This document shows positions 1 to 64,000 of a stretch of DNA of 64,000 nt, one piece after another. The stretch spans positions 1 to 64,000 of the IMG/VR virus record IMGVR_UViG_3300042013_000067. The stretch is one strand, 5' to 3'. Origin of the DNA: a virus (Duplodnaviria > Caudoviricetes). The notes under the pieces are model-generated. The model was given only the letters and a program-made list of their open reading frames with translations. It ran no database searches and was not told the DNA's origin. Position 1 is the stretch's first letter. Every line of letters starts with the position of its first letter. The translations under genes were made by a program, and so were the position numbers.

Positions 1-112
1 AAACCGTACTGATCGCATGGCGCAGAAGGTACTCGTTCATTTAGGCTACCTGTGAACAGAGGTGACAAATATTACTGGCATGCTTAGTTAAAGCTCATAA
101 CATCGGGTGTAA

Positions 113-148
113 GACATAAGCCCTCCCTTGTAGGGGAGGGCCATATGC
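113..148. terminator. CATA-hairpin-TATG palindromic element between convergent genes
   Basis: GACATAA-GCCCTCCC-TTGTAG-GGGAGGGC-CATATGC. Confidence 0.65.
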
Positions 149-164
149 TGTGTAGTGTGTGAAA

Positions 165-1085
165 TTATTTGAACTGTTCTGCGACTTGCAAGTAGACCAG
201 CTTCTTGAAGTCATCCTGTTCACGCTGTGTACCAGCACTCAGTGCACGCACGCCAATGGTGTATTTGCGATAGGACTTGTCGGCCAGTGCGACGTAAACC
301 ATAGCAACGAACGTGGGCAGATGTTCCAATGCCACGCCGATGTTTTCTCGGTTATTAACACCAGAGAATCCCGACGCTACCAAGGTCCAGATATCACCGG
401 CTTTAAGGTCACCCATGCGGATGATGTTCAGGCCAGTACTAACTTCCGTAGCCAGATCACTGAGTGTCTTCAGACTTTTGATGTTGTCCGCGATCTCACT
501 GATATGTCGGTAGTCGACACGGGTTACCCGATTAACGATCTTCACCACAGCCATGCGTGCTTCAGGGTCAGTGGCGATTGCCTCATCAGACATGGCCAAG
601 AAATAGAAAGCAGCCACGACCGAGATCTTCAGTTCGGCTGCTTCATCCAGGTTGTACTTACCGACCAACGCCCGTGTAATCCACTTGGTAAAGGTGATCA
701 GTGGGATATCACCCAAGCGGTCAAACACCGCCGGACCATCCTTCAACGCACGCAAAGTGAGTGCACCACGCACACACTGAAACATGAAGTCGTTTTCAGC
801 AGTTAGACGGTATGTGTCTGTACGGCGATCCAAGCGCATGAATGGTCGACCGTCCAAGACAAACTTGGGTTCCTGATCAGTTCCCAAATTAACGAATTGG
901 GTAAAGCCTTTGACGTCCTCGTGATCATCACTTGGTGTAACGAAGTGAAGATTCTTGACGATGTTGCCACCGGGTGTTTCCACCTCAGGGAAGGGGAGAT
1001 CGATCTGGGCCTTGGTGAGTTGATTGACAATTTTGTCAACCTGATACATCTGGCCTTGGGCGGTATCGTAAGGCATGAGTAACAT
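165..1085 (-). CDS. conserved jumbo-phage protein, probably virion structural
   Basis: 306-aa ORF with protein-like composition, divergent from tail sheath; function inferred from synteny only. Confidence 0.55.
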   Translation of the reverse strand: MLLMPYDTAQGQMYQVDKIVNQLTKAQIDLPFPEVETPGGNIVKNLHFVTPSDDHEDVKGFTQFVNLGTDQEPKFVLDGRPFMRLDRRTDTYRLTAENDFMFQCVRGALTLRALKDGPAVFDRLGDIPLITFTKWITRALVGKYNLDEAAELKISVVAAFYFLAMSDEAIATDPEARMAVVKIVNRVTRVDYRHISEIADNIKSLKTLSDLATEVSTGLNIIRMGDLKAGDIWTLVASGFSGVNNRENIGVALEHLPTFVAMVYVALADKSYRKYTIGVRALSAGTQREQDDFKKLVYLQVAEQFK

Positions 1086-1224
1086 GCTGCGACTCCATCA
1101 TGTGTCGACAAAAAATACATTTGATGCTGTATAGCGCAAATGCTGTTTAATATCTATGGATTGAATTGGGTTAATGCTCATAACATCGAGTCACAGTGCA
1201 CCACGCCCTCCTAGGAGAGAATAG

Positions 1225-3291
1225 ATGACAACCATCAACTCGACGCCGCGGATTGTCTACGGCGGCATCAACGACAAGTCCCGTGGGACTCCGTCGCGTG
1301 CACCAATCACGTATCCCCAGCACGCCCCGCTGTTGCGTCTGTGGTGTGAGACCGGTGACCACAAGACCACCTTTCTCGGTAACGAGAACAGTGACTTCAA
1401 CAGCATGTACGGTGCCAATACCTTGGCCCGCCGTGGTAAGTTCTTCAACCTGCAATCGCTGCTGGCAGAAACCCTGCTCGGCGCCGGCAACGGTTTCTTC
1501 GTTAAGCGTCTGATTCCAGCTGATGCCAAGAAGTCGCGTATGCTGGTCGGTCTGGAAATCGTCCGTGACGAGATCCCGGCTGTTCAAGAGCGTCTGTCGG
1601 GCTTCAACTACAATGGCCAGATCAACCCTGGTCAACCTGCGGTACTGCCACCAGTCGATGGCTACCGTGCGCGTGTGGTCCTGATGCCAGTTACTGGCGA
1701 ACCAGGCACCGCTACCGAAATCCCTGGCACCCTGCTGGCGGAAGTCGATGGTACTCAATCCACCATCTACCCGCTGTTCGAGCTGCCTGCTTCGTACTTC
1801 GGTGCAGCCGGTAACAACCTGGGTATCCGTATCTGGGCACCGAACGAAAAGACCAACGAAGTCTGGGACGAAGTCACCGCTGATACCTTCAAGACTCGCA
1901 TGTTCCGCATGCAGTTCATGCAGAAGGTGGCCAACACCAACATCCCGGCGATCGTCATGACCGCAATGGGTGAAGACTACGTCGATGTGTGCTTCACTGA
2001 AGGTGCGTACAGCGCATCGACAGATAAAGAGTACTACGCTGGCGACGTGTTGATCAAAGCGTACACCGACGACGGTATCGTGTCGGGCCTGGCTCCATTG
2101 ACTTCCCCGTTCAGCAAGATCTACATCTACGATGAACAGATCAAAGCAGTCCAGGACATGATCTACGCGCGTGAGCTCGCACTCAACCCTGCGGTCGCCG
2201 TAACCATCAGCCAGTCGAGCCAAATCGACTTCCTGACCGGCGCTAGCAACGATGGCGATCTGTACCAAGCGCTGTACCTGCTGGGTGCATTGGACGGCGG
2301 CATCACCTTGAGCGACGGTACTACCGTTTACGCTACCGGCGGTGAAGACGGCACCATGAACCACGCCAAGTACGAAGAACTGGTTACCGTCGAGAACACT
2401 GCGTTCGGTCAACTGGGCGACCTGTACGAAAACGTGCCGCTGTATCCATTCTCGCACATCTACGACACTGGTTTGTCGATGGATGGCAAGATCGCCATGA
2501 TGAACGTGCTCGGCCAACGCCGCGACCTCAAGGTCGTTTTCACCACCTACGTGGAAGCTGAAGGCCGGGCACCGACCCTGTCTGAAGAACTCTCCCGCGG
2601 TCAGGTGCTGATGACCCGTCTCAAGGCCTACCCTGAGTCGACCCTCTATGGCACCGGCATCTGCCGTGGCGAGGTGGTCTATCAGACGGGCGAGCTGATG
2701 GACGGCGGTTACAGCAAGCTGGTACCTCAGGTACTGGACTACGCTCAGAAGTGGGCGAACTTCGCTGGTGCCGGTACCGGCATCTTGCGCGATGGTGCTG
2801 ACATCGACGTGGACCCGAACAACGAAGTGTCGTTGATCAAGAACCTGAACGTGCCATTCTTCCCATCCCGTGCACAGTCCAGTGCTTGGGCGTCGGGTGG
2901 TACTTACTCGCTGACCTGCGATACTCGGACTAACTACTACCCTTGCGTTCGTTCGGTTTACCAGGACGAAACATCGGTGCTGCTGTCTCCGATCACCACC
3001 GGCATCGCCTGTGACGTTGTGCGTCTGATCCACAAGATCCACAAGAAGTTCTCGGGCAACAGCAAGCTGACCAAAGAACAGCTGATCGAGCGCTCTGATA
3101 AAGAGATCACGAAGTTGGTCGAAGGTCGTTACGCTGGCCGGGTTCAGATTCGCCCTGAGACTTACATCACGGCAGATGACGATAACAACGGGTTTACCTG
3201 GCACTGCAAAGTGCGGCTGTACGCGAACAACCCGCGTACCACCATGTTCTTCGAACTCGAAACCTACCGCATGGACGCTCTGGCTGCTTAA
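1225..3291 (+). CDS. tail sheath protein (phiKZ gp29-like)
   Basis: 688 aa, RBS AGGAG; N-terminal GIxDxS..P...PQHAP pattern and C-terminal sheath-like region; directly upstream of tube gene. Confidence 0.85.
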   Translation: MTTINSTPRIVYGGINDKSRGTPSRAPITYPQHAPLLRLWCETGDHKTTFLGNENSDFNSMYGANTLARRGKFFNLQSLLAETLLGAGNGFFVKRLIPADAKKSRMLVGLEIVRDEIPAVQERLSGFNYNGQINPGQPAVLPPVDGYRARVVLMPVTGEPGTATEIPGTLLAEVDGTQSTIYPLFELPASYFGAAGNNLGIRIWAPNEKTNEVWDEVTADTFKTRMFRMQFMQKVANTNIPAIVMTAMGEDYVDVCFTEGAYSASTDKEYYAGDVLIKAYTDDGIVSGLAPLTSPFSKIYIYDEQIKAVQDMIYARELALNPAVAVTISQSSQIDFLTGASNDGDLYQALYLLGALDGGITLSDGTTVYATGGEDGTMNHAKYEELVTVENTAFGQLGDLYENVPLYPFSHIYDTGLSMDGKIAMMNVLGQRRDLKVVFTTYVEAEGRAPTLSEELSRGQVLMTRLKAYPESTLYGTGICRGEVVYQTGELMDGGYSKLVPQVLDYAQKWANFAGAGTGILRDGADIDVDPNNEVSLIKNLNVPFFPSRAQSSAWASGGTYSLTCDTRTNYYPCVRSVYQDETSVLLSPITTGIACDVVRLIHKIHKKFSGNSKLTKEQLIERSDKEITKLVEGRYAGRVQIRPETYITADDDNNGFTWHCKVRLYANNPRTTMFFELETYRMDALAA

Positions 3292-3324
3292 GCAGCCAGT
3301 CGTTCTTTTAAAGGGTGATACTCA

Positions 3325-4191
3325 ATGGATCGTTACAGCAGTCCGTTCATCGGCCAGAATGGTTACGGTAAGGGCCAGTCCCCCGGCACTATCAACCTGG
3401 CTCAAGCCGGTACCCACACGTTGGCACCGGATCTGGCGAACATCGCCAGCAACACACCACTCGTACAACGGAACCTCGTGCCGTTCCTCATCGAAGCCCC
3501 GCGCTTCTTTGAATTCCTGCCGAACCGTGATCTGGCAGTTCGCTGCCTGAAAGCGTTCGTCGAGAAGCACACTCGGACCATCAACGGTCTGAACCAGCAA
3601 ATCTCGGTTGACACCGCCGATAACGCCTACGGCGGTTCCGGTGAGGTCATCAAGGTTGCGACCAACGTGACTCGTGCCCAGTCGAACCCAACCTTCGGTG
3701 GTTGGGAACTGCAAGGCCGCGCAGTAACCCGTTTCATCAAGTGGTGGATCCAGTACGGTATTGGTGATGAAAACACCAAGATCCCACTGGTGGTATCCGA
3801 TGGCAACGTGGCTGCTGCGGACTACGATGCATCGTTCTACGGAGCGACCATCCTGTTCGTCGAACCCGACGCGTCTTTCACCGAGCCGGTTTCGGCTTGG
3901 TTGGGTACCAACATGTTCCCTCTGGCGACTCCTCCATGGGAAGGTCGTAAAGATGCGGGTCAATTGGGTCAGAACCTGGAGTTCGATATCGAGTTCTCCA
4001 TGGTCAGCGACGTTTCTGTGGGTAGCATGATCTTCGCTCGCGAAATGATGCGCTCCCTGAACCTGCGCGGTATGAACCCGAACGATCGTCGTCTGTGGTT
4101 CACCGGCGTATCCGCCGACGTAAGTGCTGCGAAGAACGGTCTGCAACAGCAGCTCGTAGAAGGCGCAGCCGCTCGTCAGAACATTGGTTAA
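3325..4191 (+). CDS. tail tube protein (phiKZ gp30-like)
   Basis: 288 aa directly after sheath; size and synteny match phiKZ-type tube. Confidence 0.75.
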
Positions 4192-4201
4192 GGGGTAACC
4201 C

Positions 4202-4378
4202 ATGGCAACCGCACAAAACCAAACAACTACCGGCAAAACCGGGACTACAGCCCAAGCTCAGGCAACTGAGCGGAAAGCCCAGGGTCAACTGGTGTCCACG
4301 GGGGTAGCGGCTGCCACCAATGGTCTCGCCGGTGGTCTGGAAGCCTCTGCTAAAGAACGCGTCCAGTACAACCAGTAA
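4202..4378 (+). CDS. 58-aa Thr/Gln/Ala-rich small protein (not in ORF track)
   Basis: AAGGGG RBS, ATG 4202, MATAQNQTTTGK...RVQYNQ*, fills gap between tube gene and hairpin. Confidence 0.65.
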   Translation: MATAQNQTTTGKTGTTAQAQATERKAQGQLVSTGVAAATNGLAGGLEASAKERVQYNQ

Positions 4379-4380
4379 AA

Positions 4381-4417
4381 ACATACGGCCCTCCTCTCTA
4401 TGAGGAGGGTCTATGTC
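4381..4417. terminator. CATA-hairpin-TATG element
   Basis: ACATACGG-CCCTCCTC-TCTAT-GAGGAGGG-TCTATGTC. Confidence 0.65.
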
Positions 4418-4441
4418 CGTCTAGTGCAAATAAACATGGGT

Positions 4442-4450
4442 CTATATCAC
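4442..4450 (+). promoter_or_regulatory. candidate early (virion RNAP) promoter CTATATCAC
   Basis: motif recurs 8 times upstream of + strand genes; resembles phiKZ early promoter TATATTAC. Confidence 0.65.
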
Positions 4451-4489
4451 TGGGATGAATACCTAACCTAATCCTTCAGGGAATAAAAA

Positions 4490-4762
4490 ATGATTAAGCC
4501 ATTCGCTATAGTTAGCTTGGTAATGCTCGCAGGTTGCGCACATGCCAATAACTACGAAGAGATGTATCGCAACAGTTACGTGGCTGATTGCCGCGGTTAT
4601 GTCTGTACCGATCCAGACACCGGTGAAACTTACGACCTGCCTCGCAATGAACCACCGCGCAATGGTTCTGTCATTAACTTCTCTCGGGTTTACACCATCG
4701 AGCAAATAAAGGCAGCCATGCCGTACATTCTTAAACGATACCGTGGGGAGCATCATGAATAA
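4490..4762 (+). CDS. small predicted lipoprotein
   Basis: MIK + hydrophobic stretch + lipobox LAGC. Confidence 0.6.
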   Translation: MIKPFAIVSLVMLAGCAHANNYEEMYRNSYVADCRGYVCTDPDTGETYDLPRNEPPRNGSVINFSRVYTIEQIKAAMPYILKRYRGEHHE

Positions 4763-5402
4763 GGTCAGTCAACTAATGCCTACCCATGTGGACGGTGTTG
4801 ACAGTTTGGGGAACACCTTTAGGATCCACCTAGTCGGTTTTATGCCGACTGGTTTGGATGAGTTGGCACACTTACCTAACCTGTACCTACACGACGCAGC
4901 AACCAACTATCACTTCTTTGTGCGCCTAGAGTTCACAGGTGATGTTGCGGCTGCACGTAACCAGCTGAGTCATTACGACTTTGACATCGTCGTGGAAATG
5001 TACACTGAACTCGTAGCGCTGTACGTACGTCAAGGTGGGATCCATGTACCAGACGGTGCGCGTATCTCTGATGTCGAACAGTTGATGAGGATGTTCTACG
5101 CCATGGGTGTTACACATTCCTTAGGCTGGTTGTACCGTGGGGCCTCCCAAAGCTTTATCTTCGAAGTGGGTGTTGTATTTTTTCATGTCTACGAAGGTGA
5201 CCCTACCCCGCAATCCTTTTCGGTGTTCGTTGATGGCGTACGGCATCAGTGTGAGGTACTGGCCAGTCCCACTAAGATCAAACTCGATCCTTGGGCACTG
5301 TTCGAGATAAAACCACAGTTGTTTATCCAACTGGAGGATTGGTTCAACGACGTGGTTAACAAGTCGCGTTACATCAAAGCCTCGTTTAAGATACCGCACT
5401 AG
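4755..5402 (+). CDS. hypothetical protein
   Basis: GGGGAG RBS before ATG 4755; overlaps upstream stop; ends before hairpin. Confidence 0.6.
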   Translation: MNKVSQLMPTHVDGVDSLGNTFRIHLVGFMPTGLDELAHLPNLYLHDAATNYHFFVRLEFTGDVAAARNQLSHYDFDIVVEMYTELVALYVRQGGIHVPDGARISDVEQLMRMFYAMGVTHSLGWLYRGASQSFIFEVGVVFFHVYEGDPTPQSFSVFVDGVRHQCEVLASPTKIKLDPWALFEIKPQLFIQLEDWFNDVVNKSRYIKASFKIPH

Positions 5403-5404
5403 AC

Positions 5405-5440
5405 GACATAAGGGGAGGCGATGCCTCCCCAGTCTTTTTT
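5405..5440. terminator. hairpin terminator (CATA-hairpin-T tract)
   Basis: GACATAA-GGGGAGGC-GAT-GCCTCCCC-AGTCTTTTTT. Confidence 0.75.
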
Positions 5441-5486
5441 ATTTTGAGTAGTGGTCTTTTGTCATCGTTCTGAGCACCACGTAGAG
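5439..5486 (-). pseudogene. orphaned duplicate 3' end of the 6379-7611 gene (LYVVLRTMTKDHYSK*)
   Basis: aligns codon-for-codon with LYIVLRTLTQSHYGR* at 6426-6379; shared 12-mer CGTTCTGAGCAC at 5466 and 6406. Confidence 0.8.
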
Positions 5487-5498
5487 ACTTTTTAAAGA

Positions 5499-5507
5499 CT
5501 ATATCAC
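5499..5507 (+). promoter_or_regulatory. candidate early promoter for HNH gene
   Basis: TTTAAAGA-CTATATCAC. Confidence 0.65.
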
Positions 5508-5534
5508 GGACATGGTAACACTGTGAGGTAAACC

Positions 5535-6338
5535 ATGACAACGAAGTTCATTGATATCACCGGATTTAAATTCGGTATGCTGACTGTCTTGTACCGAGAG
5601 GACACACCGCCAGGCAAATGGGTTTGTCAGTGTGAGTGTGGCAATAAGCGTTCCTGTCTTAGCGGCACTTTACGACGGGGTCGTGCCACGTCATGTGGAT
5701 GCGGACGTCGTCCAGATATTGCTGGTCAGCGGTTTGGAAAGCTTATGGCATTACGTACCGCTGAAAGGGAGGGTCGAGCCCTACACTGGTTATGCATCTG
5801 TGACTGTGGTGAGGAAACCGTGGTTAGTGGTGATTGTTTACGTAATAACAGGACTGTATCTTGCGGCTGTTTCCAGCGTGAGAAGGCGGCTGAGATGTTT
5901 ACCACACATGGACTGAGTGGTAGCCGGGAATACAAAATCTGGAACTCAATGATCCAACGTTGCCAAAGTGACCATCCTAACTACGGAGGTCGTGGCATTA
6001 GCGTTTGTGATCGGTGGAAGAATTCCTTTGCTGCTTTCTACGAGGACATGGGCCCGCGTCCTAACGAAAGCTTAACCTTGGATCGTAAAGACAGCGACGG
6101 TGATTACGAACCTAGTAATTGCCGTTGGGCGGACAGGACCGTCCAGTCTGTGAACCAAGGTATTTCCATTTCTAACAAAACCGGTGTTAGGGGTGTCAGC
6201 ATAACCAACACTGGTAAATTCCTAGCCGAACTTAGGTTACACGGTGAAACGAAACTCAAGCAGCAATTCGACACATTGGAAGAAGCAACCGAAGCTAGAC
6301 GTAAAGCTGAAGTGCTTCACCATCATCCCCTACTGTGA
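5535..6338 (+). CDS. HNH homing endonuclease with two N-terminal Cys-rich repeats and C-terminal AP2 domain
   Basis: two D.xG.xFG.L...W.CxCxCG...SCGC repeats; LDRKDSDGDYEPSNCRWA nuclease core; NKTGVRGVS...FDTLEEA..AR..AE AP2 motif. Confidence 0.85.
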   Translation: MTTKFIDITGFKFGMLTVLYREDTPPGKWVCQCECGNKRSCLSGTLRRGRATSCGCGRRPDIAGQRFGKLMALRTAEREGRALHWLCICDCGEETVVSGDCLRNNRTVSCGCFQREKAAEMFTTHGLSGSREYKIWNSMIQRCQSDHPNYGGRGISVCDRWKNSFAAFYEDMGPRPNESLTLDRKDSDGDYEPSNCRWADRTVQSVNQGISISNKTGVRGVSITNTGKFLAELRLHGETKLKQQFDTLEEATEARRKAEVLHHHPLL

Positions 6339-6380
6339 CATAACGAGAGGAGGGCAGTGCCCTCCTCTCTATTATTTTTT
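6337..6380. terminator. hairpin terminator between convergent genes
   Basis: GACATAAC-GAGAGGAGGGC-AGT-GCCCTCCTCTC-TATTATTTTTT. Confidence 0.75.
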
Positions 6381-7611
6381 ATCGGCCGTAGTGTGACTGA
6401 GTGAGCGTTCTGAGCACGATGTACAGAAGTGTGCCTGTTCGAACCGCAGCAATCTGAGCTTCGTACTTATTACGGCCAGTAGCAGCACGCACCAGTTTCT
6501 CAGTTTCAGTTCGCAGCAACATTACCGATGGATCAGTCGATCGGGATGCCGTCAACAACGCTTTAAGCTTAGCCACGTTAGTAGCGAGGTCATTGCGCTG
6601 TACCGCTGGCACCCGGTTAACGTACAGGTGATCGAAGGCGTATAATAGCACTTCCTTAACGATCTCTTGCAGGTAACCTTGGTGCGGGGCAAAGTAGTTG
6701 TTGGACATGTATTTAAGCGTTGTGATCAGTAAAGGTTTCGGCATGGTATTCATGGCCGATCCTACGACGTCTACAAGCTCGTCTCGGACGAAGTTACGCT
6801 CTGAGGGTATGATGTTGTTGATGTAGCGCATAAAGCCCGCATAGCCGTTCTTACGGTCTTTGAGGACCAACTCCCCATCGGTGTTGATCGATGTATCAGA
6901 CGACGTCTTAACCCGCACCCCAGTATCACTGAAGTGTTTGTGGATCGCATAGATCTTCTTGATCAACTCACGGATACGCGATTGGGTATCGGTTACCGTA
7001 CGGATCAACATGCCGTCAGGGCTGTAGTCCTGCAGGCAGCGGTAGTAGATTGACTTCGAGCTAACGATATCTTCAGCACGTGCACGGATCAAATCACGCC
7101 ACGAACCATACTTACGGATGTCGAAGCGTCCGTTCAAGGCGAGGTATACCGCAGTAGCTACTTCCTTATCCGCTGGGTATTGGAAACGCTTAACCAGCAA
7201 AGAGGTAATGAAGCGATAGTGCAGGACCATGTACGCATGGACCATGGCTTCGTGGCGTAGAGACTGTGGCACGCCCGTTGCGGTCATCAGTCGATGGACG
7301 ATGTACGCTGGGGTATAGTTGAAGGCGTCTGACATGACGTTGAATTCGTGGTTGATCGATTCGATCTTACGAAAGTCTGCGATGAATAGATCTTCATCGA
7401 TTTCCAAGACTTCCTCATACCACGCATCACGGTCACTGTCGAAGAACTTAATTGGGTTTACACCCAACAGTACCCCACCGAAAAAGGCGGAGTGGTCTTC
7501 GTTACGGTTCATAAAACGGATGGAGTATTGAATCACCCGCTTACAGAAAGCTGCATCAAATTTTACGTGATCGAACTGTCGATCAAATACATCTTTAATC
7601 GTGGTTGCCAT
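6379..7611 (-). CDS. conserved Chimalliviridae protein, probably virion structural (phiKZ gp32 region)
   Basis: 410-aa ORF; synteny downstream of tube gene. Confidence 0.6.
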   Translation of the reverse strand: MATTIKDVFDRQFDHVKFDAAFCKRVIQYSIRFMNRNEDHSAFFGGVLLGVNPIKFFDSDRDAWYEEVLEIDEDLFIADFRKIESINHEFNVMSDAFNYTPAYIVHRLMTATGVPQSLRHEAMVHAYMVLHYRFITSLLVKRFQYPADKEVATAVYLALNGRFDIRKYGSWRDLIRARAEDIVSSKSIYYRCLQDYSPDGMLIRTVTDTQSRIRELIKKIYAIHKHFSDTGVRVKTSSDTSINTDGELVLKDRKNGYAGFMRYINNIIPSERNFVRDELVDVVGSAMNTMPKPLLITTLKYMSNNYFAPHQGYLQEIVKEVLLYAFDHLYVNRVPAVQRNDLATNVAKLKALLTASRSTDPSVMLLRTETEKLVRAATGRNKYEAQIAAVRTGTLLYIVLRTLTQSHYGR

Positions 7612-7715
7612 GACCCCGTCCGATATGGATTAAAAGTTCACAAGATTGAACACTCAAAAAGACTACAGACCTAGATTATGGTAATGAATACCAAACCCAT
7701 GTGTAAGGGACTATT

Positions 7716-8510
7716 ATGTCGGACAAAACAAAGCGGGTACTGCTAGCGTTGACGGGTGGGTTAGACTCCACCGCTATGTTGCTGAAGGCCATGCAGAAGA
7801 AGTATGAAGTCACCTACACTCACCTAGAGGGTGGTCAGCCGGCTACGCAGGTTAAGGCAGAGAAAGAAGCGATTGAAAAGATCATGCGCACAATGCACAA
7901 ACGCTTCCCGGATCAACCAGCCCCACGCTTTATCCGTAGCATGCTAAAGGTTGATGCTAGCCAGACGATGATGCCGGTTAAGCAACTACCGGCTTGGTTC
8001 ATGCATTTGGTCAGTATGGTTTCTAATACGTCGACTGATGAGTACTTTGACGAAGTACACCTTGGCTATGTGTTGAACGATGATGCGGCATATGCCTGCG
8101 TGCCTCTGGCGGCTGCCTTCGAGCATTTGTGCAAGGCTATCTACGGCCTCGAATTCAATCCGCCTAGGCTGGTGTTCCCTGTCTTGCGTTTTCGTAAAGG
8201 GGCTTTATTAGAGCTGATTGAGCAGTACAAACTCGAAGACGTAATCTCCTACTGCGAATTACCACAGTTGTATGACGAAGGCTGGCGTCCCTGCGGCTTA
8301 TGCGCCGCCTGTTACCGCCATCTGCGGATTAGGGCGGATTGGAAGAATGCGAATGACGCCAGATACTTAGGGCATCGGATGATCAACTACGATCAGCGCA
8401 CTAAACAGCAACCGGCAGAACTCGAAACGTCTACCATTGACGAGCTTCGCCGGTTGGCTGAAGCCGGTCCTATTGAACAACCTACCGTAACGGAGCTTCA
8501 GGATGAATAA
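7716..8510 (+). CDS. QueC-like PP-loop ATPase (7-cyano-7-deazaguanine synthase family)
   Basis: N-terminal LTGGLDST PP-loop; C-terminal YC...PCGLCAAC zinc site. Confidence 0.7.
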   Translation: MSDKTKRVLLALTGGLDSTAMLLKAMQKKYEVTYTHLEGGQPATQVKAEKEAIEKIMRTMHKRFPDQPAPRFIRSMLKVDASQTMMPVKQLPAWFMHLVSMVSNTSTDEYFDEVHLGYVLNDDAAYACVPLAAAFEHLCKAIYGLEFNPPRLVFPVLRFRKGALLELIEQYKLEDVISYCELPQLYDEGWRPCGLCAACYRHLRIRADWKNANDARYLGHRMINYDQRTKQQPAELETSTIDELRRLAEAGPIEQPTVTELQDE

Positions 8511-10284
8511 GCGTCTCAACATGATCACCACCTTGGTTGAACTGATCAACTTGCACATGGACGGCTATAGCTACCCGCGACGGGGGCGTCGTCCGAAGTT
8601 CTCGATCCACGGTAAAGACCAGAACATCAAAGTGAAAATCCAGATCCATGAGAATCAGGTTGGTGAACTGGTCCTCTATGATCCACGTACTGATGCTGAT
8701 TATGATAATCCATCGGTTAGCGCCCGTGGTCATCATGGCCCCGATCTGCACAGTAACAACTGGCCAGAAGAAATCAAGAAGCTGTCTTTCAACCGCCATG
8801 AAGAAGGACGTGACTACTGGGCGGCATTGGACATTGTGCATTTGATGGCCATGCATGGCTTCCGAGTACAGGCCTACGGTTCTTCGATGTCGCATCTGTA
8901 TATCGGCGGTCAGCTGTTGCCGGACTCCACCGATCAATACGGTCGCTTCAGTTTCTGGATGAATGTGACTACAGCGTATGGCTACTGGGGTCGTAATGAG
9001 ACCTTGAAGGACGACCCGGTGACTATCCCGACACTGCCTGAACTCACCGAAGCACAACGCTACGCTGGCAAATCGGAGGGTATAGTTCGAGAGATGCCGA
9101 AGGGTGGTTATTACGAAGGTATCAAGAAAGGAACCCCTATACCGACTGATTACCTCATGTTCTTGGATGCTGCAGGTAATCCAATATTGGCCGATGACGA
9201 AGAACTGCTTCACGGCACCATTATCAAGAAGGGGGTTGAGACCGGCCGTACCAGTATGGCTACACCTAATCCAATGTCGGGTATAACCAAGGCTGCTCTG
9301 ACGTTACCACCAAATGCCTGTATCGAGATGGATCCTCTTACCAAAGAGGAGTGTATCCAGCTGGCCGATGGGTTCTTGGATAAGGTAGCCAACACCAGAG
9401 GACTCAGTATCGGCATCGCCGCGCTTGATCCGGGGGTCGAAGCCACCTTTGCCATGCCGGATGGTTCGACATGGGCTCTGCACCGCAGTAAGAAGCGACC
9501 AGATAGTGTCACCGTCTCAGACAAACATTACGATATGCTTTTTGATCCACTGACTTTCGGTACTGCTGAGTTCAAACCAGATCCGATCAGTCACGTCGAC
9601 GTAGTGGATGCTGCTGGTAATCGGGTAGATGTGATGGCCGTACCACAGCGTCGTTTGTTTAAGGGGTGTGACGTAATCGCTGAAGGCACATACGACTCAG
9701 GTACGGACGACCCTGAACTGCAAGGGATGTTAAGGGAGCAACTGGATGCTCACTTCGCAGCCAAAAATACCGCCGGGTTAGCGAATGATGCACAATACCC
9801 TGAGATGTTAGGGATGACCCGTGAAGAACTGGATGATCCCCTTGAAGCGAAGGCAGTTAGTGATGTGCGCCTGTCTGATGCTGAGGTTACTGAGCTGGCT
9901 GATGCATATCACCATGTTGTCGTGGGTGAATTCCTACCAAACGCTTACGGCGTCCCGAAAGGTACGGTGGAAGAGATGGGTCGTATCCGGGAGAGGTTCA
10001 TAAACGGTAGTATCGCTGGCGCTGAGATCATGGTGATCGAGACCCCGAATGATGCGTTCGATCGTAACGATCCCGATCTATCGAAATACGAGCATCTGCC
10101 TACCGCTACCCAAGCGTTACTGAAACGTGAAACCCGTTGGGCCACACATGTTCTCTCGGATAATCCACATGACGTTCCAACCACTGACCTCGACCTAGAA
10201 GCCGACCCAGCCAACTGGGGCGGTTTCCTTGATGATGATTCGGCGGCCGCGCCGCGCTCCGAAGACGGGGGTAAAGGCGAATAG
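8503..10284 (+). CDS. hypothetical protein with acidic C-terminal half
   Basis: 593-aa ORF translationally coupled to QueC-like gene; no motif recognised. Confidence 0.7.
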   Translation: MNKRLNMITTLVELINLHMDGYSYPRRGRRPKFSIHGKDQNIKVKIQIHENQVGELVLYDPRTDADYDNPSVSARGHHGPDLHSNNWPEEIKKLSFNRHEEGRDYWAALDIVHLMAMHGFRVQAYGSSMSHLYIGGQLLPDSTDQYGRFSFWMNVTTAYGYWGRNETLKDDPVTIPTLPELTEAQRYAGKSEGIVREMPKGGYYEGIKKGTPIPTDYLMFLDAAGNPILADDEELLHGTIIKKGVETGRTSMATPNPMSGITKAALTLPPNACIEMDPLTKEECIQLADGFLDKVANTRGLSIGIAALDPGVEATFAMPDGSTWALHRSKKRPDSVTVSDKHYDMLFDPLTFGTAEFKPDPISHVDVVDAAGNRVDVMAVPQRRLFKGCDVIAEGTYDSGTDDPELQGMLREQLDAHFAAKNTAGLANDAQYPEMLGMTREELDDPLEAKAVSDVRLSDAEVTELADAYHHVVVGEFLPNAYGVPKGTVEEMGRIRERFINGSIAGAEIMVIETPNDAFDRNDPDLSKYEHLPTATQALLKRETRWATHVLSDNPHDVPTTDLDLEADPANWGGFLDDDSAAAPRSEDGGKGE

Positions 10285-10675
10285 GGCTGCCGCCAGGCAT
10301 GTGTGTTTCATTTAACATTCCAATGCCTTGGTGTTCTTTAGCATTAGACGAAATAGACCGAGGGCTAACACCCTCGGGATCTATTATGTTTTTAAAATAA
10401 AATGAAAAGAAAAACTAGATATAAAGATTTATTAGGGGGAGGGAGTCGGTAGGCGACCGACCCCTAATAAATATCCTTATTCTTTAGTAACCACCCCCTC
10501 CCCCTGTTTAGGGGGTCTTATGCCGCATAGAGCATAAAAGCCAGATAGACAAAAAAACTCAAAGTGTTTATCTCATACGGCAAAAAACCCATCCCGAAGG
10601 ATGGGCTAGCTCTCGCTACAGGATGGGCTGACTTTAAGGACTGCCCGTATTCCCAACCAAAGGAACATAGAATAC
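10285..10675. other. large structured non-coding region
   Basis: about 390 bp with no credible ORF; at least four hairpins and an AT-rich tract at 10385-10430. Confidence 0.6.
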
Positions 10676-11665
10676 ATGAACACTTGTGTCGTAGCTCTCG
10701 TGGGACTGGACTTCACCGATAACTTCAGACACCTCCCTCAGGTGTTCGAAGCACAGTCACGAGGCGTACCTACTCGTTTCGTTATCCACGATAGCCCCAG
10801 AGAAGAACAGCGTAACGGTCAGCGTGTGGGTAACTATGACCTGTTGATTGATCTGGGTTATAGCACCCAGTTCGATAATGCTGATTATATCTCCAAGCGG
10901 CAGAACAAGATTGCCCAAGCAGTCGTGTTGCAGGGGATTGCTGACCGCATCAACGCGAAGTGGTTTGAGCCAGTACGGGTGTTGTGCAAAGGGCCGAACC
11001 CAGCGAACATGTTCGACATGCTGGATCTGCCCGATCGGGTTCTGATCAAGTCGACCGATGGTGCACGTGGTGTTGGCCACATCGTGTTCGACAATACCAA
11101 AGCCAGTATCTTCAAGTTCATGTCCCAGCTGCGTGGTGCTGGGGTCCATGACGCACAAGCAGTACTGGACGAGTACAAGGAGGCGATCGAAGTCCATACC
11201 GGACAACTGCATCAACACAACGAAGTCCTCACCGTGCTGACGAGCCAACAGTTGATGGTTACCGAGATCATTGAGAACGTGCTCGAAGAAGCTCGGGTGG
11301 TAACCGACTATGCTGGGCGTCCTGCGCTGATCAAAATGCGTGAGCGTAAGCAGAACGTACAAAAAGGTTTCGACAAAGGCACTGGTTATCGGCAAGCTAC
11401 CGGCGCTAACCGCAATGACGAAACCCTGCTCGAAGGACTGCACCAGATCCGCGATGATTCACCACTCATGGCTGAGATCCAAGCCTTCCTTCTTCATTTG
11501 CCACCATTGAACTCGGTAGACCTGTTCTTTACAGACACGGGCTGGGGTATCTTCGAATACTGCAATCAGTTCGGTACTGAAGCTTTCGAGGTGGTCAATA
11601 GCTTGAAACTCCATGCGGACTTCGTTGCACACCTCTGGACCCAGAAAGAACTGAAGTCGGTTTAA
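10676..11665 (+). CDS. ATP-grasp fold ligase (RimK-like)
   Basis: VLIKSTDGARGVG, VTEII...EARVV, SVDL...GIFEYCNQFG match ATP-grasp motifs. Confidence 0.6.
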   Translation: MNTCVVALVGLDFTDNFRHLPQVFEAQSRGVPTRFVIHDSPREEQRNGQRVGNYDLLIDLGYSTQFDNADYISKRQNKIAQAVVLQGIADRINAKWFEPVRVLCKGPNPANMFDMLDLPDRVLIKSTDGARGVGHIVFDNTKASIFKFMSQLRGAGVHDAQAVLDEYKEAIEVHTGQLHQHNEVLTVLTSQQLMVTEIIENVLEEARVVTDYAGRPALIKMRERKQNVQKGFDKGTGYRQATGANRNDETLLEGLHQIRDDSPLMAEIQAFLLHLPPLNSVDLFFTDTGWGIFEYCNQFGTEAFEVVNSLKLHADFVAHLWTQKELKSV

Positions 11666-11668
11666 GAA

Positions 11669-11677
11669 CTATATCAC
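11669..11677 (+). promoter_or_regulatory. candidate early promoter
   Basis: TTTAAGAA-CTATATCAC. Confidence 0.65.
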
Positions 11678-11744
11678 TGACCTGAATCATCCTACGCTAG
11701 GGACATAGCGACCATCTTCCTACTCGTCATCGGAGACATTACTC

Positions 11745-12113
11745 ATGCAGCAAAAATCCGAAATTCCATTCAGCGATCTGACCATGGTGGAACGCAGTGA
11801 GGTCAGCCGCGTTATCCGCTTCTGGAGCCGTCCGCACCCTGCATTTTTGAATGAGCAGGTGATCAAGCGCATCGTTGGTGAAACCAGCGGTAATTACCAG
11901 ATCAACTTTGTCACCGAGCCTGATCGTGCTCCGGCGATTGAAGTGCTGTTTGAAGGTGGCCTTATCTTCAACATCCCGCTGTTCAAGTGGGGCATCTGCA
12001 TTGAAGAAGCCACCCAGGTGTTCAACGAGTTCATCGAACAAAACCTGGACGTGGCGAACGAGTACTTCCTCGATCACCCAGAATGGCTCGGTGCCCCTGC
12101 CGAAGAAGCCTAA
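11745..12113 (+). CDS. hypothetical protein
   Basis: 122 aa, GGAG RBS. Confidence 0.65.
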   Translation: MQQKSEIPFSDLTMVERSEVSRVIRFWSRPHPAFLNEQVIKRIVGETSGNYQINFVTEPDRAPAIEVLFEGGLIFNIPLFKWGICIEEATQVFNEFIEQNLDVANEYFLDHPEWLGAPAEEA

Positions 12114-12174
12114 ACCCAAATCCCCCTGCGCTAGTTACGGCTAGTGTTTATTTCGCTATGACTGGAGTTCCACT

Positions 12175-13173
12175 ATGCAACAGCAACAAGTTCCTGCTAT
12201 CCCGAAACTGGCCATCTACTGCGCTGGTGCTTTCGGCATCACCACCGGCACTCGCCAGAACGTCAACGGCGATACCAAAATGTACTACATCGACACCAGC
12301 GATGCCAACTTGACCAATGAGCTCCCGGCAGAGAAGTGCTACCGCATTCCAATGCCACCTTCGGCCGACAGCCGTGTGGTGCGTGGCGGTGGCGGTCAAG
12401 ATCGTCGTCGTACGGCCAAAGCTGCATTGCCGCACATCGCCCCGATCCTCGATCGCTTCGTACCGGGTGAATTCAACCTGCTGGTGTTCTCGTGCTCGGG
12501 TGCCTCGGGTTCGGTCATCGGTTCGCTGTTGGCTCGTGCGCTGGCGCAACAGGACCAGACCGTACTGATCCTGACCGTGGGTGACTTTGCGACGCCGAAG
12601 TACCTGACCAACACCAGCGACACCTGGAAAGGTCTGGAGAACTTCTCGCTGAACTTGAACCGCCCGTTCGTGATGTCCTACCATCAGAACCAACCGGGTT
12701 CGTCTCACACCCCAGTGAACGAAGACGTGGACTTCGTGATCGAAGCCATCATGGCCTTGACCACCCAGTTCAACAAAGACCTGGACGGCAGCGACATTCA
12801 CAACGCCCTGAACTTCAACAACGTGACCTCGGTGCCAGCACAACTGGCGACGATCACCATCACCGACAACCGCAAGGCCGCCTTGGCTGTACCGGAACCG
12901 ATCACCACCCTGTCGTTGTTCGTTGACCGCGAAGACTACAGCGTTATCGGCACACCACACTACACCAAAGCCGGCTATCCACAAGAACCGCTGGTGGCAG
13001 CGTTCGATCAACTGCACTTTATCGTAAACACCATTTCGGTCGACGACATCAACCGGCAGCTGCGCGAGCGTGAAACCGAGCAACAACAGACCCATGGCAA
13101 CTATCGCAAGCGCGCCGCGCTGGTGAACAGCCGTGATGACGAAATGACCGATGATGGTCTCGTAGTCTCTTAA
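12175..13173 (+). CDS. phuZ: phage tubulin PhuZ
   Basis: YCAGAFG, IDTS, GGGQDR, SGASGSVIG tubulin motifs; C-terminal DDGLVV tail; synteny. Confidence 0.9.
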   Translation: MQQQQVPAIPKLAIYCAGAFGITTGTRQNVNGDTKMYYIDTSDANLTNELPAEKCYRIPMPPSADSRVVRGGGGQDRRRTAKAALPHIAPILDRFVPGEFNLLVFSCSGASGSVIGSLLARALAQQDQTVLILTVGDFATPKYLTNTSDTWKGLENFSLNLNRPFVMSYHQNQPGSSHTPVNEDVDFVIEAIMALTTQFNKDLDGSDIHNALNFNNVTSVPAQLATITITDNRKAALAVPEPITTLSLFVDREDYSVIGTPHYTKAGYPQEPLVAAFDQLHFIVNTISVDDINRQLRERETEQQQTHGNYRKRAALVNSRDDEMTDDGLVVS

Positions 13174-13185
13174 GTCTACGTCCTA

Positions 13186-13217
13186 AAGATGGGGTGCCTA
13201 CTGGGCACCCTTATCTT
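13186..13217 (+). terminator. hairpin after phuZ
   Basis: AAGATGGGGTGCC-TACT-GGGCACCCTTATCTT. Confidence 0.6.
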
Positions 13218-13283
13218 GTGGATAAACCCAAACCCTTTTATTTTTGAGGATAGTTAAGTGCGCAAACCCTAAGGAGCTAGCGG

Positions 13284-13781
13284 ATGGGGAAATCAACCGT
13301 CAAGCAGTTAGACGAGGACGTGGCTTCAGATCTCGACCTTGAACTCTGCCCATTTACGTTGACCATCAAACACACACTAAAGCTCCATCGTTATTTGACG
13401 GGCTTTGTCTTTGCGTACAGTAAGGACGGTATCACCTACTACGACGTGGTCCCATTGATCTACGAACATAATGGCCTGCGCATCAAAGTCCCACGGTTTG
13501 CGATGCATTCAAGTATTCGCCAACGCATCACAGGGCATCAATATCAACGCTGGTACATGTACAGCGCTGACAAACTGTTTCCGCTTCAAACGGCAAAACC
13601 CAGTGTGCTAGAAGATTCATATCCTTTCAGGGTAAATGACGACAGTCTTTATCGAACACGAATCGCGTATAACGAGGGCTTAATGTACTTACGCAAAAAA
13701 CCACTGGTAGCCTGCCGACCCATTAAACCCGGATGGGGTGTAACGTTGCGACGACATCAGTTAGAGCTGGACACAGCATAG
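13284..13781 (+). CDS. hypothetical protein
   Basis: 165 aa, AAGGAG RBS. Confidence 0.6.
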   Translation: MGKSTVKQLDEDVASDLDLELCPFTLTIKHTLKLHRYLTGFVFAYSKDGITYYDVVPLIYEHNGLRIKVPRFAMHSSIRQRITGHQYQRWYMYSADKLFPLQTAKPSVLEDSYPFRVNDDSLYRTRIAYNEGLMYLRKKPLVACRPIKPGWGVTLRRHQLELDTA

Positions 13782-13812
13782 ACCCCTCCCTTAACCGGGA
13801 GGGGCTTATGTC
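13776..13812. terminator. CATA-hairpin-TATG element between convergent genes
   Basis: GCATAGA-CCCCTCCC-TTAACC-GGGAGGGG-CTTATGTC. Confidence 0.7.
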
Positions 13813-13817
13813 GTTTT

Positions 13818-14192
13818 TTATTTCTGTGCAGGATCATTGGGTACGAGGTAGAAGCGATGGGTTTCTTCGATCAACCCGGCCCGTGATACATTAGGATCAT
13901 GCACCATGACATCACCACGCATGATCACCGTGTGGATAGTGCCACGTACAGTAGGGCCCGAAGCGACGCTCAAGGTGTTAGCCGGATTGCCCCACATCAG
14001 TAGATAATGATTGTCTTCGAGGTAATCCTCCACCCGATCCCAGAACGTCGAGGCATCGCAACCATCGTGATGGAAGTGCGGTACCTCAGCCAATGGACGA
14101 TTGAGCAGTGAAGCCAAAGCTGCCTGCATGCAATTGCCATACTGACCAGTCTCTGGTATATGGGGGATGGTCTGATCCAGCCAGCGACTCAT
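13818..14192 (-). CDS. small papain/C39-like cysteine-protease-fold protein
   Basis: GNCMQAALASLL (Cys), IHTVI (His), VHDP (Asp) in papain-like order. Confidence 0.5.
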   Translation of the reverse strand: MSRWLDQTIPHIPETGQYGNCMQAALASLLNRPLAEVPHFHHDGCDASTFWDRVEDYLEDNHYLLMWGNPANTLSVASGPTVRGTIHTVIMRGDVMVHDPNVSRAGLIEETHRFYLVPNDPAQK

Positions 14193-14992
14193 GGCGCACC
14201 GACCAGCGTACGCAGTGTACGGCGTCGTGCTTCAGGGTCGTTGAAGTTCTGAGCAATGTTCTTCCAGACCTTCAGCTTGGCTTTGTATTCCTCGTTAGCA
14301 CTGGAGTACTCTTTGACCGCGTCACCGAACTCACCGAGCTCTTGACCACCGGACAGATACGCCTGACCGATCTTGATACGGTAGTTGTTGTAGATGTAAG
14401 CTTTAGTAGCCAACACACACAACTCAGCGAAGTCGAGGATGGACTGTGGACGAATGAAGTTCAATGCTTCATCGTTACCCAGCCGGCAGCGGATAAAAGC
14501 AGCCGAATAAGGCAGGAAGGTAAACTTCACGATAAAGGTGTTATGGTTGATCAGGTTGATATAGCTGGTAGCCGCTGGAGGCGTGCGTAGGGCCGAATCG
14601 AGCACCTTGCGCATCTCACCACCCATGGCCGATTCAGGAGAGCGCAGCACGCCCGTAGCGACCGAGTAGTTGAGGATACCGAAGTGTACGGTGTAGATCT
14701 GCCGGATCGGACGGTTCTGCGTCAGGTGGTCTGGAATCTGATACATCACCGTCATCGGGTCAATGTACTCACACTTCACTGGGGCTTCCAGCGAGATGTA
14801 ATCTTCCACACCACCGACCAAGTCCATATCGACTAGGACTTTGGATTCGATGATCTGTTCTTGCACCCGAGTACGGTTCGACACCGGACTGCTGCACAGA
14901 TAAAAGTCGTCACGACTGAAGAAAGCCTTGAGGATCTCTGGCGGGATGTCCCACTCGATATCATCCAGTGCTTTTACCATAGCGTTTGACAT
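14189..14992 (-). CDS. conserved Chimalliviridae protein, probably virion structural
   Basis: 267 aa, GGAGG RBS; synteny after phuZ. Confidence 0.6.
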   Translation of the reverse strand: MSNAMVKALDDIEWDIPPEILKAFFSRDDFYLCSSPVSNRTRVQEQIIESKVLVDMDLVGGVEDYISLEAPVKCEYIDPMTVMYQIPDHLTQNRPIRQIYTVHFGILNYSVATGVLRSPESAMGGEMRKVLDSALRTPPAATSYINLINHNTFIVKFTFLPYSAAFIRCRLGNDEALNFIRPQSILDFAELCVLATKAYIYNNYRIKIGQAYLSGGQELGEFGDAVKEYSSANEEYKAKLKVWKNIAQNFNDPEARRRTLRTLVGAP

Positions 14993-15099
14993 CAGAGCCT
15001 CCTAATTTGCCGCTGCTGACGTTTTGCGATAAATAAAGTACCCCAGTACTAGATAGTATACTAGAGGGGGCGTATACGTGATCTGAAGCAGTTTTAGAA

Positions 15100-15108
15100 C
15101 TACATCAT
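15100..15108 (+). promoter_or_regulatory. candidate early promoter (variant CTACATCAT)
   Basis: TTTTAGAA-CTACATCAT. Confidence 0.5.
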
Positions 15109-15135
15109 AGGTGTGGTTAACCTTGGGATACACCA

Positions 15136-15471
15136 ATGAACAAACAAAGGCAAGCGAAAGCGTATAAATACGACATCGCAGCCGTGCTCAACGAGGTGCG
15201 CAATGTCCCCCGGAACCTTCACGGGTATATGGTGGACGCTGATACATTAGTTGACATATTCATACTGCGCACACTTAACTCATTTGAAATCTGTAGCGTT
15301 TACCCGGTTCCCCCGGTCGTTACCGATCCAACTGTGTTAGCATGGTTCGAGACGCTAGACCGCGCACGACGTTTACTGTGGTCTATCGTGAGAGTACCAC
15401 CAGAACATTCCGGCACCGAAGCGTCTTATATACGCCAAGGCGACAGCATTTGGCTATTCTACATCATTTAA
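15136..15471 (+). CDS. hypothetical protein
   Basis: 111-aa ORF after promoter motif. Confidence 0.6.
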   Translation: MNKQRQAKAYKYDIAAVLNEVRNVPRNLHGYMVDADTLVDIFILRTLNSFEICSVYPVPPVVTDPTVLAWFETLDRARRLLWSIVRVPPEHSGTEASYIRQGDSIWLFYII

Positions 15472-15477
15472 CGGAAT

Positions 15478-16581
15478 ATGAGAAACATGAGCGGCAAACT
15501 CTATTGCTTGAACACCCGCTGCTACACCACCGTCCTGATGATGGTGTCCGCTAACTACTCCCGACATCATAACGAGCTCGCCAAAACCGGTAAAGGTGAG
15601 CGCATGCACAAGCAGCTGTTGGAAACACCGCTGATTCCGTTTGACGCCACGCGCGCTGTTGCGTTCGTACACGCCATGACTAAAGCCAACCTATCCAGCT
15701 ACCTCGCCTACAGTAAGGGTGATACCCAATCTGACGTGATGGCGAAGCTGATGTTTGGTGACGATACACGTCTGACCAATGGTACCCTTGCTTGGGTCAA
15801 TGACTTCATGACCGTGGTAGAGGTCGATGATACCTACCTCGATATCGACATGCGTCTGGGTCAGTTCCTCAAACGCGACACGTGGGCCATTGTCGATACG
15901 TACGACATGGGGCACAGCCTGTCGATCGTGGTGCAGGAAGACATGCGCATCCGCGAGTGGAATCAGATGAAAGGCAGTCGCGCTGGGATCATGACCCCAA
16001 CGATCGATCTGGACCTGTCTGAGATGTTCAGCTACCTGCGGATCAAGACCAACCAACTGCTCAAACCCGTGGATATGCATTACGGGGACCAGATAGTCAA
16101 AGTGGCACCGGGTGAGCATATCGACTTTAAGCCGATTGTCCTCGACATGCTGCTGTCGCGTTATCCGTTCCTGCGTAAGGATGGTCAAGTCGGTACTCAA
16201 ACCGATGGCTACGAGGCTGGCACTCCAAAGAACAAGGAGTTGCTAATCGCGGCCGGTCTAGTAGGTGATGGTGTATACACCACCCAACTAAATGACGAAG
16301 CCATCCGCAGTGTCCATGACTACATCGACCGTTTGGTTACCCCAGTGGTTACCAGTTACTCGGTGATGCGGTTCATGGGTACGTTGGACAACCTCTCCAC
16401 CTATACGGTTGAAATCTCAAGCGATGAACGCTTAGTGGTCATCCGTCGTGAAGAGGAAGCTACCTACAAGGTCAATGACAACGCCCGTATCACTGAGTTG
16501 GTAGAATCCTACCTGCGCGGAGACCGCTTGCCTCCGAACGAACGTGACGAAGCTGAACGCTGGGTCATGGATAACCAATAA
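15478..16581 (+). CDS. hypothetical protein
   Basis: 367-aa ORF; start may be ATG 15487. Confidence 0.7.
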   Translation: MRNMSGKLYCLNTRCYTTVLMMVSANYSRHHNELAKTGKGERMHKQLLETPLIPFDATRAVAFVHAMTKANLSSYLAYSKGDTQSDVMAKLMFGDDTRLTNGTLAWVNDFMTVVEVDDTYLDIDMRLGQFLKRDTWAIVDTYDMGHSLSIVVQEDMRIREWNQMKGSRAGIMTPTIDLDLSEMFSYLRIKTNQLLKPVDMHYGDQIVKVAPGEHIDFKPIVLDMLLSRYPFLRKDGQVGTQTDGYEAGTPKNKELLIAAGLVGDGVYTTQLNDEAIRSVHDYIDRLVTPVVTSYSVMRFMGTLDNLSTYTVEISSDERLVVIRREEEATYKVNDNARITELVESYLRGDRLPPNERDEAERWVMDNQ

Positions 16582-16620
16582 GGCATGATGCCCTGGGTGA
16601 CTAGACCCAGGGCTTATGTC
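16582..16620. terminator. CATG/CATA-hairpin-TATG element
   Basis: GGCATGAT-GCCCTGGGT-GACTAG-ACCCAGGGC-TTATGTC. Confidence 0.65.
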
Positions 16621-16631
16621 CGGGAATCAAC

Positions 16632-17009
16632 ATGAACAAGACCTTACTTACTGCAGTCGATCAGAATCTGTTGCTGCCAGATGACCCACGGTTGAGAGAA
16701 CTCTACCGGGGTAATGAATTCTACTACCATGCCATGGCATTCCTTGCCACCACGATTCGTGACTTGGAATCAGACGTGAGTATCTACCGCGGTGAGGACA
16801 TATCCGACACCGTGGAGGAGTGGTTTTGTAATTACACGGACATGAATTCAGTGGAGTTCTTTGAGCAACACAAGGATGAAATGATACGTAAAGCTACGCA
16901 GCTGCATCATCTGTTGCCAGCAGGTGTGTTTGAACGACTCGATGTACACGAGGTCCATCACAGGGCCGTGTTCTTTACCGGCGTTCTACACACTGTCGAT
17001 TACCGATAG
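16632..17009 (+). CDS. hypothetical protein, paralog array member 1
   Basis: 125 aa; C-terminus VHHRAVFFTGVL. Confidence 0.65.
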   Translation: MNKTLLTAVDQNLLLPDDPRLRELYRGNEFYYHAMAFLATTIRDLESDVSIYRGEDISDTVEEWFCNYTDMNSVEFFEQHKDEMIRKATQLHHLLPAGVFERLDVHEVHHRAVFFTGVLHTVDYR

Positions 17010-17021
17010 ATTGGAATACCC

Positions 17022-17438
17022 ATGAGCAGAACATTCCTAGTGTGCTTTGAGCCTATGAAGCTGCTCCACAGCATCGAAAAGGCACAGCTACGCTGTTTCT
17101 TCAACTTCGACTACTATGACTCTCTCGGGGTTGCAGTAGAGATCCTGCGTTATCGCAGCAATGTACTACTGGAGGTTCAGCGGAACATCGACGCAATAAC
17201 GGATCCAACCAAGCGGTTCGAGGCCATCGAACGACAGGTCAAGATCATTAAGACCATTGAGGACCACACCGACCTACTCATCGAAGAGCGTGTTGGTTTG
17301 GCGTTCATCCATCTAACCCAAGAGATCATTGAGATTGCCATGGTCATGGAGAAACAGTTTCCGCCGGGCGAGATCAGTGAACTACAGTTGGCCTTCTTAC
17401 ATCGACGGGGGGCTTGGTACACGGGGGTAATCAAATGA
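17022..17438 (+). CDS. hypothetical protein, paralog array member 2
   Basis: 138 aa; C-terminus LHRRGAWYTGVI resembles member 1. Confidence 0.65.
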   Translation: MSRTFLVCFEPMKLLHSIEKAQLRCFFNFDYYDSLGVAVEILRYRSNVLLEVQRNIDAITDPTKRFEAIERQVKIIKTIEDHTDLLIEERVGLAFIHLTQEIIEIAMVMEKQFPPGEISELQLAFLHRRGAWYTGVIK

Positions 17439-17809
17439 GTGATTTAACGGTCATGCCTATGGCCCTCAAACATAACCTCTATGCGATCCGCCTGACCGAC
17501 CTCTTTACCGAGCCGGAAATGGCGGCCGCATTAACCCGGTTCAAGACCAAACGTGGGGTCATCAAGTCCGTCGTGGATTTCTGTGACTACTCGTATATCT
17601 TCGGTGAAGATAACCTGTCTGCCAAAGAAGTACACTTGGACCGACAACCCCATGTGTTCGATGCTGTCGTTAATGCCAGCAAACGGATGCGTCGGATCAT
17701 CGGACTTGACGAAACACTCCAAATCGACAGCCATCGCCTCACCAACACAACGGTGTACGTCTTGGTAAAATATGAGGTCCCACGCCATGAACGTATTGGT
17801 GACCTTTGA
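17435..17809 (+). CDS. hypothetical protein, array member 3
   Basis: ATGA overlap with upstream stop. Confidence 0.65.
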   Translation: MSDLTVMPMALKHNLYAIRLTDLFTEPEMAAALTRFKTKRGVIKSVVDFCDYSYIFGEDNLSAKEVHLDRQPHVFDAVVNASKRMRRIIGLDETLQIDSHRLTNTTVYVLVKYEVPRHERIGDL

Positions 17810-18296
17810 ATCAAGGTCGTTACAGTTTGGCTTATCCAAGTTTGACGACCACGAATCCGTTAAGGTAGCCATCACTTTAGTGTTGCAATGGCTACTTAAT
17901 GCGGTCCATCGAAAGCTGACCCCTGATGCCGTCATTGAGAGCGTGCAGCAGGTGGTCAGCGATACTTACGTTTATGCCGAGTATATGCTTGGCGACAACA
18001 GTTTGATCGATAACCGCACTGGAGTGGTGTCCAGACTTAACTACCCCACGGTCCACAGCGAATCTGATAAAAATTACCCGTTTAGGGAATACAGTACAGC
18101 CCATAGCAACTTGTATTGCCGCTACGGTGAGATCGTCGAGCACATCGTGGTAAACTATACCCGTCAAGTGATGGGGTTTCTTTCAACACTGGAACGCGAC
18201 GTTCATGCCACCAACATCCAGTGTCTGGAATACACCGCCCGTTATGTTGCGGCGATGGTTCACTGTCGGAATCTAATCGAGTACAGCCATGAATGA
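17787..18296 (+). CDS. hypothetical protein, array member 4
   Basis: GAGG RBS before ATG 17787. Confidence 0.65.
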   Translation: MNVLVTFESRSLQFGLSKFDDHESVKVAITLVLQWLLNAVHRKLTPDAVIESVQQVVSDTYVYAEYMLGDNSLIDNRTGVVSRLNYPTVHSESDKNYPFREYSTAHSNLYCRYGEIVEHIVVNYTRQVMGFLSTLERDVHATNIQCLEYTARYVAAMVHCRNLIEYSHE

Positions 18297-18795
18297 GACT
18301 ACCCGTACTACCCCGTTCCGTGCTCACGTAATGGTTGATACCACTTTCGTCATGGAACAATTCAAACCGATTATGTTGTACATGGAAGCATTGGTTTCTA
18401 ATGCCGATTCCGCTGCTTACCGTACTTTCGATACAGACGCGATGTTTATGCGGTTGTTTGAGGCGGCTAATCACTACCTGTGCTTTGAGTTAGGTCGCAA
18501 GCGTGGCAACATTGGCTTCGACTTCTACATCAATGAGTACTTTGGTGAATTCGCTAAGTACATGAATACTAACGTAGAATTCCTAAAAACAGGAGGTATC
18601 TACTTTGCAAACGCGGTGGGGTATTTGACCCGTTGTCTCGACTTAGCTCGACAGCGTGCCGAAGAGGTAGGAGCAGTCGTGACGGACGTAGAGTCTACGC
18701 CGCATAATGGATGGGCGTTGTTCTCCTACACGGTGATCGGATCGTTCGCGAATCACCTCTACGATTTCGTCCCCACACCCAGCGTCAACTATTAA
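18289..18795 (+). CDS. hypothetical protein, array member 5
   Basis: 168 aa, overlaps upstream stop. Confidence 0.65.
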   Translation: MNETTRTTPFRAHVMVDTTFVMEQFKPIMLYMEALVSNADSAAYRTFDTDAMFMRLFEAANHYLCFELGRKRGNIGFDFYINEYFGEFAKYMNTNVEFLKTGGIYFANAVGYLTRCLDLARQRAEEVGAVVTDVESTPHNGWALFSYTVIGSFANHLYDFVPTPSVNY

Positions 18796-18890
18796 AGTGT
18801 ATGAATTGTTTGTAACTACACCTAACCAACTTCGAACAGGCGCTAACGAATCACACCTCGGGGTAGCCATGGTCGTCTAGGAGTCTCACC

Positions 18891-19256
18891 ATGAACATCG
18901 CTATTAACTTTTATAGCGAGACCTACCGGCGGTTCGTCCACGACCGGCTGGAATCGATTTTCGAGGACACTGCTGCCGATTACGACGGTATCCGTATCCT
19001 ACAAGACATTGCCCATGACATGACGATCCGGTTCTTCGATTACCTGATGCCTAACAACATCACCCTCGAAGAACTGGTGGACGATGAAGACGCGGTGTTG
19101 GCGTTATTGGCCAGCCTGATGCTCTACATCAGAAAGATCTACCCTGGGGTGGTTGTTATAGGCTTCTACCCACTGGATCTGAAAGGACATGTCATCGCAG
19201 TGATTCAGTCGCCTGCCACCGAAGTGTTTCAGGTGTCTTCCATCACCCATTTTTAG
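18891..19256 (+). CDS. hypothetical protein, array member 6
   Basis: 121 aa, AGGAG RBS. Confidence 0.65.
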   Translation: MNIAINFYSETYRRFVHDRLESIFEDTAADYDGIRILQDIAHDMTIRFFDYLMPNNITLEELVDDEDAVLALLASLMLYIRKIYPGVVVIGFYPLDLKGHVIAVIQSPATEVFQVSSITHF

Positions 19257-19266
19257 GACGTGAAGC

Positions 19267-19680
19267 ATGACCAGCATCAGTCAAATCGAAATCGGTCAAC
19301 GGTTCTCCTTCGAGGTTTATCCGTCGGCCATCCTTGGTAATAACTTCAAGGACGTCACACTGGAAGGCACGCTTAGCCCAGACATGGCTCGTGCCTTCGG
19401 TATGGACATCAACAGCATGCACGCTAACGTGTATCGCACGTTGCCCACAACCGTACCCAACGATCCGGTAAAGTACAACTACATTCGCGTACGGCACCAG
19501 AACGGCCAGCTGAGCATCATCGGTATTCCGTACATCCGTCCGGAGTCTATCGTGATCTCTACCCACGGCGTGCTCGACCTGCGCTTCGACAACGTGACCC
19601 AAGCCGACCAAGAGCGGATCATCCTCACGCTTTCAGCGAATGGCTATAAGCCAACTATCAACCTCCTCACGCAACAATAA
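19267..19680 (+). CDS. conserved Chimalliviridae protein upstream of DNA polymerase (phiKZ gp49-like position)
   Basis: 137 aa, AGGA RBS; synteny. Confidence 0.65.
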   Translation: MTSISQIEIGQRFSFEVYPSAILGNNFKDVTLEGTLSPDMARAFGMDINSMHANVYRTLPTTVPNDPVKYNYIRVRHQNGQLSIIGIPYIRPESIVISTHGVLDLRFDNVTQADQERIILTLSANGYKPTINLLTQQ

Positions 19681-19735
19681 TACACAGTCCCCTAATGAAA
19701 TGTCATGGGGCTGACCCATGGTATTCTCCAAATTT

Positions 19736-19765
19736 GGCTCCTCCGCAAGGGGGAGTCTTTTATTT
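19736..19765 (+). terminator. intrinsic terminator
   Basis: GGCTCCTCC-GCAA-GGGGGAGTC-TTTTATTT. Confidence 0.65.
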
Positions 19766-19775
19766 AGGACCGCTC

Positions 19776-21947
19776 ATGGGTATTCGTAATGCTTTCGTTC
19801 TCCCGGACTCAGATTACATCCGGGATCTGAATATCATCGACGGCACGATCGACGATAATGCACGCTATCTATCGTTGATGACACAAGACCCGTATGAGGA
19901 ATGTCGCGAGTTCGTACGCGAGCAGTTGACTCCGGGTGGCGAATTCGCACTGCGTAATCCCAAGGCTCTGATTCTCGATAAGAATCCGAACGGGGATCGC
20001 AAAGCTGTGACTGGTACAGTCATGGGTTTCATCAAACGGGTTGAGAAAGAAGGCCTCCTCCTGTCGCCGTCGATGACGGCTTATATGCCCGAATCCGAAC
20101 GTCAATCGACACATGCGCTCTACATCGAAGAAGGCGTAAAGAACCGTTCTGTAGTAAAGCATGAGATGATGGACTCGGAACGGGCCGCTGAGGCCGAGTC
20201 AGACACGCTAAAGAAAGGGGTTCACAAAGAACGTGCGTTGATGAAAAAGGGCGCACAAAACAACCTGAAGATCAACAATAACTCCTACTCAGGAGCTACC
20301 GTATCTGTTGCAACAATTCTGCACTACAAGTCGACACACTCCAGCTTGACCTCGACCTGCCGTAGCGCAACCTCTTATGCCAACGCCTCGAATGAAAAAT
20401 TCATTCAGGGTAACCGCCATTACTACACACCTGAGGTAGTCAAGGCAAACCTGATCAGTATCGTGAACTTGGCCCCACTGGCGACTGTGGATCAAGCCGT
20501 TAAGCACTATGGCTTGGTGTACCCATCGCCTGATCAGGTCATGGACATGATTCAAGAATCCAGCCGTCACTATTGGCAAGACTTGCCAGAGATGGCTCGT
20601 ATACGGATTCTCGTGACTAACATGACGCCGGTACAACGTGCAGCGGTGATGTACGTCGGCGACATGTATCACCTGTACCTGCTCAACAAAGACGCAATCC
20701 GTACCTTCCTGTTCCAGTTGGCTGCTGTGGGTAACCCTGCAACCGATATGCTGACCGAAGAAGAATACGGTGCCGTCGACGGCGACACCAAACTGTTGGC
20801 TACCTTTATCTGCTACCAAGAAGTCAGTGGTCGCAAGATGAAGGAACTCAAGACTGAATCGCTGGACGACTACAACAAGGTTATTGCCACAGCCGGTAAC
20901 GTGCTGAAGACCTTGGAACAGTATGAGCTGATGCTCAAGGCGTTCTTCCTGACGAAGTGCCTGCCATCCTCGATCCATGCCTTCCCATCGATTCGCCGTA
21001 AGGCTGTACCGATCTCCGACACAGACTCCACGATGTTCACCCTGATGTGGTGGGTTAAGGAACTGTTCGGTCATGAGGAAGCGTTCTCGCCTGCTGCACG
21101 TCGCCTAACCTTCGCCATGGTATTTATGGTGTCGGAAGTGGTGATGCACATCCTCGCCGTACTATCGCGCAACATGGGTGTATCGGACGCTAAACTGCGT
21201 CTACTGGCCATGAAGAACGAGTACTACTTTGAAGTGCTCAGTCTCACCGCGCGTTCCAAGCACTACTATGCGTCTCAGGACGCTCTGGAAGGTCTCATGT
21301 TCAGCAAAGCGAAGATGGAGGTGAAAGGGGTAGGGCTCAGGGACTCGAAGGTTCCACCGCGCATCCAAGCCGCAGCCAAGAAGATGATGGAACGCATCAT
21401 CAACACCATCAAGTCGGGACAACGGGTTAAGATCATTGACCTACTGACTGAAGTGGCTAACCTTGAACGCTCTATCATCAAGTCGCTGATGGATGGTAAG
21501 TTTGAATACTTGAGTACGGCTCAAGTCAAACCTGCCGACTCGTACAAGTCCGATGAGAACGCCACTTATAAACAGTATGCGCTCTGGACTGATGTATTCG
21601 CACCATCGTTTGGGGAAACCCAAGCCCCTCCATATCAAGCCGTGAAACTGAGTCTGTGTACTCACAACCGGACTGAGATGGAACTGTGGTGTGATCGGAT
21701 GAACAACCCTGCGCTGGCTGCTCGTCTGCGTGCTTGGATGATGCGGGAAGGTAAGCGTGATCTCAATACGCTGATCATCCCTGTAGCGGTGGTAGAGTCC
21801 TCAGGTATCCCACCTGAGATCACTTGCGCCATCGACACCCGTCGCGTTATCAGTAACGTCATGGGTGCCTTCTACATTATCCTTGAATCGCTGGGTATCA
21901 TGTTGGTTGAGAAGAACAATATCCGCTTGATCTCCGATTATTACTGA
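19776..21947 (+). CDS. split family-B DNA polymerase, fingers/palm/thumb subunit (phiKZ gp50-like)
   Basis: motif B KINNNSYSG, motif C ISDTDS, KGVGLR; AGGA RBS before ATG 19776. Confidence 0.85.
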   Translation: MGIRNAFVLPDSDYIRDLNIIDGTIDDNARYLSLMTQDPYEECREFVREQLTPGGEFALRNPKALILDKNPNGDRKAVTGTVMGFIKRVEKEGLLLSPSMTAYMPESERQSTHALYIEEGVKNRSVVKHEMMDSERAAEAESDTLKKGVHKERALMKKGAQNNLKINNNSYSGATVSVATILHYKSTHSSLTSTCRSATSYANASNEKFIQGNRHYYTPEVVKANLISIVNLAPLATVDQAVKHYGLVYPSPDQVMDMIQESSRHYWQDLPEMARIRILVTNMTPVQRAAVMYVGDMYHLYLLNKDAIRTFLFQLAAVGNPATDMLTEEEYGAVDGDTKLLATFICYQEVSGRKMKELKTESLDDYNKVIATAGNVLKTLEQYELMLKAFFLTKCLPSSIHAFPSIRRKAVPISDTDSTMFTLMWWVKELFGHEEAFSPAARRLTFAMVFMVSEVVMHILAVLSRNMGVSDAKLRLLAMKNEYYFEVLSLTARSKHYYASQDALEGLMFSKAKMEVKGVGLRDSKVPPRIQAAAKKMMERIINTIKSGQRVKIIDLLTEVANLERSIIKSLMDGKFEYLSTAQVKPADSYKSDENATYKQYALWTDVFAPSFGETQAPPYQAVKLSLCTHNRTEMELWCDRMNNPALAARLRAWMMREGKRDLNTLIIPVAVVESSGIPPEITCAIDTRRVISNVMGAFYIILESLGIMLVEKNNIRLISDYY

Positions 21948-21952
21948 TTGCT

Positions 21953-21994
21953 GCATACAGCCCTAGGGGGGTTTCCCCTAGGGTTTCTTTTATT
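21953..21994 (+). terminator. CATA-hairpin-T tract terminator
   Basis: GCATACA-GCCCTAGGGG-GGTT-TCCCCTAGGGT-TTCTTTT. Confidence 0.7.
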
Positions 21995-22015
21995 CCGTCT
22001 AGGAGACGTTGGTTC

Positions 22016-22387
22016 ATGCAATACCCACAAGTAGAAGAAAACGGTTTGATCAGAATGGCCGTAATGGAGTTTGCGCCATTGCTGCAACCACTGTTTGATC
22101 GCGTTGGCAAACGAGCATATGTCAGCGATAACGGTCGCCCCTACATGCACTACGAAAATTCGTGGTTTGGACAGGGGGTTTACTTGCGCGAGGGATGGGG
22201 TCGTCATTATGCGGTCATTGAACTCGATGATCACTTCCTGATTGTCTCCGAAGATCCAGCCGATGTGATCTGGCGTCAGGAGAAGTACGGTATGAAGCGC
22301 GCCTCGCCGTGGCATGCGCCAAACATGACATTTGCCGGACATGACTTGTTGGATGGCCTGAAGAAGCTCAATACCAAGTACCCTTAA
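22016..22387 (+). CDS. hypothetical protein
   Basis: 123 aa, AGGAG RBS. Confidence 0.6.
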   Translation: MQYPQVEENGLIRMAVMEFAPLLQPLFDRVGKRAYVSDNGRPYMHYENSWFGQGVYLREGWGRHYAVIELDDHFLIVSEDPADVIWRQEKYGMKRASPWHAPNMTFAGHDLLDGLKKLNTKYP

Positions 22388-22400
22388 AAGGAGTGTCGTA

Positions 22401-22835
22401 ATGAATGGTTTTCGTCGCGGTGAGTTAGCTGTAGTGAGCAGTATGGGGATGACCTCTCGTTGGTTCCACGGTATGTACCTTGACATCAAGCTACAGTACC
22501 ACCGGTTGCGTCGGGTGATGATTAGCGCCGATGGCGTTGAGCGGATCAAACTCCGCCAGTCGAGCTATTCGGGTACCTTCAACCCACCTGTTGTGCCTGG
22601 TTGGCCCGTCACGTATCAGGAGCTGATGGACTCCACCCGCCTGCTCCAGCCCCCGCCCGTCGTGGCACGCATTACCCCACTGATGTTCATTCGCCAGATG
22701 ATGGCCAGTGAAGTCATTCCCTACAATCCACGCTACCCCGGTAAATCGAAACGCATCCAAGATTACTTAGACATGACCAAAGAACAGGTGCTCGGCACGT
22801 TGCGTGTACCGGTTGCATCGTTCACCACCTTCTAA
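22401..22835 (+). CDS. hypothetical protein
   Basis: 144 aa, AAGGAG RBS. Confidence 0.6.
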   Translation: MNGFRRGELAVVSSMGMTSRWFHGMYLDIKLQYHRLRRVMISADGVERIKLRQSSYSGTFNPPVVPGWPVTYQELMDSTRLLQPPPVVARITPLMFIRQMMASEVIPYNPRYPGKSKRIQDYLDMTKEQVLGTLRVPVASFTTF

Positions 22836-22849
22836 CTACAGGAGTCCAC

Positions 22850-23602
22850 ATGGACAAGCCTACTCTTAATGACCTGAACGACATACCAAGCCGCAGCGAT
22901 ATAAAAGCAGTCTGGCCAGACCTTAAAAGCGGTCGTTCTAGTCCTATTATCGCCGGTGGTCATATCCCGCATTATCGCGAACATGTCCAATCGATCGCCA
23001 GTATGATGGGTCTACCCTTGCGCATGCAAATGCCAAAGCATACGGGATACCCTACGTTCTTGGAACGTATGGCTGTAGCTCGTGATCGGGTCAATGACTA
23101 TTTATCGTATCACATCGCTGATACGTACCTTCGCTTGGATGCACACCCTGCGGTGGAGGATGTCTACTTATTGCCCCGTGCTCCATTCACTCCATGTGTG
23201 AATGCGCTGCATTACCTAAAGCGACTGCACCGCTTGGATGACTTTATTGCCATGGGTAGGCGTAGTCGTACCAGCGGCAATTTCCCTGTCCCAGTGGGTC
23301 CGCGCATCATACCCAAGTGGCCACGGTCTTCGTTCGCACCACAATACCTTCGCTGTGAGTGGAAGCGGTATATGAACAGTCCTGAGTGGCTCACCCGACC
23401 ATATCAGGCCTACGCCTATTTCGACTCTCTGACCCCCATGACCGTCCCACAGCCTGTTGAGGCAATGCGCCTTAACCGGAAAATACGTGGGGCTCAGGAT
23501 GTCGGGTATCGTGGTCGACGGGAGAATCCAATCGTGGGCTGGCCATACTGGCTTGAAGCTGACGTCGATAAAGACATCGATCGTTGGGCGAACCGCCGCT
23601 GA
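22850..23602 (+). CDS. hypothetical protein
   Basis: 250 aa, AGGAG RBS. Confidence 0.6.
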   Translation: MDKPTLNDLNDIPSRSDIKAVWPDLKSGRSSPIIAGGHIPHYREHVQSIASMMGLPLRMQMPKHTGYPTFLERMAVARDRVNDYLSYHIADTYLRLDAHPAVEDVYLLPRAPFTPCVNALHYLKRLHRLDDFIAMGRRSRTSGNFPVPVGPRIIPKWPRSSFAPQYLRCEWKRYMNSPEWLTRPYQAYAYFDSLTPMTVPQPVEAMRLNRKIRGAQDVGYRGRRENPIVGWPYWLEADVDKDIDRWANRR

Positions 23603-23603
23603 C

Positions 23604-23641
23604 GGCATATAGCCCCTCCCGCGATGGGAGGGGCCTATGTC
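23604..23641. terminator. CATA-hairpin-TATG element between convergent genes
   Basis: GGCATATA-GCCCCTCCC-GCGAT-GGGAGGGGC-CTATGTC. Confidence 0.7.
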
Positions 23642-23957
23642 AGTCGATAACTGGGAGAGGTACCGTCTGGTTTGCCAGCTCATGCGTGCAATCGGACAGG
23701 AATTGAATCTGCCCGTCACGAATGAACGAATGACAACGTTTCTGGTCGTAGGCTTCACCGTTCCACCATGGAAACTCCACCAATAGGGAAGGACTAAACG
23801 TTGGGTTATTAACGTCGTTATTCCAACCCCATCCCGGATGGTGAATATTCCCCGGATGATTCAGATAAACAACGTGACCGATTTTACACCCCGGACAATC
23901 GAACGTTAGGGTGTAGTCGTTGTATTGGTGCAGGATCGGAGAAAGCACTATACTCAT
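23640..23957 (-). CDS. small Cys/His zinc-binding protein (DUF6527-like, from memory)
   Basis: CPGC..H, W.WN.D...PTFSPSLL, RCHSFIRDGQIQFLSDCTH. Confidence 0.55.
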   Translation of the reverse strand: MSIVLSPILHQYNDYTLTFDCPGCKIGHVVYLNHPGNIHHPGWGWNNDVNNPTFSPSLLVEFPWWNGEAYDQKRCHSFIRDGQIQFLSDCTHELANQTVPLPVID

Positions 23958-25033
23958 TTCAGCAGCTCCAATACCTGTTCTACCTGCGTACGGTAAAGCT
24001 TGGCGAGCTCAGGATCTCCCACTGTACCGACCGTGTTATCCCACTTGGCTTCCAGTAGGGCAATCTTGATCTTACCCAATGCCGCACGATCGATGTCTTG
24101 TGCACCACTTAATGCTTGGCTCACCAGATACTTTACGTAAGGCAATCGGGCGAGAATAATCGCCCACTCATTTTGCCGTGTTACAGGATCACGAGGAATA
24201 CCCGCCACATGGAACAGGTTATCGCCAGCGATTGCAGGCGTAGCCCACGCCAGTTGTTCGATGTCTTTATTACGCTGCTTGGAGGCTTCATTAACCACCG
24301 TACAGATACTGTTGACCCGCTGAGTCATGTCCGTCAGATAGAACGGATGTGGCACAGGGAAGCTTGGCGTACCGATGCCTTGTGCAGACCGTGCCAGTCT
24401 ATTAAAGAAGGCAATGTCCAAATAGCTGTCAATAGCATTCGGTAGTACGAACCCACCGATGAAACGATAGATGGTGTCCTTAGGCCCATCCTTCGGCGCA
24501 TGCATCTTAAGCCAATAACGATACATCACAGCGAGCATGGGTACGTTCAGTGTCGCGATGCCGTAACCTTTGCCTGGAGTGCTGTTGTTCATGATCGGTA
24601 GATTGATGTCTGTCCGACTGTGATACAGATAGCGCAGTGGCGTGAGCTCACGCCAGTTCTGCTTCAGGTCTGTGAGATCGAAAGACTCAGTGTTTGCAAT
24701 GATCACCTCGCTGGTGGCTTCACCCAATGTAACCCCACCGGTGAAACTCTTACCCCGACTGATCGAGGAGGTGAAACCAAAAGCTTTGATCAACGGATCG
24801 CTGGCGTCCTCTACCATAGCAGCAAAGCTACGGTCATCCATATCCATGCGCATGTGGATATGGAGCAGGATGTTACCGAGAACATTCTTACCATCGACGA
24901 ATTTGGGATTACGACGATAGTAGGACTTGACGTCCTCCAGCATTCCTTTATACATCCGCCGGACGTAGATCAAATCAGGGAATACATAGGCACTGGTCTT
25001 TCGGGACGGTACCCCTTTGAAGAGATCGTACAT
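23954..25033 (-). CDS. conserved Chimalliviridae virion structural protein (phiKZ gp52-like position)
   Basis: 359 aa; synteny between polymerase and chimallin. Confidence 0.6.
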   Translation of the reverse strand: MYDLFKGVPSRKTSAYVFPDLIYVRRMYKGMLEDVKSYYRRNPKFVDGKNVLGNILLHIHMRMDMDDRSFAAMVEDASDPLIKAFGFTSSISRGKSFTGGVTLGEATSEVIIANTESFDLTDLKQNWRELTPLRYLYHSRTDINLPIMNNSTPGKGYGIATLNVPMLAVMYRYWLKMHAPKDGPKDTIYRFIGGFVLPNAIDSYLDIAFFNRLARSAQGIGTPSFPVPHPFYLTDMTQRVNSICTVVNEASKQRNKDIEQLAWATPAIAGDNLFHVAGIPRDPVTRQNEWAIILARLPYVKYLVSQALSGAQDIDRAALGKIKIALLEAKWDNTVGTVGDPELAKLYRTQVEQVLELLK

Positions 25034-25064
25034 GACTAAATCCCAAATGAAAAAATATTAACCA

Positions 25065-25073
25065 CTATATCAT
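25065..25073 (+). promoter_or_regulatory. candidate early promoter
   Basis: AAAAAATATTAACCA-CTATATCAT. Confidence 0.6.
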
Positions 25074-25112
25074 CCATGTGATATTGAACCCATGTATGCT
25101 AAGGAGTTTGTT

Positions 25113-25265
25113 GTGAGTACCCTGTCTCTGGAAGAACGCGTAGCCATTGCTGCTGACAAAGGAGCGAACATCGCTACTGAAGATTGGACTGGTACGGAGG
25201 AAGGCGAAGCCGAACTCGGGTCGTTCCTCGACGCCCTCGACGTACCCCGTGAAAAAGAAGAATAA
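25113..25265 (+). CDS. 50-aa acidic peptide (not in ORF track)
   Basis: AAGGAG RBS + GTG 25113 (in-frame ATG 25092 also possible); MSTLSLEERV...PREKEE*. Confidence 0.65.
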   Translation: MSTLSLEERVAIAADKGANIATEDWTGTEEGEAELGSFLDALDVPREKEE

Positions 25266-25403
25266 AAGTTTTACACGCTGTAGTGTATAGTATGTGAACT
25301 AGCATATGGTTCATCGCACCCCTAGGTGTATGTCCCTATGCTGCCGTCTTTTCAGGTGTTTTTACCTACCCCACAGAAAAGTGGAATTAAAAATACCTTG
25401 AGC

Positions 25404-25412
25404 CTATATCAC
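25404..25412 (+). promoter_or_regulatory. candidate early promoter of chimallin
   Basis: CTATATCAC about 65 bp upstream of ATG. Confidence 0.7.
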
Positions 25413-25475
25413 TTGTATTGAATAACCGAGTCTATCGGTCTTCAACGTATATACCAACCAAAAGGAACAAACGCA

Positions 25476-27347
25476 ATGCCAATCATTGACGAAGAAAGCG
25501 GTAGCCAAGCTCAGCAACCAAACCAAGGCGCTGGCAACATGGGTACCAAAAACCCGTATGAGAACACCACCGCGAACGCCCAGCGCACCATGCAGCTCGG
25601 CGACGTCAACAGTGTGTTGGCTCGTGGCGGTAAGACCGACAACACCGAAGGCCGCTCTGGTGAGCTGCTGACCGCACTGACCGCCGCTGGCAAAGCCGCC
25701 GTGGCTTCGCAAAACCTGTCGCCTGACTACGACCTGATCCGCTTTGACCGCGATCAGCACCGTGTAGGCGTCGGCGCTATCCTGGTACTGCGTTCGTTCC
25801 GTAAAGGTGCGGAAACCTACATTGCTGTTCGTCCGCTGCTGGTCGACAACAAGCAGGTTTCGCTGAAACCACGCATCCTGAACATCGGCAACGAGCGCAT
25901 CGAGATCCCGACCTACGTCGCCGACACTCTGTCCGACGAATACTGGGCTCGCGTGGTTCGCCATGTTCAAGAGCACGTGGCCAACCCGAACGCGGTCGTC
26001 GCGAACGCCGGCTATCTGGAAGTGCCTGCTGACTTCGACGTCAGCGAAAAGAACACCGCTGACGTCACCAAGCTGCTGACCACTTCGGTCAACCGCTGCG
26101 ACGACGTGCTGGCTCGTGTTAACGGTGAAACTCCGTTCAACATCAGCTCCTTCAAGGCGCAGAACGAAGTTCTCACCGCCAAGCTGGATCTGTCCGGTAC
26201 TCCACGTTACGACCTGTTCGGCCAACCGATCCGTTCGGACATTACTGTCCTGATGAATCGTTCGATCAAGGGCAACAGCGACGCCGATCCGTTCTACGAC
26301 GCAGACACCCAGTTCTCTTCGGTGTCCTGCTACGTGAACCTGGAATACGCACCACCAGTGCAGCCACAGGGCTACGCGCCACAAGCCATCATGGAAACCC
26401 AGCTGTTCACCCCGACCATCGTCATCACTGACGTGCGTCAGGCGCCGTGGGTTGCGGCCAACACTCCTGAGCTGTACTTCCTGGCTCTGTCGAACGCCTA
26501 CCGCGTTACCGCTGGTACCGCCTGGGCTGGCAGCTTGCTGCCTGACGTAGCCAAGAAGGAAGATCCGCGCGACATCGGCGCGCTGACCTACCTGACCAAG
26601 GATGCGAAGAAGACCAAGACCAAGTCCGATACTTTCACCCCAGCTCACTTCGGTGAACTGATGTATCTCCTGGTCCGTCCGAACCCAACCTTCCTGATCG
26701 ACGTCAACCCAGTCGGCGAAAACGCCGCCATCGAAAACGTGCTGGTAATGGCGGCTTCCGATGGTCCACAGCGCGAGAAGGCTGTTGGGATGCTGGTCAA
26801 TGCTCTGAACAACCTGACTTCGGGTCAGTTCAGCCAGCAGTTCGACCACACCAAGCACCACATGATCCGCATGTACGGCACCGACGTGCACCGCGGCTAC
26901 TACCTGGACGAGCGCGAAGATCGTCACGATCTGCGCGATCTGGGTACCCTGGAAGCGCTGAACGCATCGGGTGGCAACATCCAAGAGTTCATCGCCTACT
27001 ACCGCACCATGTGCGACACCACCATCAACCCGGAAATCCGTCTGAAGCAGCGCGCTGGTTACGAGCGTCAGTACCTCAGCCAGAACCTGGTTATCAACGG
27101 CAAGTACCACCGTCTGGTATGGACTCCTGAGTTCATCGTGGCGCTGGACAATGCTGTGAAGGCGGCTGGTGTTTCTGTGGACGTGGAAAACGTGAGCACC
27201 GTTTACGGCACTCAGCGCTTCACCGGCAACACCGCTGTTACTCAGTTTGCTGTTTCGCAGCAAGCGACGTACGGCATGGGCGGCGCAGTGGGTGGCAACA
27301 CCTACGGTCTGCCTGGTGGCACCGGCGCTGGTACCATGACGTACTAA
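25476..27347 (+). CDS. chmA: chimallin, phage nuclear shell protein
   Basis: LIRFDRDQH, AVRPLL, SVNRCDD, VITDVR..ANTPELY.LALSNA, DIGAL match recalled 201phi2-1 gp105; 623 aa; upstream of RNAP beta' gene. Confidence 0.92.
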   Translation: MPIIDEESGSQAQQPNQGAGNMGTKNPYENTTANAQRTMQLGDVNSVLARGGKTDNTEGRSGELLTALTAAGKAAVASQNLSPDYDLIRFDRDQHRVGVGAILVLRSFRKGAETYIAVRPLLVDNKQVSLKPRILNIGNERIEIPTYVADTLSDEYWARVVRHVQEHVANPNAVVANAGYLEVPADFDVSEKNTADVTKLLTTSVNRCDDVLARVNGETPFNISSFKAQNEVLTAKLDLSGTPRYDLFGQPIRSDITVLMNRSIKGNSDADPFYDADTQFSSVSCYVNLEYAPPVQPQGYAPQAIMETQLFTPTIVITDVRQAPWVAANTPELYFLALSNAYRVTAGTAWAGSLLPDVAKKEDPRDIGALTYLTKDAKKTKTKSDTFTPAHFGELMYLLVRPNPTFLIDVNPVGENAAIENVLVMAASDGPQREKAVGMLVNALNNLTSGQFSQQFDHTKHHMIRMYGTDVHRGYYLDEREDRHDLRDLGTLEALNASGGNIQEFIAYYRTMCDTTINPEIRLKQRAGYERQYLSQNLVINGKYHRLVWTPEFIVALDNAVKAAGVSVDVENVSTVYGTQRFTGNTAVTQFAVSQQATYGMGGAVGGNTYGLPGGTGAGTMTY

Positions 27348-27364
27348 GTACCGACCTGCGGTAA

Positions 27365-27398
27365 AGAGGGGCCCTTCGGGGCTCCTCTCTCTTTTTTT
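27365..27398 (+). terminator. intrinsic terminator after chmA
   Basis: AGAGGGGCCC-TTCG-GGGCTCCTCT + T tract. Confidence 0.8.
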
Positions 27399-27425
27399 GC
27401 CCTCCCACACGGAAAGGACAGAAGT

Positions 27426-28898
27426 ATGGGTGTTAGCCTTCAGTGTGTTGACCATGACGTTGTGTTTAACAACCTTCCTTACGAACCGTTGATGGTGAAC
27501 TCGCTCGACACCTCCACACCGGAGAAACTGATCGAGTTCAAGCGTCACATCTACAGCCATTACAACAACAGCGACACGATCGAAGAATCGGCCGCATGTA
27601 CGTGCAAGAAGATAACTGACGTTGAGAAGATCGGTACGTATTGTCCCGACTGTCATACGAAGGTTGAAGGTAGCAACGAACGTCCAATCGTGCCGAGCAT
27701 GTGGATGGAAGCGCCAGAAGGCGTAACCAGCATGATCAGTCCACACCTGTGGATTATCTTGGACAGTAATACCACGACGAAGGAGTTCAACTTCCTTCGT
27801 TACCTGACGGACACGAAGTACAAGTTCGTCTTCGAGCGCCTGAGTTCTAAGGAAACCAAGCGTAAGGTAGAGCGCCTGCTAGCTAAGAATTTCGAACGTG
27901 GGTTGAATGCGTTCATTCGGGACTTCGACCAGATCGTCGAGTTCTTCTTTCAGGCGAATATCATCGATAAGAACAAAGCCGAGTTGGCAGCGTTCATCAG
28001 CAATAACAAGCATTGCTTCTTTCCGCAGGTGTTGCCACTGCCATCACGCGTGTGCATGGTTGTTGAATCCACCACCAGCGGTACCTACATCGATAAGCCA
28101 ATCCTCCTTGCGGTGGACGCTGCTCTGTCGATGGCTTCGATCAGCTCTTCGAACTTTAAGCTCAAACAGATCGAGGTTCAGAATATCACTGCTCAGTCGA
28201 TTGCGACCCTGAGCATGTTCCACCAGATTTACGACAAGGAACGGCTGGCTCGTAAGCCGGGACTGATCCGCCGTCACGTATTGGCCAGTAGTTTGTACCT
28301 GACCGGACGTAACGTGATCACGTCGATTTCTAAGCCGCACAACTACGAGCAGATTGAACTGCCGTGGGGTATGGCGGTGCAGTTGTTCAAGTACCACATT
28401 ATCTCCAAGTTGTTCAGACGGGGCTACACGGCCAACAAAGCGTTGAACGTGGTTTATAGCAACGTACTGAATGACGTGCCTAACCCGCTGTTGGTGGAGA
28501 TCTTCGATGAGCTGATCCGCGAGTCGAATGGTGGGCGTGGTCCTGCGTGCATCTTTGGTCGTAACCCGACCTTGCAACGTGGTTCGACGCAGATGTTCTA
28601 CATCGGCACGATCAAAACGAATACCCGCGACAATACCATCTCGATGTCTGTGTTGTGCCTGAAAGCACCTAACGCCGACTTCGACGGTGACCAACTCAAC
28701 CTTACCTTGCTGACTGATAACCAGTTGACACAGGCGGCGTCGCGTCTCGCACCCCACCTGTGGGTGTGGTCGTTGGATACACCGCATGAGATCTCTGGTA
28801 ACCTAGAAATCCAAGGGCCGGTTATTGAGACGGCTGCTAACTGGATTACACGGTCACGTCTGAAAGCCAAGGCCAAACGAGAAGGCGTAATGGCATGA
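27426..28898 (+). CDS. non-virion RNA polymerase beta' N-terminal subunit (phiKZ gp55-like)
   Basis: catalytic NADFDGD motif, RNPTL, N-terminal CxC...CxxC zinc site. Confidence 0.9.
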   Translation: MGVSLQCVDHDVVFNNLPYEPLMVNSLDTSTPEKLIEFKRHIYSHYNNSDTIEESAACTCKKITDVEKIGTYCPDCHTKVEGSNERPIVPSMWMEAPEGVTSMISPHLWIILDSNTTTKEFNFLRYLTDTKYKFVFERLSSKETKRKVERLLAKNFERGLNAFIRDFDQIVEFFFQANIIDKNKAELAAFISNNKHCFFPQVLPLPSRVCMVVESTTSGTYIDKPILLAVDAALSMASISSSNFKLKQIEVQNITAQSIATLSMFHQIYDKERLARKPGLIRRHVLASSLYLTGRNVITSISKPHNYEQIELPWGMAVQLFKYHIISKLFRRGYTANKALNVVYSNVLNDVPNPLLVEIFDELIRESNGGRGPACIFGRNPTLQRGSTQMFYIGTIKTNTRDNTISMSVLCLKAPNADFDGDQLNLTLLTDNQLTQAASRLAPHLWVWSLDTPHEISGNLEIQGPVIETAANWITRSRLKAKAKREGVMA

Positions 28899-29506
28899 GT
28901 GGATTTGCTGTATCTGGCGGGGATATCATTGATGTCTTCGCTGGAGGACACCTCGACAACAACACGATGGATTGGCTAGGGCAGCGTAACGACGCCGTCC
29001 TATCCACCGTCACCACTGTGGCAAGAGAGTTCTTCAACCAAGCACAGAGCCTGTATCAAATGGTGTCGTCGTCTGATGCAATGATGATGATGCGTAACCT
29101 CAAGGCCAAATCTGAAAACACTTGGGCGTTCGATATCGTTCCGATTACAACGCTTGAGGGTCTACAGACAGCCAACCCGTACATGCAACGTTGGGTTATG
29201 GCACAACCTGAGTTGCGACAGCGCTACCTTAACCAAGAGGTTGAGGGTTACGGTGAGTCGTATAAGAACTACCATGGCAATGCCGTGGGTGAAGCTCACT
29301 ACGATTATCGCCGCGTGATGGACGGGGTAGTAACGTATGACGAGAAGTCATTCGGCTTTAAAGAGTATCACGAGTATATCCCTGAGGGTGAACGTGAACT
29401 TACTGTGTTCGAGAAGGTCGACATTCTGAAGATCTGGAACACCGTGAACTACTATCTCGATCAGGGCGAAGAAGATCCGACATCCGTTGTGGGTGCCATG
29501 CTCTAA
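28895..29506 (+). CDS. conserved Chimalliviridae protein
   Basis: 203 aa, ATGA overlap. Confidence 0.7.
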   Translation: MSGFAVSGGDIIDVFAGGHLDNNTMDWLGQRNDAVLSTVTTVAREFFNQAQSLYQMVSSSDAMMMMRNLKAKSENTWAFDIVPITTLEGLQTANPYMQRWVMAQPELRQRYLNQEVEGYGESYKNYHGNAVGEAHYDYRRVMDGVVTYDEKSFGFKEYHEYIPEGERELTVFEKVDILKIWNTVNYYLDQGEEDPTSVVGAML

Positions 29507-29511
29507 CCCCC

Positions 29512-29543
29512 AGAGCCGCCCCTAACCGGGCGGCTCTTATTCC
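29512..29543 (+). terminator. hairpin after gene
   Basis: AGAGCCGCCC-CTAACC-GGGCGGCTCT-TATTCC. Confidence 0.6.
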
Positions 29544-29555
29544 GAGTCGAACAAC

Positions 29556-29903
29556 ATGACATATCTCCTAGAGAAAAACGATAAAGGCTTCTACGAAATT
29601 GATGGCCGCAAAACCCTACTGTTAGTTGAACAGGACGGTGTGGTTATTAAAGCATACGAAGAAAACCCACTCTCAGCCACCTTCGCCATCGGTGATAAGA
29701 ACTACTTCATCGAAAACGCTTTCTTGGAAGTTGGTATCCAAGAAGTGAGTGAGCTGACTTACAACGATGCTGGTGCCATCACTCACCATAAGCATCTCCA
29801 CCAACTGGAGATCCCTAAGGATCATCCAATCACCAAGTTTCTTTTCGTATCTGGAGTATCCCTGCACGATGAGCCTTACAACGAAAACAGTACCAACGTT
29901 TAA
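29556..29903 (+). CDS. hypothetical protein
   Basis: 115-aa ORF. Confidence 0.55.
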   Translation: MTYLLEKNDKGFYEIDGRKTLLLVEQDGVVIKAYEENPLSATFAIGDKNYFIENAFLEVGIQEVSELTYNDAGAITHHKHLHQLEIPKDHPITKFLFVSGVSLHDEPYNENSTNV

Positions 29904-30213
29904 CCTCGTCAACTCAAGTAAGATCTATCACTGGAATGGTCACCCGGTCTTACTGAAAGTAGAAGTTAAAGGAGTACGGTTCTGGACACAGGCTACCGAA
30001 GCACTTTACGTGGATTTCCTATTAGGTGATGTCGAACATCGCTTAGTAGCCCAGACTGATGAGACATTCACCGATGTCCATGTGGTCTGGATGGGCCACC
30101 GTCCAAATGGCCATGATTGGGAACAGTTGGAAACGGTATCGATTCCTAAAGGATACTCCATCCTTTCGTTTCTCAATGTTGATGGCAAACCTCTTTCGCA
30201 GTACAAACCGTAA
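29869..30213 (+). CDS. hypothetical protein
   Basis: GGAG RBS before ATG 29869. Confidence 0.55.
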   Translation: MSLTTKTVPTFNLVNSSKIYHWNGHPVLLKVEVKGVRFWTQATEALYVDFLLGDVEHRLVAQTDETFTDVHVVWMGHRPNGHDWEQLETVSIPKGYSILSFLNVDGKPLSQYKP

Positions 30214-30240
30214 AACCCAACCTGTAAGGAATGCAATAAC

Positions 30241-31125
30241 ATGAAAAAATTGTTCCTCGCTCTGACCATGATGGCGTCATGCTCTGTGATGGCCGCTCCT
30301 CCGCTGACGGTGTGTACCGGTGGTCCCGGTGGTGCCTATGAAGCCTTGGGTAAAGAGATCGGTAAAGCGATTGTCGATAAGGTCAAGGTCACCAGCCCGA
30401 CTGAATTGGTCGTACTGAACACCGGTGGTTCCGTGGAGAACGCCCAGCGCGTAACCAATCGCACTTGCGCCATGGCTATCATGCAAGGTGACGCAGTCGC
30501 CAGCCGCGGTCTGCCGCGCGATATCAAGGTCACCAATGCTCACGAGGAAGTGATCTACTGGATCCACGGCAAAGGTGGTTTGAAGGACTTCGCTGATATC
30601 AGCAAGCCCGAGAACAAGAACCTGGGTATCGCTATCGTTAACGGCTCCGGTGCTCAGATTACCATCGAGAACTTCGGTGCTACGGACGAGGACTACAAAG
30701 ACCTCAACCTGATGCCGTTCGAAGACTGGGAATACGCAGCTGAAGCAGCGGCCAATGGCCAGACTCGTTCTGCTGGTAAAGAAGTGAAAATCGCCGGTAT
30801 GCTTTACGTGGGTCGCGCTGGTTTCTTGCCGGGCGCAATCACCAACGACTACAGCCAAGACCTGACTGTGGGTGAGATCAACGAATCCAACTTCGCCAAG
30901 GCCATGGACTACAACGGTACCCAGCTCTATACCGAGTGCGAAATCCAGAAGAGCGATACCGGTCCTCTGAAAGTTGATACCTACCTGAAGCCTGATACCC
31001 TGTGCATGCGTGCTCAAGTGGTGTTCAACAACGATTACGTGAACGCTATGGCCGATACCGACCAACGAGCAATGCGCAAAGCGGTCATGCAAGGCACCAG
31101 CCAGGTTCTGCGTAACAGCCGCTAA
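30241..31125 (+). CDS. secreted TAXI-family TRAP solute-binding-like protein
   Basis: signal peptide; TGGPGGAY, NTGGSVENA, AIMQGDA, EEVIYWI, SGAQIT match TAXI receptor motifs. Confidence 0.7.
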   Translation: MKKLFLALTMMASCSVMAAPPLTVCTGGPGGAYEALGKEIGKAIVDKVKVTSPTELVVLNTGGSVENAQRVTNRTCAMAIMQGDAVASRGLPRDIKVTNAHEEVIYWIHGKGGLKDFADISKPENKNLGIAIVNGSGAQITIENFGATDEDYKDLNLMPFEDWEYAAEAAANGQTRSAGKEVKIAGMLYVGRAGFLPGAITNDYSQDLTVGEINESNFAKAMDYNGTQLYTECEIQKSDTGPLKVDTYLKPDTLCMRAQVVFNNDYVNAMADTDQRAMRKAVMQGTSQVLRNSR

Positions 31126-31128
31126 CAC

Positions 31129-31165
31129 GGCATAGGGGCGGTCCTACGGGACCGCTTCTTTTTTT
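31129..31165 (+). terminator. CATA-hairpin-T tract terminator
   Basis: GGCATAGGG-GCGGTCC-TACG-GGACCGC-TTCTTTTTTT. Confidence 0.75.
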
Positions 31166-31215
31166 CTTTGTTTTGGTTTCGTGAGTAATCGGATGTATTT
31201 ACTCGGAGGTGCTCA

Positions 31216-31620
31216 ATGCCCACCTACATCCCCACCATGTCCACCATCGGTTGGATTGGTACGCCTCACGAAAAAGCAGCGTACATGATCGCTACCTTTA
31301 TTGCCGCCAACTACTCACAGTCTACGGCAATGTACGGAAAAATCACCACGCTTCAATATCTAGTGAAGAAATACGCCCAGCGCCTTTCCGATCTAGAGAA
31401 CGAGCTGAGCATTTTGTTTGAAGCAAAGGTCAACGCGACCTTCCCCAACTCAGCTACCTCACATGTACTCGTTCGACAAACGAGCGAGGACAATCCGGCT
31501 ATTTACTCCATCTCTCTTTCTTGCGAGATCACGGAGAATGGTCGGGTTTACACGATCGGTAAGCTGGTTCAATTTAACGGATCAGTAATGGTCAAGATTT
31601 CGGATATTGCAAATGGCTGA
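31216..31620 (+). CDS. conserved Chimalliviridae protein
   Basis: 134 aa, GGAGG RBS. Confidence 0.65.
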   Translation: MPTYIPTMSTIGWIGTPHEKAAYMIATFIAANYSQSTAMYGKITTLQYLVKKYAQRLSDLENELSILFEAKVNATFPNSATSHVLVRQTSEDNPAIYSISLSCEITENGRVYTIGKLVQFNGSVMVKISDIANG

Positions 31621-32098
31621 TGAAGCGAACAAAGAAATAGCAGCACTGGAAGCACCAGTAGAGCGACCAGCGGGTAATACTGCTGAACGCCTGTTCCGTC
31701 TGGAACAAATGAATGGTGCTCTCCAGAAGCGGATTGAATTTCTGGAAGAAAACCAAACAAAGAACCCACTGTTGATCCGTGAAGAAGCGATGCGTCTGCT
31801 CGGCCTGACCTTTTGCAGCATCGGTGAGCAATTGCTGACCGGCGCTACCAGCTGCCACACTTACAAAGCGGTGGTCGTCAGTGACGAACAACCAATCAAC
31901 GATCAGAGCTTCTATGCTCGCCGTGTAGACCCAACTAACCCAGGGCTGTGGGCTTATCATGTGCTGCAAGGCGGACAGGCTGTGGACGTGATCCTAGAGC
32001 GTCTGGCTGAACCAATGCGTGTGGCGATTAAAACACTGGTCGCCAGCATCCCAGCAGATGTCGAGTCTGTCGCATTCAACGTTTACAAAGCGTCGTAA
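31607..32098 (+). CDS. hypothetical protein with N-terminal coiled coil
   Basis: 163 aa; start may be ATG 31613. Confidence 0.65.
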   Translation: MQMADEANKEIAALEAPVERPAGNTAERLFRLEQMNGALQKRIEFLEENQTKNPLLIREEAMRLLGLTFCSIGEQLLTGATSCHTYKAVVVSDEQPINDQSFYARRVDPTNPGLWAYHVLQGGQAVDVILERLAEPMRVAIKTLVASIPADVESVAFNVYKAS

Positions 32099-32108
32099 GG
32101 AGGTTTGT

Positions 32109-32708
32109 ATGTCGGGCGAAGAAGAAGGTAGCTTGGACTACAGCGCGTTGCTGCTGGGTAATTCCATGGAAACCATCTTGGAATCTACCGAGGCCGAGAT
32201 CCCACGCATTCCTGAGTCTCGCTTCATTAATGAAGTGCTGCCTCTGTTGGAACGGCCGTTCTACCATTCGTCGATGGTGTTGTACACACGGTACGTCAAA
32301 GAACTGACCAATGCTCTGCGGGTGCATGCTGACGGTGAGCCACAGAACATCCTGTTTGAAGTACCTCCCTTCATTCAGACTACCGGTGTAACACTGCCGG
32401 TTAAAGGTGCTCCTACCACCGACACCACACTGCGCAACATCTATATTGAAGCAGACCGTGGTGTGGATGTGAACCCGATTGTGGCTTCGTTCATGTCGAA
32501 GATCACCCACCGTCCGAATCTGCGTGAAACACTACTGGACCCGCTCAAGGCAATCTTGGCGCGCTACGGTCGTGTGATCGACATCTCGGATGAAAAGAAC
32601 CAGATCGACACACCAGAGCTGGCAGCAGCCAAAGCCGCGGCAGCAGCGCCGGGTGTGCCTGCAACCCTTCCAGCGGGCGACAGTAGTTTCACCGGCGAGT
32701 ACGAATAA
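32109..32708 (+). CDS. conserved hypothetical protein
   Basis: AGGAGG RBS before ATG 32109. Confidence 0.65.
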   Translation: MSGEEEGSLDYSALLLGNSMETILESTEAEIPRIPESRFINEVLPLLERPFYHSSMVLYTRYVKELTNALRVHADGEPQNILFEVPPFIQTTGVTLPVKGAPTTDTTLRNIYIEADRGVDVNPIVASFMSKITHRPNLRETLLDPLKAILARYGRVIDISDEKNQIDTPELAAAKAAAAAPGVPATLPAGDSSFTGEYE

Positions 32709-32713
32709 CGCCT

Positions 32714-33871
32714 ATGAAAACAGCCAACTGTAAGCGACCTGGTTGGTTTCGTTGTGCGAGTTTCGGGGATGTCCATCTTGGGCATCCCAATACGTCGACG
32801 GAACACATCATCCGCAACTTGGTACAGTACATCCATGAAGATCTGATTAAAGATCTGGACATGCTGATCATCGAGGGCGACCTGTTCGACAGGCTGTTAA
32901 ACAGTGCAGACGACAACATCTTCCGTATCCAGCGTTGGGCCACCCAGTTGATGTGGTGGTGTGCTAAACATGGCACCATGCTGGATATTGTTGAAGGAAC
33001 TCCGTCGCATGACTGGTTCCAGTGCAAGTTCTTTGTCGAACAGAAACAGAACGCCGAGATCCCGGTCGATCTGTATTACTCTAAAGGCCTCTCGATTCGT
33101 TACATCGAGCGGTTTGATATGCACGTCCTGTATGTACCGGACCACTGCTTACCACACCCAGACGATATCCTCAAGGAAACGCGTCTGCAAATGGCTAAGC
33201 TGGGGATTACCCAGGTGGACTTCGCGGTCATGCACGGTGCATTCACCTATCAGTATCCGGTTGTGGTGGTTGAGCCCACCCACGATGAGCAAACCTATTT
33301 GGACTTGGTGCGGTATTTCATCTTCATTGGCCATGTCCATCAATCCTCTCAACATGAACGCATTCTAGCCGCCGGCTCTTTCGATCGTCTAAACCATGGC
33401 GACGAAGGTTATAAGGGCTTTTATGACGTCAGTGTGCAAGAGGATGGGACTCATCGCATCACCTTCGTTATCAACCATCACGCTAAGCGGTACGATACCC
33501 TCGACTGCCGCAATGCTGATATCAAAGACATCAACGTCAAAGTACAAAAGCATATGGAGGGGCTGCGTAAAGGCAGTAGTATCCGTTTGCGGTGCTACCA
33601 AGGCGATCCTGCGGTTGCCTATGTGGATGTACTGAAGCGGGAATACGCCGAGTTCGAATGGGTTAACCCTGTGGTCGACGATGTTAAGTCGAAGACCAAG
33701 AAGTCGGTGGTGGATGTGCTAGCGAATATCGACATGTCTACCTTCACCGCTATCAACGATCAAACCCTGCTCCCGTTACTCCGGCCAGAACTGGAGAAAC
33801 ATTCCAAGGATCCAGTGGAAATAGAACGCTGCCTCCGGCATGCGGATAACTTCTTATTAGAGGCTGCTTGA
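32714..33871 (+). CDS. SbcD/Mre11-like metallophosphoesterase nuclease
   Basis: GDVHLG, GDLFD, GTPSHD, MHG, GHVH motifs. Confidence 0.85.
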   Translation: MKTANCKRPGWFRCASFGDVHLGHPNTSTEHIIRNLVQYIHEDLIKDLDMLIIEGDLFDRLLNSADDNIFRIQRWATQLMWWCAKHGTMLDIVEGTPSHDWFQCKFFVEQKQNAEIPVDLYYSKGLSIRYIERFDMHVLYVPDHCLPHPDDILKETRLQMAKLGITQVDFAVMHGAFTYQYPVVVVEPTHDEQTYLDLVRYFIFIGHVHQSSQHERILAAGSFDRLNHGDEGYKGFYDVSVQEDGTHRITFVINHHAKRYDTLDCRNADIKDINVKVQKHMEGLRKGSSIRLRCYQGDPAVAYVDVLKREYAEFEWVNPVVDDVKSKTKKSVVDVLANIDMSTFTAINDQTLLPLLRPELEKHSKDPVEIERCLRHADNFLLEAA

Positions 33872-33872
33872 T

Positions 33873-34706
33873 ATGCTGGCGATCGATCGTGAGATGGGTA
33901 AAAAGCTCCCGCTCTCTATCGGGACGTCTTTTGCGTTAGAAGGCTTGTTGGGGATCCATGAGGGCAACCCCCATCAGCCTGCTGGCCACAAAGGTATCAC
34001 CACTTTGTGGATCAACATTCGGACACTGGTGCGCAATTATCGAGAGGCTGTGAAAACAGCTGACCGTGACCGCCTCCGTTACGATGAAGCCGCACTCAAC
34101 ATCCTGACAGAGATGCAGGCGATCCCTGAGATCCTGCGTCAAGCCAACCGCAAGATTGATGTGGTGTTTTATCATCAGGCGATCGAGGACATTAAACAGC
34201 AGTTCTCGAACGCCACTTTTAAAGCACCCAAGACCGACCTCCAACACGCGGCAGCGACTTATGAGACGCTGACGATTCGCTTACTGCTGGCAGAGTGTGT
34301 AAACGCTAAGCTGCCAGTACAGCAAATACGCAGACAACCCACGCCGTCACATGCTGTGGCGGCAATCATCACACACTACCCAAAGGACTTGTTCTGGAAG
34401 GGGTGTTTCGAACGTCTGTTCTTGTTGGAGTCGCACACCGGTCGGTTGAAGACATACGTCGACTGGTATACCAAACTCAACGGGATCAAATCCGATAACC
34501 CGGTTCCCCTGAACGAGTTTACTATTCAGGTGTTTGGGGATAGCTATTTGTTCGATGGTCAAGATCAGAAGATCAAGGCCGAGCTGCGAGAACTGGCCCG
34601 CGTTAGACGCTGGAACGGGACCACCAGCATGAGCAAGGTATCGACAGACATCCTGAGTAACGGGAGTGTCCTCTTGAAGGAGACGTACCGAAAACTGCTA
34701 CCGTGA
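33873..34706 (+). CDS. conserved Chimalliviridae protein
   Basis: 277 aa; synteny. Confidence 0.65.
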   Translation: MLAIDREMGKKLPLSIGTSFALEGLLGIHEGNPHQPAGHKGITTLWINIRTLVRNYREAVKTADRDRLRYDEAALNILTEMQAIPEILRQANRKIDVVFYHQAIEDIKQQFSNATFKAPKTDLQHAAATYETLTIRLLLAECVNAKLPVQQIRRQPTPSHAVAAIITHYPKDLFWKGCFERLFLLESHTGRLKTYVDWYTKLNGIKSDNPVPLNEFTIQVFGDSYLFDGQDQKIKAELRELARVRRWNGTTSMSKVSTDILSNGSVLLKETYRKLLP

Positions 34707-34795
34707 ATAAATACTCCAGCACTTAATCATACGTGCACACTTACCGCCGACTACGACTGACCGTATGTCCTCTTGAAGTAAAGGAATCGATTCCA

Positions 34796-35548
34796 ATGAA
34801 CCAACCCGCTCGCCCTGCACTCGACCCGAATATCCTCGACGTAATGTCTAACTGGCTCTTCACCGATCCAGTACCGGGATCTTCGAAGCGTCCAAACTTC
34901 CGCGTCAAAGTGTTGGGCAACGTCCCACGCATCTCGGTCAAGACTAACGTCGAAAACGACAAGCAGTTCGGCAAGATCGACTTCCAAACCGATCTGGCGA
35001 CCTGGGGTACTATCATCGCACTGGCCAATGACATGGCTGAAGGCCGTGATGACAGCGACGGTTACAACTGGGATTACAAGGATGACTTCCTTGCCGGTAA
35101 GAAGCTCGATCGTGAAATGGTTCTGTCCACCCTGCAAATCGGGCGTGACCGTGAATCCGGCCGTATGTACATCTCGGTGCTGTCCAGCGACAAATCCCGT
35201 CCGCGCATCCAGTTCTGGTTCGGCCCTACCAAGTACCACGACATCCGTCACCGCGACGGTAGCCCACTGTTGCCGAAGAAGCTGTCCGAGTCGTTTGCTC
35301 GCGGCTTCCTGAAGCCAATCAGTGATCTGGTCACCCACCTGCTCATCACCACTTTCAACCCTGATGCCAAGAACGTGGCCAAGGCGATGGTTCCAGGCGG
35401 TGGCGGTGGTAATAACTACCAGCAGGGTGGCCGTGGCGGTAACAACTACGGTGGCGGCAATTCGGGCGGTGGCAACAACTACGGTGGCGGCGGTCAATCT
35501 CGCCCTCCGGCTAACGATGCCGTTGACTTCGACGACTTCGTGATGTAA
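34796..35548 (+). CDS. chmC: ChmC-like nucleus-associated nucleic-acid-binding protein with Gly/Asn-rich tail
   Basis: directly upstream of gp68-like gene; C-terminal GGNNY repeats and acidic end; AAGGA RBS before ATG 34796. Confidence 0.7.
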   Translation: MNQPARPALDPNILDVMSNWLFTDPVPGSSKRPNFRVKVLGNVPRISVKTNVENDKQFGKIDFQTDLATWGTIIALANDMAEGRDDSDGYNWDYKDDFLAGKKLDREMVLSTLQIGRDRESGRMYISVLSSDKSRPRIQFWFGPTKYHDIRHRDGSPLLPKKLSESFARGFLKPISDLVTHLLITTFNPDAKNVAKAMVPGGGGGNNYQQGGRGGNNYGGGNSGGGNNYGGGGQSRPPANDAVDFDDFVM

Positions 35549-35551
35549 GCA

Positions 35552-35590
35552 GCATAAGTCCCAGGGGTGCAAACCCCTGGGCTTTATAAC
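35552..35590 (+). terminator. CATA-hairpin element
   Basis: GCATAAGT-CCCAGGGG-TGCAAA-CCCCTGGG-CTTTATAA. Confidence 0.65.
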
Positions 35591-35619
35591 CTGTCGATAA
35601 ATTGGAGTTAATTTAAGAC

Positions 35620-35628
35620 ATATATCAT
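35620..35628 (+). promoter_or_regulatory. candidate early promoter
   Basis: TTTAAGAC-ATATATCAT. Confidence 0.6.
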
Positions 35629-35665
35629 CTTCGTGCATTAGTCCAACCATCCACAAGGAGCTATA

Positions 35666-37225
35666 ATGAAACTTGAGGTTTCGCGAGTCCAGAGCACTGG
35701 TTTCGTCGAAGTACGGGCCAGCCATAAAAATGAAGATCCACTGATCTGGGCTGCTGGTGCGTACGGCAAAGTTCGTTTGGCGGATCCGACTGCGGTCTTC
35801 AATGAAATCAATGCATATTGGGCCACGTGCCCAGAAGAGGTCCTTGACGGTATTTGGGCATGTTACGTTGGTATCCATGCGGTAACTCGCTCGGTCACCG
35901 ATAGCTTTTATGTCGCTCAGTCCATCCGGTTCTATGTGAACAAGATGTACAGCCTGATGCCGATGGAATCGTTCAAACACTGGCTGCTGATTTATGGCAA
36001 CCTGCATGTGCCGACCGAGATCCAAGACAGCATCACCGAAGGCAGTCGTTACACCGATGAAGGTCAGACCTATCTGAAGTCCGACTACATCAATCTGGCG
36101 ATCTTCAGTTTGGCTATCCGGCCAATGCTGCCGATCTGGGGCTCTTACATCGATCTGATTCAGGACAACCAAAAAGGCAAAGAGCTGGATGCCTTGGGTT
36201 TGATTCTGGATACAGAATTGGTGGACTGGCCGGCTGAGCTTACGGTTTACGACAAGCTGCAACGTTACATCGATGAACGCATCAGTGACAACAGCATCAG
36301 CATGGCGAGTACTTGGAAGGGCTTGAGTTCTTCTGAGATTCCGAAGTTGATTCTGGCGAAAGTGATCGTCCGCCGGTTGACCATTGCGGTGATGTGTGAT
36401 CCACAGGCTACCAGTATCATCTCCAGTGTGCACTGGTACATCCGCTATTGCTTGAACCCAGCTGATCGCACCACAGCTGAACGGGTAAACGATAAGAAGA
36501 TCGACTCCAAGTCTGGTGAAGACGACGATAAGACCAGCTTCATCGATGCCCACAAAATCAAACAGAAGGTTGTCATCGGTGACGCGACGACTTTCGAAGA
36601 AGACGCAATGCGGCCTGCGTTGCTGGCACAAGAAGTAGACCCGACGATTGACTTGGGTTTGCTGGAACAGTGCTTGGCGTGCATTCCGAAGGTTGAAGAC
36701 TACCCGCTTGAAGTACACCAGAAGCGGTTGGCCCAATGGGTCATGGCTAAAGCCTTCAGCGCCAAAGCGTATCCACACATCGACAAGCCGTATCTGCACA
36801 ACCTCATCGCCACTACCCAAGCGTTACTGTGGCACTGGGGCTTCATCGACATCGCGTTGATCATGCAAACCTCGCGGTATGTTGAAGAAGGCATTACCGG
36901 CACCAGCTTACCGATTGCAACCAAGAGCTGGCCACGTATCCAACCCAAGTATAAGGAAGAGTTGAATGTAGCCTTTCCCTACTTGAAGCCCATGCGTCCC
37001 CGTCCAGGCGATAGTAACCCCAACGAACGGCATACTAACTACACAATCATCGCGATCACGAACATTACGACCGAGATCCGTTCGGCCAATTGGGTTTACC
37101 ACGGGCCTAAGGCGTTGTGGAATGTCAGTGACCAGCCAAAAGGTCACAACATCATTGCAATGCCTCAGCACTTCAAGAACTTACTAACGGACATGACTTT
37201 GCATCTTGCAAAGATCAACCAGTAA
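35666..37225 (+). CDS. non-virion RNAP sigma-like subunit (phiKZ gp68-like)
   Basis: 519 aa; synteny ChmC-gp68-PicA; AAGGAG RBS. Confidence 0.75.
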   Translation: MKLEVSRVQSTGFVEVRASHKNEDPLIWAAGAYGKVRLADPTAVFNEINAYWATCPEEVLDGIWACYVGIHAVTRSVTDSFYVAQSIRFYVNKMYSLMPMESFKHWLLIYGNLHVPTEIQDSITEGSRYTDEGQTYLKSDYINLAIFSLAIRPMLPIWGSYIDLIQDNQKGKELDALGLILDTELVDWPAELTVYDKLQRYIDERISDNSISMASTWKGLSSSEIPKLILAKVIVRRLTIAVMCDPQATSIISSVHWYIRYCLNPADRTTAERVNDKKIDSKSGEDDDKTSFIDAHKIKQKVVIGDATTFEEDAMRPALLAQEVDPTIDLGLLEQCLACIPKVEDYPLEVHQKRLAQWVMAKAFSAKAYPHIDKPYLHNLIATTQALLWHWGFIDIALIMQTSRYVEEGITGTSLPIATKSWPRIQPKYKEELNVAFPYLKPMRPRPGDSNPNERHTNYTIIAITNITTEIRSANWVYHGPKALWNVSDQPKGHNIIAMPQHFKNLLTDMTLHLAKINQ

Positions 37226-37239
37226 CATCGGAGAACACC

Positions 37240-38829
37240 ATGAGTTATTCATTCGGCGATAACACCCAGACCCGTGTTGAGCTGTTCATTATGGCCCAAA
37301 CCGGCTCTTACCAAGAGCAAACAATTCGCCCGTTCAAAACCAACTACTCCGATCGAGTGGTGCAACAGTTAACCGAAGCAACTCACGCCGGGCATCGCCT
37401 CGGTGTGGCAGCGGTAAACGCCATTGCTGCTGAAGTGATCCAGCCTTCGGCGAACATTGAAGGCTTCGTGGGTATTCCGGAAGGCTGGACCAGCCGCCGG
37501 TTCCGTTTCATCATGCGCGTAGTGGAAGTTCACCCGTTCATCCCGGACGAGAAGACCATCCGGATCTTCTTCGGTTACAGTGACCACAGTGATGTATCGC
37601 ACGGCGGTTTGCTGGATCCACTGACCCGGATCTACTTCAACTCCGAAACCACGATCCGTGATAAGATCGTAAATGGCATGAATGGTCCGGTGCGTCAGGC
37701 AATCGTAACAGCGGCCAACCAGATCATCACTCCAATGACGATCTTGAATGCCGGCAAGACTGGTAACATCATCAACACGCACATGATCCGTCCTGAAGAC
37801 GTGTTCAACATGCGTGAGACCGCCATCGTTTCGCACATGGCCGGTCAGAACATCGAAGGTGGCATCGACGTCACTTACGACACACGTGCGTTGTCAGGCG
37901 TGGGCAGCTTTCAGTTGTCTCGTCGCCGTGATACATCGCCGACGCGTTACGTCGCCGATACCTTGGGTTCTCTGCAACACGCGGTTCAAGAAAACCGCAT
38001 GATCCAGCAGGGTTACATCAACAATAACTCGCTCGGTCCAGTGGTGTTCTCCGAAGCCGGTGCCAAAGCATCTAACACCAGTATCGGTAGCGATCTGTTC
38101 TTGGCCAAGCTGCGTGACCACGCCGGTTATATGGAGCGTGGCTATGTGACCTTGGAAAACTTGATCGCATTGTTCCCCGAAGTGGGTAACTTCGATCAAG
38201 TCACTCGTTATGCACTGGATGATGGACGGAGTATCCGTCGCGTTACTCAAGCACATGAGTCCGAGCATTGGCAGGGCGCTGACAAGACCTCGATCGCAGC
38301 CAGCCTGATTGCTCAGGTGGTGCCAGCGATCATGATGGACAACTTCATCCGCAACATCAGCTTCTCAGTGACTAACTCGATGATCCCAGGGCAATACGCG
38401 CTGATTATCGATAAGAAGCTGACCCGCTCGATTGTTGATGAAGTCAACATGACGCAGTACATCCAAGAGTTCGAACGCCGTCTGTGTGTTGATGCACTGA
38501 ATTCTATTACCTTCGGTGGTAACATTCCGTTCAGCATTTCGGTGATGTCTGACTTGGCTGGTGATAGCATCATCAACATCAGTCTCGACAATAGGCCAAT
38601 GGCTCAATACATCGCCCCGACCTTCACAGACAGTTTGTTCTCGCCGATGGTATCGACTCAACTCGACGCGGCGAACAAAGTATCCAACGACATGATCCAG
38701 ATCGCCAGTGACGTACTGGACCTCGGTCAGTCAGGTGTCAACTTCAGTGTTGCGGCTCCAGCCCCAACAGTAATGAACCCGAATTTTGCAGGAGCTAGCA
38801 ACTATGCCGAAGACTTTGGACTTCTATAA
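37240..38829 (+). CDS. picA: PicA/Imp1 phage-nucleus import protein (phiKZ gp69-like)
   Basis: 529 aa directly after gp68-like gene; IP.GW..RRFRF, YFNS, IRPEDVF patterns. Confidence 0.7.
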   Translation: MSYSFGDNTQTRVELFIMAQTGSYQEQTIRPFKTNYSDRVVQQLTEATHAGHRLGVAAVNAIAAEVIQPSANIEGFVGIPEGWTSRRFRFIMRVVEVHPFIPDEKTIRIFFGYSDHSDVSHGGLLDPLTRIYFNSETTIRDKIVNGMNGPVRQAIVTAANQIITPMTILNAGKTGNIINTHMIRPEDVFNMRETAIVSHMAGQNIEGGIDVTYDTRALSGVGSFQLSRRRDTSPTRYVADTLGSLQHAVQENRMIQQGYINNNSLGPVVFSEAGAKASNTSIGSDLFLAKLRDHAGYMERGYVTLENLIALFPEVGNFDQVTRYALDDGRSIRRVTQAHESEHWQGADKTSIAASLIAQVVPAIMMDNFIRNISFSVTNSMIPGQYALIIDKKLTRSIVDEVNMTQYIQEFERRLCVDALNSITFGGNIPFSISVMSDLAGDSIINISLDNRPMAQYIAPTFTDSLFSPMVSTQLDAANKVSNDMIQIASDVLDLGQSGVNFSVAAPAPTVMNPNFAGASNYAEDFGLL

Positions 38830-40177
38830 ACAGGCCCTCCCATCGATGCGTTACAGCTTCGATAAAGAAGGACTCGTCAGTTACACCACAGCCACCGGCC
38901 AGCAGATGCCAGCCGAAGTCGATGGCAAACGGATTGTGCTGCCGACCGATGCCTGGTTGAAGAAGGGCTTCGGTGATACGTTCTTGGGTTGGCACCCACT
39001 GTCTGAAACCATGGCGCGTCGTGGTACGTCGCCGATCATGCAACACATGCAACGCAATGCGCGGGCACAGCTGAGCTTCACTTACATCTACTTGGCTCAA
39101 CAACTGCTGCGTGTTGCAGCAGATCGCGAGCTGCACAAGGAACTGCCGGTCACTGATGACTGCAATGAGTTCCTCAAGAAGATGCAGTTGGCTGACGATA
39201 AGTTGGTCAAGGTGTTCGACAAGCTGATCCAAGCGGCCAGCGAGAAGAAACGCCTGATCACCCTCTACCTGAAGAACGGTGGGACGTACGAAGGCAAGAA
39301 GGTCAATCGGTTGGCGGTGATCCGCTTCCCGTTGATCGAACTGCTGGAGACCGAGGACAACAAAGTCTTGGGTGTTGAGGTCAAGCCTAAGCAGCGTCAG
39401 GTGTTGTTGACACTGCTGCGCACCATCTTGCCTAACGGTGATGACCCTGAGCAATACAGCGCAGGTTCGAACAACCGCATCGCACCGTACTTCCATGCGT
39501 TCATGCAGGCCTATCGCAAGGTGATCGTTCAACTGAACAAGATCATCACGCGTTACGGTCAGCCCATGGCACTGCCGGTCAAAGCGTTCCCGGTGTTCGA
39601 TGAAGAATACTTGGGTATGTTCGGCGATATCTACGACGAGATCCCATCGCTCGAAGGTAACGACGGCGGCGTGCAGGAAGTTGAAGAGGAGGATGAAGTA
39701 GCTCCGGTGAAGAAGACAACCCAGCGGGTCGAGGTGGCGGCACAACCAACCCAAGGCATTCAGGTAGTCCAATCACCAGCGGCACAAGGCGTGCACACCA
39801 GCACACCAATGCGTCAAGCCGCGGCACGGGTTGTAGAAGAAGACACCATCGACTTCGAAACCCTGAAGCAACACATGCTCCAACCGCAACAAGCGGCCAT
39901 GATGGGTGCAGGTTACCCTAACATGGCCGTTGGTGGTGTTGGCGTGGCCCCTCAAGGTCATGTGGTGATGCCATGGCAGCCTCAAGCTGCGGCACCACAA
40001 GCATACAACCCGTTTGCTGCTGTGGTTGCATCGCGTCAGATGGAAACAACCATGCCGCTCAGCAACCCTTATGGTAGCGGGGCGTATGGCATGGGTGTCA
40101 GTACTGGTATGGGCTCCACCATTACCCCAGGTATCGGTGGGTATCAAACAGGCATGGCAGCGCAATCCTTGCTGTAA
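38804..40177 (+). CDS. conserved Chimalliviridae protein (phiKZ gp70-like) with low-complexity C-terminus
   Basis: GGAG RBS before ATG 38804; synteny. Confidence 0.65.
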   Translation: MPKTLDFYKQALPSMRYSFDKEGLVSYTTATGQQMPAEVDGKRIVLPTDAWLKKGFGDTFLGWHPLSETMARRGTSPIMQHMQRNARAQLSFTYIYLAQQLLRVAADRELHKELPVTDDCNEFLKKMQLADDKLVKVFDKLIQAASEKKRLITLYLKNGGTYEGKKVNRLAVIRFPLIELLETEDNKVLGVEVKPKQRQVLLTLLRTILPNGDDPEQYSAGSNNRIAPYFHAFMQAYRKVIVQLNKIITRYGQPMALPVKAFPVFDEEYLGMFGDIYDEIPSLEGNDGGVQEVEEEDEVAPVKKTTQRVEVAAQPTQGIQVVQSPAAQGVHTSTPMRQAAARVVEEDTIDFETLKQHMLQPQQAAMMGAGYPNMAVGGVGVAPQGHVVMPWQPQAAAPQAYNPFAAVVASRQMETTMPLSNPYGSGAYGMGVSTGMGSTITPGIGGYQTGMAAQSLL

Positions 40178-40180
40178 TGC

Positions 40181-40227
40181 GGCATAAAAGCAGGGCTCTT
40201 ACGGGCCCTGCTTTTCTATTCTTTTTT
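40181..40227. terminator. CATA-hairpin-T tract between convergent genes
   Basis: GGCATAAAAGCAGGGCTC-TTAC-GGGCCCTGCTTTT. Confidence 0.75.
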
Positions 40228-40578
40228 GCCGAGGTACAGAGTACGTATGGTTTCCAGCAATCCACTGTCAGGGAACAGAAGAATCCGCCCTGCTGTGGGT
40301 GTCGCTAGCTCTATACGCTTACGCCCGAATTCATTGGGATTGTGCATCCCGTTCATCCGCATGATGATCCAGTGAATATCGTGCGACTGACCTATACTGG
40401 CCAGATAACCAAACAGGTTGCCCTCAAACTGGTACAACGAGTTGGCTTCAACCTGATGCTGTTTAGGGTTAGTAAAGCGAAGGATGTTTAAATGAGATTC
40501 GATCTGGTCACGAAAGGCCTGCACATAAAAGATCGGGTCTCCGGGATCCGCGAAGGACTCTGTTACCTTAAAGGCCAT
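40216..40578 (-). CDS. LysM-like / baseplate wedge (gp53-like) protein
   Basis: YQFEGNLFGYL....HWIIMRMNGMHNP pattern. Confidence 0.5.
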   Translation of the reverse strand: MAFKVTESFADPGDPIFYVQAFRDQIESHLNILRFTNPKQHQVEANSLYQFEGNLFGYLASIGQSHDIHWIIMRMNGMHNPNEFGRKRIELATPTAGRILLFPDSGLLETIRTLYLGKKE

Positions 40579-40607
40579 GGGGGATATCCCTCTAAAAGAA
40601 TTTGAAC

Positions 40608-40616
40608 CTATATCAT
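40608..40616 (+). promoter_or_regulatory. candidate early promoter of RNAP operon
   Basis: TTTGAAC-CTATATCAT. Confidence 0.65.
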
Positions 40617-40650
40617 GTTCGTAGATTCACATGACTAAGAGGCAGCAACG

Positions 40651-42774
40651 ATGCGTGAAATTGATCCTACCCTATTGGGTCAGCTCGCAACCGATCCGTT
40701 TTTCGGTACGGTGAGTGCAGCGCGGGGTGCGATGTACGCTTCCCATATCGGTCAAGCACCGATTATGGAAGAGAACGAACCCCGTCGTACGATGACGGGA
40801 GTGGAGCCCCACTACGCTAAGCACACCTTTGATATCCGCTTCCCAGTAAGTGCTACGGTGCTACATGTGATCCGTAAGTATCCGCCGGGATTGGGTATGG
40901 GTGCTGATGCAATCCGTCATAACCCTCTAACTACGATCATCTACGAGGACTACTACTGCCCATCCAAAACCATCGGCGTGATTCAGGTACCAGACTTTAA
41001 CAGTCTGCACCAGGATTTCGGTTACAAGTATCAACGCAATGAACGCCTGTGGGATCGAATCGTTCCAGGGGCTGACATCGAGAAAGGCGAGGTCCTGTGT
41101 AATTCCTCTGCAGTAAAAGCCAACGGTCTTTATGGCACCGGCATCTCGGCTGAAACTGTATTCTTGTCGGTACCGGGCACCATCGAGGACGGCTTTGAAT
41201 TCAGCGAAGAATTCCTAGAGCGAATGGCGCCAACTACCTATGGCAAGTTCATCGGTAGTGCTGGACAAAAGTCGATCCTGTTGAACTTGTATGGTGATGA
41301 CAAGATCTACAAGCCTTTCCCGGATATCGGCGAGCGTGTACGTGCTGATGGTCTGATCATGGCCATGCGGGATATCGACGAGAACCTCGCCCCAGCTGAG
41401 ATGACCGCGCGAGCATTGCGTACGGTGGACCACGCATTCGATCGTCGGATCTATGGCAAGCCAGGGGCTATCGTCAAGAACGTGACGGTGTATCGTGACA
41501 GCCGGGTCTTCCCAAGTAACGTGCCAATCGGCATGGATACCCAGCTTAACAAGTATTACCAAGCTGGCTGCCGTTATTACCAACAGCTGATGACTATCTA
41601 CGACGGCCTGCGTAAACGTCGTGGTAAGAAGCTGCGTATCACCGAAGAACTCAACCAACTCTTGGTGGAAGCGCAGATCTATCTGCCTACCCCAGATAGC
41701 CAGCGCAAGCTGACTCGGATGTATCGTCTGGACGTACTCGACGAATACCGGGTTGAAGTCACCACTGAAAACAAAATGATCCCAGACATGGGATTCAAAG
41801 CGACCGACTGTGTGGGTGGTAAAGGTGTAGTGTGCCGGACTCGTCCAGCGCATGAAATGCCATTGACCAAACATGGGGTTCGAGCTGACGTAGTCATCTA
41901 CGGTGGTTCGACGATACGCCGGTCTAACTTCGGCCGGTTCTATGAACAGTACTACAACGCGGCATCGCGTGATCTACTGTTCCGTCTACGTGAACAATGT
42001 GGCTTCTTGCCGCAGGTTCGCCCAACCAAACATCAACTACAGGAACTGAGCAAGAACCCCGACCTGATCCGCAGTGTGTTCGAGCAACTGCGCAGCTACT
42101 TCAAACTGTGGGCACCAATCCACAACGAACTGTTGGAGCCTGATGCTAACAACCCTGCAGAATACGTGCTGACGGTGCTCGAAGACAGTCAGCATAAGAA
42201 CCCAGGCATCACTGTGAATCTCCCCGTGGATAACCCGGTGGATATCTTGGATACGATTCGTCAAATCGAAGCCAGTGAGTTCACACCGCATTACGATACG
42301 GTTACCCTAACCGACAACGCAGGTAATGTCGTAGACACCGATTCGAAAGTGCTGTGTGGTGCATTGCAGATCTTCCTGCTGGAGAAGATCGGTGAAGACT
42401 GGTCGGGTGTGGCGTCAGCCAAGACCCAACAGTTTGGTTTGCCTGCGAAGATGGGCAGTGGTGATGCCAACCGTACACCGGGGCGAGAGAACCCGATGCG
42501 ATCGGCTGGTGAATCCGAAACCCGTTCCTACGTGGCGACCATTGGTGCATGGGCTACAAACGAATTGCTGGATCAAACCAACAACCCGTTGTCTCACCGC
42601 CAAGTGATCCGTTCGATCTTGCAAGCTGAGCACCCAACAGACATTCCGGTAGCAGTCCCACGGGACCAAGTGCCATATGGTGGTTCGCGACCAGTGTCGC
42701 TGATGAACCACTTGCTCGAAGTGCGCGGCGTGCGTTTCATTTACACACCTGATGACCATCGGGTTCTTCAATAA
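40651..42774 (+). CDS. non-virion RNAP beta C-terminal subunit (phiKZ gp71-73-like), uninterrupted
   Basis: R..MYASH, IEDG, GFKATDCVGGKGV, R.NFGRFYE, GESETR motifs. Confidence 0.88.
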   Translation: MREIDPTLLGQLATDPFFGTVSAARGAMYASHIGQAPIMEENEPRRTMTGVEPHYAKHTFDIRFPVSATVLHVIRKYPPGLGMGADAIRHNPLTTIIYEDYYCPSKTIGVIQVPDFNSLHQDFGYKYQRNERLWDRIVPGADIEKGEVLCNSSAVKANGLYGTGISAETVFLSVPGTIEDGFEFSEEFLERMAPTTYGKFIGSAGQKSILLNLYGDDKIYKPFPDIGERVRADGLIMAMRDIDENLAPAEMTARALRTVDHAFDRRIYGKPGAIVKNVTVYRDSRVFPSNVPIGMDTQLNKYYQAGCRYYQQLMTIYDGLRKRRGKKLRITEELNQLLVEAQIYLPTPDSQRKLTRMYRLDVLDEYRVEVTTENKMIPDMGFKATDCVGGKGVVCRTRPAHEMPLTKHGVRADVVIYGGSTIRRSNFGRFYEQYYNAASRDLLFRLREQCGFLPQVRPTKHQLQELSKNPDLIRSVFEQLRSYFKLWAPIHNELLEPDANNPAEYVLTVLEDSQHKNPGITVNLPVDNPVDILDTIRQIEASEFTPHYDTVTLTDNAGNVVDTDSKVLCGALQIFLLEKIGEDWSGVASAKTQQFGLPAKMGSGDANRTPGRENPMRSAGESETRSYVATIGAWATNELLDQTNNPLSHRQVIRSILQAEHPTDIPVAVPRDQVPYGGSRPVSLMNHLLEVRGVRFIYTPDDHRVLQ

Positions 42775-42791
42775 CTAGACGGAGTTGAGCC

Positions 42792-44768
42792 ATGGGTTGT
42801 TTTGTCGCACGGGATCTTCTGGCGATGCCAGAGGATGATCTTTGGAATATACCCCACGACGAATACCATAAGCTGATCTGCGCAGACGGAGAGATCGAGA
42901 TTGTTGGGGCTGACCTCATCAACTCGGTCTATCTGTGGTACCCGCTCATCGATTACCCAAATGCACCGATTGTTAAGCAGTATGTGCATGGCTCCGATAT
43001 GGAGTTCAAAAGTAATTCGAACCTTGTAGTGCTGAACACCCTCTTGTGGGGTGTACACAGCTTCTACGAAGAGCGGGTAGACCCAGAGATGATGGCTCTG
43101 GCGGCTATGCGTACGATGAACCGCTGGTACAACGTTATCACTGTCCGCTGCGCGGCTTCGGTGACCACCATGTCGATTCTTGACGTGTTGGAAGTAATGG
43201 ATCATCCTGAGATCAAGCAGGTCAACGCCACGGTGGAGCCTAACCGGCACTCCATCGAGGAAGTCGCTTATAAAACCATTGAGCGAGTGCTCAAAGATCC
43301 AAATGAATTACCGCTCAACCCGATCGCTATGGGTATTCGCTGTGGTACCCAGAAAGTCGATCAGGTCAAACAGTGCTTTGGCCCACGGGGTTACGTAACC
43401 GATATCAACTCAGACATCTTTGAGGAGCCGATCCTCAAGGGTTATGTAGAAGGCATCTGGGACCTGTACGGATCGATGATCGAATCCCGTTCGGGTACCA
43501 AAGCTCTGGCGTACAACAAAGAGCTACTGCGTAACACCGAGTACTTTAACCGGAAGACCCAGCTGATTGCACAGTACGTGCGTGGCTTGGCCGAAGGTGA
43601 TTGTGGCACGCCGTATTACCAAGACGTGCCCGTGATTAAGATCCTGCTGAAACAGATGGCAGGGAAGTACTACCTCAACGAGGAAACCAACAAACTCGAC
43701 TGGATCCGTGGCAACGAAGAACACTTGATCGGCAAGACCATTAAGATGCGGGGAGTGATGACCTGTACGCATCCGGGTGTCGGTATTATTTGTTCGGTTT
43801 GCTATGGGCGTCTGTCGTATTCCGTACCACGGGAAACTAACATCGGGCAGGTCTCGGCCGTACAAGTGGGTGATAAGATCACCTCCAACGTATTGTCGAC
43901 TAAACACACCGACGTAACGTCGCGTGTGGACCGGCTTCAGTTGTCTAAGGTTGAAGGTGACTACCTGCGTTATGGTAAGCAGGAGGAGGCGCTGTATATG
44001 CGCCAAGAACTGCAAGACCGTAACGTAAGGCTGGTGATCGATCGCAATGAAGCCTCGAACTTGGCAGACATCCTGATGCTCAAGGATCTGTCGGGTTATC
44101 CTGTCACAAACGCTACTGAACTGTCGCAGGTCCACATTCAAGTGGAAACCGCCGAAGGTACAGTGTCGGACATTCTGACGGTCTCGCTGTATAACCGTAA
44201 GTCGAGTCTGACTGTGGAAGCGCTGGAGTATCTGCGCAAACACAAGTGGGAGTACGACAGCCGTGGCAACATCGTAATCCAACTGAATGACTTCGATATC
44301 ACGAAGCCGATCTTGATCCTTCCGAACAAACACGTCAACATGTATGAGGTGATGAAGCGCATTCGTTCCTTCCTGCACTCGGGCAGTGACGACGGTGCCA
44401 AGTCCAAACTCGATCCGCTGGAATACTCGGGCAAGATCTACCTGAAGAACTTCAAGGACCCTACTACTGGGCTCTTGGTCTTCGCCAACATGCTCAACGA
44501 GAAGTTGAAGATCAACATCGTTCACTGCGAGATCTTGGTCTACGCTATGATGGTGCGTTCCGCCGTAAACCGCGACTACCGCCTGCCGAAACCCGGCATC
44601 AGTGGTGTATTCGAGAAGTACAATCGTTTGATGTTGAACCGCAGCCTATCGGGCGCCATGGCGTTCGAGAAGCAGCATGAACCGTTCAACAACCCAGCGT
44701 GCTACCTGACGCTGGATCGTGATGATCACCCGTATGACACTGTCCTGCTGGGTGGTAAAATGAACTAA
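42792..44768 (+). CDS. non-virion RNAP beta' C-terminal subunit (phiKZ gp74-like)
   Basis: GPRGYVTDI, DCGT, C..CSVCYG zinc site, VLSTKH. Confidence 0.88.
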   Translation: MGCFVARDLLAMPEDDLWNIPHDEYHKLICADGEIEIVGADLINSVYLWYPLIDYPNAPIVKQYVHGSDMEFKSNSNLVVLNTLLWGVHSFYEERVDPEMMALAAMRTMNRWYNVITVRCAASVTTMSILDVLEVMDHPEIKQVNATVEPNRHSIEEVAYKTIERVLKDPNELPLNPIAMGIRCGTQKVDQVKQCFGPRGYVTDINSDIFEEPILKGYVEGIWDLYGSMIESRSGTKALAYNKELLRNTEYFNRKTQLIAQYVRGLAEGDCGTPYYQDVPVIKILLKQMAGKYYLNEETNKLDWIRGNEEHLIGKTIKMRGVMTCTHPGVGIICSVCYGRLSYSVPRETNIGQVSAVQVGDKITSNVLSTKHTDVTSRVDRLQLSKVEGDYLRYGKQEEALYMRQELQDRNVRLVIDRNEASNLADILMLKDLSGYPVTNATELSQVHIQVETAEGTVSDILTVSLYNRKSSLTVEALEYLRKHKWEYDSRGNIVIQLNDFDITKPILILPNKHVNMYEVMKRIRSFLHSGSDDGAKSKLDPLEYSGKIYLKNFKDPTTGLLVFANMLNEKLKINIVHCEILVYAMMVRSAVNRDYRLPKPGISGVFEKYNRLMLNRSLSGAMAFEKQHEPFNNPACYLTLDRDDHPYDTVLLGGKMN

Positions 44769-44846
44769 CTACCTACAGGCCCGCCCTTAGGTAGTTACCT
44801 AGTGGACGGAGGTAGTGTGGGGGCTTTCGAGCCCCCATGCCTTAAG

Positions 44847-46361
44847 ATGTCAGTCAGCCTTAAGATTGAGAAGTACTCCCATGGCTGCCGCGTAACTGGG
44901 TTTGATGTAGATTCCTTGCACAAGACCACGCGGTTTTTGGAATCCCTTTCACTTAAGGAACCTCAACGCGTACAGAACCGCATGCAGATGGTGCTGAAGA
45001 AAAAGTACTACGGCATGACGGAGAACAAGCGCGAGCTATTTATTCACCGCAACAGTTTACCGGCGTATGTAAACCACTTGAGCGAGACGGGTTACCCAAC
45101 CGCCAAGATTGTGTACAAGGACATCCCAGTTCCACCGGCCGTAAATGCCGAATATCTCATCAACGAAAAATATGTCCTGCGGGACTACCAAATTCCGATC
45201 GTCACTGAACTAGCTGACGACACCTACTCACGCCGCTTAGACCTACAGACAGGTAAGGGCAAAACGTTTACCACCCTAGCAGCACTCGCTCGGATGGCTG
45301 TACGGGGAGTTGTAATGATCCCGCCAAAGTACTTCGGGATCTGGAAGACTGCGCTGGAGGAAACTTACAGCGACAGTACGAAGTATCGCATGGTCTCGGG
45401 CTCTGGAGAGCTCAAGCAGCTGATCATCGACGGATTGGATGGCAACATACACGAGGAGGTCGTAATCGTCTCCTGTGTGTCCTACAGGAGCTACATCGAC
45501 GCTTATGAAACCTACGGTGATAACATCGAGGCTTCGGGCTATATGGTACCACCACCACGCTTTCATGAAGCGATTGGTGCGGGCTGCCAGATCAACGATG
45601 AGTTCCAAGAAGACCCAGGCCTGTACTTCAGGATTGACGTGTACTCGAATGTCCTGAAAATGATCTACTTGTCTGCTACTCCTTATACGGGAAATCCGTA
45701 TGTAACCCGCATGATCGATGTGATGACTCCTGCAGAGACTCGCTGTACTCTACCGGAGTGGGATCGCTATATCGACGTCGTGTGGATTTACTACAGTGAT
45801 CCAACGGTTCAACCTAAGGATTATCTGACGCCATTCAAGAACACGTACAACCATGCGCGTTACGAAACCAAGATGCTGGAGAAGAAGAAGCGTCTTGAGT
45901 TCTACCACGCTTATGTACGACGTGCGGTTGAAGGGTTGTTCGTACGGGACATGCAGAAAGGCCAAAAGGCATTGATCTTGTGTTCGACAGTGAAGTTCAT
46001 TCATGTCTTGACCAAGTATTTGCAGAAAGAGTTTCCTGATCTGTCCATTGGCTTCCACGTTGCTGGTTGCGAATACAAGAAGCTGGTGACCTACGACATC
46101 ATCGTCTCCACACCTAAGTCGTGTGGTACCGGTGTTGACATCCCTAACCTGCGGGAAACTTTCCTGTTGGTGGGTACAGGTTCCGAGAAAGATGCGGTGC
46201 AGATCATGGGTCGTACTCGCCCTCTCAAGGGTTGGCCAGAACACACACCGCGCCTCAATGTGTTGGTGTGCAACAACATCCCGCAACATCTTCGCTACAT
46301 GACTGCCAACGAAGAGGTCTTTGCCAAGAAGGCAAGGTACCAACGCAAAGCACGACTCTGA
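44847..46361 (+). CDS. SF2 helicase (phiKZ gp75-like)
   Basis: LRDYQ, QTGKGKT, NDEFQ, LSATP, GTGVDIP, QIMGRTR. Confidence 0.85.
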   Translation: MSVSLKIEKYSHGCRVTGFDVDSLHKTTRFLESLSLKEPQRVQNRMQMVLKKKYYGMTENKRELFIHRNSLPAYVNHLSETGYPTAKIVYKDIPVPPAVNAEYLINEKYVLRDYQIPIVTELADDTYSRRLDLQTGKGKTFTTLAALARMAVRGVVMIPPKYFGIWKTALEETYSDSTKYRMVSGSGELKQLIIDGLDGNIHEEVVIVSCVSYRSYIDAYETYGDNIEASGYMVPPPRFHEAIGAGCQINDEFQEDPGLYFRIDVYSNVLKMIYLSATPYTGNPYVTRMIDVMTPAETRCTLPEWDRYIDVVWIYYSDPTVQPKDYLTPFKNTYNHARYETKMLEKKKRLEFYHAYVRRAVEGLFVRDMQKGQKALILCSTVKFIHVLTKYLQKEFPDLSIGFHVAGCEYKKLVTYDIIVSTPKSCGTGVDIPNLRETFLLVGTGSEKDAVQIMGRTRPLKGWPEHTPRLNVLVCNNIPQHLRYMTANEEVFAKKARYQRKARL

Positions 46362-46368
46362 GGTTTAC

Positions 46369-46617
46369 ATGGCAAAGTTCCGTAAGAAAGCGACTGTGGT
46401 AGATGGCGTCCAGTGGTTTAAGGATGGTGATCATCCAGCCGTGTTTATCCAGACAGAGGCCAGCCATGTATGGGTGCGTGGCCAAGCCTATGTGCATACC
46501 CACCTCGGTCAACAACTGGTGCGTCCGGGCGATTGGATCGTTACTGACATTGACGGCAAACACCGGCATTACTTTGATACGGCCTTCAAAGATCGTTACG
46601 AACCTGTAGTTGAATAA
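46369..46617 (+). CDS. small phage protein of the RKK...VQW...PGDWI...F...YE family
   Basis: GAGG RBS before ATG 46369; 82 aa. Confidence 0.65.
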   Translation: MAKFRKKATVVDGVQWFKDGDHPAVFIQTEASHVWVRGQAYVHTHLGQQLVRPGDWIVTDIDGKHRHYFDTAFKDRYEPVVE

Positions 46618-46624
46618 CGTTTAA

Positions 46625-46656
46625 CTCCTCTCCTTCGGGGGAGGAGACTTATGCCC
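46625..46656. terminator. hairpin-TATG element
   Basis: CTCCTCTCC-TTCG-GGGGAGGAG-ACTTATGCC. Confidence 0.6.
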
Positions 46657-46671
46657 GTCTAGGAGTTTACC

Positions 46672-47112
46672 ATGCTACACCTTTTTATCATGGATAATAC
46701 GCAGTCGCCCGACCCTGATAACTTCAAGAGTTACAGTGATTTGTTCCCGGATATCATCCCACTGGAACATCGGAGGGGTAGTTGTATCACCTGTGAGCTC
46801 AACCCTACCGAGCACTATAAGTGGTCGTACTTCCGTATCTCAGGGCAGAACGCCGAGCATGACAACCGGATCTATGTCGCCGGTCGGTTCGATTACGATA
46901 AGTTCCCACAGACCGAGGGTTTTGTGTCGGATGTATTATTGCCATTTATTAAGTTCGAGTTGCTAATGATGCGCCGCGCCTTCCGGAGCCAATTGGTCAA
47001 CCGCCTCGACCGGGGTAATGATTGCATTTATATCTACAGTGCCGACACATCGATCCTCAACGACGTAACCAGTAAAGCGTTCCGAGAGCAAGTTCTTAAA
47101 CCGGTGGTATAA
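46672..47112 (+). CDS. hypothetical protein
   Basis: 146 aa, AGGAG RBS. Confidence 0.6.
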   Translation: MLHLFIMDNTQSPDPDNFKSYSDLFPDIIPLEHRRGSCITCELNPTEHYKWSYFRISGQNAEHDNRIYVAGRFDYDKFPQTEGFVSDVLLPFIKFELLMMRRAFRSQLVNRLDRGNDCIYIYSADTSILNDVTSKAFREQVLKPVV

Positions 47113-47164
47113 CATGCTTAGCCACCATCCATGAAAAACCCAACGACGACAACGAGGTAAAGCT

Positions 47165-47638
47165 ATGATCCAGACCAACGCAGAAAAGCTGGCTCCGGTA
47201 TTGGCCAGCATGGAAACCATCAATAACCACCAATATCGCTTGGGTGTGGTTACCCAAGAAGATGATAAGCTTCTCGGTGAGCATTATTGCTTTATTGAAC
47301 GTCGTGTCGACACTGCCGAACAACCCTACGTACGCGATACGTTTGGTGAGTGGATGAACTTCTTGGAACTCAGTATCAAAACGGATGCTGAAGTTCCGGT
47401 TGAAACCGAACCATTCGGTATGCGCATTGCTACCGACACCCTGTTGAACCTGCTCTACGCTCCGTCAGTTATCGAAGAGCGTAACATTCTGCGCGGTGTC
47501 CTCGACATGATGGCCAGCCATGAATACGCTGTCTATGCTGTCGACATCGTCGGCCGTGATGATCACATCTGGGTCACACTGTCACTAACTAACCACGTCG
47601 ACGTTTACACCATCGACCTCACTGTCAATACCAAGTAA
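47165..47638 (+). CDS. hypothetical protein
   Basis: 157 aa, GAGG RBS. Confidence 0.65.
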   Translation: MIQTNAEKLAPVLASMETINNHQYRLGVVTQEDDKLLGEHYCFIERRVDTAEQPYVRDTFGEWMNFLELSIKTDAEVPVETEPFGMRIATDTLLNLLYAPSVIEERNILRGVLDMMASHEYAVYAVDIVGRDDHIWVTLSLTNHVDVYTIDLTVNTK

Positions 47639-47648
47639 GGAAAACACC

Positions 47649-48203
47649 GTGGAACAGTCTAAAGTTGAATTGAACCCAGAACTGCTGGGCGATGTCCTAC
47701 TGACCCCTTTTGCACCATGCATCACGCCTCGTGGCACGATGTTCCCTGATGCACCGAAGGCGCCTGAGTCAGCTCGGGCGGTTATCGAGATCAGTCCAGA
47801 GAACTTTACTGACGTATCCAAGTACTCGGTACGGATCAAAGTCCAAACTGATGCGGTGTACATGTTCTTGGGTCTGGATCGGATCAATACCGAGCACCTG
47901 CAACACAACACCGGCCAGATCTCTTATGGCTGGTCCACCGACGATCATTTGATGACCGTCACGTGTGATCTGGACAGTTACATTGTTGTAACGCGTGAAG
48001 CGCTGACCGGCAAGGTATTGCAGACGGCTGAGTACAGCTACGAACACAAACAACTTCAAGCACTGATTGGAGCGAAAACACCGGAAGGTGGTTTCGTGTT
48101 CACCGACCAACCCGGTGGTAACATCGTACGGCGTGAACCGAAAGTGCGTAAACCGATCCCTGCATTTAAGCTGTCGCAATACCCAGGCATCTCGCACAAG
48201 TAA
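47649..48203 (+). CDS. hypothetical protein
   Basis: 184 aa, AAGGA RBS, GTG start. Confidence 0.65.
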   Translation: MEQSKVELNPELLGDVLLTPFAPCITPRGTMFPDAPKAPESARAVIEISPENFTDVSKYSVRIKVQTDAVYMFLGLDRINTEHLQHNTGQISYGWSTDDHLMTVTCDLDSYIVVTREALTGKVLQTAEYSYEHKQLQALIGAKTPEGGFVFTDQPGGNIVRREPKVRKPIPAFKLSQYPGISHK

Positions 48204-48212
48204 CTGCCACAC

Positions 48213-48251
48213 GGCATAAAGCCCCTCCCTTAACCGGGAGGGGCCTATGTC
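48213..48251. terminator. CATA-hairpin-TATG element between convergent genes
   Basis: GGCATAAA-GCCCCTCCC-TTAACC-GGGAGGGGC-CTATGTC. Confidence 0.7.
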
Positions 48252-48261
48252 GCTTTTTCTT

Positions 48262-48783
48262 TTATATCCCCTGACCATTAGTTTGCTTGGCCAGTTCTCG
48301 TGCGGCTTGATCGGCAGCAGTATCCCGCTGTCGAATCGCATCTTCAGCCATTTCAATGACAAACATGGCGATCGGATACGGTAGATTCCAGAACTCAGTC
48401 AGTGAATAACCTTGTTCATAAATCCGGTAGGTGTGATAACGACGCACCAGACTAATCATGGGTCCGCCTTCCCATGTGTTCTCCTTAGGATGGAGAGCCA
48501 TTAGGGCCATTGGACGCATGGGGTCTGGGTTGTGGACATGGTCGTAGATACCATAGTCTGTTTGATAAGCCATCAAGCTGAGCTGAGCCGCAGCTGTTGG
48601 TCTTACAGCCGGGGAAGTGCGCAACAGTTCATCAATAAGCCCATGTTGCTGGGCTTGCTTTAAACCGAATGTTTTAAACAGGACATGCCCGTTAGGGTCG
48701 TCATCGTCAAGCGTTAAACGACTATAACGGGAGTCCGTGTTTATTACAGAATACGGTTGAGCTTCCGGCTTGCCAATCTGAAA
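48262..48783 (-). CDS. gpT/gp51-like tail or baseplate-hub chaperone C-terminal ORF, probably reached by -1 frameshift
   Basis: frame open 48798-48262 with no ATG/GTG/TTG until 48624; C-terminal YSLTEFWNLP...IEMAEDAIR motif. Confidence 0.55.
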   Translation of the reverse strand, partial: FQIGKPEAQPYSVINTDSRYSRLTLDDDDPNGHVLFKTFGLKQAQQHGLIDELLRTSPAVRPTAAAQLSLMAYQTDYGIYDHVHNPDPMRPMALMALHPKENTWEGGPMISLVRRYHTYRIYEQGYSLTEFWNLPYPIAMFVIEMAEDAIRQRDTAADQAARELAKQTNGQGI

Positions 48784-50411
48784 AACTCCGCCAGTGGGTC
48801 AACCGGTACCAGGTTCTCGAAACGTTGCTTGAACTTGGTGGCTGCTGGCGAATCGCAAACTGGGCAATTGTAAGAATTGATTGCTGGCATGGCTACCAGA
48901 CTGTCATCGATATACTTCTCGACGGCAGCGTTGAATTCTTCGACGAGATCGTCGGAAGAGTAGATGTCCGAAAGAGTTTCAGCGATGAAGCTCTTGTCTT
49001 CAGAAAGGATACGGTAACCTTCTGGAGTAGTGTCGTCAAAATCGACGATCGCTTTAACCCAGTGTGCGTATTCACGTGCTGCAGTGGACTCAGCCAGCTG
49101 TTCGATGAACGCGCTGCGGTTACGGCCTTCTGGTGGTTCGTTGAAAGCACCCTGCGACATTTCGATGATGCCGCTGAGCCAACTACGACCCAGATCTTCA
49201 TGGTCATACACGTTCGGGCAACCGAACATGAAACCAAATGCCCCGACACGCTCTACACGACTGCGACCATGGACGTGGTGGCTGGCGTACGTGGTGAGTT
49301 CTTCTTTGGTCCGTGGAGCACGGGCGTCGATACGGAAGGACATATGACGTTTCTGCCACGGCGTCAGACCGTTGGTATCCACCCACCACATGTTGACCAC
49401 TTGGAAGAGGTCTTTAGCGATGTGGTTGCATTTACCGATGTCGGCGATGCATGGGTTAGCGTAGGTATAGCCACCTGGATACAGTGTCGCCGCCAGACCC
49501 AAGAGCACCCCTGGAATATCGCGGGTATCGATCAACGGTTTAAGATCCGTTGGTGTCGAGAACGCCACGTTGGCATTGGTTACGTGTTGCAATGCAAAGT
49601 CGACCACGATGGTCTTGATGTAGTGCGCGACGTTAGAGAAGGCCAGACCACGAGTTTCCGAACCCACTGTGAGCTTGACGTTAGCCACGTCTTGGTTCAT
49701 AGCAGTCAGTTCGACCAGCGATGGCGCTTTGAAGCGCAGCCAGATACCCGAGTGCCACAGTGGCAGGTCCACGGTACCACCCACACCCGACTTACGGGTT
49801 ACGTAAGACTTGAGTTCTTCTAGGGTGTACTTACCATCCGGGTCCAGTCTTTGAACCGGGATACCGCCACCGATCACCGAACCTTCGTGGGCAATGGTCT
49901 GTGACCAGTGTGAATCATCGCGAGCCAAGGTATTACGGTGACGATCCGAGTCGTCAGCGATGCCATTAGACAACGCGCCTAACAACAGGCGTAGGTGAGG
50001 GTCACCGACGTTATCAGGGATGCTGTCAGTCTTACGACCCAGCGTTGTGATCAGGCGGTTCTCACTACCCAACATGCGCTCCATCACCGCGGCGCTATGT
50101 TCCAGCGCTTGCTTCACTACATCCACGGATTCACGCAGGATAGCGATGCATTCGCTCAGCGGTGGCGGTTCTTTACCTTCTGGCAGTGGCTTGGTCACCG
50201 GACGTGTTTCGGTGAACACGTGCTTGTCCGCCGTTGGAGTAAATGGTTCTACTGCAGGCAGTGGTTCATCAGGAGCATCCTGTGGTCCAGTAGGTGCTGC
50301 CACCTCCGGCTCAGGCAATGGGACGCCTTGTTGCTCATCAGCACTCGCCCGTCCAACCGTCTCACCGAGTGCACCCTGCTCATTGCTGTTTGGTTCTTCA
50401 GGCGGTAGCAT
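48744..50411 (-). CDS. conserved Chimalliviridae protein (phiKZ gp77 region), gp26/gpG-like chaperone candidate
   Basis: 555 aa; acidic N-terminus; C...C and CPVC zinc-type motifs near the C-terminus. Confidence 0.65.
   Translation of the reverse strand: MLPPEEPNSNEQGALGETVGRASADEQQGVPLPEPEVAAPTGPQDAPDEPLPAVEPFTPTADKHVFTETRPVTKPLPEGKEPPPLSECIAILRESVDVVKQALEHSAAVMERMLGSENRLITTLGRKTDSIPDNVGDPHLRLLLGALSNGIADDSDRHRNTLARDDSHWSQTIAHEGSVIGGGIPVQRLDPDGKYTLEELKSYVTRKSGVGGTVDLPLWHSGIWLRFKAPSLVELTAMNQDVANVKLTVGSETRGLAFSNVAHYIKTIVVDFALQHVTNANVAFSTPTDLKPLIDTRDIPGVLLGLAATLYPGGYTYANPCIADIGKCNHIAKDLFQVVNMWWVDTNGLTPWQKRHMSFRIDARAPRTKEELTTYASHHVHGRSRVERVGAFGFMFGCPNVYDHEDLGRSWLSGIIEMSQGAFNEPPEGRNRSAFIEQLAESTAAREYAHWVKAIVDFDDTTPEGYRILSEDKSFIAETLSDIYSSDDLVEEFNAAVEKYIDDSLVAMPAINSYNCPVCDSPAATKFKQRFENLVPVDPLAEFFRLASRKLNRIL
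48780..48786 (-). promoter_or_regulatory. candidate -1 slippery heptamer G_TTT_TTC
   Basis: GAG TTT TTC in frame of the 48744-50411 gene, 12 nt past the stop that opens the -1 frame. Confidence 0.45.
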
Positions 50412-50940
50412 CGACTTGTTTCTCCAGAATGCTTACGTATTCTTCTTCAACCGTTTTGGCCAGTGCCATCATCAACGGTTGGATACCGTCTTCGTAATGG
50501 GTGGCCAGCTTGTTGTAGCCATCAGCCAAGTCCAGAACGTCGGTTACTTCCGATGCTGCTGGCGCGCCAGTCTTGCCCTTGTGGAAGGCGTACAGACCCT
50601 GCAGGTTTTCGTTGTAGTTGCTGATGTCGACGCACAAGGTATTGAAACCCCGCTCGAACGCAGCTGGATCATTCAGGTGCTTCTTGATTTCAGGCAGCTC
50701 GTGCTTAACCGGAATCACCCAAGGACTGGTGTTGAGGATGAGGCCTGCGCAATTCTCATAAAGCTTGCCCAGGATATCGAAGCCCATATCGGACTTGAGT
50801 GCTTCATCGGCAGCGATAGCGCCCATTTCGGCGACCTGACCAGCGATGGCTTGTTGTTCGGCGACTGGCAGCAATGCGAAGTCTTCCAGTTTCTTTTGTT
50901 CCGGTACGACGATAGCGCTACCGTTGATCAGCTCGCTCAT
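50398..50940 (-). CDS. hypothetical protein
   Basis: 180 aa, AGGAG RBS. Confidence 0.65.
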   Translation of the reverse strand: MSELINGSAIVVPEQKKLEDFALLPVAEQQAIAGQVAEMGAIAADEALKSDMGFDILGKLYENCAGLILNTSPWVIPVKHELPEIKKHLNDPAAFERGFNTLCVDISNYNENLQGLYAFHKGKTGAPAASEVTDVLDLADGYNKLATHYEDGIQPLMMALAKTVEEEYVSILEKQVDATA

Positions 50941-51036
50941 CCTCTTCTCCTAAGGCGTATATGGACGATGACATATATATTGCTTAACTAGGTAAAAACC
51001 CACAGAGTTGCAAAACACTATGAGTAACTCTTTTCC

Positions 51037-51900
51037 GTGGAAGGTAATGACATGCAAGACATGTTCAAAGAACGTCTGAATTCCGTATTGCCTTTTGAGC
51101 AATTGGAACTGGGTGCCAATGTCCTTGGTCTATTTGAGGATGTTGGGTTCACATCGCCATTCGAACCGCTTCAAGAGATTATAGAGGTAGGTACTTCTAA
51201 TCTTTGTACTGAGCAGTATGTCTCTCGGGTACTGACTTTGTTGTCAGACAGCATGGACGATTACTTGCTGGCCTTTGGTGTAGAAGTTACTGAGTCGACA
51301 CCGTTGCAATTCAAATTTGATCTGGGCACCACCCTCGTCAAGATTCCTTTCTACTATCTACCTGTGGAAGTACTGAACATCATTGAAGCGTCTGGCGACC
51401 ATGAAGCCATTCTTGCCGATCTGATTCAACTGACCACAGGGGTTATCCCTGAGGAGTCGTTAGAATATCTGTGGCGTGTGAACGAAGCATTGGTGCCAAA
51501 GATCGCAGCTGAGATGCGTAAGGCACTCGAACTGGACGAAGCGACCAATGCGCTACAACGTCCCCCAGTCGATCGTAAGCGTATCTCCAGTATAAACCGC
51601 CTACTGCAAGATGCCCGTGCTAACGACCACCTGGGTTCGCTACGCGAGCTCCTAGAGGCCAAAGCGGCCATAGGTGCTCCTTACGAGGCGCTGGTGCAGC
51701 AATACGTGGAGTCGTTGTCATTAATGCCAGCGGATCATATGACCATTGAACTCCTCGGCTTAGCCTTGTTCAGCAATCTGCCTGCCGATGAATGGCTTAA
51801 GGCAACGCAGCAAGCGGCTGGTGAGTTCACGGATCTGTTATCCGACCATCGCAAGATCGAAGTCGTGTTGAACGACTATCGAAACTTCTTCGAGATGTGA
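51037..51900 (+). CDS. conserved Chimalliviridae protein (phiKZ gp79-like), probably virion
   Basis: 287 aa; synteny upstream of vRNAP subunit. Confidence 0.6.
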   Translation: MEGNDMQDMFKERLNSVLPFEQLELGANVLGLFEDVGFTSPFEPLQEIIEVGTSNLCTEQYVSRVLTLLSDSMDDYLLAFGVEVTESTPLQFKFDLGTTLVKIPFYYLPVEVLNIIEASGDHEAILADLIQLTTGVIPEESLEYLWRVNEALVPKIAAEMRKALELDEATNALQRPPVDRKRISSINRLLQDARANDHLGSLRELLEAKAAIGAPYEALVQQYVESLSLMPADHMTIELLGLALFSNLPADEWLKATQQAAGEFTDLLSDHRKIEVVLNDYRNFFEM

Positions 51901-53288
51901 GCATGAACAAGCGTGAGTTCTTTCTCAAGGGGCTACGCTCAGGTGCGTGTAAGAAACGTGCTTGGGTCATGGGGTGCTTCAGCTTCATCCTCAAGGATGG
52001 GCCACGACACCTCGCCCCCGATTACCCTTACCGCCTTTTTAAGGTGGGTGAGGACATGTATTTCATCGACCCGGAGCCGGCTAACCCAAGCCCTGCTACC
52101 GACCTGCTGCCTGCTAACCTGACCAAGATCGATGACTACATCCATGGCGAACCGATGTTCGAATGGCTGGAAGAGTTCGAACTACAGCCGGGGGATCTGG
52201 TAAACTTTGCTGGCACAAGCCCAATCGTCACCACACCGGGTAACGTGTTGGTGAACCACCTGTGTTTCTGTTTGCCGTTTGGGGACATCATCCCGTATCA
52301 AGACGCTTACATCAACGCAGGCAAGATCAACGACATCATCCTTGAACTGTTGGTCGATGACCCAGATCCGGATGACGGTGTGTCGCCACACCCCGATGGC
52401 AAGATCTACGTGCGTCAGATGTTGATGTACAACGAATACGCCTTGAGTCTCACCGCGTGGGCTGAAGATAACGTCACCCCGATTTCACCGAAGTCCCTCA
52501 CGGGTCACCCTGACCGTGAACGGGTCAAAGCGGAACTGATGGAGCAATACAAGGATCAGCTCGACGATCCTTCGATCATTGCCCGTATCGGTAACGTACT
52601 GGAAGAACTGGACATGGAGTATCTGAAGGACGATCCCGCCTTCAAGTTCTACATGTCGAAACGTGCGAAGCTGTTCAGCGGCTCTCGTAAGAAACAGTTC
52701 TACATGTTCGGTGGTGAAGACCCATTCGGCGATGGCACCTCGGTAACCTTTATCCCGCGTTCGCTGGAAGAAGGCATCGACATCAACAACCTGCCAACGA
52801 TGATCAACGCACAACGTGCGGGTTCCTTTAACCGTGGTTATCAGACGCGTCTGGGTGGTGAAGTAACCAAGACCATCTACCGGATGTTGGGTACGACTAA
52901 AATCGAACCAGGTGACTGCAAAGCCACCATCGGTATTCCGACCTATATCAACCCAAACTACCTCAAGCGTTTCACCGGTTTCTATTACGTGGAAAACGGC
53001 GTGACCATGCCCATCAACGATGAAGTGGTGGCACGTCTAGCGGGCAAGACCGTGGATCTACGTGATCCCATGGCCTGCAAGCAAGATGCTAACCGTAAAG
53101 ATGACGAACCCGGTAAGGGTAAGAACATCTGCTCCATCTGTGCAGGTGACGCCCTCTCGGAAATGCCCGAAGGTATCCCGGCCGCATCGGCAATGGTGGG
53201 TGGTCGCTTCCTTACACTCTTTTTAAAGAAAATGCATGCTAGCGCGCTAAAGACCACGAAGTGGGATTTCAGGCAGCATATACACTAG
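51897..53288 (+). CDS. virion RNA polymerase beta' subunit fragment (phiKZ gp80-like)
   Basis: RAGSFNRGYQT..GG, GDC, C...ICSICAG zinc site, FL..F.KKMH. Confidence 0.85.
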   Translation: MSMNKREFFLKGLRSGACKKRAWVMGCFSFILKDGPRHLAPDYPYRLFKVGEDMYFIDPEPANPSPATDLLPANLTKIDDYIHGEPMFEWLEEFELQPGDLVNFAGTSPIVTTPGNVLVNHLCFCLPFGDIIPYQDAYINAGKINDIILELLVDDPDPDDGVSPHPDGKIYVRQMLMYNEYALSLTAWAEDNVTPISPKSLTGHPDRERVKAELMEQYKDQLDDPSIIARIGNVLEELDMEYLKDDPAFKFYMSKRAKLFSGSRKKQFYMFGGEDPFGDGTSVTFIPRSLEEGIDINNLPTMINAQRAGSFNRGYQTRLGGEVTKTIYRMLGTTKIEPGDCKATIGIPTYINPNYLKRFTGFYYVENGVTMPINDEVVARLAGKTVDLRDPMACKQDANRKDDEPGKGKNICSICAGDALSEMPEGIPAASAMVGGRFLTLFLKKMHASALKTTKWDFRQHIH

Positions 53289-53384
53289 GTAATGTGATTC
53301 CTAGCTGTCTTTTGAATGACTGCAACATATCCACTGATCGGACCATGGTATGTGGTTCTCCTATTGATCCCCTGAGGACAAGTT

Positions 53385-54665
53385 ATGACTGATGAAAACC
53401 AGCAAGACCAACAGGCACAGGAGCAAGCCAATGCACCTGAACAAGAAAGCTTCGGCTCTACCCCAGCTGAGCTCTCGACTGAAGTCAAAGGCGCTGACTC
53501 TGACGCTACAGCTGCTGCCTCTGATAGCACCGCAGACCAGGCTGGTGAAACTGCTCCCGAAAGTGGTGCTGGCGGTTCAAGCGATCAGTCTGCTGCGCAA
53601 GAAGAAACCGACGTAGTGACTCTGGCTCGTGCCAAACACCAGGTCGATATGGTAGTCGGTGACGCCCTCGTACTCGAATACGTCAATGCCGTCGGCGATG
53701 TCAGCACTGACTACAACCTCGGCGCGTGGTCGACTGAACTGCTGTTGACCGTCCTGAAAGGTCTGATTCGTTTCCCTGAATCCGAACTCAAGAACCTGAT
53801 CGTGGTTCTGCGTCAGCGCATCGAGATCCCATCGGCCTGGGCCGACAAAGGCGTGATCGAATACCTGCGTGCCGGTGTGGAGCCAAAGCGCACCACTAAC
53901 GGTGTGTGGTTGGTTGACGTTACCCGTTCGGGTCGCGTACCTGCTGATTGGTCGACCGCTGAACTCGAAGCATGGGCTAAAGGCGAAATCCAAGCAGGTG
54001 GCAAGTCTCACGACAATGGCCTCGCGATCGAACTGAAGGCCCGTCTGGGTCTGAAGTGCGAAGACACGCCGAAGTCCGTGCGCAAAGCCTACAAGGCACT
54101 GTCGCCAGTCGACATCAAAGTCGTCGGCGCTGAAGCATCCACTCCGGTGGTTGTAGCAGCCGCTACCGACACCGATGAAACCGAACAGCTGCAACAAGCG
54201 AAAGCTGTTGTTGCTCAGATCGAAAAGGTAGAAGGTCTTACCAGCATGAACGTTGCATTCATCGATGACGGCTTGGCCAAATACATCGACGCCGTGAATC
54301 CACTGCGCCCGATTACTGAAACCGCCCAGCTCAAAGCGCAAAACGATCTGGACACACTGTTCCAGTACATCATCCTGCTGGAACCACAATCCATGGTTGC
54401 CGGTCTGGAGCGTCTGAAGGTCACCTTCAAGAAGCAGATGGAAGGCAACGGCGTGTTCAGCTTCAGCAACGTCTTCCGCTTCACGCATCTGATGCGTGAT
54501 GACAACAAGCGTCAGACGCGTCACGTGGGTTTGCTGGAACTGTTCCGCGTGTATTTCGCTGACGCCAAAGAAGCTCGTAAACAAGTTGACCTGCGTATCC
54601 TGCTGCAATATCAGGATGCACAGAAAGTCGACGTGTTGGCCGAGTACTTCACCCGCATCGCCTAA
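53385..54665 (+). CDS. conserved Chimalliviridae protein with acidic disordered N-terminus
   Basis: 426 aa; repeated WS..EL short motifs. Confidence 0.7.
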   Translation: MTDENQQDQQAQEQANAPEQESFGSTPAELSTEVKGADSDATAAASDSTADQAGETAPESGAGGSSDQSAAQEETDVVTLARAKHQVDMVVGDALVLEYVNAVGDVSTDYNLGAWSTELLLTVLKGLIRFPESELKNLIVVLRQRIEIPSAWADKGVIEYLRAGVEPKRTTNGVWLVDVTRSGRVPADWSTAELEAWAKGEIQAGGKSHDNGLAIELKARLGLKCEDTPKSVRKAYKALSPVDIKVVGAEASTPVVVAAATDTDETEQLQQAKAVVAQIEKVEGLTSMNVAFIDDGLAKYIDAVNPLRPITETAQLKAQNDLDTLFQYIILLEPQSMVAGLERLKVTFKKQMEGNGVFSFSNVFRFTHLMRDDNKRQTRHVGLLELFRVYFADAKEARKQVDLRILLQYQDAQKVDVLAEYFTRIA

Positions 54666-54668
54666 CGA

Positions 54669-54704
54669 CCATAGCCCCTCCCGTAATGGGAGGGGCTTTA
54701 TGCC
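54669..54704. terminator. CATA-hairpin-TATG element
   Basis: CCATA-GCCCCTCCC-GTAAT-GGGAGGGGC-TTTATGCC. Confidence 0.7.
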
Positions 54705-54797
54705 GCCTAACGGCTAAATCTATGTATCTACCAAAGAACCACCCCCTAACTAGGGTATTTTTATAACAACGCGTGACTTAGGAGTCAGGGAGCAACC

Positions 54798-56897
54798 ATG
54801 CTCGAACTGTTACTTAGCTTCGGACGGACCCTAGGTGCTAACGACAATACGGACATTCCATTTGCACCAGACACCCCATTCAAGGGTATCGTACCCTCGG
54901 CGTCTTTTATTACGGGTGATGCACTGGCCGCTCAAATCGGTCTGACTGCTGGTGATCCGCTTAACACCAATGCGGGTTGGTTACACTTTATCGAAGACAA
55001 CGGCCTAGAACTACTGATCGCCAAGAAGCCACTGCGCTACAACTTATCGTGGGAACAAGTCAATACCGCAATAAGTGGTGGGGCTAGGGAACTTACCATC
55101 AACGGCGACGTTTACATTTGCCGTAACATCACCGGTGCAATAACCACTACAGCCGCAGCAGTGCCGTCTAACGCCGGTGGTGAGTGGAACCGTTACATGT
55201 ACAACGTCTATGACCAAACTGATCGGTCCGGGATCCCTGAGGCGTTGCTCTGGGGTAATTACACTGAGGCTATGTTGGGCATCCCAACAACATCAGGTGG
55301 TAATGATCTCAGCAATGCTGCCTTCACCATGTGTTCGGAGACCCTTACTAACGGGTATTGCCTGCGTGGTAACGACTGGCAGAATTCCAGTGGTGGTCAC
55401 AACATCAAAGGCATCTGGAACATGCCGGCGAACAACCCACAGACGTACTACGGTTGGCGTCCGGTGTTGGTGAAGAAGTCGACACTACCATCTTCACCAT
55501 TTAAAGGTGAGGTATTGGCAGCGGATCTGATCACTGGTCCAGCGTTGGTCGCGGCAGTGGGTGTCACTACGGGTACAGCGTTTGGTAACGGGAGCCCGGA
55601 TTGGCTTAAGTTCGTAGACAATGGTAAGACATTCTACATCGCCAAGAAGCCATTGCGTACCGGTGTTACATGGGAGATCCTTAACGGTTTCGGTGCGGTA
55701 TTCGGAACCAAGGTTATCACTATCGGTGATAAGCAGTATCGGGTACGTCTGATGACAGGCGGTAACGCCGACCCTGCCAGCACTGGAGGTGGTGAATACA
55801 ACAACTACTTCTCACGTTGCACTACCTACTACACGGGTGCTGCTTCCGATCGCTTTGCCAACTACAGCGGTGCTGACGTAGGTTGGGCGGGTGGTACTAG
55901 CTCCGGTGAACTCTCCCTGATTCAAGAACATACCGGTTCGTCAGGTCCAGGGGCGCGTGGTTACCCAGGCTTCTTGGGTCTGTGGTATCAAGTTGCAAAC
56001 ACTACGCACTCGGGTTACGGATGGCGTCCAGTGTTGGAACTGATCGGTGATACACCGGTGTTGGTGGATACGTGGAGTCAGATCGCCACACTACCAGCTG
56101 GGGTCAACGGAGCCAGTGCTTGTGTGATTGCGGATAAGCTCTATGTCTACGGTGGTCAAGATGCATCCTTTGCCGTTAAGGGAGCCTTGTACGAAGTCAA
56201 TCTGTCTACGGGTGAGGTCATCACCAAAACAGCTGACATCCCACGTCGTTATCACGCCGCTGTAGCTATCGGTGGGAAGATGTATGTCTACGGTGGTTAC
56301 ACCACGGCATATGACGCAGCCGTACGGATCTATGATCCAGCTACTGATACCTGGAGTGCTGGTCTGGCTGGTATCGCAAGTGACCGTCATGGCTACGCGA
56401 TGTACAACAGCAAACTCTATGCATGGGGTGGTAACAACGGCACCACACTGAGTCAACTGAGAACATATACCCCAGCCGGCAACACTTGGGCTAACGTCAC
56501 CATTACTGGTGTAGCAGCGGCATCTGTTTACTTAGGTTCTGCTGATGTCTTCGGTAACTATGCCTACACACTCACAGGCTACAACAGCCCGAAACAATTC
56601 CGACAAGTCAACCTACTCACTAACGTGGGTGCCGCATTGCCTGACGCGCCACATGGTGTCTACGGTCATGCACACGGTTCGATGAAGAACGGTATCTACG
56701 TCTTCGGTGGTACAGTTGACACTGTTGACAAGGACAAGAGTGTACTGCGTTTCGACGTCAACACACTAGTCTGGAGTTACCACGGCACTATTCCGTACAC
56801 GATCGGTGAACGCGCAGCATCTGCTCAAGATGCCAGCAACATCTATCTGGCGGGTGGTGTAGGTGCTCCTACCGCAGTTTGGAAGTACACCCCGTAA
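54798..56897 (+). CDS. virion-type protein: two ~200-aa GWRPVL modules plus C-terminal six-bladed Kelch propeller
   Basis: modules end in YGWRPVL; six Kelch blades (KLYVYGG, KMYVYGG, KLYAWGG, YAYTLTG, IYVFGG, IYLAGG). Confidence 0.75.
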   Translation: MLELLLSFGRTLGANDNTDIPFAPDTPFKGIVPSASFITGDALAAQIGLTAGDPLNTNAGWLHFIEDNGLELLIAKKPLRYNLSWEQVNTAISGGARELTINGDVYICRNITGAITTTAAAVPSNAGGEWNRYMYNVYDQTDRSGIPEALLWGNYTEAMLGIPTTSGGNDLSNAAFTMCSETLTNGYCLRGNDWQNSSGGHNIKGIWNMPANNPQTYYGWRPVLVKKSTLPSSPFKGEVLAADLITGPALVAAVGVTTGTAFGNGSPDWLKFVDNGKTFYIAKKPLRTGVTWEILNGFGAVFGTKVITIGDKQYRVRLMTGGNADPASTGGGEYNNYFSRCTTYYTGAASDRFANYSGADVGWAGGTSSGELSLIQEHTGSSGPGARGYPGFLGLWYQVANTTHSGYGWRPVLELIGDTPVLVDTWSQIATLPAGVNGASACVIADKLYVYGGQDASFAVKGALYEVNLSTGEVITKTADIPRRYHAAVAIGGKMYVYGGYTTAYDAAVRIYDPATDTWSAGLAGIASDRHGYAMYNSKLYAWGGNNGTTLSQLRTYTPAGNTWANVTITGVAAASVYLGSADVFGNYAYTLTGYNSPKQFRQVNLLTNVGAALPDAPHGVYGHAHGSMKNGIYVFGGTVDTVDKDKSVLRFDVNTLVWSYHGTIPYTIGERAASAQDASNIYLAGGVGAPTAVWKYTP

Positions 56898-56898
56898 C

Positions 56899-56933
56899 GG
56901 CATAAGGCCCTCCCTAAACGGGGAGGGCTATGC
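56899..56933. terminator. CATA-hairpin-TATG element
   Basis: GGCATAAG-GCCCTCCC-TAAACG-GGGAGGGC-TATGC. Confidence 0.7.
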
Positions 56934-56976
56934 AATCGAACAGACTATAGTTAGGAAGTATGTAGGGGTACCAGTC

Positions 56977-58320
56977 ATGCTGGAAATGTTATTGCATTAT
57001 AACCCCCCATCCGGATCGGGACCGTTCACCCCACCTGAGGTGATCGCAGGTAAGGCCTTCCAAGGATGGGTTGCTAGTGGTGATTTTATAACGGGTGATG
57101 CGCTAGCCACAGCCATTGGTTTGGCGGCTGGTACGTCGCACAACAGTGACGCAGGCTGGCTTCATTACATCGATGGCGCACGTGAGTTCTACATCGCACG
57201 TAAAACACTGCGATATAACCTAAGCTGGAGTCCGATTGAGATTGCCTTAGGTAGCCCAAATAAGATCATTCAGATTGGGGCGGACTATTACCAAGTCAAA
57301 CAAATGACGTCGATGTCGGTTGATCCTTTTTCTAGCATCGTCAGTAACGATGGTGGTGGCGATTGGAACAAATATATCTACCCATTGGTCTCTGGGCCGG
57401 CACGGGCACAGTTCACGGCTGAGGTATGGTCGTACTATACCGAAACCGATCTTGGTCTGTCTGCAGTATGGGGGACCCAACCAAATGGTTCGATCACCCA
57501 TACGGTGGAAAAACACAACACCATACCTGATATTCGTGCCGCTCGTGGACGAACCTATTCAGGTAGCACTGCAGTGTCCAGTGTAACTGGACGCACTGTG
57601 TATAATGCAGCTAACCCTAGCGAAGGTAACGCAGGTACAGGGTTAAGTCAGTATGGCTGGCGCCCGATCTTAGAGAAAGTACCTGAGCCACCACCGGCTG
57701 ATCTGTATTATGGTGAGGTAGCTTCAGCTGACTTCATTACGGCATCGGCTCTGGCGACCGCTGTAGGTGCGAGCGCATTGGGTACAGTAACCAATGCTGA
57801 CGTCAGTTGGCTGAAGTTCCGTATTGATGGTAAGACCCAGTACATCGCCAAGAAGCCATTGCGTCATGGCGTCACATGGAATAGCCTCAATGCACTAGGT
57901 CTGGTGTTTGGCACCCAGACGGTGGTTATTGGTGGACAGACGTATAAAGTGCGCCTACCCACAGGGACCTCGGTACCTTCAGCCAACGTATACAACCCAG
58001 CGCACATGGGTGGCGATTTCAACGACATGATCTACCCAATCTACGGTGGGGTAGTGATTAACCACGCGATGGTTCAAGCCTACCCGCGCTGGGCAGCCTT
58101 CACCGATGCCGAGCTTGGCCTCAACACCGTGAAATCACCAATCATCAACGGTGGTTTGACCTTGTGCCAAGAACTCGCTGCTCAAGGGGGTTATCTGGTG
58201 CGTGGCTATAACGACAATGACAACGCCGGTGTAGCTCAGTTGGTAGCTGGTTGGTACGTCACTGGAGACTCCACGATACAATACTCTGGTTGGCGTCCAG
58301 TGTTGGAGCTGGTTCCTTAA
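56977..58320 (+). CDS. paralog with two GWRPVL modules and no Kelch domain
   Basis: MLEMLL start mirrors MLELLL of the upstream gene; same module motifs. Confidence 0.75.
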   Translation: MLEMLLHYNPPSGSGPFTPPEVIAGKAFQGWVASGDFITGDALATAIGLAAGTSHNSDAGWLHYIDGAREFYIARKTLRYNLSWSPIEIALGSPNKIIQIGADYYQVKQMTSMSVDPFSSIVSNDGGGDWNKYIYPLVSGPARAQFTAEVWSYYTETDLGLSAVWGTQPNGSITHTVEKHNTIPDIRAARGRTYSGSTAVSSVTGRTVYNAANPSEGNAGTGLSQYGWRPILEKVPEPPPADLYYGEVASADFITASALATAVGASALGTVTNADVSWLKFRIDGKTQYIAKKPLRHGVTWNSLNALGLVFGTQTVVIGGQTYKVRLPTGTSVPSANVYNPAHMGGDFNDMIYPIYGGVVINHAMVQAYPRWAAFTDAELGLNTVKSPIINGGLTLCQELAAQGGYLVRGYNDNDNAGVAQLVAGWYVTGDSTIQYSGWRPVLELVP

Positions 58321-58322
58321 CA

Positions 58323-58360
58323 GCATAAAGCCCCTCCCGTGATGGGAGGGGCCTATGTCC
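58323..58360. terminator. CATA-hairpin-TATG element between convergent genes
   Basis: GCATAAA-GCCCCTCCC-GTGAT-GGGAGGGGC-CTATGTCC. Confidence 0.7.
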
Positions 58361-58362
58361 GC

Positions 58363-59199
58363 TTAGAACGTTTTATATTCCGCGCGAAGGGTTTCGACAT
58401 GCCTGCCTGTTTTCAGATGGGTCTGGATGATGTCGTAGTGGTCGACCTTGACATGGATGTGGTATTTCACATCCTCTTTAAGGTCAGGCCAACTGTAAAC
58501 GGAAGTACCGTCAGAATTCTGCGACACCACTAAGTCGGCTTTGTTGGCGGTGTCCCATTCAGCTTCGATCAACTGACAGTTCAGGACGAGTGCTTTTTTC
58601 ATCTGTTCAGCACATTCCTGTATCGAGCCCCCTAGGTTAACGGTGACTGGGGCAAGTGCGTCACGTACCCCACCCAAGGTGTTTGCCATCAACATGGTGG
58701 CTTTCATGGCTTTGGCCATAGGGGGATCAATGAGCTCGTCAGGGCGGTAGCTACCGATGCCCGGTGAGTAGAACTGGATGTGGTCAATGCTGCGATTGTC
58801 ACCGCGTTGGGCGAAGGACTGTGCCTTACCCTGAATCTGGTCGAACTCTTCCTTCGTCAGGGTAACTTGACCTGCCTCGTAGTCGATCAACGCGTAGTAG
58901 CAAAGACGCGCCACCTTCCAGTAGGTGATGTCGTAGTTGTCATCGTCCTGACACGTATCGTGCCCGGTCACCAGGTTGATGTGGTGCTCACCCAGTGCGC
59001 GCTGTACGTCCTTACGCTCCTCCAACATCTCAATGACCGCCGTGAGTTCAAGGAACTCATTGCGCAGCTCCATGATGGCATTGCGGCCTTTGTACTGACT
59101 GGCCACACCGTGATGCTGACACTTGAGGGCTTCTTTGGTGACTTCGGAAGCTTCTTCAGCTAGCTTGCCCAAGAGGTACTGCGTCCAATTCATGCTCAT
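58363..59199 (-). CDS. MazG-like all-alpha NTP pyrophosphohydrolase N-terminal domain plus unknown C-terminal region
   Basis: KLAEEASEV..EALK...G...LRNEFLEL.AVIEML. Confidence 0.55.
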   Translation of the reverse strand: MSMNWTQYLLGKLAEEASEVTKEALKCQHHGVASQYKGRNAIMELRNEFLELTAVIEMLEERKDVQRALGEHHINLVTGHDTCQDDDNYDITYWKVARLCYYALIDYEAGQVTLTKEEFDQIQGKAQSFAQRGDNRSIDHIQFYSPGIGSYRPDELIDPPMAKAMKATMLMANTLGGVRDALAPVTVNLGGSIQECAEQMKKALVLNCQLIEAEWDTANKADLVVSQNSDGTSVYSWPDLKEDVKYHIHVKVDHYDIIQTHLKTGRHVETLRAEYKTF

Positions 59200-60028
59200 C
59201 TAACATCTCCGCTGGTCTATTGAGAAATTCGTCAATGATCGGCAGTACCCGATCGAGGTCCGTAAGAAGGAACAGGTGTCCATCGTTAAACACGTGAAAC
59301 TCACTGTTCGGTATCTGTAGAGCTAACACCTTCATGTTAGTCAGTGGTATCAACGGATCGTCGTTACCCGCTAACACCAAGGTAGGTTGCTTAAGCTTGT
59401 GCAGCCAAGGCAGACTGGACCACCAGTACACCGCCGCCACCTGATAGTAATAGCCATAACTACTGCGATGGGCATGGTTGGCTTTGTCCTCTGCCATCTT
59501 CTCAGCATGGATAGCAGCCAAGGCTTTGTCATAGCGGAACTTACCCCCGTAGATGGACGGAGCAATACTAGCCGCATACGCAGGGTCAGTATAGCGCCGT
59601 GGACTGGCCATCAGGCACAACACACGCCAACTCGGCATGAAGGAGATAATCCCCGCTGAAGTAGCTGCCAGTATCAACCGGCGGCAACGCTGAGGATAGT
59701 CGTGTGCGAACTGCTGCGCTAGGAAGCCACCCCACGACAGACCGATAACATCTACTTGACCATAATCCAAATGGTCCAGCATTTGGGTGACGATCTTGGT
59801 CAAGCCAGAGAAACGGTAGGGGAGCAGCGGGGTAGATGAACCCCCAACACCTGGAACGTCAAAGGCAATAACTTCCAAATCAGGACGCATTGCTCGGACA
59901 AAAGGTAGCACCAGCTCCAGACTGGCGCCGATACCGTTGAACATCAGAAGCGGGGTTGTCTTTTTAAGGCCAGGGCGTACTGCTACCCTGATGGTCTGCC
60001 CATTAAGATCGATTGTTTTAATATCCAC
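59156..60028 (-). CDS. phaZ: intracellular poly(3-hydroxyalkanoate) depolymerase, alpha/beta hydrolase
   Basis: VRPG...TPLLMFNGIGASLELV.PF, DVPGVGGSSTP..PYRF, lipase box GLSWGG, GNDDPLIP (Asp), DGHLFL (His): close match to recalled Pseudomonas PhaZ. Confidence 0.9.
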   Translation of the reverse strand: MDIKTIDLNGQTIRVAVRPGLKKTTPLLMFNGIGASLELVLPFVRAMRPDLEVIAFDVPGVGGSSTPLLPYRFSGLTKIVTQMLDHLDYGQVDVIGLSWGGFLAQQFAHDYPQRCRRLILAATSAGIISFMPSWRVLCLMASPRRYTDPAYAASIAPSIYGGKFRYDKALAAIHAEKMAEDKANHAHRSSYGYYYQVAAVYWWSSLPWLHKLKQPTLVLAGNDDPLIPLTNMKVLALQIPNSEFHVFNDGHLFLLTDLDRVLPIIDEFLNRPAEMLDEHELDAVPLGQAS

Positions 60029-60029
60029 T

Positions 60030-60479
60030 TTATGCCGTATCCTTGACGTCGAACATGCTATACGAGTCGAGCATCAGCGCTGGCTCATTGAGGAGCTCGG
60101 CTAGTGCTCGGGCTTGTGACACCGGTGTAGTTGCAAAACGATCTGAAAGCAGGTTACCTGCCCTCATAGCTATTACCCTTAGCTCTGCGAAGAGAGCTGG
60201 GTTTTCATGCACCCACCGACGCCACAGCTCCTTGTAGGCAGCATATACATCGACCGTAGGGTCGAGTGGTGGTTTTCCCTTACCAATACGCCAGTCATCA
60301 ATGCCAGGAGTACCGTAACCCTTCACGGAAAGCTGGTAGTGCTCCTCAATGGTGAACCCGTCAGAAAGACGGGCTACCATTGCTGAGAACCGACGGTCTC
60401 CTTTCGTGGAGCATTCTAAGCCGCCAAATCGCGACCACTTGAATTGTCCACTGCTGGTTGAGGACTGGCCGCTTGCTTT
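60030..60479 (-). CDS. NADAR/YbiA-like domain, N-terminus overlapping polymerase gene in the -1 frame
   Basis: FKWSRFGGLECSTKGDRRFSAMVARLSDGFTIEEHYQLSVKG...W..ENPAL..EL; frame open 60503-60030 but first start codon is ATG 60380. Confidence 0.6.
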   Translation of the reverse strand, partial: KASGQSSTSSGQFKWSRFGGLECSTKGDRRFSAMVARLSDGFTIEEHYQLSVKGYGTPGIDDWRIGKGKPPLDPTVDVYAAYKELWRRWVHENPALFAELRVIAMRAGNLLSDRFATTPVSQARALAELLNEPALMLDSYSMFDVKDTA

Positions 60480-62380
60480 TTTGCTTTGTGTGCCAAGTAG
60501 GCATCAAGCATGGTATCGAATGCTGGAGCACCCATGAGCTTCTGTGTGATCTCGACCGCGTTCACGCGACCGCCCGTTAAGTTGACCCCGAACTCACGCC
60601 GTACTGCTTCGGTGATCCCCTGAATCTGACAGAACTCCATAACGCAGGTTTCCCGTGCGATGTTGAGGATCTGCGAAACGTTCGGGTAAGTTGACACAAT
60701 GTCCAAGTCGGCTACGTGTGTAAAGATCAGCGTGAGATAATCTCGCATTTCCTCCACACAGTCCATACCCTCTGCCGCCGCCATATACGAAGGCAACGTG
60801 ACGATCCAATCGTCATGGCCAATCACGAACTTATCCAGTTCGGTGGACATCTGATCGGACGCTGTACCAATCACCGACTTGTTCGGACGGTTCAAGTACC
60901 AGAAGTGCATATCGTCGCAAAGACGTTTTGGGTTGGAGTTAAAGTTCTTGAAGTCCGAGTTCTTCGAATACATCGTAATCGACGAAGCCAGATCTTTAGT
61001 CTTCTCGTCCAGTTGCTCCAGGCGAATACTGTCGACGATGTTGTAAACACCGTAGATGATCTTGTGCTTGGTCTGCATCACTTCGTGCCAACGCAGACCG
61101 GTGTGCTGATCGGTTTCCTTGATCTTCAGTTTATCGAAGTCCAACTTCACTTCACAGACGTCACCCACCTTCACCATGTCGTGGTGGAAGTTCTCCACCA
61201 GTTCATCGTTGATGTAGTAGTAGACGAATCCACCCTTGCCACGGACCATGTCATTGGCTTTGTCGATAAATGCTTGGATATCGCCCGGCGCTTTGATCTT
61301 GGCTTCGTACTCGCTATTGAGTTCCTTCTTCAGAATCGCAGACAGGGCATACGACGGATCTTTACCGTTGGCCAGTCGAGTAATGCGATATACAGTCATC
61401 GCATCAATGCACTGGAAGGTCGCTGGATGGGTTACCCAGTTCCACCGGTCTTCCACGTTAATGGACATGACCTTACCAGAAGCCGTGGTCTTCTGTGTGT
61501 TACCCTTACGGTAGTTGAAGTACTTGTATTTCTGCGGTACCGTCGGGTCACTGAACACCGAAGCCAGATCAATACCTTCTTTCTCCAGAGCACGGATGAT
61601 TTTGCTCATGTCGAAGTCCATGTTCCAGAAAGCAAACCAATCTGGCTTCCAGACGTGGAGCATCTCGATACAACGCATGACCACTTGGCCTGGCGTATCA
61701 GCGATCAGAACTTCAATGTTCAGCTTACGTTCATCGATCAGAGACGGAATAAGTCGCTTGGCCTCAGCCAAGGTCTCAGCTACGGGGTCAGCGATATCAC
61801 CGATCCAGCTCTTCAGATAAACTAAGCGGACGTTTTCTTTGTGACTGACCGACATGCAGATAATGTCATCTGTGCCATTGACTACGTCGGTCTCAATGTC
61901 ACCACCACCGACTGTGTTAAAGCTGATGGTTTCTGGATACTTGCTGCGGTACTCAGCCTTGATGCAGCATGCGGAGTTAACGTCAGCACCGTACACGTAC
62001 GGGTTACGTTGGATAACGCGTTGTTGTGGGCGATGGCCTGGGTTAATGTCCAGGACTTTGGCGATGCTCTTAACCAAGTCGAGTTGCGTAGTCTTGAACT
62101 CTTGCAGATTGCTAACGAGTTCGTAGTCTTTCTTCTCTTCGTGGTTACGACGGCCTTTATGGGTAATCCAGAAAGGGCGTTTATAGTTCTCTTCAAACCG
62201 CAGACGGGGAATACGCCGACCGTCATCCAGGTGTACAACTTCCTTTACAATCAACATGTCGCTGAGGCCACGTTCTTGGTCAACGACATAAGTAATATGC
62301 TTTGCTTCAAAGCCTGTAGGTTTTACGATGTTGCTCACGAGATTCCCCTTCAGGTCTGTGTACGTACGATAACGTGGCAA
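60416..62380 (-). CDS. split family-B DNA polymerase, 3'-5' exonuclease / motif A subunit (phiKZ gp82-like)
   Basis: ExoI DIET, ExoII WNMDFD, ExoIII YNIVD, motif A DIVSTYPN. Confidence 0.85.
   Translation of the reverse strand: MPRYRTYTDLKGNLVSNIVKPTGFEAKHITYVVDQERGLSDMLIVKEVVHLDDGRRIPRLRFEENYKRPFWITHKGRRNHEEKKDYELVSNLQEFKTTQLDLVKSIAKVLDINPGHRPQQRVIQRNPYVYGADVNSACCIKAEYRSKYPETISFNTVGGGDIETDVVNGTDDIICMSVSHKENVRLVYLKSWIGDIADPVAETLAEAKRLIPSLIDERKLNIEVLIADTPGQVVMRCIEMLHVWKPDWFAFWNMDFDMSKIIRALEKEGIDLASVFSDPTVPQKYKYFNYRKGNTQKTTASGKVMSINVEDRWNWVTHPATFQCIDAMTVYRITRLANGKDPSYALSAILKKELNSEYEAKIKAPGDIQAFIDKANDMVRGKGGFVYYYINDELVENFHHDMVKVGDVCEVKLDFDKLKIKETDQHTGLRWHEVMQTKHKIIYGVYNIVDSIRLEQLDEKTKDLASSITMYSKNSDFKNFNSNPKRLCDDMHFWYLNRPNKSVIGTASDQMSTELDKFVIGHDDWIVTLPSYMAAAEGMDCVEEMRDYLTLIFTHVADLDIVSTYPNVSQILNIARETCVMEFCQIQGITEAVRREFGVNLTGGRVNAVEITQKLMGAPAFDTMLDAYLAHKAKKQAASPQPAVDNSSGRDLAA
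60476..60482 (-). promoter_or_regulatory. candidate -1 slippery heptamer A_AAA_AAG
   Basis: GCA AAA AAG in frame of the 60416-62380 gene. Confidence 0.55.
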
Positions 62381-62430
62381 AGTATTCTTATGAATATGAT
62401 TACAACGTCCTGCTTAGGATAGGTCTCCCC

Positions 62431-63750
62431 ATGTCAAAAGAAACCGTCTCGCTTGAGCTGTTGAACGCAAAAGCCAAGCGTCCGCTCGGCATTCGTATCG
62501 AAGCGGTGGTTGAAAAGTGGATTGAACGACGTGAGTTCAGCTACTTCTACACCAGCGAACAACTGCTCGAATTGCAAAAGATTGTAAAAGAAGAGATGGG
62601 TGTAAACGTCGAGTTCGAAATCATCGATAACCCGTCGATCAACGCCGCTGTCGGGATCGTACGAATCCCAGGTCATTCGGGCAGCACCTACTGTGGCCCA
62701 GGTACGAAGGCTGTTACGGTGGTCAGTCGTAGCCTGCCACAAGAACTGCGCAAGATTAAGATCGACCTCGATAAGGGTAAGATCACCGGCGCACTGCTGG
62801 ATGACTTCAAGAACAAGGTCACCATCTTCAGCGGTATGATTCAGCATCCGATCGGCATTACCGCCGAAGAAGTTACTGCTGCGATTACCCATGAACTCGG
62901 GCATGTGTGGAACCAGTACTTCACCCTCGGTGATTACGTTTGGTTGAACTATTACCTGCAAGACGGTCTGGAAGTGCTGCAGGGCACTAAGCCCAACATC
63001 TATAAGCTGGAGATCCTTACCGAAGCAGGGCTTGAGAAGTTCTGTAGCGATAAGGAGGCTTTGGCTGAGATGAAGCGGGCACCGACAGCGAAGAACGTTC
63101 GTCGGGTGATCCTGATGGCCTTCCAGAAAGCCCCACGCCATCACCTGACCGCCAGTAACAACAACACCTCGTGGTTACGTGAAGAACAGCTCGCTGATCT
63201 GTTCGCTTCCCGTATGGGCTACGCCCGTGCTTCGGTGACGTTACAGGCGAAGATGGATAAGATCTATGGTAGTCGTTACCTGATCGGTTCTACCGCCTTT
63301 GCATTCATGGAAGTAACCAAGGTAGTGCTTAATACAGCAGCCCTGCTAACGACCGTTGCCGCGATTGCATATCCTCCGATCTTGTTGGTGGCTCTGGCCA
63401 TGCGTATCACCGCCGCTAACATGGGTCCGGATGACGATCCTCTTATCTACGATAACGACATGGAGCGTAACATCAAGTTCCGTCGTGACCTCGTGGCCCA
63501 GCTTAAAGTGTTGGGTAAGGACAAAGGGCTGGAAGAGAAGATCCTAGCCGACATCGCCATGATCGATGAGGTACTGGCGATCTATCGCAAGAACACTACT
63601 GTCTGGGAATCGATACAGATCCTGATCAACCCAGACGTACGGCGTAATCGCCATCAGCGTGCTCGTGAAGAGGACCTGGAAATGTTGCTTAACAACGACC
63701 TGTTCGTTGCTGCGGCTAAATTCAATGCACTGTCGAGGACTTTACCATGA
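62431..63750 (+). CDS. virion protein (phiKZ gp83-like) with HExxH metallopeptidase-like motif and hydrophobic segment
   Basis: AITHELGH, EQLADLFASRMGY, hydrophobic LLTTVAAIAYPPILLVALAM. Confidence 0.6.
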   Translation: MSKETVSLELLNAKAKRPLGIRIEAVVEKWIERREFSYFYTSEQLLELQKIVKEEMGVNVEFEIIDNPSINAAVGIVRIPGHSGSTYCGPGTKAVTVVSRSLPQELRKIKIDLDKGKITGALLDDFKNKVTIFSGMIQHPIGITAEEVTAAITHELGHVWNQYFTLGDYVWLNYYLQDGLEVLQGTKPNIYKLEILTEAGLEKFCSDKEALAEMKRAPTAKNVRRVILMAFQKAPRHHLTASNNNTSWLREEQLADLFASRMGYARASVTLQAKMDKIYGSRYLIGSTAFAFMEVTKVVLNTAALLTTVAAIAYPPILLVALAMRITAANMGPDDDPLIYDNDMERNIKFRRDLVAQLKVLGKDKGLEEKILADIAMIDEVLAIYRKNTTVWESIQILINPDVRRNRHQRAREEDLEMLLNNDLFVAAAKFNALSRTLP

Positions 63751-64000
63751 CCACTGCCCACCAGTTCGCCCAACAACTCAAGGCGATCGAACCGGCCAAC
63801 ACCAATATCCGTCTGGCCCGTAGCCTGACCCTGGTCCATGCTTTCGCCATGGCGGTACCGGTTGGCAACTACACCAACGCCGAACAAGCGGCCGACGCTT
63901 CCAGCGATCTGTTGAAGAAACTGATCAACGACGTCAACGAACACGTCACCCTCGACACCAAGCTGTGCATGGGGTTGCTGCTGCCTACCCTGAAGCTGCG
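63747..64000 (+). CDS. virion protein (phiKZ gp84-like position), truncated by window end
   Basis: GAGG RBS, ATGA overlap, open to the window edge. Confidence 0.55.
   Translation, partial: MTTAHQFAQQLKAIEPANTNIRLARSLTLVHAFAMAVPVGNYTNAEQAADASSDLLKKLINDVNEHVTLDTKLCMGLLLPTLKL

Follow-up and report, generated by a model that had tools for sequence, protein, structure and literature searches.

A core, virion-associated gene of a jumbo bacteriophage appears to have had its native 3′ end displaced by an intron-less homing cassette of ≈940 bp, which entered 15 codons before the stop codon and brought a replacement gene end with it. We put the probability of this reading, that a homing cassette replaced the end of a core chimallivirus virion gene, at roughly 80%. 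The window that we analyzed covers the initial 64 kb of a complete phage genome of 283,622 bp (283.6 kb) with direct terminal repeats. Among named phages, the phiKZ-like jumbo phage Noxifer of Pseudomonas is nearest, with ≈75 to 81% nucleotide identity across the region. Genes for a tail sheath (phrog_3242), a tail-tube-like protein, and a QueC-like protein surround the locus, and the flanks of the cassette are syntenic with Noxifer. Because the genome is a metagenome-derived virus record, the layout might reflect an assembly artefact or a chimeric contig. We give that explanation a negligible chance in view of the complete genome with its terminal repeats, the intact gene within syntenic flanks, and the identical layout in two independent samples, which yielded the twin lineages L009 and L010.

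The cassette (5487-6426) consists of an upstream region, a nuclease gene on the plus strand, a hairpin, and the 15 new codons of the target gene (Table 1). The expressed end of the target gene, which runs on the minus strand from 7611 to 6379, reads LYIVLRTLTQSHYGR before the stop codon. A second gene end, the relic, lies 940 bp downstream of the expressed one. The preliminary description of this DNA had called it a diverged copy of the gene end, and the comparison bears this out: 32 of 48 nucleotides are identical without gaps, and the local alignment score of 31 exceeds the maximum of 24 reached in 3000 shuffles. At a threshold of at least 30 of 48 matching positions, the relic is the sole other place in the 64 kb, on both strands, that resembles the 48-nt gene end. 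Sequence and folding likewise agree with the earlier statement that an A-run, a G+C hairpin, and TTATGTC follow each of the two copies. At the heads of the repeat, the 21-nt starts of the two copies, 18 of 21 positions are identical. The nuclease gene forms one open reading frame between the copies. The earlier placement of an HNH unit between the repeats is thus retained, with the strand of its reading frame corrected to plus, convergent with the target gene.

Table 1. Features of the cassette and its surroundings in the window
Feature	Position	Strand	Basis or remark
Convergent neighbor, 219 aa, ortholog of Noxifer gp025	4743-5402	+	Adjoins the target gene in nuclease-less relatives
Native hairpin and T-tract kept behind the relic	5412-5445	+	Terminator scan, fold; terminator-like for the 219-aa gene
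Relic: putative displaced native last 15 codons and stop (LYVVLRTMTKDHYSK), without start codon	5439-5486	-	Matches the native end of Noxifer
Region upstream of the nuclease gene, RBS-like GAGG at 5525-5528	5487-5534	+	Homologous to the corresponding region of L009
Free-standing homing-endonuclease-type gene, 267 aa	5535-6338	+	phrog_374 'HNH endonuclease', E 7e-86
Cassette hairpin	6345-6369		Perfect 12-nt inverted repeat, 10 nt past the target-gene stop
New last 15 codons (LYIVLRTLTQSHYGR)	6382-6426	-	Drop in nucleotide identity versus all relatives; unique among 120 homologs
Target gene, 410 aa	6379-7611	-	phrog_2921, E 4e-150; probable chimera of resident body and incoming tail

The target gene has orthologs in phiKZ (gp32), 201phi2-1 (gp36), PhiPA3 (gp017), and Noxifer (gp026), and its product shares 90% amino acid identity with Noxifer gp026. 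It is present in 290 phage records, some of which annotate it as a virion or head structural protein, and the 201phi2-1 ortholog has been detected by mass spectrometry. In the text of the TnSeq preprint, we found nothing on whether phiKZ gp32 is essential. Among 120 homologs, the C terminus is the most conserved part of the protein (...RTGxLLYIVLRxxTKxHYxx). Nucleotide identity of the target gene to all relatives is ≈70 to 80% and falls to 44 to 58% solely in the last 39 alignment columns, in keeping with the initial proposal of an insertion ≈15 codons before the gene end that carried a recoded C terminus. Codons −8 to −1 (6382-6405) have all changed except for the His-Tyr pair, mostly at two or three positions.

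Direct repeats alone give no polarity, and the expressed end could be an old, diverged resident to which the copy at 5486-5439 was added by the cassette. The native gene ends of relatives render this order of events highly improbable. Eight nuclease-less lineages (Noxifer, L002, L005, L014, L092, L093, L094, and L095) end, like the relic, in LYIVLRTMTKDHY followed by Ala or Ser and a terminal Lys. In Noxifer, gp026 ends in LYIVLRTMTKDHYAK, the hairpin comes directly after, and the convergent gp025 follows; the ≈940 bp are absent. Stop-to-stop spacing of the two convergent genes is 37 to 42 bp in the nuclease-less lineages having both. HNH-less relatives had been expected to end like the downstream copy, and all eight do so, with this spacing and no cassette; the alternative end LTQSHYGR, which in such relatives would have refuted the preliminary reading, occurs in none of the 120 homologs. 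The relic and the native end of Noxifer are identical at 39 of 48 nucleotides, equal to the gene-wide value of 81%, and at 13 of 15 residues. A Val-Val natural variant of the relic recurs in the native end of L014, and among native terminators, that of L005, a member of the window's own clade, is most like the terminator behind the relic (score 30 of 50). Since the relic combines a clade-like end with an L005-like terminator, and the expressed end is unique among the homologs, we infer that the resident allele survives as the relic and that the expressed end is the incoming one. The evidence thus supports a foreign or divergent gene end brought in by the cassette; the 120 homologs include no donor of this end.

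The cassette hairpin forms 11 to 12 bp, with folding energies of −22.8 kcal/mol on the plus strand and −24.3 kcal/mol on the minus strand (z of −4.9 and −6.2), and the native hairpin (5412-5430) forms 8 bp at −17.9 kcal/mol. In the terminator scan, both score as intrinsic terminators for plus-strand transcripts only, since the Lys codon, stop codon, and A-run of the target gene yield their T-tracts when read on the complementary strand. With its T-tract, the cassette hairpin is terminator-like for the plus-strand nuclease transcript. The preliminary description had the cassette supply the target gene with a terminator; the hairpin stands, but its terminator score applies to the opposite strand.

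The nuclease is predicted to contain two N-terminal Cys-rich β modules (residues 8-56 and 63-112), a PacI-like His-Me finger core (≈120-210), and a C-terminal AP2 domain (≈212-267), in a model with a pLDDT of 93 derived from a 51-sequence alignment. The best structural match of the core is PacI 3m7k (Z of 6.4 over 76 aa, rmsd 2.7, 21% identity), which gave a modest Z of 6.1 over 80 aa in a second structural comparison. A Foldseek search placed PacI 3ldy at the top (probability 0.72) and listed I-HmuI, Gme HNH, Cas8-HNH, and colicin E9 lower; the C-terminal domain matches the AP2 folds 7wq5 (Z of 6.7) and 2gcc (Z of 6.3). Single-protein searches of Pfam (E up to 10) and of PDB sequences returned nothing above threshold, and Foldseek with the whole model returned weak Tudor-like and AP2 rows only. 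The profile of the nuclease family aligns to the HNH motif of I-HmuI (E 0.15), where the position of the catalytic H75 is taken by an invariant Arg184. Tyr191, seven residues past Arg184, is invariant in 51 homologs together with Asn195 and Asn207, and it probably corresponds to the loop Tyr that replaces the catalytic His in PacI, a His-Me finger enzyme (PMC5714182). The predicted fold therefore appears to include the ββα-metal core of the PacI-like His-Me finger group, on scores that are individually modest, and the alignment points to the loop Tyr in place of His and the metal-binding Asn of that group.

The nuclease of the window keeps every family-invariant and near-invariant residue, and it shares 63% amino acid and 62% nucleotide identity with that of L009 at a dN of 0.32 with dS saturated; it therefore looks functional, intact and under purifying selection. 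A group I intron or an intein as its vehicle was rejected, given that the target reading frame is continuous, that the nuclease gene lies on the opposite strand, and that a search of Rfam (E ≤ 1) found no intron or other RNA family at the locus. Upstream of the nuclease gene, where the preliminary description had assumed a promoter, the RBS-like GAGG was the one expression signal seen, and we found no sigma-70-like site on the plus strand of 5487-5534. The sequence GACYTATATC, found there in both the window and L009, was discarded as a promoter motif, with 6 matches in the window versus 4.8 expected.

Nucleases of the same family sit in the same place and orientation 3′ of the target gene in four other lineages, with amino acid identities to that of the window of 63% (L009/L010), 48% (L011), 45% (L062), and 45% (L075); among them are the two closest homologs with known genomic context. 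The last is 201phi2-1, whose nuclease is gp35, annotated as an HNH endonuclease. The five carrier lineages compare with ≈75 loci that have no nuclease. When the four closest nucleases were used as queries against metagenome_contigs and viral_contigs, the scans returned no further carriers of this cassette, only distant family members at ≤50% identity. In L009 and its twin L010, a relic lies at the same junction and reads FYIVLRTMTKDHYSK before its stop codon. The window and L009 thus both have the nuclease flanked by the complete gene on one side and by a displaced piece of its end on the other, the arrangement by which WHO elements and fungal mitochondrial mORFs are recognized. The new end of L009, MCMAHYSNR, is unlike that of the window and resembles the ends of a distant clade. 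The first ≈21 to 24 nt of the two new ends are identical. We set this 24-nt identity aside as a signal of shared origin, as we estimate that chance is plausible under codon constraints; several native ends share most of the same stretch. In the three 201phi2-1-like carriers (L011, L062, and L075), the nuclease gene follows the target gene and precedes the next one, and no relic was found beyond it, local alignments there being no better than shuffles. Gene-end replacement is therefore not the sole mode at this site.

The history of the locus was read from a tree of the target gene from which the final 54 nt had been left out. In this tree, the window nests among nuclease-less relatives (99/99), and L009 pairs with the non-carrier L093; constraining the window and L009 to form one clade of carriers is rejected (p-AU 7.8e-5). 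The nuclease is thus present or absent at one conserved site in a pattern incongruent with host phylogeny, as is characteristic of homing endonuclease genes. The tree is itself blind to gains versus losses, and the same patchiness could follow from one ancient vertical insertion of an immobile nuclease, lost repeatedly and precisely through the direct repeats. Deletion through the repeat heads could re-create a native-type end, and the window and L009 nuclease genes are as diverged as the host gene or more so. The state of the relics, however, makes this account unlikely. An old relic should decay, yet both keep frame, stop codon, and 13 to 14 of 15 residues. Compared with native ends and with each other, they differ at 8 to 10 nucleotides but only at 1 or 2 amino acids, a synonymous bias that has a probability of 5e-5 to 1.6e-3 under random substitution, based on 48 nt. 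The window relic and the native end of Noxifer show coding-type divergence with P of 5e-4, and the two relics compared with each other with P of 5e-5. In each case, the terminator behind the relic is like those native to the host lineage concerned, and a single ancient insertion would require at least three to four independent precise losses. Because the differences are of the coding type, each relic was probably displaced separately and not long ago, which supports at least two separate, fairly recent displacements, one in the window and one in L009.

The cassettes themselves seem to have a longer past. Those of the window and L009 (62% nucleotide identity) are at least as diverged as the host genes (76%). 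At 62% identity between the window and L009 nuclease genes, the cassette lineage is therefore probably older than its stay in either genome. We saw no recent cassette transfer between the sampled genomes, and with dS saturated, relative dating of cassette and host gene gave no date.

We propose that, during co-infection, the nuclease would cut or nick the native 3′ gene end of a cassette-free phage. Repair would use the carrier genome as template, the gene body on one side and, on the other, the relic together with the DNA downstream of it providing the two homology arms, so that the cassette is copied in and the target gene stays whole. The 15 native codons and the native terminator would be pushed downstream, where they would persist as an untranslated relic whose 5′ edge, at codon −16/−15, may mark where the DNA was originally broken or joined. 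Through the rewritten codons −8 to −1, the carrier allele would no longer be a substrate, and the relic alone would be none either, for the upstream half of the site is absent. The cassette could also be lost again by deletion through the repeat heads.

Homing need not be the main function of such a nuclease. An intron-borne HNH enzyme gives PhiPA3 an edge in competition with phiKZ (PMC11620839, PMC12908238), and the window nuclease could likewise be mainly a weapon, an exclusion factor, or a domesticated protein, with the duplication a one-off scar of sloppy repair. Purifying selection on the nuclease and the 201phi2-1-like carriers without a relic would fit such a role. We consider this account quite improbable, however, since the junction is common to two carriers and homing would require precisely such a homology arm as the relic provides; the nuclease could, moreover, act as a weapon and home as well.

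Beyond homing at this gene end, a tentative extension, which we think possible but doubtful, is that the six rewritten codons form the recognition core of the nuclease and a hot spot of an arms race, that recurrent Thr-to-Cys switches in non-carrier lineages and a degenerate relic in L095 are footprints of past invasion and loss, that the family generally replaces gene ends, 5′ ends included (L212, L120), and that it may serve as an interference weapon between co-infecting nucleus-forming phages. If so, carrier-linked immunity alleles would drive bursts of change in the otherwise nearly invariant C terminus of a core virion protein. The tie between the Thr-to-Cys switches and the nuclease is weakened by two more Cys alleles, both in non-carriers. 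Separately, we observed two unrelated cases, L212 (a HerA-like ATPase) and L120/L117, in which a nuclease of the family lies between partial duplicates of the 5′ end of a neighboring gene. The scan for partial duplicates covered 150 loci with the nuclease family at the nucleotide level, a level that is blind to diverged cases such as L009.

Homing by gene-end replacement has been described in fungi. WHO elements at the yeast FBA1 aldolase gene are proposed to spread in this manner, a model tested in part, with cleavage shown experimentally (Coughlan et al. 2020, PMC7282813). Like these elements, the window has an endonuclease gene between a full-length gene and a downstream 3′-end fragment of that gene. 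WHO elements carry a resistant replacement 3′ end, and the fragment serves as the homology arm; the layout of the window, known from its sequence, matches this. WHO elements differ in using intein-like LAGLIDADG/zinc-finger nucleases in yeast nuclear genomes, in replacing ≈400 bp, and in forming tandem clusters, whereas the window, from a lytic jumbo phage, has a PacI-like HNH-AP2 enzyme, 15 replaced codons, an inverted nuclease gene, a hairpin, and a single relic. The mORFs of fungal mitochondria install foreign C termini in atp6 of Allomyces macrogynus and in atp6, atp9, cox2, and nad3 of Glomus (Beaudet et al. 2013, PMC3630166; see also PMC6279837). They too place a foreign C terminus and an endonuclease reading frame upstream of the native C terminus, and their native copy resembles close relatives with mostly synonymous differences while the inserted copy is divergent. 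Unlike the window cassette, they belong to organelle genomes and encode enzymes of LAGLIDADG or GIY-YIG type, whose reading frame often continues that of the host gene.

Among phages, the closest parallel in the cited work is the intron-less homing of T-even phages by the free-standing endonucleases SegF, SegG, and MobE (Belle et al. 2002; review PMC2988022). There as here, a free-standing endonuclease gene adjoins a conserved gene and is patchy among relatives, and spread is expected via break repair in co-infection. The T-even genes differ in lying between genes or in splitting a gene into two polypeptides (nrdA, gene 60, gene 43), and the review makes no mention of a duplicated gene end. 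The enzyme itself resembles PacI and the IPA-HNH proteins, atypical HNH-AP2 phage endonucleases missed by Pfam (Barth et al. 2023, PMC10448857), in its core without a catalytic His, its conserved loop Tyr, its AP2 domain, and the blindness of Pfam HNH_3 to it. PacI differs as a dimeric restriction enzyme without AP2. The IPA-HNH enzymes, compared here by description, have the HNH domain at the N terminus, whereas the window nuclease has two Cys-rich modules first. The phage literature that we searched describes free-standing endonucleases between genes or splitting them and intron-borne HNH enzymes in phiKZ-like phages, and we found no description in it of gene-end replacement by a phage homing endonuclease. 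Within that literature, a phage instance of the process known from yeast WHO elements and fungal mORFs is apparently new.

Phage homing endonucleases have been described as entering essential genes via introns and inteins or by gene splitting; this locus would represent a third route, that of carrying a short replacement gene end. The ≈940-bp unit offers a natural system for testing homing and self-immunity, with Noxifer available as a cultured non-carrier on P. fluorescens SBW25. For annotation, short gene tails out of context and odd C termini beside HNH genes can be homing scars. The finding may also bear on endonucleases as weapons of competition in nucleus-forming jumbo phages.

The T-tracts of both terminator-like hairpins flanking the nuclease gene are the complement of the final Lys codon, stop codon, and A-run of the target gene, the phiKZ gp32 ortholog. 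The final nucleotides of both the gene and the relic, its displaced native end, therefore also serve the opposite-strand transcript as a terminator tail, and this double use may be the reason that the 3' part of the relic has been kept.

In the related carrier L009, which also has a nuclease 3' of the target gene, the incoming end reads MCMAHYSNR followed by a stop. It is akin to the C-termini ICMRHYSNT and MTMRHYSNI of a distant chimallivirus clade (compare loci L057 and L069) and includes the extra codon of the type found in the non-carrier L005; together, these likenesses hint that the replacement end originated in a distant lineage.

Comparison of C-termini across loci revealed a Thr-to-Cys substitution at the conserved Thr-Lys motif of the target gene that requires two base changes, yet recurs in many lineages. 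Cysteine occupies this position in all three 201phi2-1-like carriers and in the new end of L009, and also in non-carriers (L002, L014, L093, PhiPA3, L257, and L258). The Cys alleles may be resistant forms that persist where the nuclease has been lost; alternatively, the pattern may be coincidental.

Among non-carriers, L095 has the stop TAG tctag, then ≈60 nt, and then a relic-like stretch in the order CTGTACA and, further on, GTAAAATAAAAAAAG, a hairpin, and TTATGCCG, which looks like a relic with an internal deletion. The odd target-gene end CACTACTCAAAATAGTCTAG is common to L095 and L092, lineages that are not sisters. This end and the L095 stretch may be the trace of an earlier cassette. 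In L092, the target gene is followed on its own strand by an ORF that weakly resembles virion structural proteins, in place of the usual convergent gene; a second contig encoding the P0005 protein found on this contig has the usual layout, and the L092 arrangement reflects either rearrangement or chimeric assembly. On the other side of the target gene, the window has an adjoining, divergently transcribed QueC-like gene and lacks the small gene (86-96 aa) that separates the two in relatives.

Coordinates of features at the target gene and beside related nucleases
Feature	Locus	Positions	Strand	Remark
Terminator-like hairpins	window	5412-5445, 6345-6378
QueC-like PP-loop protein	window	7716-8510	+	PF06508, E 1e-7
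Incoming end	L009	4851-4900	-
Stop and relic-like stretch	L095	1640-1750
Odd target-gene end	L092	1760-1790
Same-strand ORF	L092	1815-2408	+
Duplicate pair	L212	2313-2387 and 3008-3082		5' end of neighbouring gene
Duplicate pair	L120 (L117 likewise)	2269-2386 and 2985-3098		5' end of neighbouring gene

In unrelated phage contigs (L212, and L120 with L117), nucleases belonging to this HNH family lie between partial copies of a neighbouring gene's 5' end. In L212, the duplicated part comprises ≈45 N-terminal residues, Walker A motif included, of a 589-aa HerA-like ATPase; in L120, a small ORF contributes ≈30 N-terminal residues. These duplicates suggest that this HNH family habitually and repeatedly replaces gene ends.

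Follow-up and report, generated by a model that had tools for sequence, protein, structure and literature searches.

The window, by which we mean the whole 64,000-nucleotide stretch analyzed here (positions 1 to 64,000 of IMG/VR record IMGVR_UViG_3300042013_000067), carries a phaZ gene on its minus strand. The features of this gene, its neighbors and the genes that characterize the carrier are as follows:

12145-13173, plus strand: PhuZ tubulin homologue (33% identity to phiKZ gp39, E 2e-36, over 12457-13164).
25476-27347, plus strand: homologue of chimallin, the phage nuclear shell protein (38% identity to phiKZ gp54, E 6e-107).
58363-59199, minus strand: downstream gene for a MazG-like NTP pyrophosphohydrolase (70% identity to Noxifer gp080; phrog_4856).
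59156-60028, minus strand: phaZ, encoding a 290-aa PhaZ-family alpha/beta hydrolase, GTG start.
59200-60081, no strand assigned: 882-bp cassette without Noxifer homology, in place of 438 bp with Noxifer gp081.
59276-59278, minus strand: predicted catalytic His251 in DGHLF (PhaZKT His248), invariant in all aligned rows.
59357-59359, minus strand: predicted catalytic Asp224, the second D of NDDP (PhaZKT Asp221), invariant in all aligned rows.
59468-59491, minus strand: lid-hinge insertion EDKANHAH, residues 180-187, clade-specific.
59726-59743, minus strand: lipase box GLSWGG with predicted nucleophile Ser98 (codon 59735-59737; PhaZKT Ser102).
59927-59941, minus strand: FNGIG loop, residues 30-34 (PhaZKT 34-38), which holds an essential Asn.
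60030-60380, minus strand: upstream 116-aa ORF, homologue of Noxifer gp082 (79% identity; phrog_9995).
60416-62380, minus strand: gene for a DNA polymerase subunit, first in the co-directional run (phrog_3011, 751.9 bits; 79% nucleotide identity to Noxifer gp083).

The sequence-only reading of this locus had described a full-length PhaZ with an intact Ser-Asp-His triad, and our comparisons confirm that the gene encodes a full-length PhaZ-family enzyme in which the predicted triad (Ser98, Asp224 and His251) is intact; the coordinates reported for the open reading frame also proved exact. Against the NCBIfam model TIGR02240, an equivalog for poly(3-hydroxyalkanoate) depolymerase with a curated cut-off of 250.6 bits, the window PhaZ scores 382.6 bits (E 1e-114, the same in a six-frame search of the genome), and as this is much higher than the cut-off the match is far beyond chance. 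The score is also well below the 606-632 bits of chromosomal PhaZ. In the AF2 model (pLDDT 93.5), helices at residues 134-211 are placed between strands 115-121 and 216-221, and the best fold match in Swiss-Prot is the P. oleovorans PhaZ P26495 (TM 0.89, 56% identity), retrieved with an E of 7e-41 compared to about 1e-19 for generic hydrolases. The close match to Pseudomonas PhaZ that had been stated amounts to 59-61% identity to chromosomal PhaZ, while the sampled chromosomal sequences are at least 82% identical among themselves.

The predicted nucleophile Ser98 is present in all 189 aligned rows, including the 64 from a viral context, and the DDPL and GHLF motifs around the other two triad members fall at residues 223-226 and 250-253. 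The three residues occupy positions equivalent to S102, D221 and H248 of PhaZKT, the P. putida KT2440 enzyme, whose residue numbering we took from PMC12504323. PhaZKT reportedly needs its triad, its GxSxG box and its FNGIG loop for activity, and deletion of residues 34-38 abolishes it (PMC12504323); the corresponding loop residue N31 of the window PhaZ (PhaZKT Asn35) is invariant in one of our alignments (A1) and nearly so in the other (A2). Like PhaZKT and P26495, the window PhaZ combines an alpha/beta-hydrolase core and a lid with the GxSWGG and FNGIG motifs, a similar length and no signal peptide, and aligned with cytoplasmic PhaZ it has neither an N-terminal extension nor a signal sequence. 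Its C-terminus differs, in that the EERQRAVMHP tail of host PhaZ is missing and the protein ends in a 20-residue low-confidence tail of its own, which runs into the overlap with the next gene.

On both sides of phaZ the genome is collinear with that of Pseudomonas phage Noxifer, through the DNA polymerase gene, the gp082 homologue, the MazG-like gene and virion proteins, and blastn homology to Noxifer around the cassette is limited to 58009-59199 and 60082-62480. Noxifer itself does not carry PhaZ. We considered whether its gp081 might be a degraded PhaZ and rejected this, as gp081 has no similarity to PhaZ; a gp081 homologue is absent from the present phage genome. When viral contigs were scanned for the flanking MazG-like protein, Noxifer was the sole match. 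The earlier description of phaZ as translationally coupled in an operon behind the polymerase gene stands as regards the co-directional run, but the gene does not lie directly behind the polymerase, because the 116-aa ORF (60030-60380) is between them, its TAA stop ending 1 nt before the phaZ GTG. At the other end, the MazG-like gene overlaps the 3' end of phaZ by 44 nt and has a GGAG ribosome-binding site of its own. A promoter and terminator scan of 58000-62700 gave nothing clearly above shuffled expectation. The description of the host arrangement was borne out, with phaC adjoining phaZ in 79 of 80 Pseudomonas loci. Unlike the host gene, which sits between phaC1 and phaC2, the window phaZ does stand alone, as had been stated: phaC does not adjoin it, the phage genome as a whole has no match to PhaC_N, and an acyl-CoA synthetase and a second alpha/beta hydrolase are likewise absent from that genome.

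A lone bacterial-type gene in a variable slot could in principle be misassembled host DNA or a recent passenger devoid of function. Beyond the Noxifer-collinear flanks, however, the full record is a complete 283.6-kb genome with direct terminal repeats, a single 82.6-kb contig spans the phaZ region, and a second, independent rhizosphere metagenome study contains identical pieces that include the junction at the start of phaZ. The composition of the gene is that of the phage (GC 51.9%, compared to 52.0% for the phage genome) and not that of Pseudomonas phaZ (GC 62-67%, GC3 79-91%), and the same holds for its codon composition. A tree that joins the window PhaZ with the host sequences in one clade is rejected by the AU test (p 1.2e-5), and the gene has kept its catalytic motifs while dS to every relative is saturated and dN is 0.18-0.30. 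Host contamination or misassembly, which had been named as what could undo the finding, is ruled out by the complete record, the flanks, the GC content, the second study and the AU test, and the phage location is genuine; we regard an artefact or dead cargo as extremely improbable and effectively refuted already. The gene has two properties of an auxiliary metabolic gene (AMG): it is flanked on either side by phage genes in a genuine phage genome, and it encodes a homologue of a host metabolic enzyme outside the core phage life cycle.

Searches by tblastn with phiKZ gp54, gp39, gp55, gp71, gp74, gp68 and gp69 all gave matches inside the window (E 2e-36 to 0), so that the genes that define the Chimalliviridae, namely chimallin, PhuZ and the split non-virion and virion RNA polymerase subunits, are present. 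The suggestion of a nucleus-forming jumbo phage is well founded, with chimallin, PhuZ and the non-virion RNA polymerase subunits all in the window, and judged by these homologues the carrier is a Noxifer-like nucleus-forming jumbo phage of the Pseudomonas type (a chimallivirus). Its nearest isolate, Noxifer, infects P. fluorescens SBW25, Pseudomonas phages also account for the more distantly related homologues of the MazG-like gene next to phaZ, and intracellular degradation of mcl-PHA has been described as a Pseudomonas-specific trait (PMC12504323), which we also counted toward a Pseudomonas host. We infer such a host for this uncultured phage.

The relatives of the window PhaZ (up to 77% identity) sit on phage contigs, among them 58 contigs of IMG/VR in addition to metagenome contigs with phage neighbors (Logan/ENA). 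The phage loci represent about 24 distinct neighborhoods, that of the window being unique among 69 loci, and in the 65 loci tested, viral and metagenomic, phaC never lies beside phaZ. Like the window gene, the members of this lineage stand alone among phage genes, can carry an insertion at the lid hinge and in several cases start with GTG (L004, L005, L009 and L157); the triad is kept in all 64 viral rows, and where dS is not saturated the dN/dS among phage PhaZ is 0.055-0.12, which indicates purifying selection. The carriers are diverse. The closest relatives of the window PhaZ are found in unrelated phages of 223-229 kb and in a divDNApol phage, and the closest on a complete genome (75% identity) is in a 229-kb phage without chimallin; a complete 104-kb phage, also without chimallin, and a T4-like phage carry the gene as well, and a 307-kb record (L043) is a second chimallivirus with PhaZ. 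A Noxifer-like chimallivirus backbone is found only for the window. For three further loci (L011, L033 and L047) megablast gave no match to isolated phages, and the neighboring proteins match phages of many different hosts.

Phylogeny agrees with this distribution. In the mixture-model tree the window PhaZ falls within a phage clade of 24 rows (support 100/99) and outside the host clade, which has the same support (100/99). A recent capture from the host is rejected by the 59-61% identity and the AU test, and the notion, implicit in the earlier comparison with the host pha operon, that the gene was borrowed from that operon gives way to an old and diverse phage-borne lineage. Of the checks that had been proposed, a phylogeny against host PhaZ and a survey of phages have been carried out with these results. 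The chromosomal clade is nested inside the phage diversity in a quick LG+G4 tree and in the mixture-model tree is the sister of a group made up of phages alone, which has weak support (90/40), and the nested alternative is not rejected by the AU test (p 0.225); in view of these conflicting placements we do not claim a direction of transfer. The outgroups of the tree were 50%-identity cluster representatives, and among 300 genomes sampled from the class to which a Pseudomonas genome belongs only two further bacterial homologues turned up, which did not enter the trees. The window phaZ apparently belongs to a large, undescribed lineage spread over many unrelated phages, and the data show long residence in phages, purifying selection within the phage lineage and wide phage distribution. 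The designation of the gene as an unusual AMG is correct for the literature searched, in which, at incomplete coverage, we found no mcl-PHA depolymerase in a phage, but not for metagenomic phages, where it is common. We further propose, tentatively and a little short of an even call, that phage PhaZ is an old and highly diversified viral lineage, at least equal in depth to the whole chromosomal Pseudomonas PhaZ clade, which may have been exchanged among at least two dozen unrelated backbones (nucleus-forming and other jumbo phages, T4-like phages and phages of about 100 kb) and may occasionally have passed copies back to bacteria, as in the P. lini orphan.

The distribution also bears on what the enzyme is for. 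It had been suggested that PhaZ clears granules that obstruct the phage nucleus and the PhuZ spindle, and more broadly the phage might use it to free nucleus centering and capsid traffic or, by rewiring the PHA cycle, to stop the sequestration of carbon into PHA. The presence of chimallin and PhuZ in this phage and of PhaZ in the second chimallivirus would fit such a role, and according to PMC8764540 the PHA cycle of P. putida is tuned by the level of PhaZ. However, the 229-kb phage with the 75%-identity relative, the 104-kb phage and the T4-like phage are carriers as well, and since some carriers are without chimallin the selected function of PhaZ cannot be one tied to the nucleus. We regard a nucleus-specific role as unlikely, the suggestion as first made is not supported, and clearing granules or rewiring the PHA cycle in general seems distinctly improbable to us.

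The lid of PhaZ controls substrate access, and in the window PhaZ it is more divergent from the host enzymes than the core, with only 49% identity to the host consensus compared to 62-73% in the core, and with 61% of the host-invariant lid positions kept. The hinge reads YYYQVA where PhaZKT has YYWQLF, and the EDKANHAH segment (model pLDDT about 82 over residues 181-190) maps next to PhaZKT Ser184. The insertion had been noticed before and is indeed present; it is not private to the window gene, being a loop of variable length (7-9 extra residues at the lid hinge) common to the members of its phage clade and missing from chromosomal PhaZ and several other phage clades. In PhaZKT, the hinge YYWQLF (190-195) and the Ser184 region are reported to be essential for depolymerase but not for esterase activity, and the S184F substitution nearly abolishes depolymerase activity and turns the depolymerase into an esterase (PMC12504323). 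It is possible that the divergent lid and hinge insertion give the window PhaZ an altered substrate. The phage would then have kept the scaffold and triad and remodeled the lid to act on another host ester, such as 3-(3-hydroxyalkanoyloxy)alkanoic acids (rhamnolipid precursors), acylglycerols, membrane lipids or acyl-homoserine lactones, with a gain in host takeover, lysis or signaling and not in carbon mobilization.

Other comparisons can be read in the same direction. We found no solved structure of a TIGR02240-type PhaZ in the PDB, the nearest solved structures being esterases, lipases and an AHL-degrading enzyme and not PHA depolymerases, and PHROGs places the protein in a generic esterase/lipase family only. 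Among the isolated phages of the collection, a full-length homologue occurs only in the Ralstonia jumbo phages RP12 and RP31, where it is annotated as esterase/lipase (ORF269). These resemble the window in that a stand-alone hydrolase with a conserved triad is encoded by a jumbo phage with RNA polymerase beta-subunit genes nearby, but their protein is only 45% identical and groups in the tree with the outgroup clusters, outside the Pseudomonas/phage PhaZ group; Ralstonia makes short-chain PHB. Against a retargeted esterase, the TIGR02240 score is above the curated equivalog cut-off, PhaZ is the best fold match of the model by 20 orders of magnitude, and several other phage clades keep the gene without the insertion. 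Furthermore, since lids as a rule change more quickly than cores, the difference may be without meaning, and there are neither lysis genes near phaZ nor a signal peptide with which the enzyme could reach the envelope. We consider such retargeting unlikely, if less so than granule clearance.

In keeping with the first of the two roles inferred earlier, the mobilization of PHA for carbon and energy, the reading that we prefer is that the phage PhaZ hydrolyzes host mcl-PHA granules to fuel the infection. We infer expression, substrate and benefit alike, and hold the account as a whole to be probable with moderate confidence. PhaZ would be a catalytically competent, cytoplasmic, stand-alone cargo of a rhizosphere Noxifer-like phage, produced in the course of infection, probably as part of the co-directional run headed by the DNA polymerase gene, with its translation coupled to the upstream 116-aa ORF. 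It would attack the PHA granules of the host to release (R)-3-hydroxyalkanoic acids, which host acyl-CoA synthetase and beta-oxidation could convert to acetyl-CoA, reducing power and ATP, and the energy so obtained may support replication of the 284-kb genome in cells that are rich in carbon but limited in nutrients. The phage would contribute the depolymerase only. This also counts against fuel use, because the phage has no acyl-CoA synthetase and the monomers could be used only through host enzymes that stay active during infection. Nucleotide synthesis, moreover, is limited by N and P, neither of which PHA provides along with its carbon and energy, and the 49% lid identity, the hinge insertion, YYYQVA and the TIGR02240 score below chromosomal PhaZ count against mcl-PHA as the fuel. 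The existence of a lineage of phage-borne phaZ suggests that phages tap the PHA store of the host.

Two known systems may be set beside this proposal. PHA depolymerase in predation is reportedly a subject of PMC4834554 and PMC7174725. The predator Bdellovibrio bacteriovorus uses depolymerases on prey PHA with a fitness benefit, and could serve as a conceptual analogue, not a family member, in which an intracellular parasite brings its own enzyme to exploit the storage polyester of its victim; unlike the phage it is a bacterium with its own metabolism, and its enzymes are of the extracellular type and of a different family. A PHB depolymerase of a cyanobacterial prophage is, like the window PhaZ, a virus-associated PHA depolymerase proposed as an AMG of carbon utilization, but it is of the short-chain PHB type and not of the Pseudomonas mcl-type family, was proposed to help the lysogen, comes without a lineage analysis, and is not carried by a virulent jumbo phage.

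PHA can make up a large share of the dry mass of nutrient-limited pseudomonads, and to our knowledge little is understood of how phages multiply in such cells, which grow slowly and are loaded with carbon. A depolymerase that selection maintains in many unrelated phages offers a concrete, testable mechanism for tapping this reserve, and the window phage, with phaZ, and its culturable sister Noxifer, which lacks it and grows on P. fluorescens SBW25, offer a clean genetic comparison. Since PhaZKT lost its activity when its lid was altered by rational design (PMC12504323), the phage lineage is also of interest as a natural library of PhaZ lid variants for enzymatic recycling of mcl-PHA and bioplastics. 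If the fuel reading is true, the AMG concept would extend from photosynthesis, nucleotide and sulfur genes to the mobilization of storage polymers. If the lineage is indeed old and exchanged among phages, the dismantling of storage polyesters would be a widespread, unrecognized strategy of phages, with relevance to the turnover of carbon in the rhizosphere, in food and in engineered PHA systems, and carbon-storage genes would form a new class of AMG.

By score, fold and catalytic features, the phaZ product belongs in the PhaZ family, as a divergent member. It scores 382.6 bits against the NCBIfam equivalog TIGR02240 (poly(3-hydroxyalkanoate) depolymerase; cut-off 250.6), while Pfam returns generic alpha/beta-hydrolase domains only. 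The motifs named in the sequence-only reading are in place (GLSWGG at 59743-59726, DDPL and GHLF), as is the intact catalytic triad it claimed: Ser98, Asp224 and His251 match Ser102, Asp221 and His248, the catalytic residues of the P. putida KT2440 enzyme PhaZKT (PMC12504323). Deletion of the FNGIG loop inactivates PhaZKT (PMC12504323), and in our alignments this loop is intact in the window protein. The AlphaFold2 model, for which 60 homologues served as input, is confident (pLDDT 93.5), and among Swiss-Prot models it comes closest to P. oleovorans PhaZ (P26495; TM 0.89, 56% identity, E 7e-41), followed by generic hydrolases at E about 1e-19. Among PDB structures there is no solved TIGR02240-type PhaZ, the nearest entries being metagenomic esterases.

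The gene lies on the complete genome of a genuine phage. The IMG/VR record, whose first 64 kb form the window, spans 283,622 bp with direct terminal repeats and a completeness rating of 100%. The source was a rhizosphere metagenome. Short contigs of a different rhizosphere metagenome, sequenced in another study, match parts of phaZ exactly and also cover its junction with the upstream ORF. Of the isolated phages, Pseudomonas phage Noxifer (278 kb, infecting P. fluorescens SBW25) is the nearest, with ~79% nucleotide identity over the polymerase region. Queries with phiKZ proteins matched chimallin (the phage nuclear shell protein), PhuZ (the phage tubulin), both parts of the DNA polymerase and several subunits of phage RNA polymerase inside the window, which makes the carrier a nucleus-forming chimallivirus. 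The GC content of phaZ (51.9%) is that of the carrier genome (52.0%), against 62-67% for Pseudomonas phaZ, with GC3 of 79-91%. The features concerned are:

25476-27347: chimallin homologue (phiKZ protein match)
58363-59199, minus strand: MazG-like NTP pyrophosphohydrolase gene, downstream of phaZ
59156-60028, minus strand: phaZ ORF, GTG start, 290 aa
60030-60380, minus strand: 116-aa ORF, upstream of phaZ
60416-62380, minus strand: DNA polymerase gene

The gene had been described as lying in a phage operon behind the polymerase gene; the genes are indeed co-directional, running from DNA polymerase through the 116-aa ORF and phaZ to the MazG-like gene, but the 116-aa ORF intervenes, its TAA stop one base ahead of the phaZ GTG. 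Noxifer has the same gene order but carries an unrelated 149-aa gene, gp081, in the phaZ slot. Nucleotide homology to Noxifer ends at 59199 and restarts at 60082, and thus an 882-bp cassette stands in place of 438 bp. The last 44 nt of the phaZ frame lie within the MazG-like gene, whose own GGAG ribosome-binding site is retained. This read-through gives PhaZ a 20-residue tail (59156-59215; RPAEMLDEHELDAVPLGQAS) that is modelled with low confidence and has no counterpart in relatives. The frame enters the conserved MazG-like start as if the cassette's own stop had been lost at insertion. Nearby, 54798-58320 holds two paralogous virion-protein genes that adjoin and overlap (699 and 485 aa; phrog_1062 in both cases). 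The first has a C-terminus of Kelch-like repeat type; the Noxifer counterparts are gp078 and gp079.

The close match to Pseudomonas PhaZ noted from the sequence amounts to 59-61% identity to the host set. In a 72-row tree (IQ-TREE, LG+C20 PMSF, rooted on clusters of 50% identity or less), chromosomal phaC-flanked PhaZ forms a single tight clade (support 100/99), and the window protein falls outside it in a 24-row clade (support 100/99) of phage-context sequences, unassigned metagenome sequences and one bacterial sequence. A tree constrained to unite the window protein and the host clade is 85 log-likelihood units worse, and the AU test rejects it (p 1.2e-5). The careful tree makes the host clade, with weak support (90/40), the sister of all phage sequences, whereas a quick tree nests it among them; this nested arrangement passes the AU test (p 0.225), and either placement may be right. 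Chromosomal PhaZ proteins share at least 82% pairwise identity, and viral-context ones as little as 46%. The triad is conserved in all 64 viral rows, and dN/dS among phage copies is 0.055-0.12 for pairs with unsaturated synonymous change; when the window is compared with most of the relatives tested, dS has reached saturation and dN is 0.18-0.30. The one bacterial sequence in the window clade, an orphan PhaZ of P. lini CC269 (L069:4995-5807, NZ_JAUSSR010000005.1; TIGR02240 333 bits), lies among polysaccharide-synthesis and histidine-kinase (sensor-kinase) genes; it is the second PhaZ of a strain that also has a canonical phaZ (606 bits). It is nested in the phage clade, adjacent to the phage-context sequence P0013, which suggests that the chromosome acquired it from a phage-type source.

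A search of 5.8 billion proteins placed the nearest sequences, from metagenome assemblies, at 70-77% identity and named Pseudomonas PhaZ proteins near 60-65%. Every context of a metagenomic relative that was looked up was phage-like:

223-229-kb contigs: Cpn60, Kelch-type fibres
One contig: divergent phage DNA polymerase
One contig: T4 baseplate, tail-tube and gp2 genes
One contig: NAPRTase, RNase T, Ro60, RNase H
Others: Mu gp6, SIR2, dUTPase, NADAR, T4 Y07B homologue

NAD/ADP-ribose metabolism genes recur beside phage PhaZ in unrelated contexts (NAPRTase and PRPP synthetase at locus L155, ADP-ribosyl glycohydrolase and SIR2 at L159, NADAR at L160), as do Band_7 and Metallophos genes (L155, L159), which may reflect only shared accessory regions. 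A profile scan of IMG/VR found PhaZ relatives on 58 viral contigs, and large neighbour proteins at different viral loci gave strong PHROG-family matches in 7 of 10 cases. Counting full-length shared neighbours only, 69 phage loci represent about 24 neighbourhoods, that of the window being unique. With Pseudomonas PhaC1 as probe, phaC lies beside phaZ at 79 of 80 Pseudomonas genome loci and at none of 65 viral and metagenome loci. The gene does stand alone, as first read, and the carrier has no PhaC, acyl-CoA synthetase or second alpha/beta hydrolase. The window phaZ is neither an orthologue of the chromosomal gene nor in its operon context.

In the collection of isolated phages, a full-length homologue (45% identity) occurs only in the Ralstonia jumbo phages RP12 and RP31; in RP12 it is ORF269 (L002:4980-5795), annotated as esterase/lipase and lying near phage RNA polymerase beta-subunit genes. 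Their host, Ralstonia solanacearum, belongs to a genus that stores short-chain PHB. The closest relatives are carried by jumbo phages some 225 kb in size that are complete or nearly so (L005:1-63, L004, L011; food and other metagenomes), and at least one contig among them (L005) encodes a Cpn60-type chaperonin; this group has no nucleotide match among the isolated phages in the collection.

These carriers bear on the proposal that PhaZ serves to remove granules in the way of the phage nucleus and PhuZ spindle. PhaZ also occurs in one further chimallivirus, of 307 kb. Chimallin is missing, however, from the complete 229-kb phage whose PhaZ (75% identity) is the closest of any on a complete genome, and from a 104-kb carrier that is likewise complete; a further carrier is T4-like. 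Granule clearance as the selected function is therefore disfavoured.

The lid of the window PhaZ is 49% identical to the host consensus, compared with 62-73% for the core. The short insertion noticed earlier is present but is a feature of the whole window clade, varying from 7 to 9 residues at the lid hinge, next to the position of S184F, which in PhaZKT nearly abolishes depolymerase activity and raises esterase activity (PMC12504323). The hinge reads YYYQVA where PhaZKT has YYWQLF, which is essential there (PMC12504323). The lid is thus the chief ground for caution: given its divergence, the insertion and the altered hinge, the substrate could have shifted, which we consider unlikely.

Full-text literature searches turned up no publication that treats a phage mcl-PHA depolymerase. 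New here are the first placement of a phage PhaZ in a Noxifer-like nucleus-forming jumbo phage, its clean cassette replacement relative to a culturable sister phage, the evidence against a phage-nucleus-specific function and the mapping of the window-clade insertion to the lid hinge. The data support the assignment to family and fold, the catalytic machinery, a true and lasting residence in phages, selection and a wide distribution; we infer substrate, expression and benefit. Most likely, and on the simplest reading, the protein is an active cytoplasmic PhaZ produced in infected Pseudomonas cells. It would hydrolyse the host's mcl-PHA granules to 3-hydroxyalkanoic acids, which host enzymes would burn for energy and acetyl-CoA. 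The predator Bdellovibrio, which gains in fitness from the depolymerases that it brings against the PHA of its prey, is the nearest conceptual analogue of such a role.
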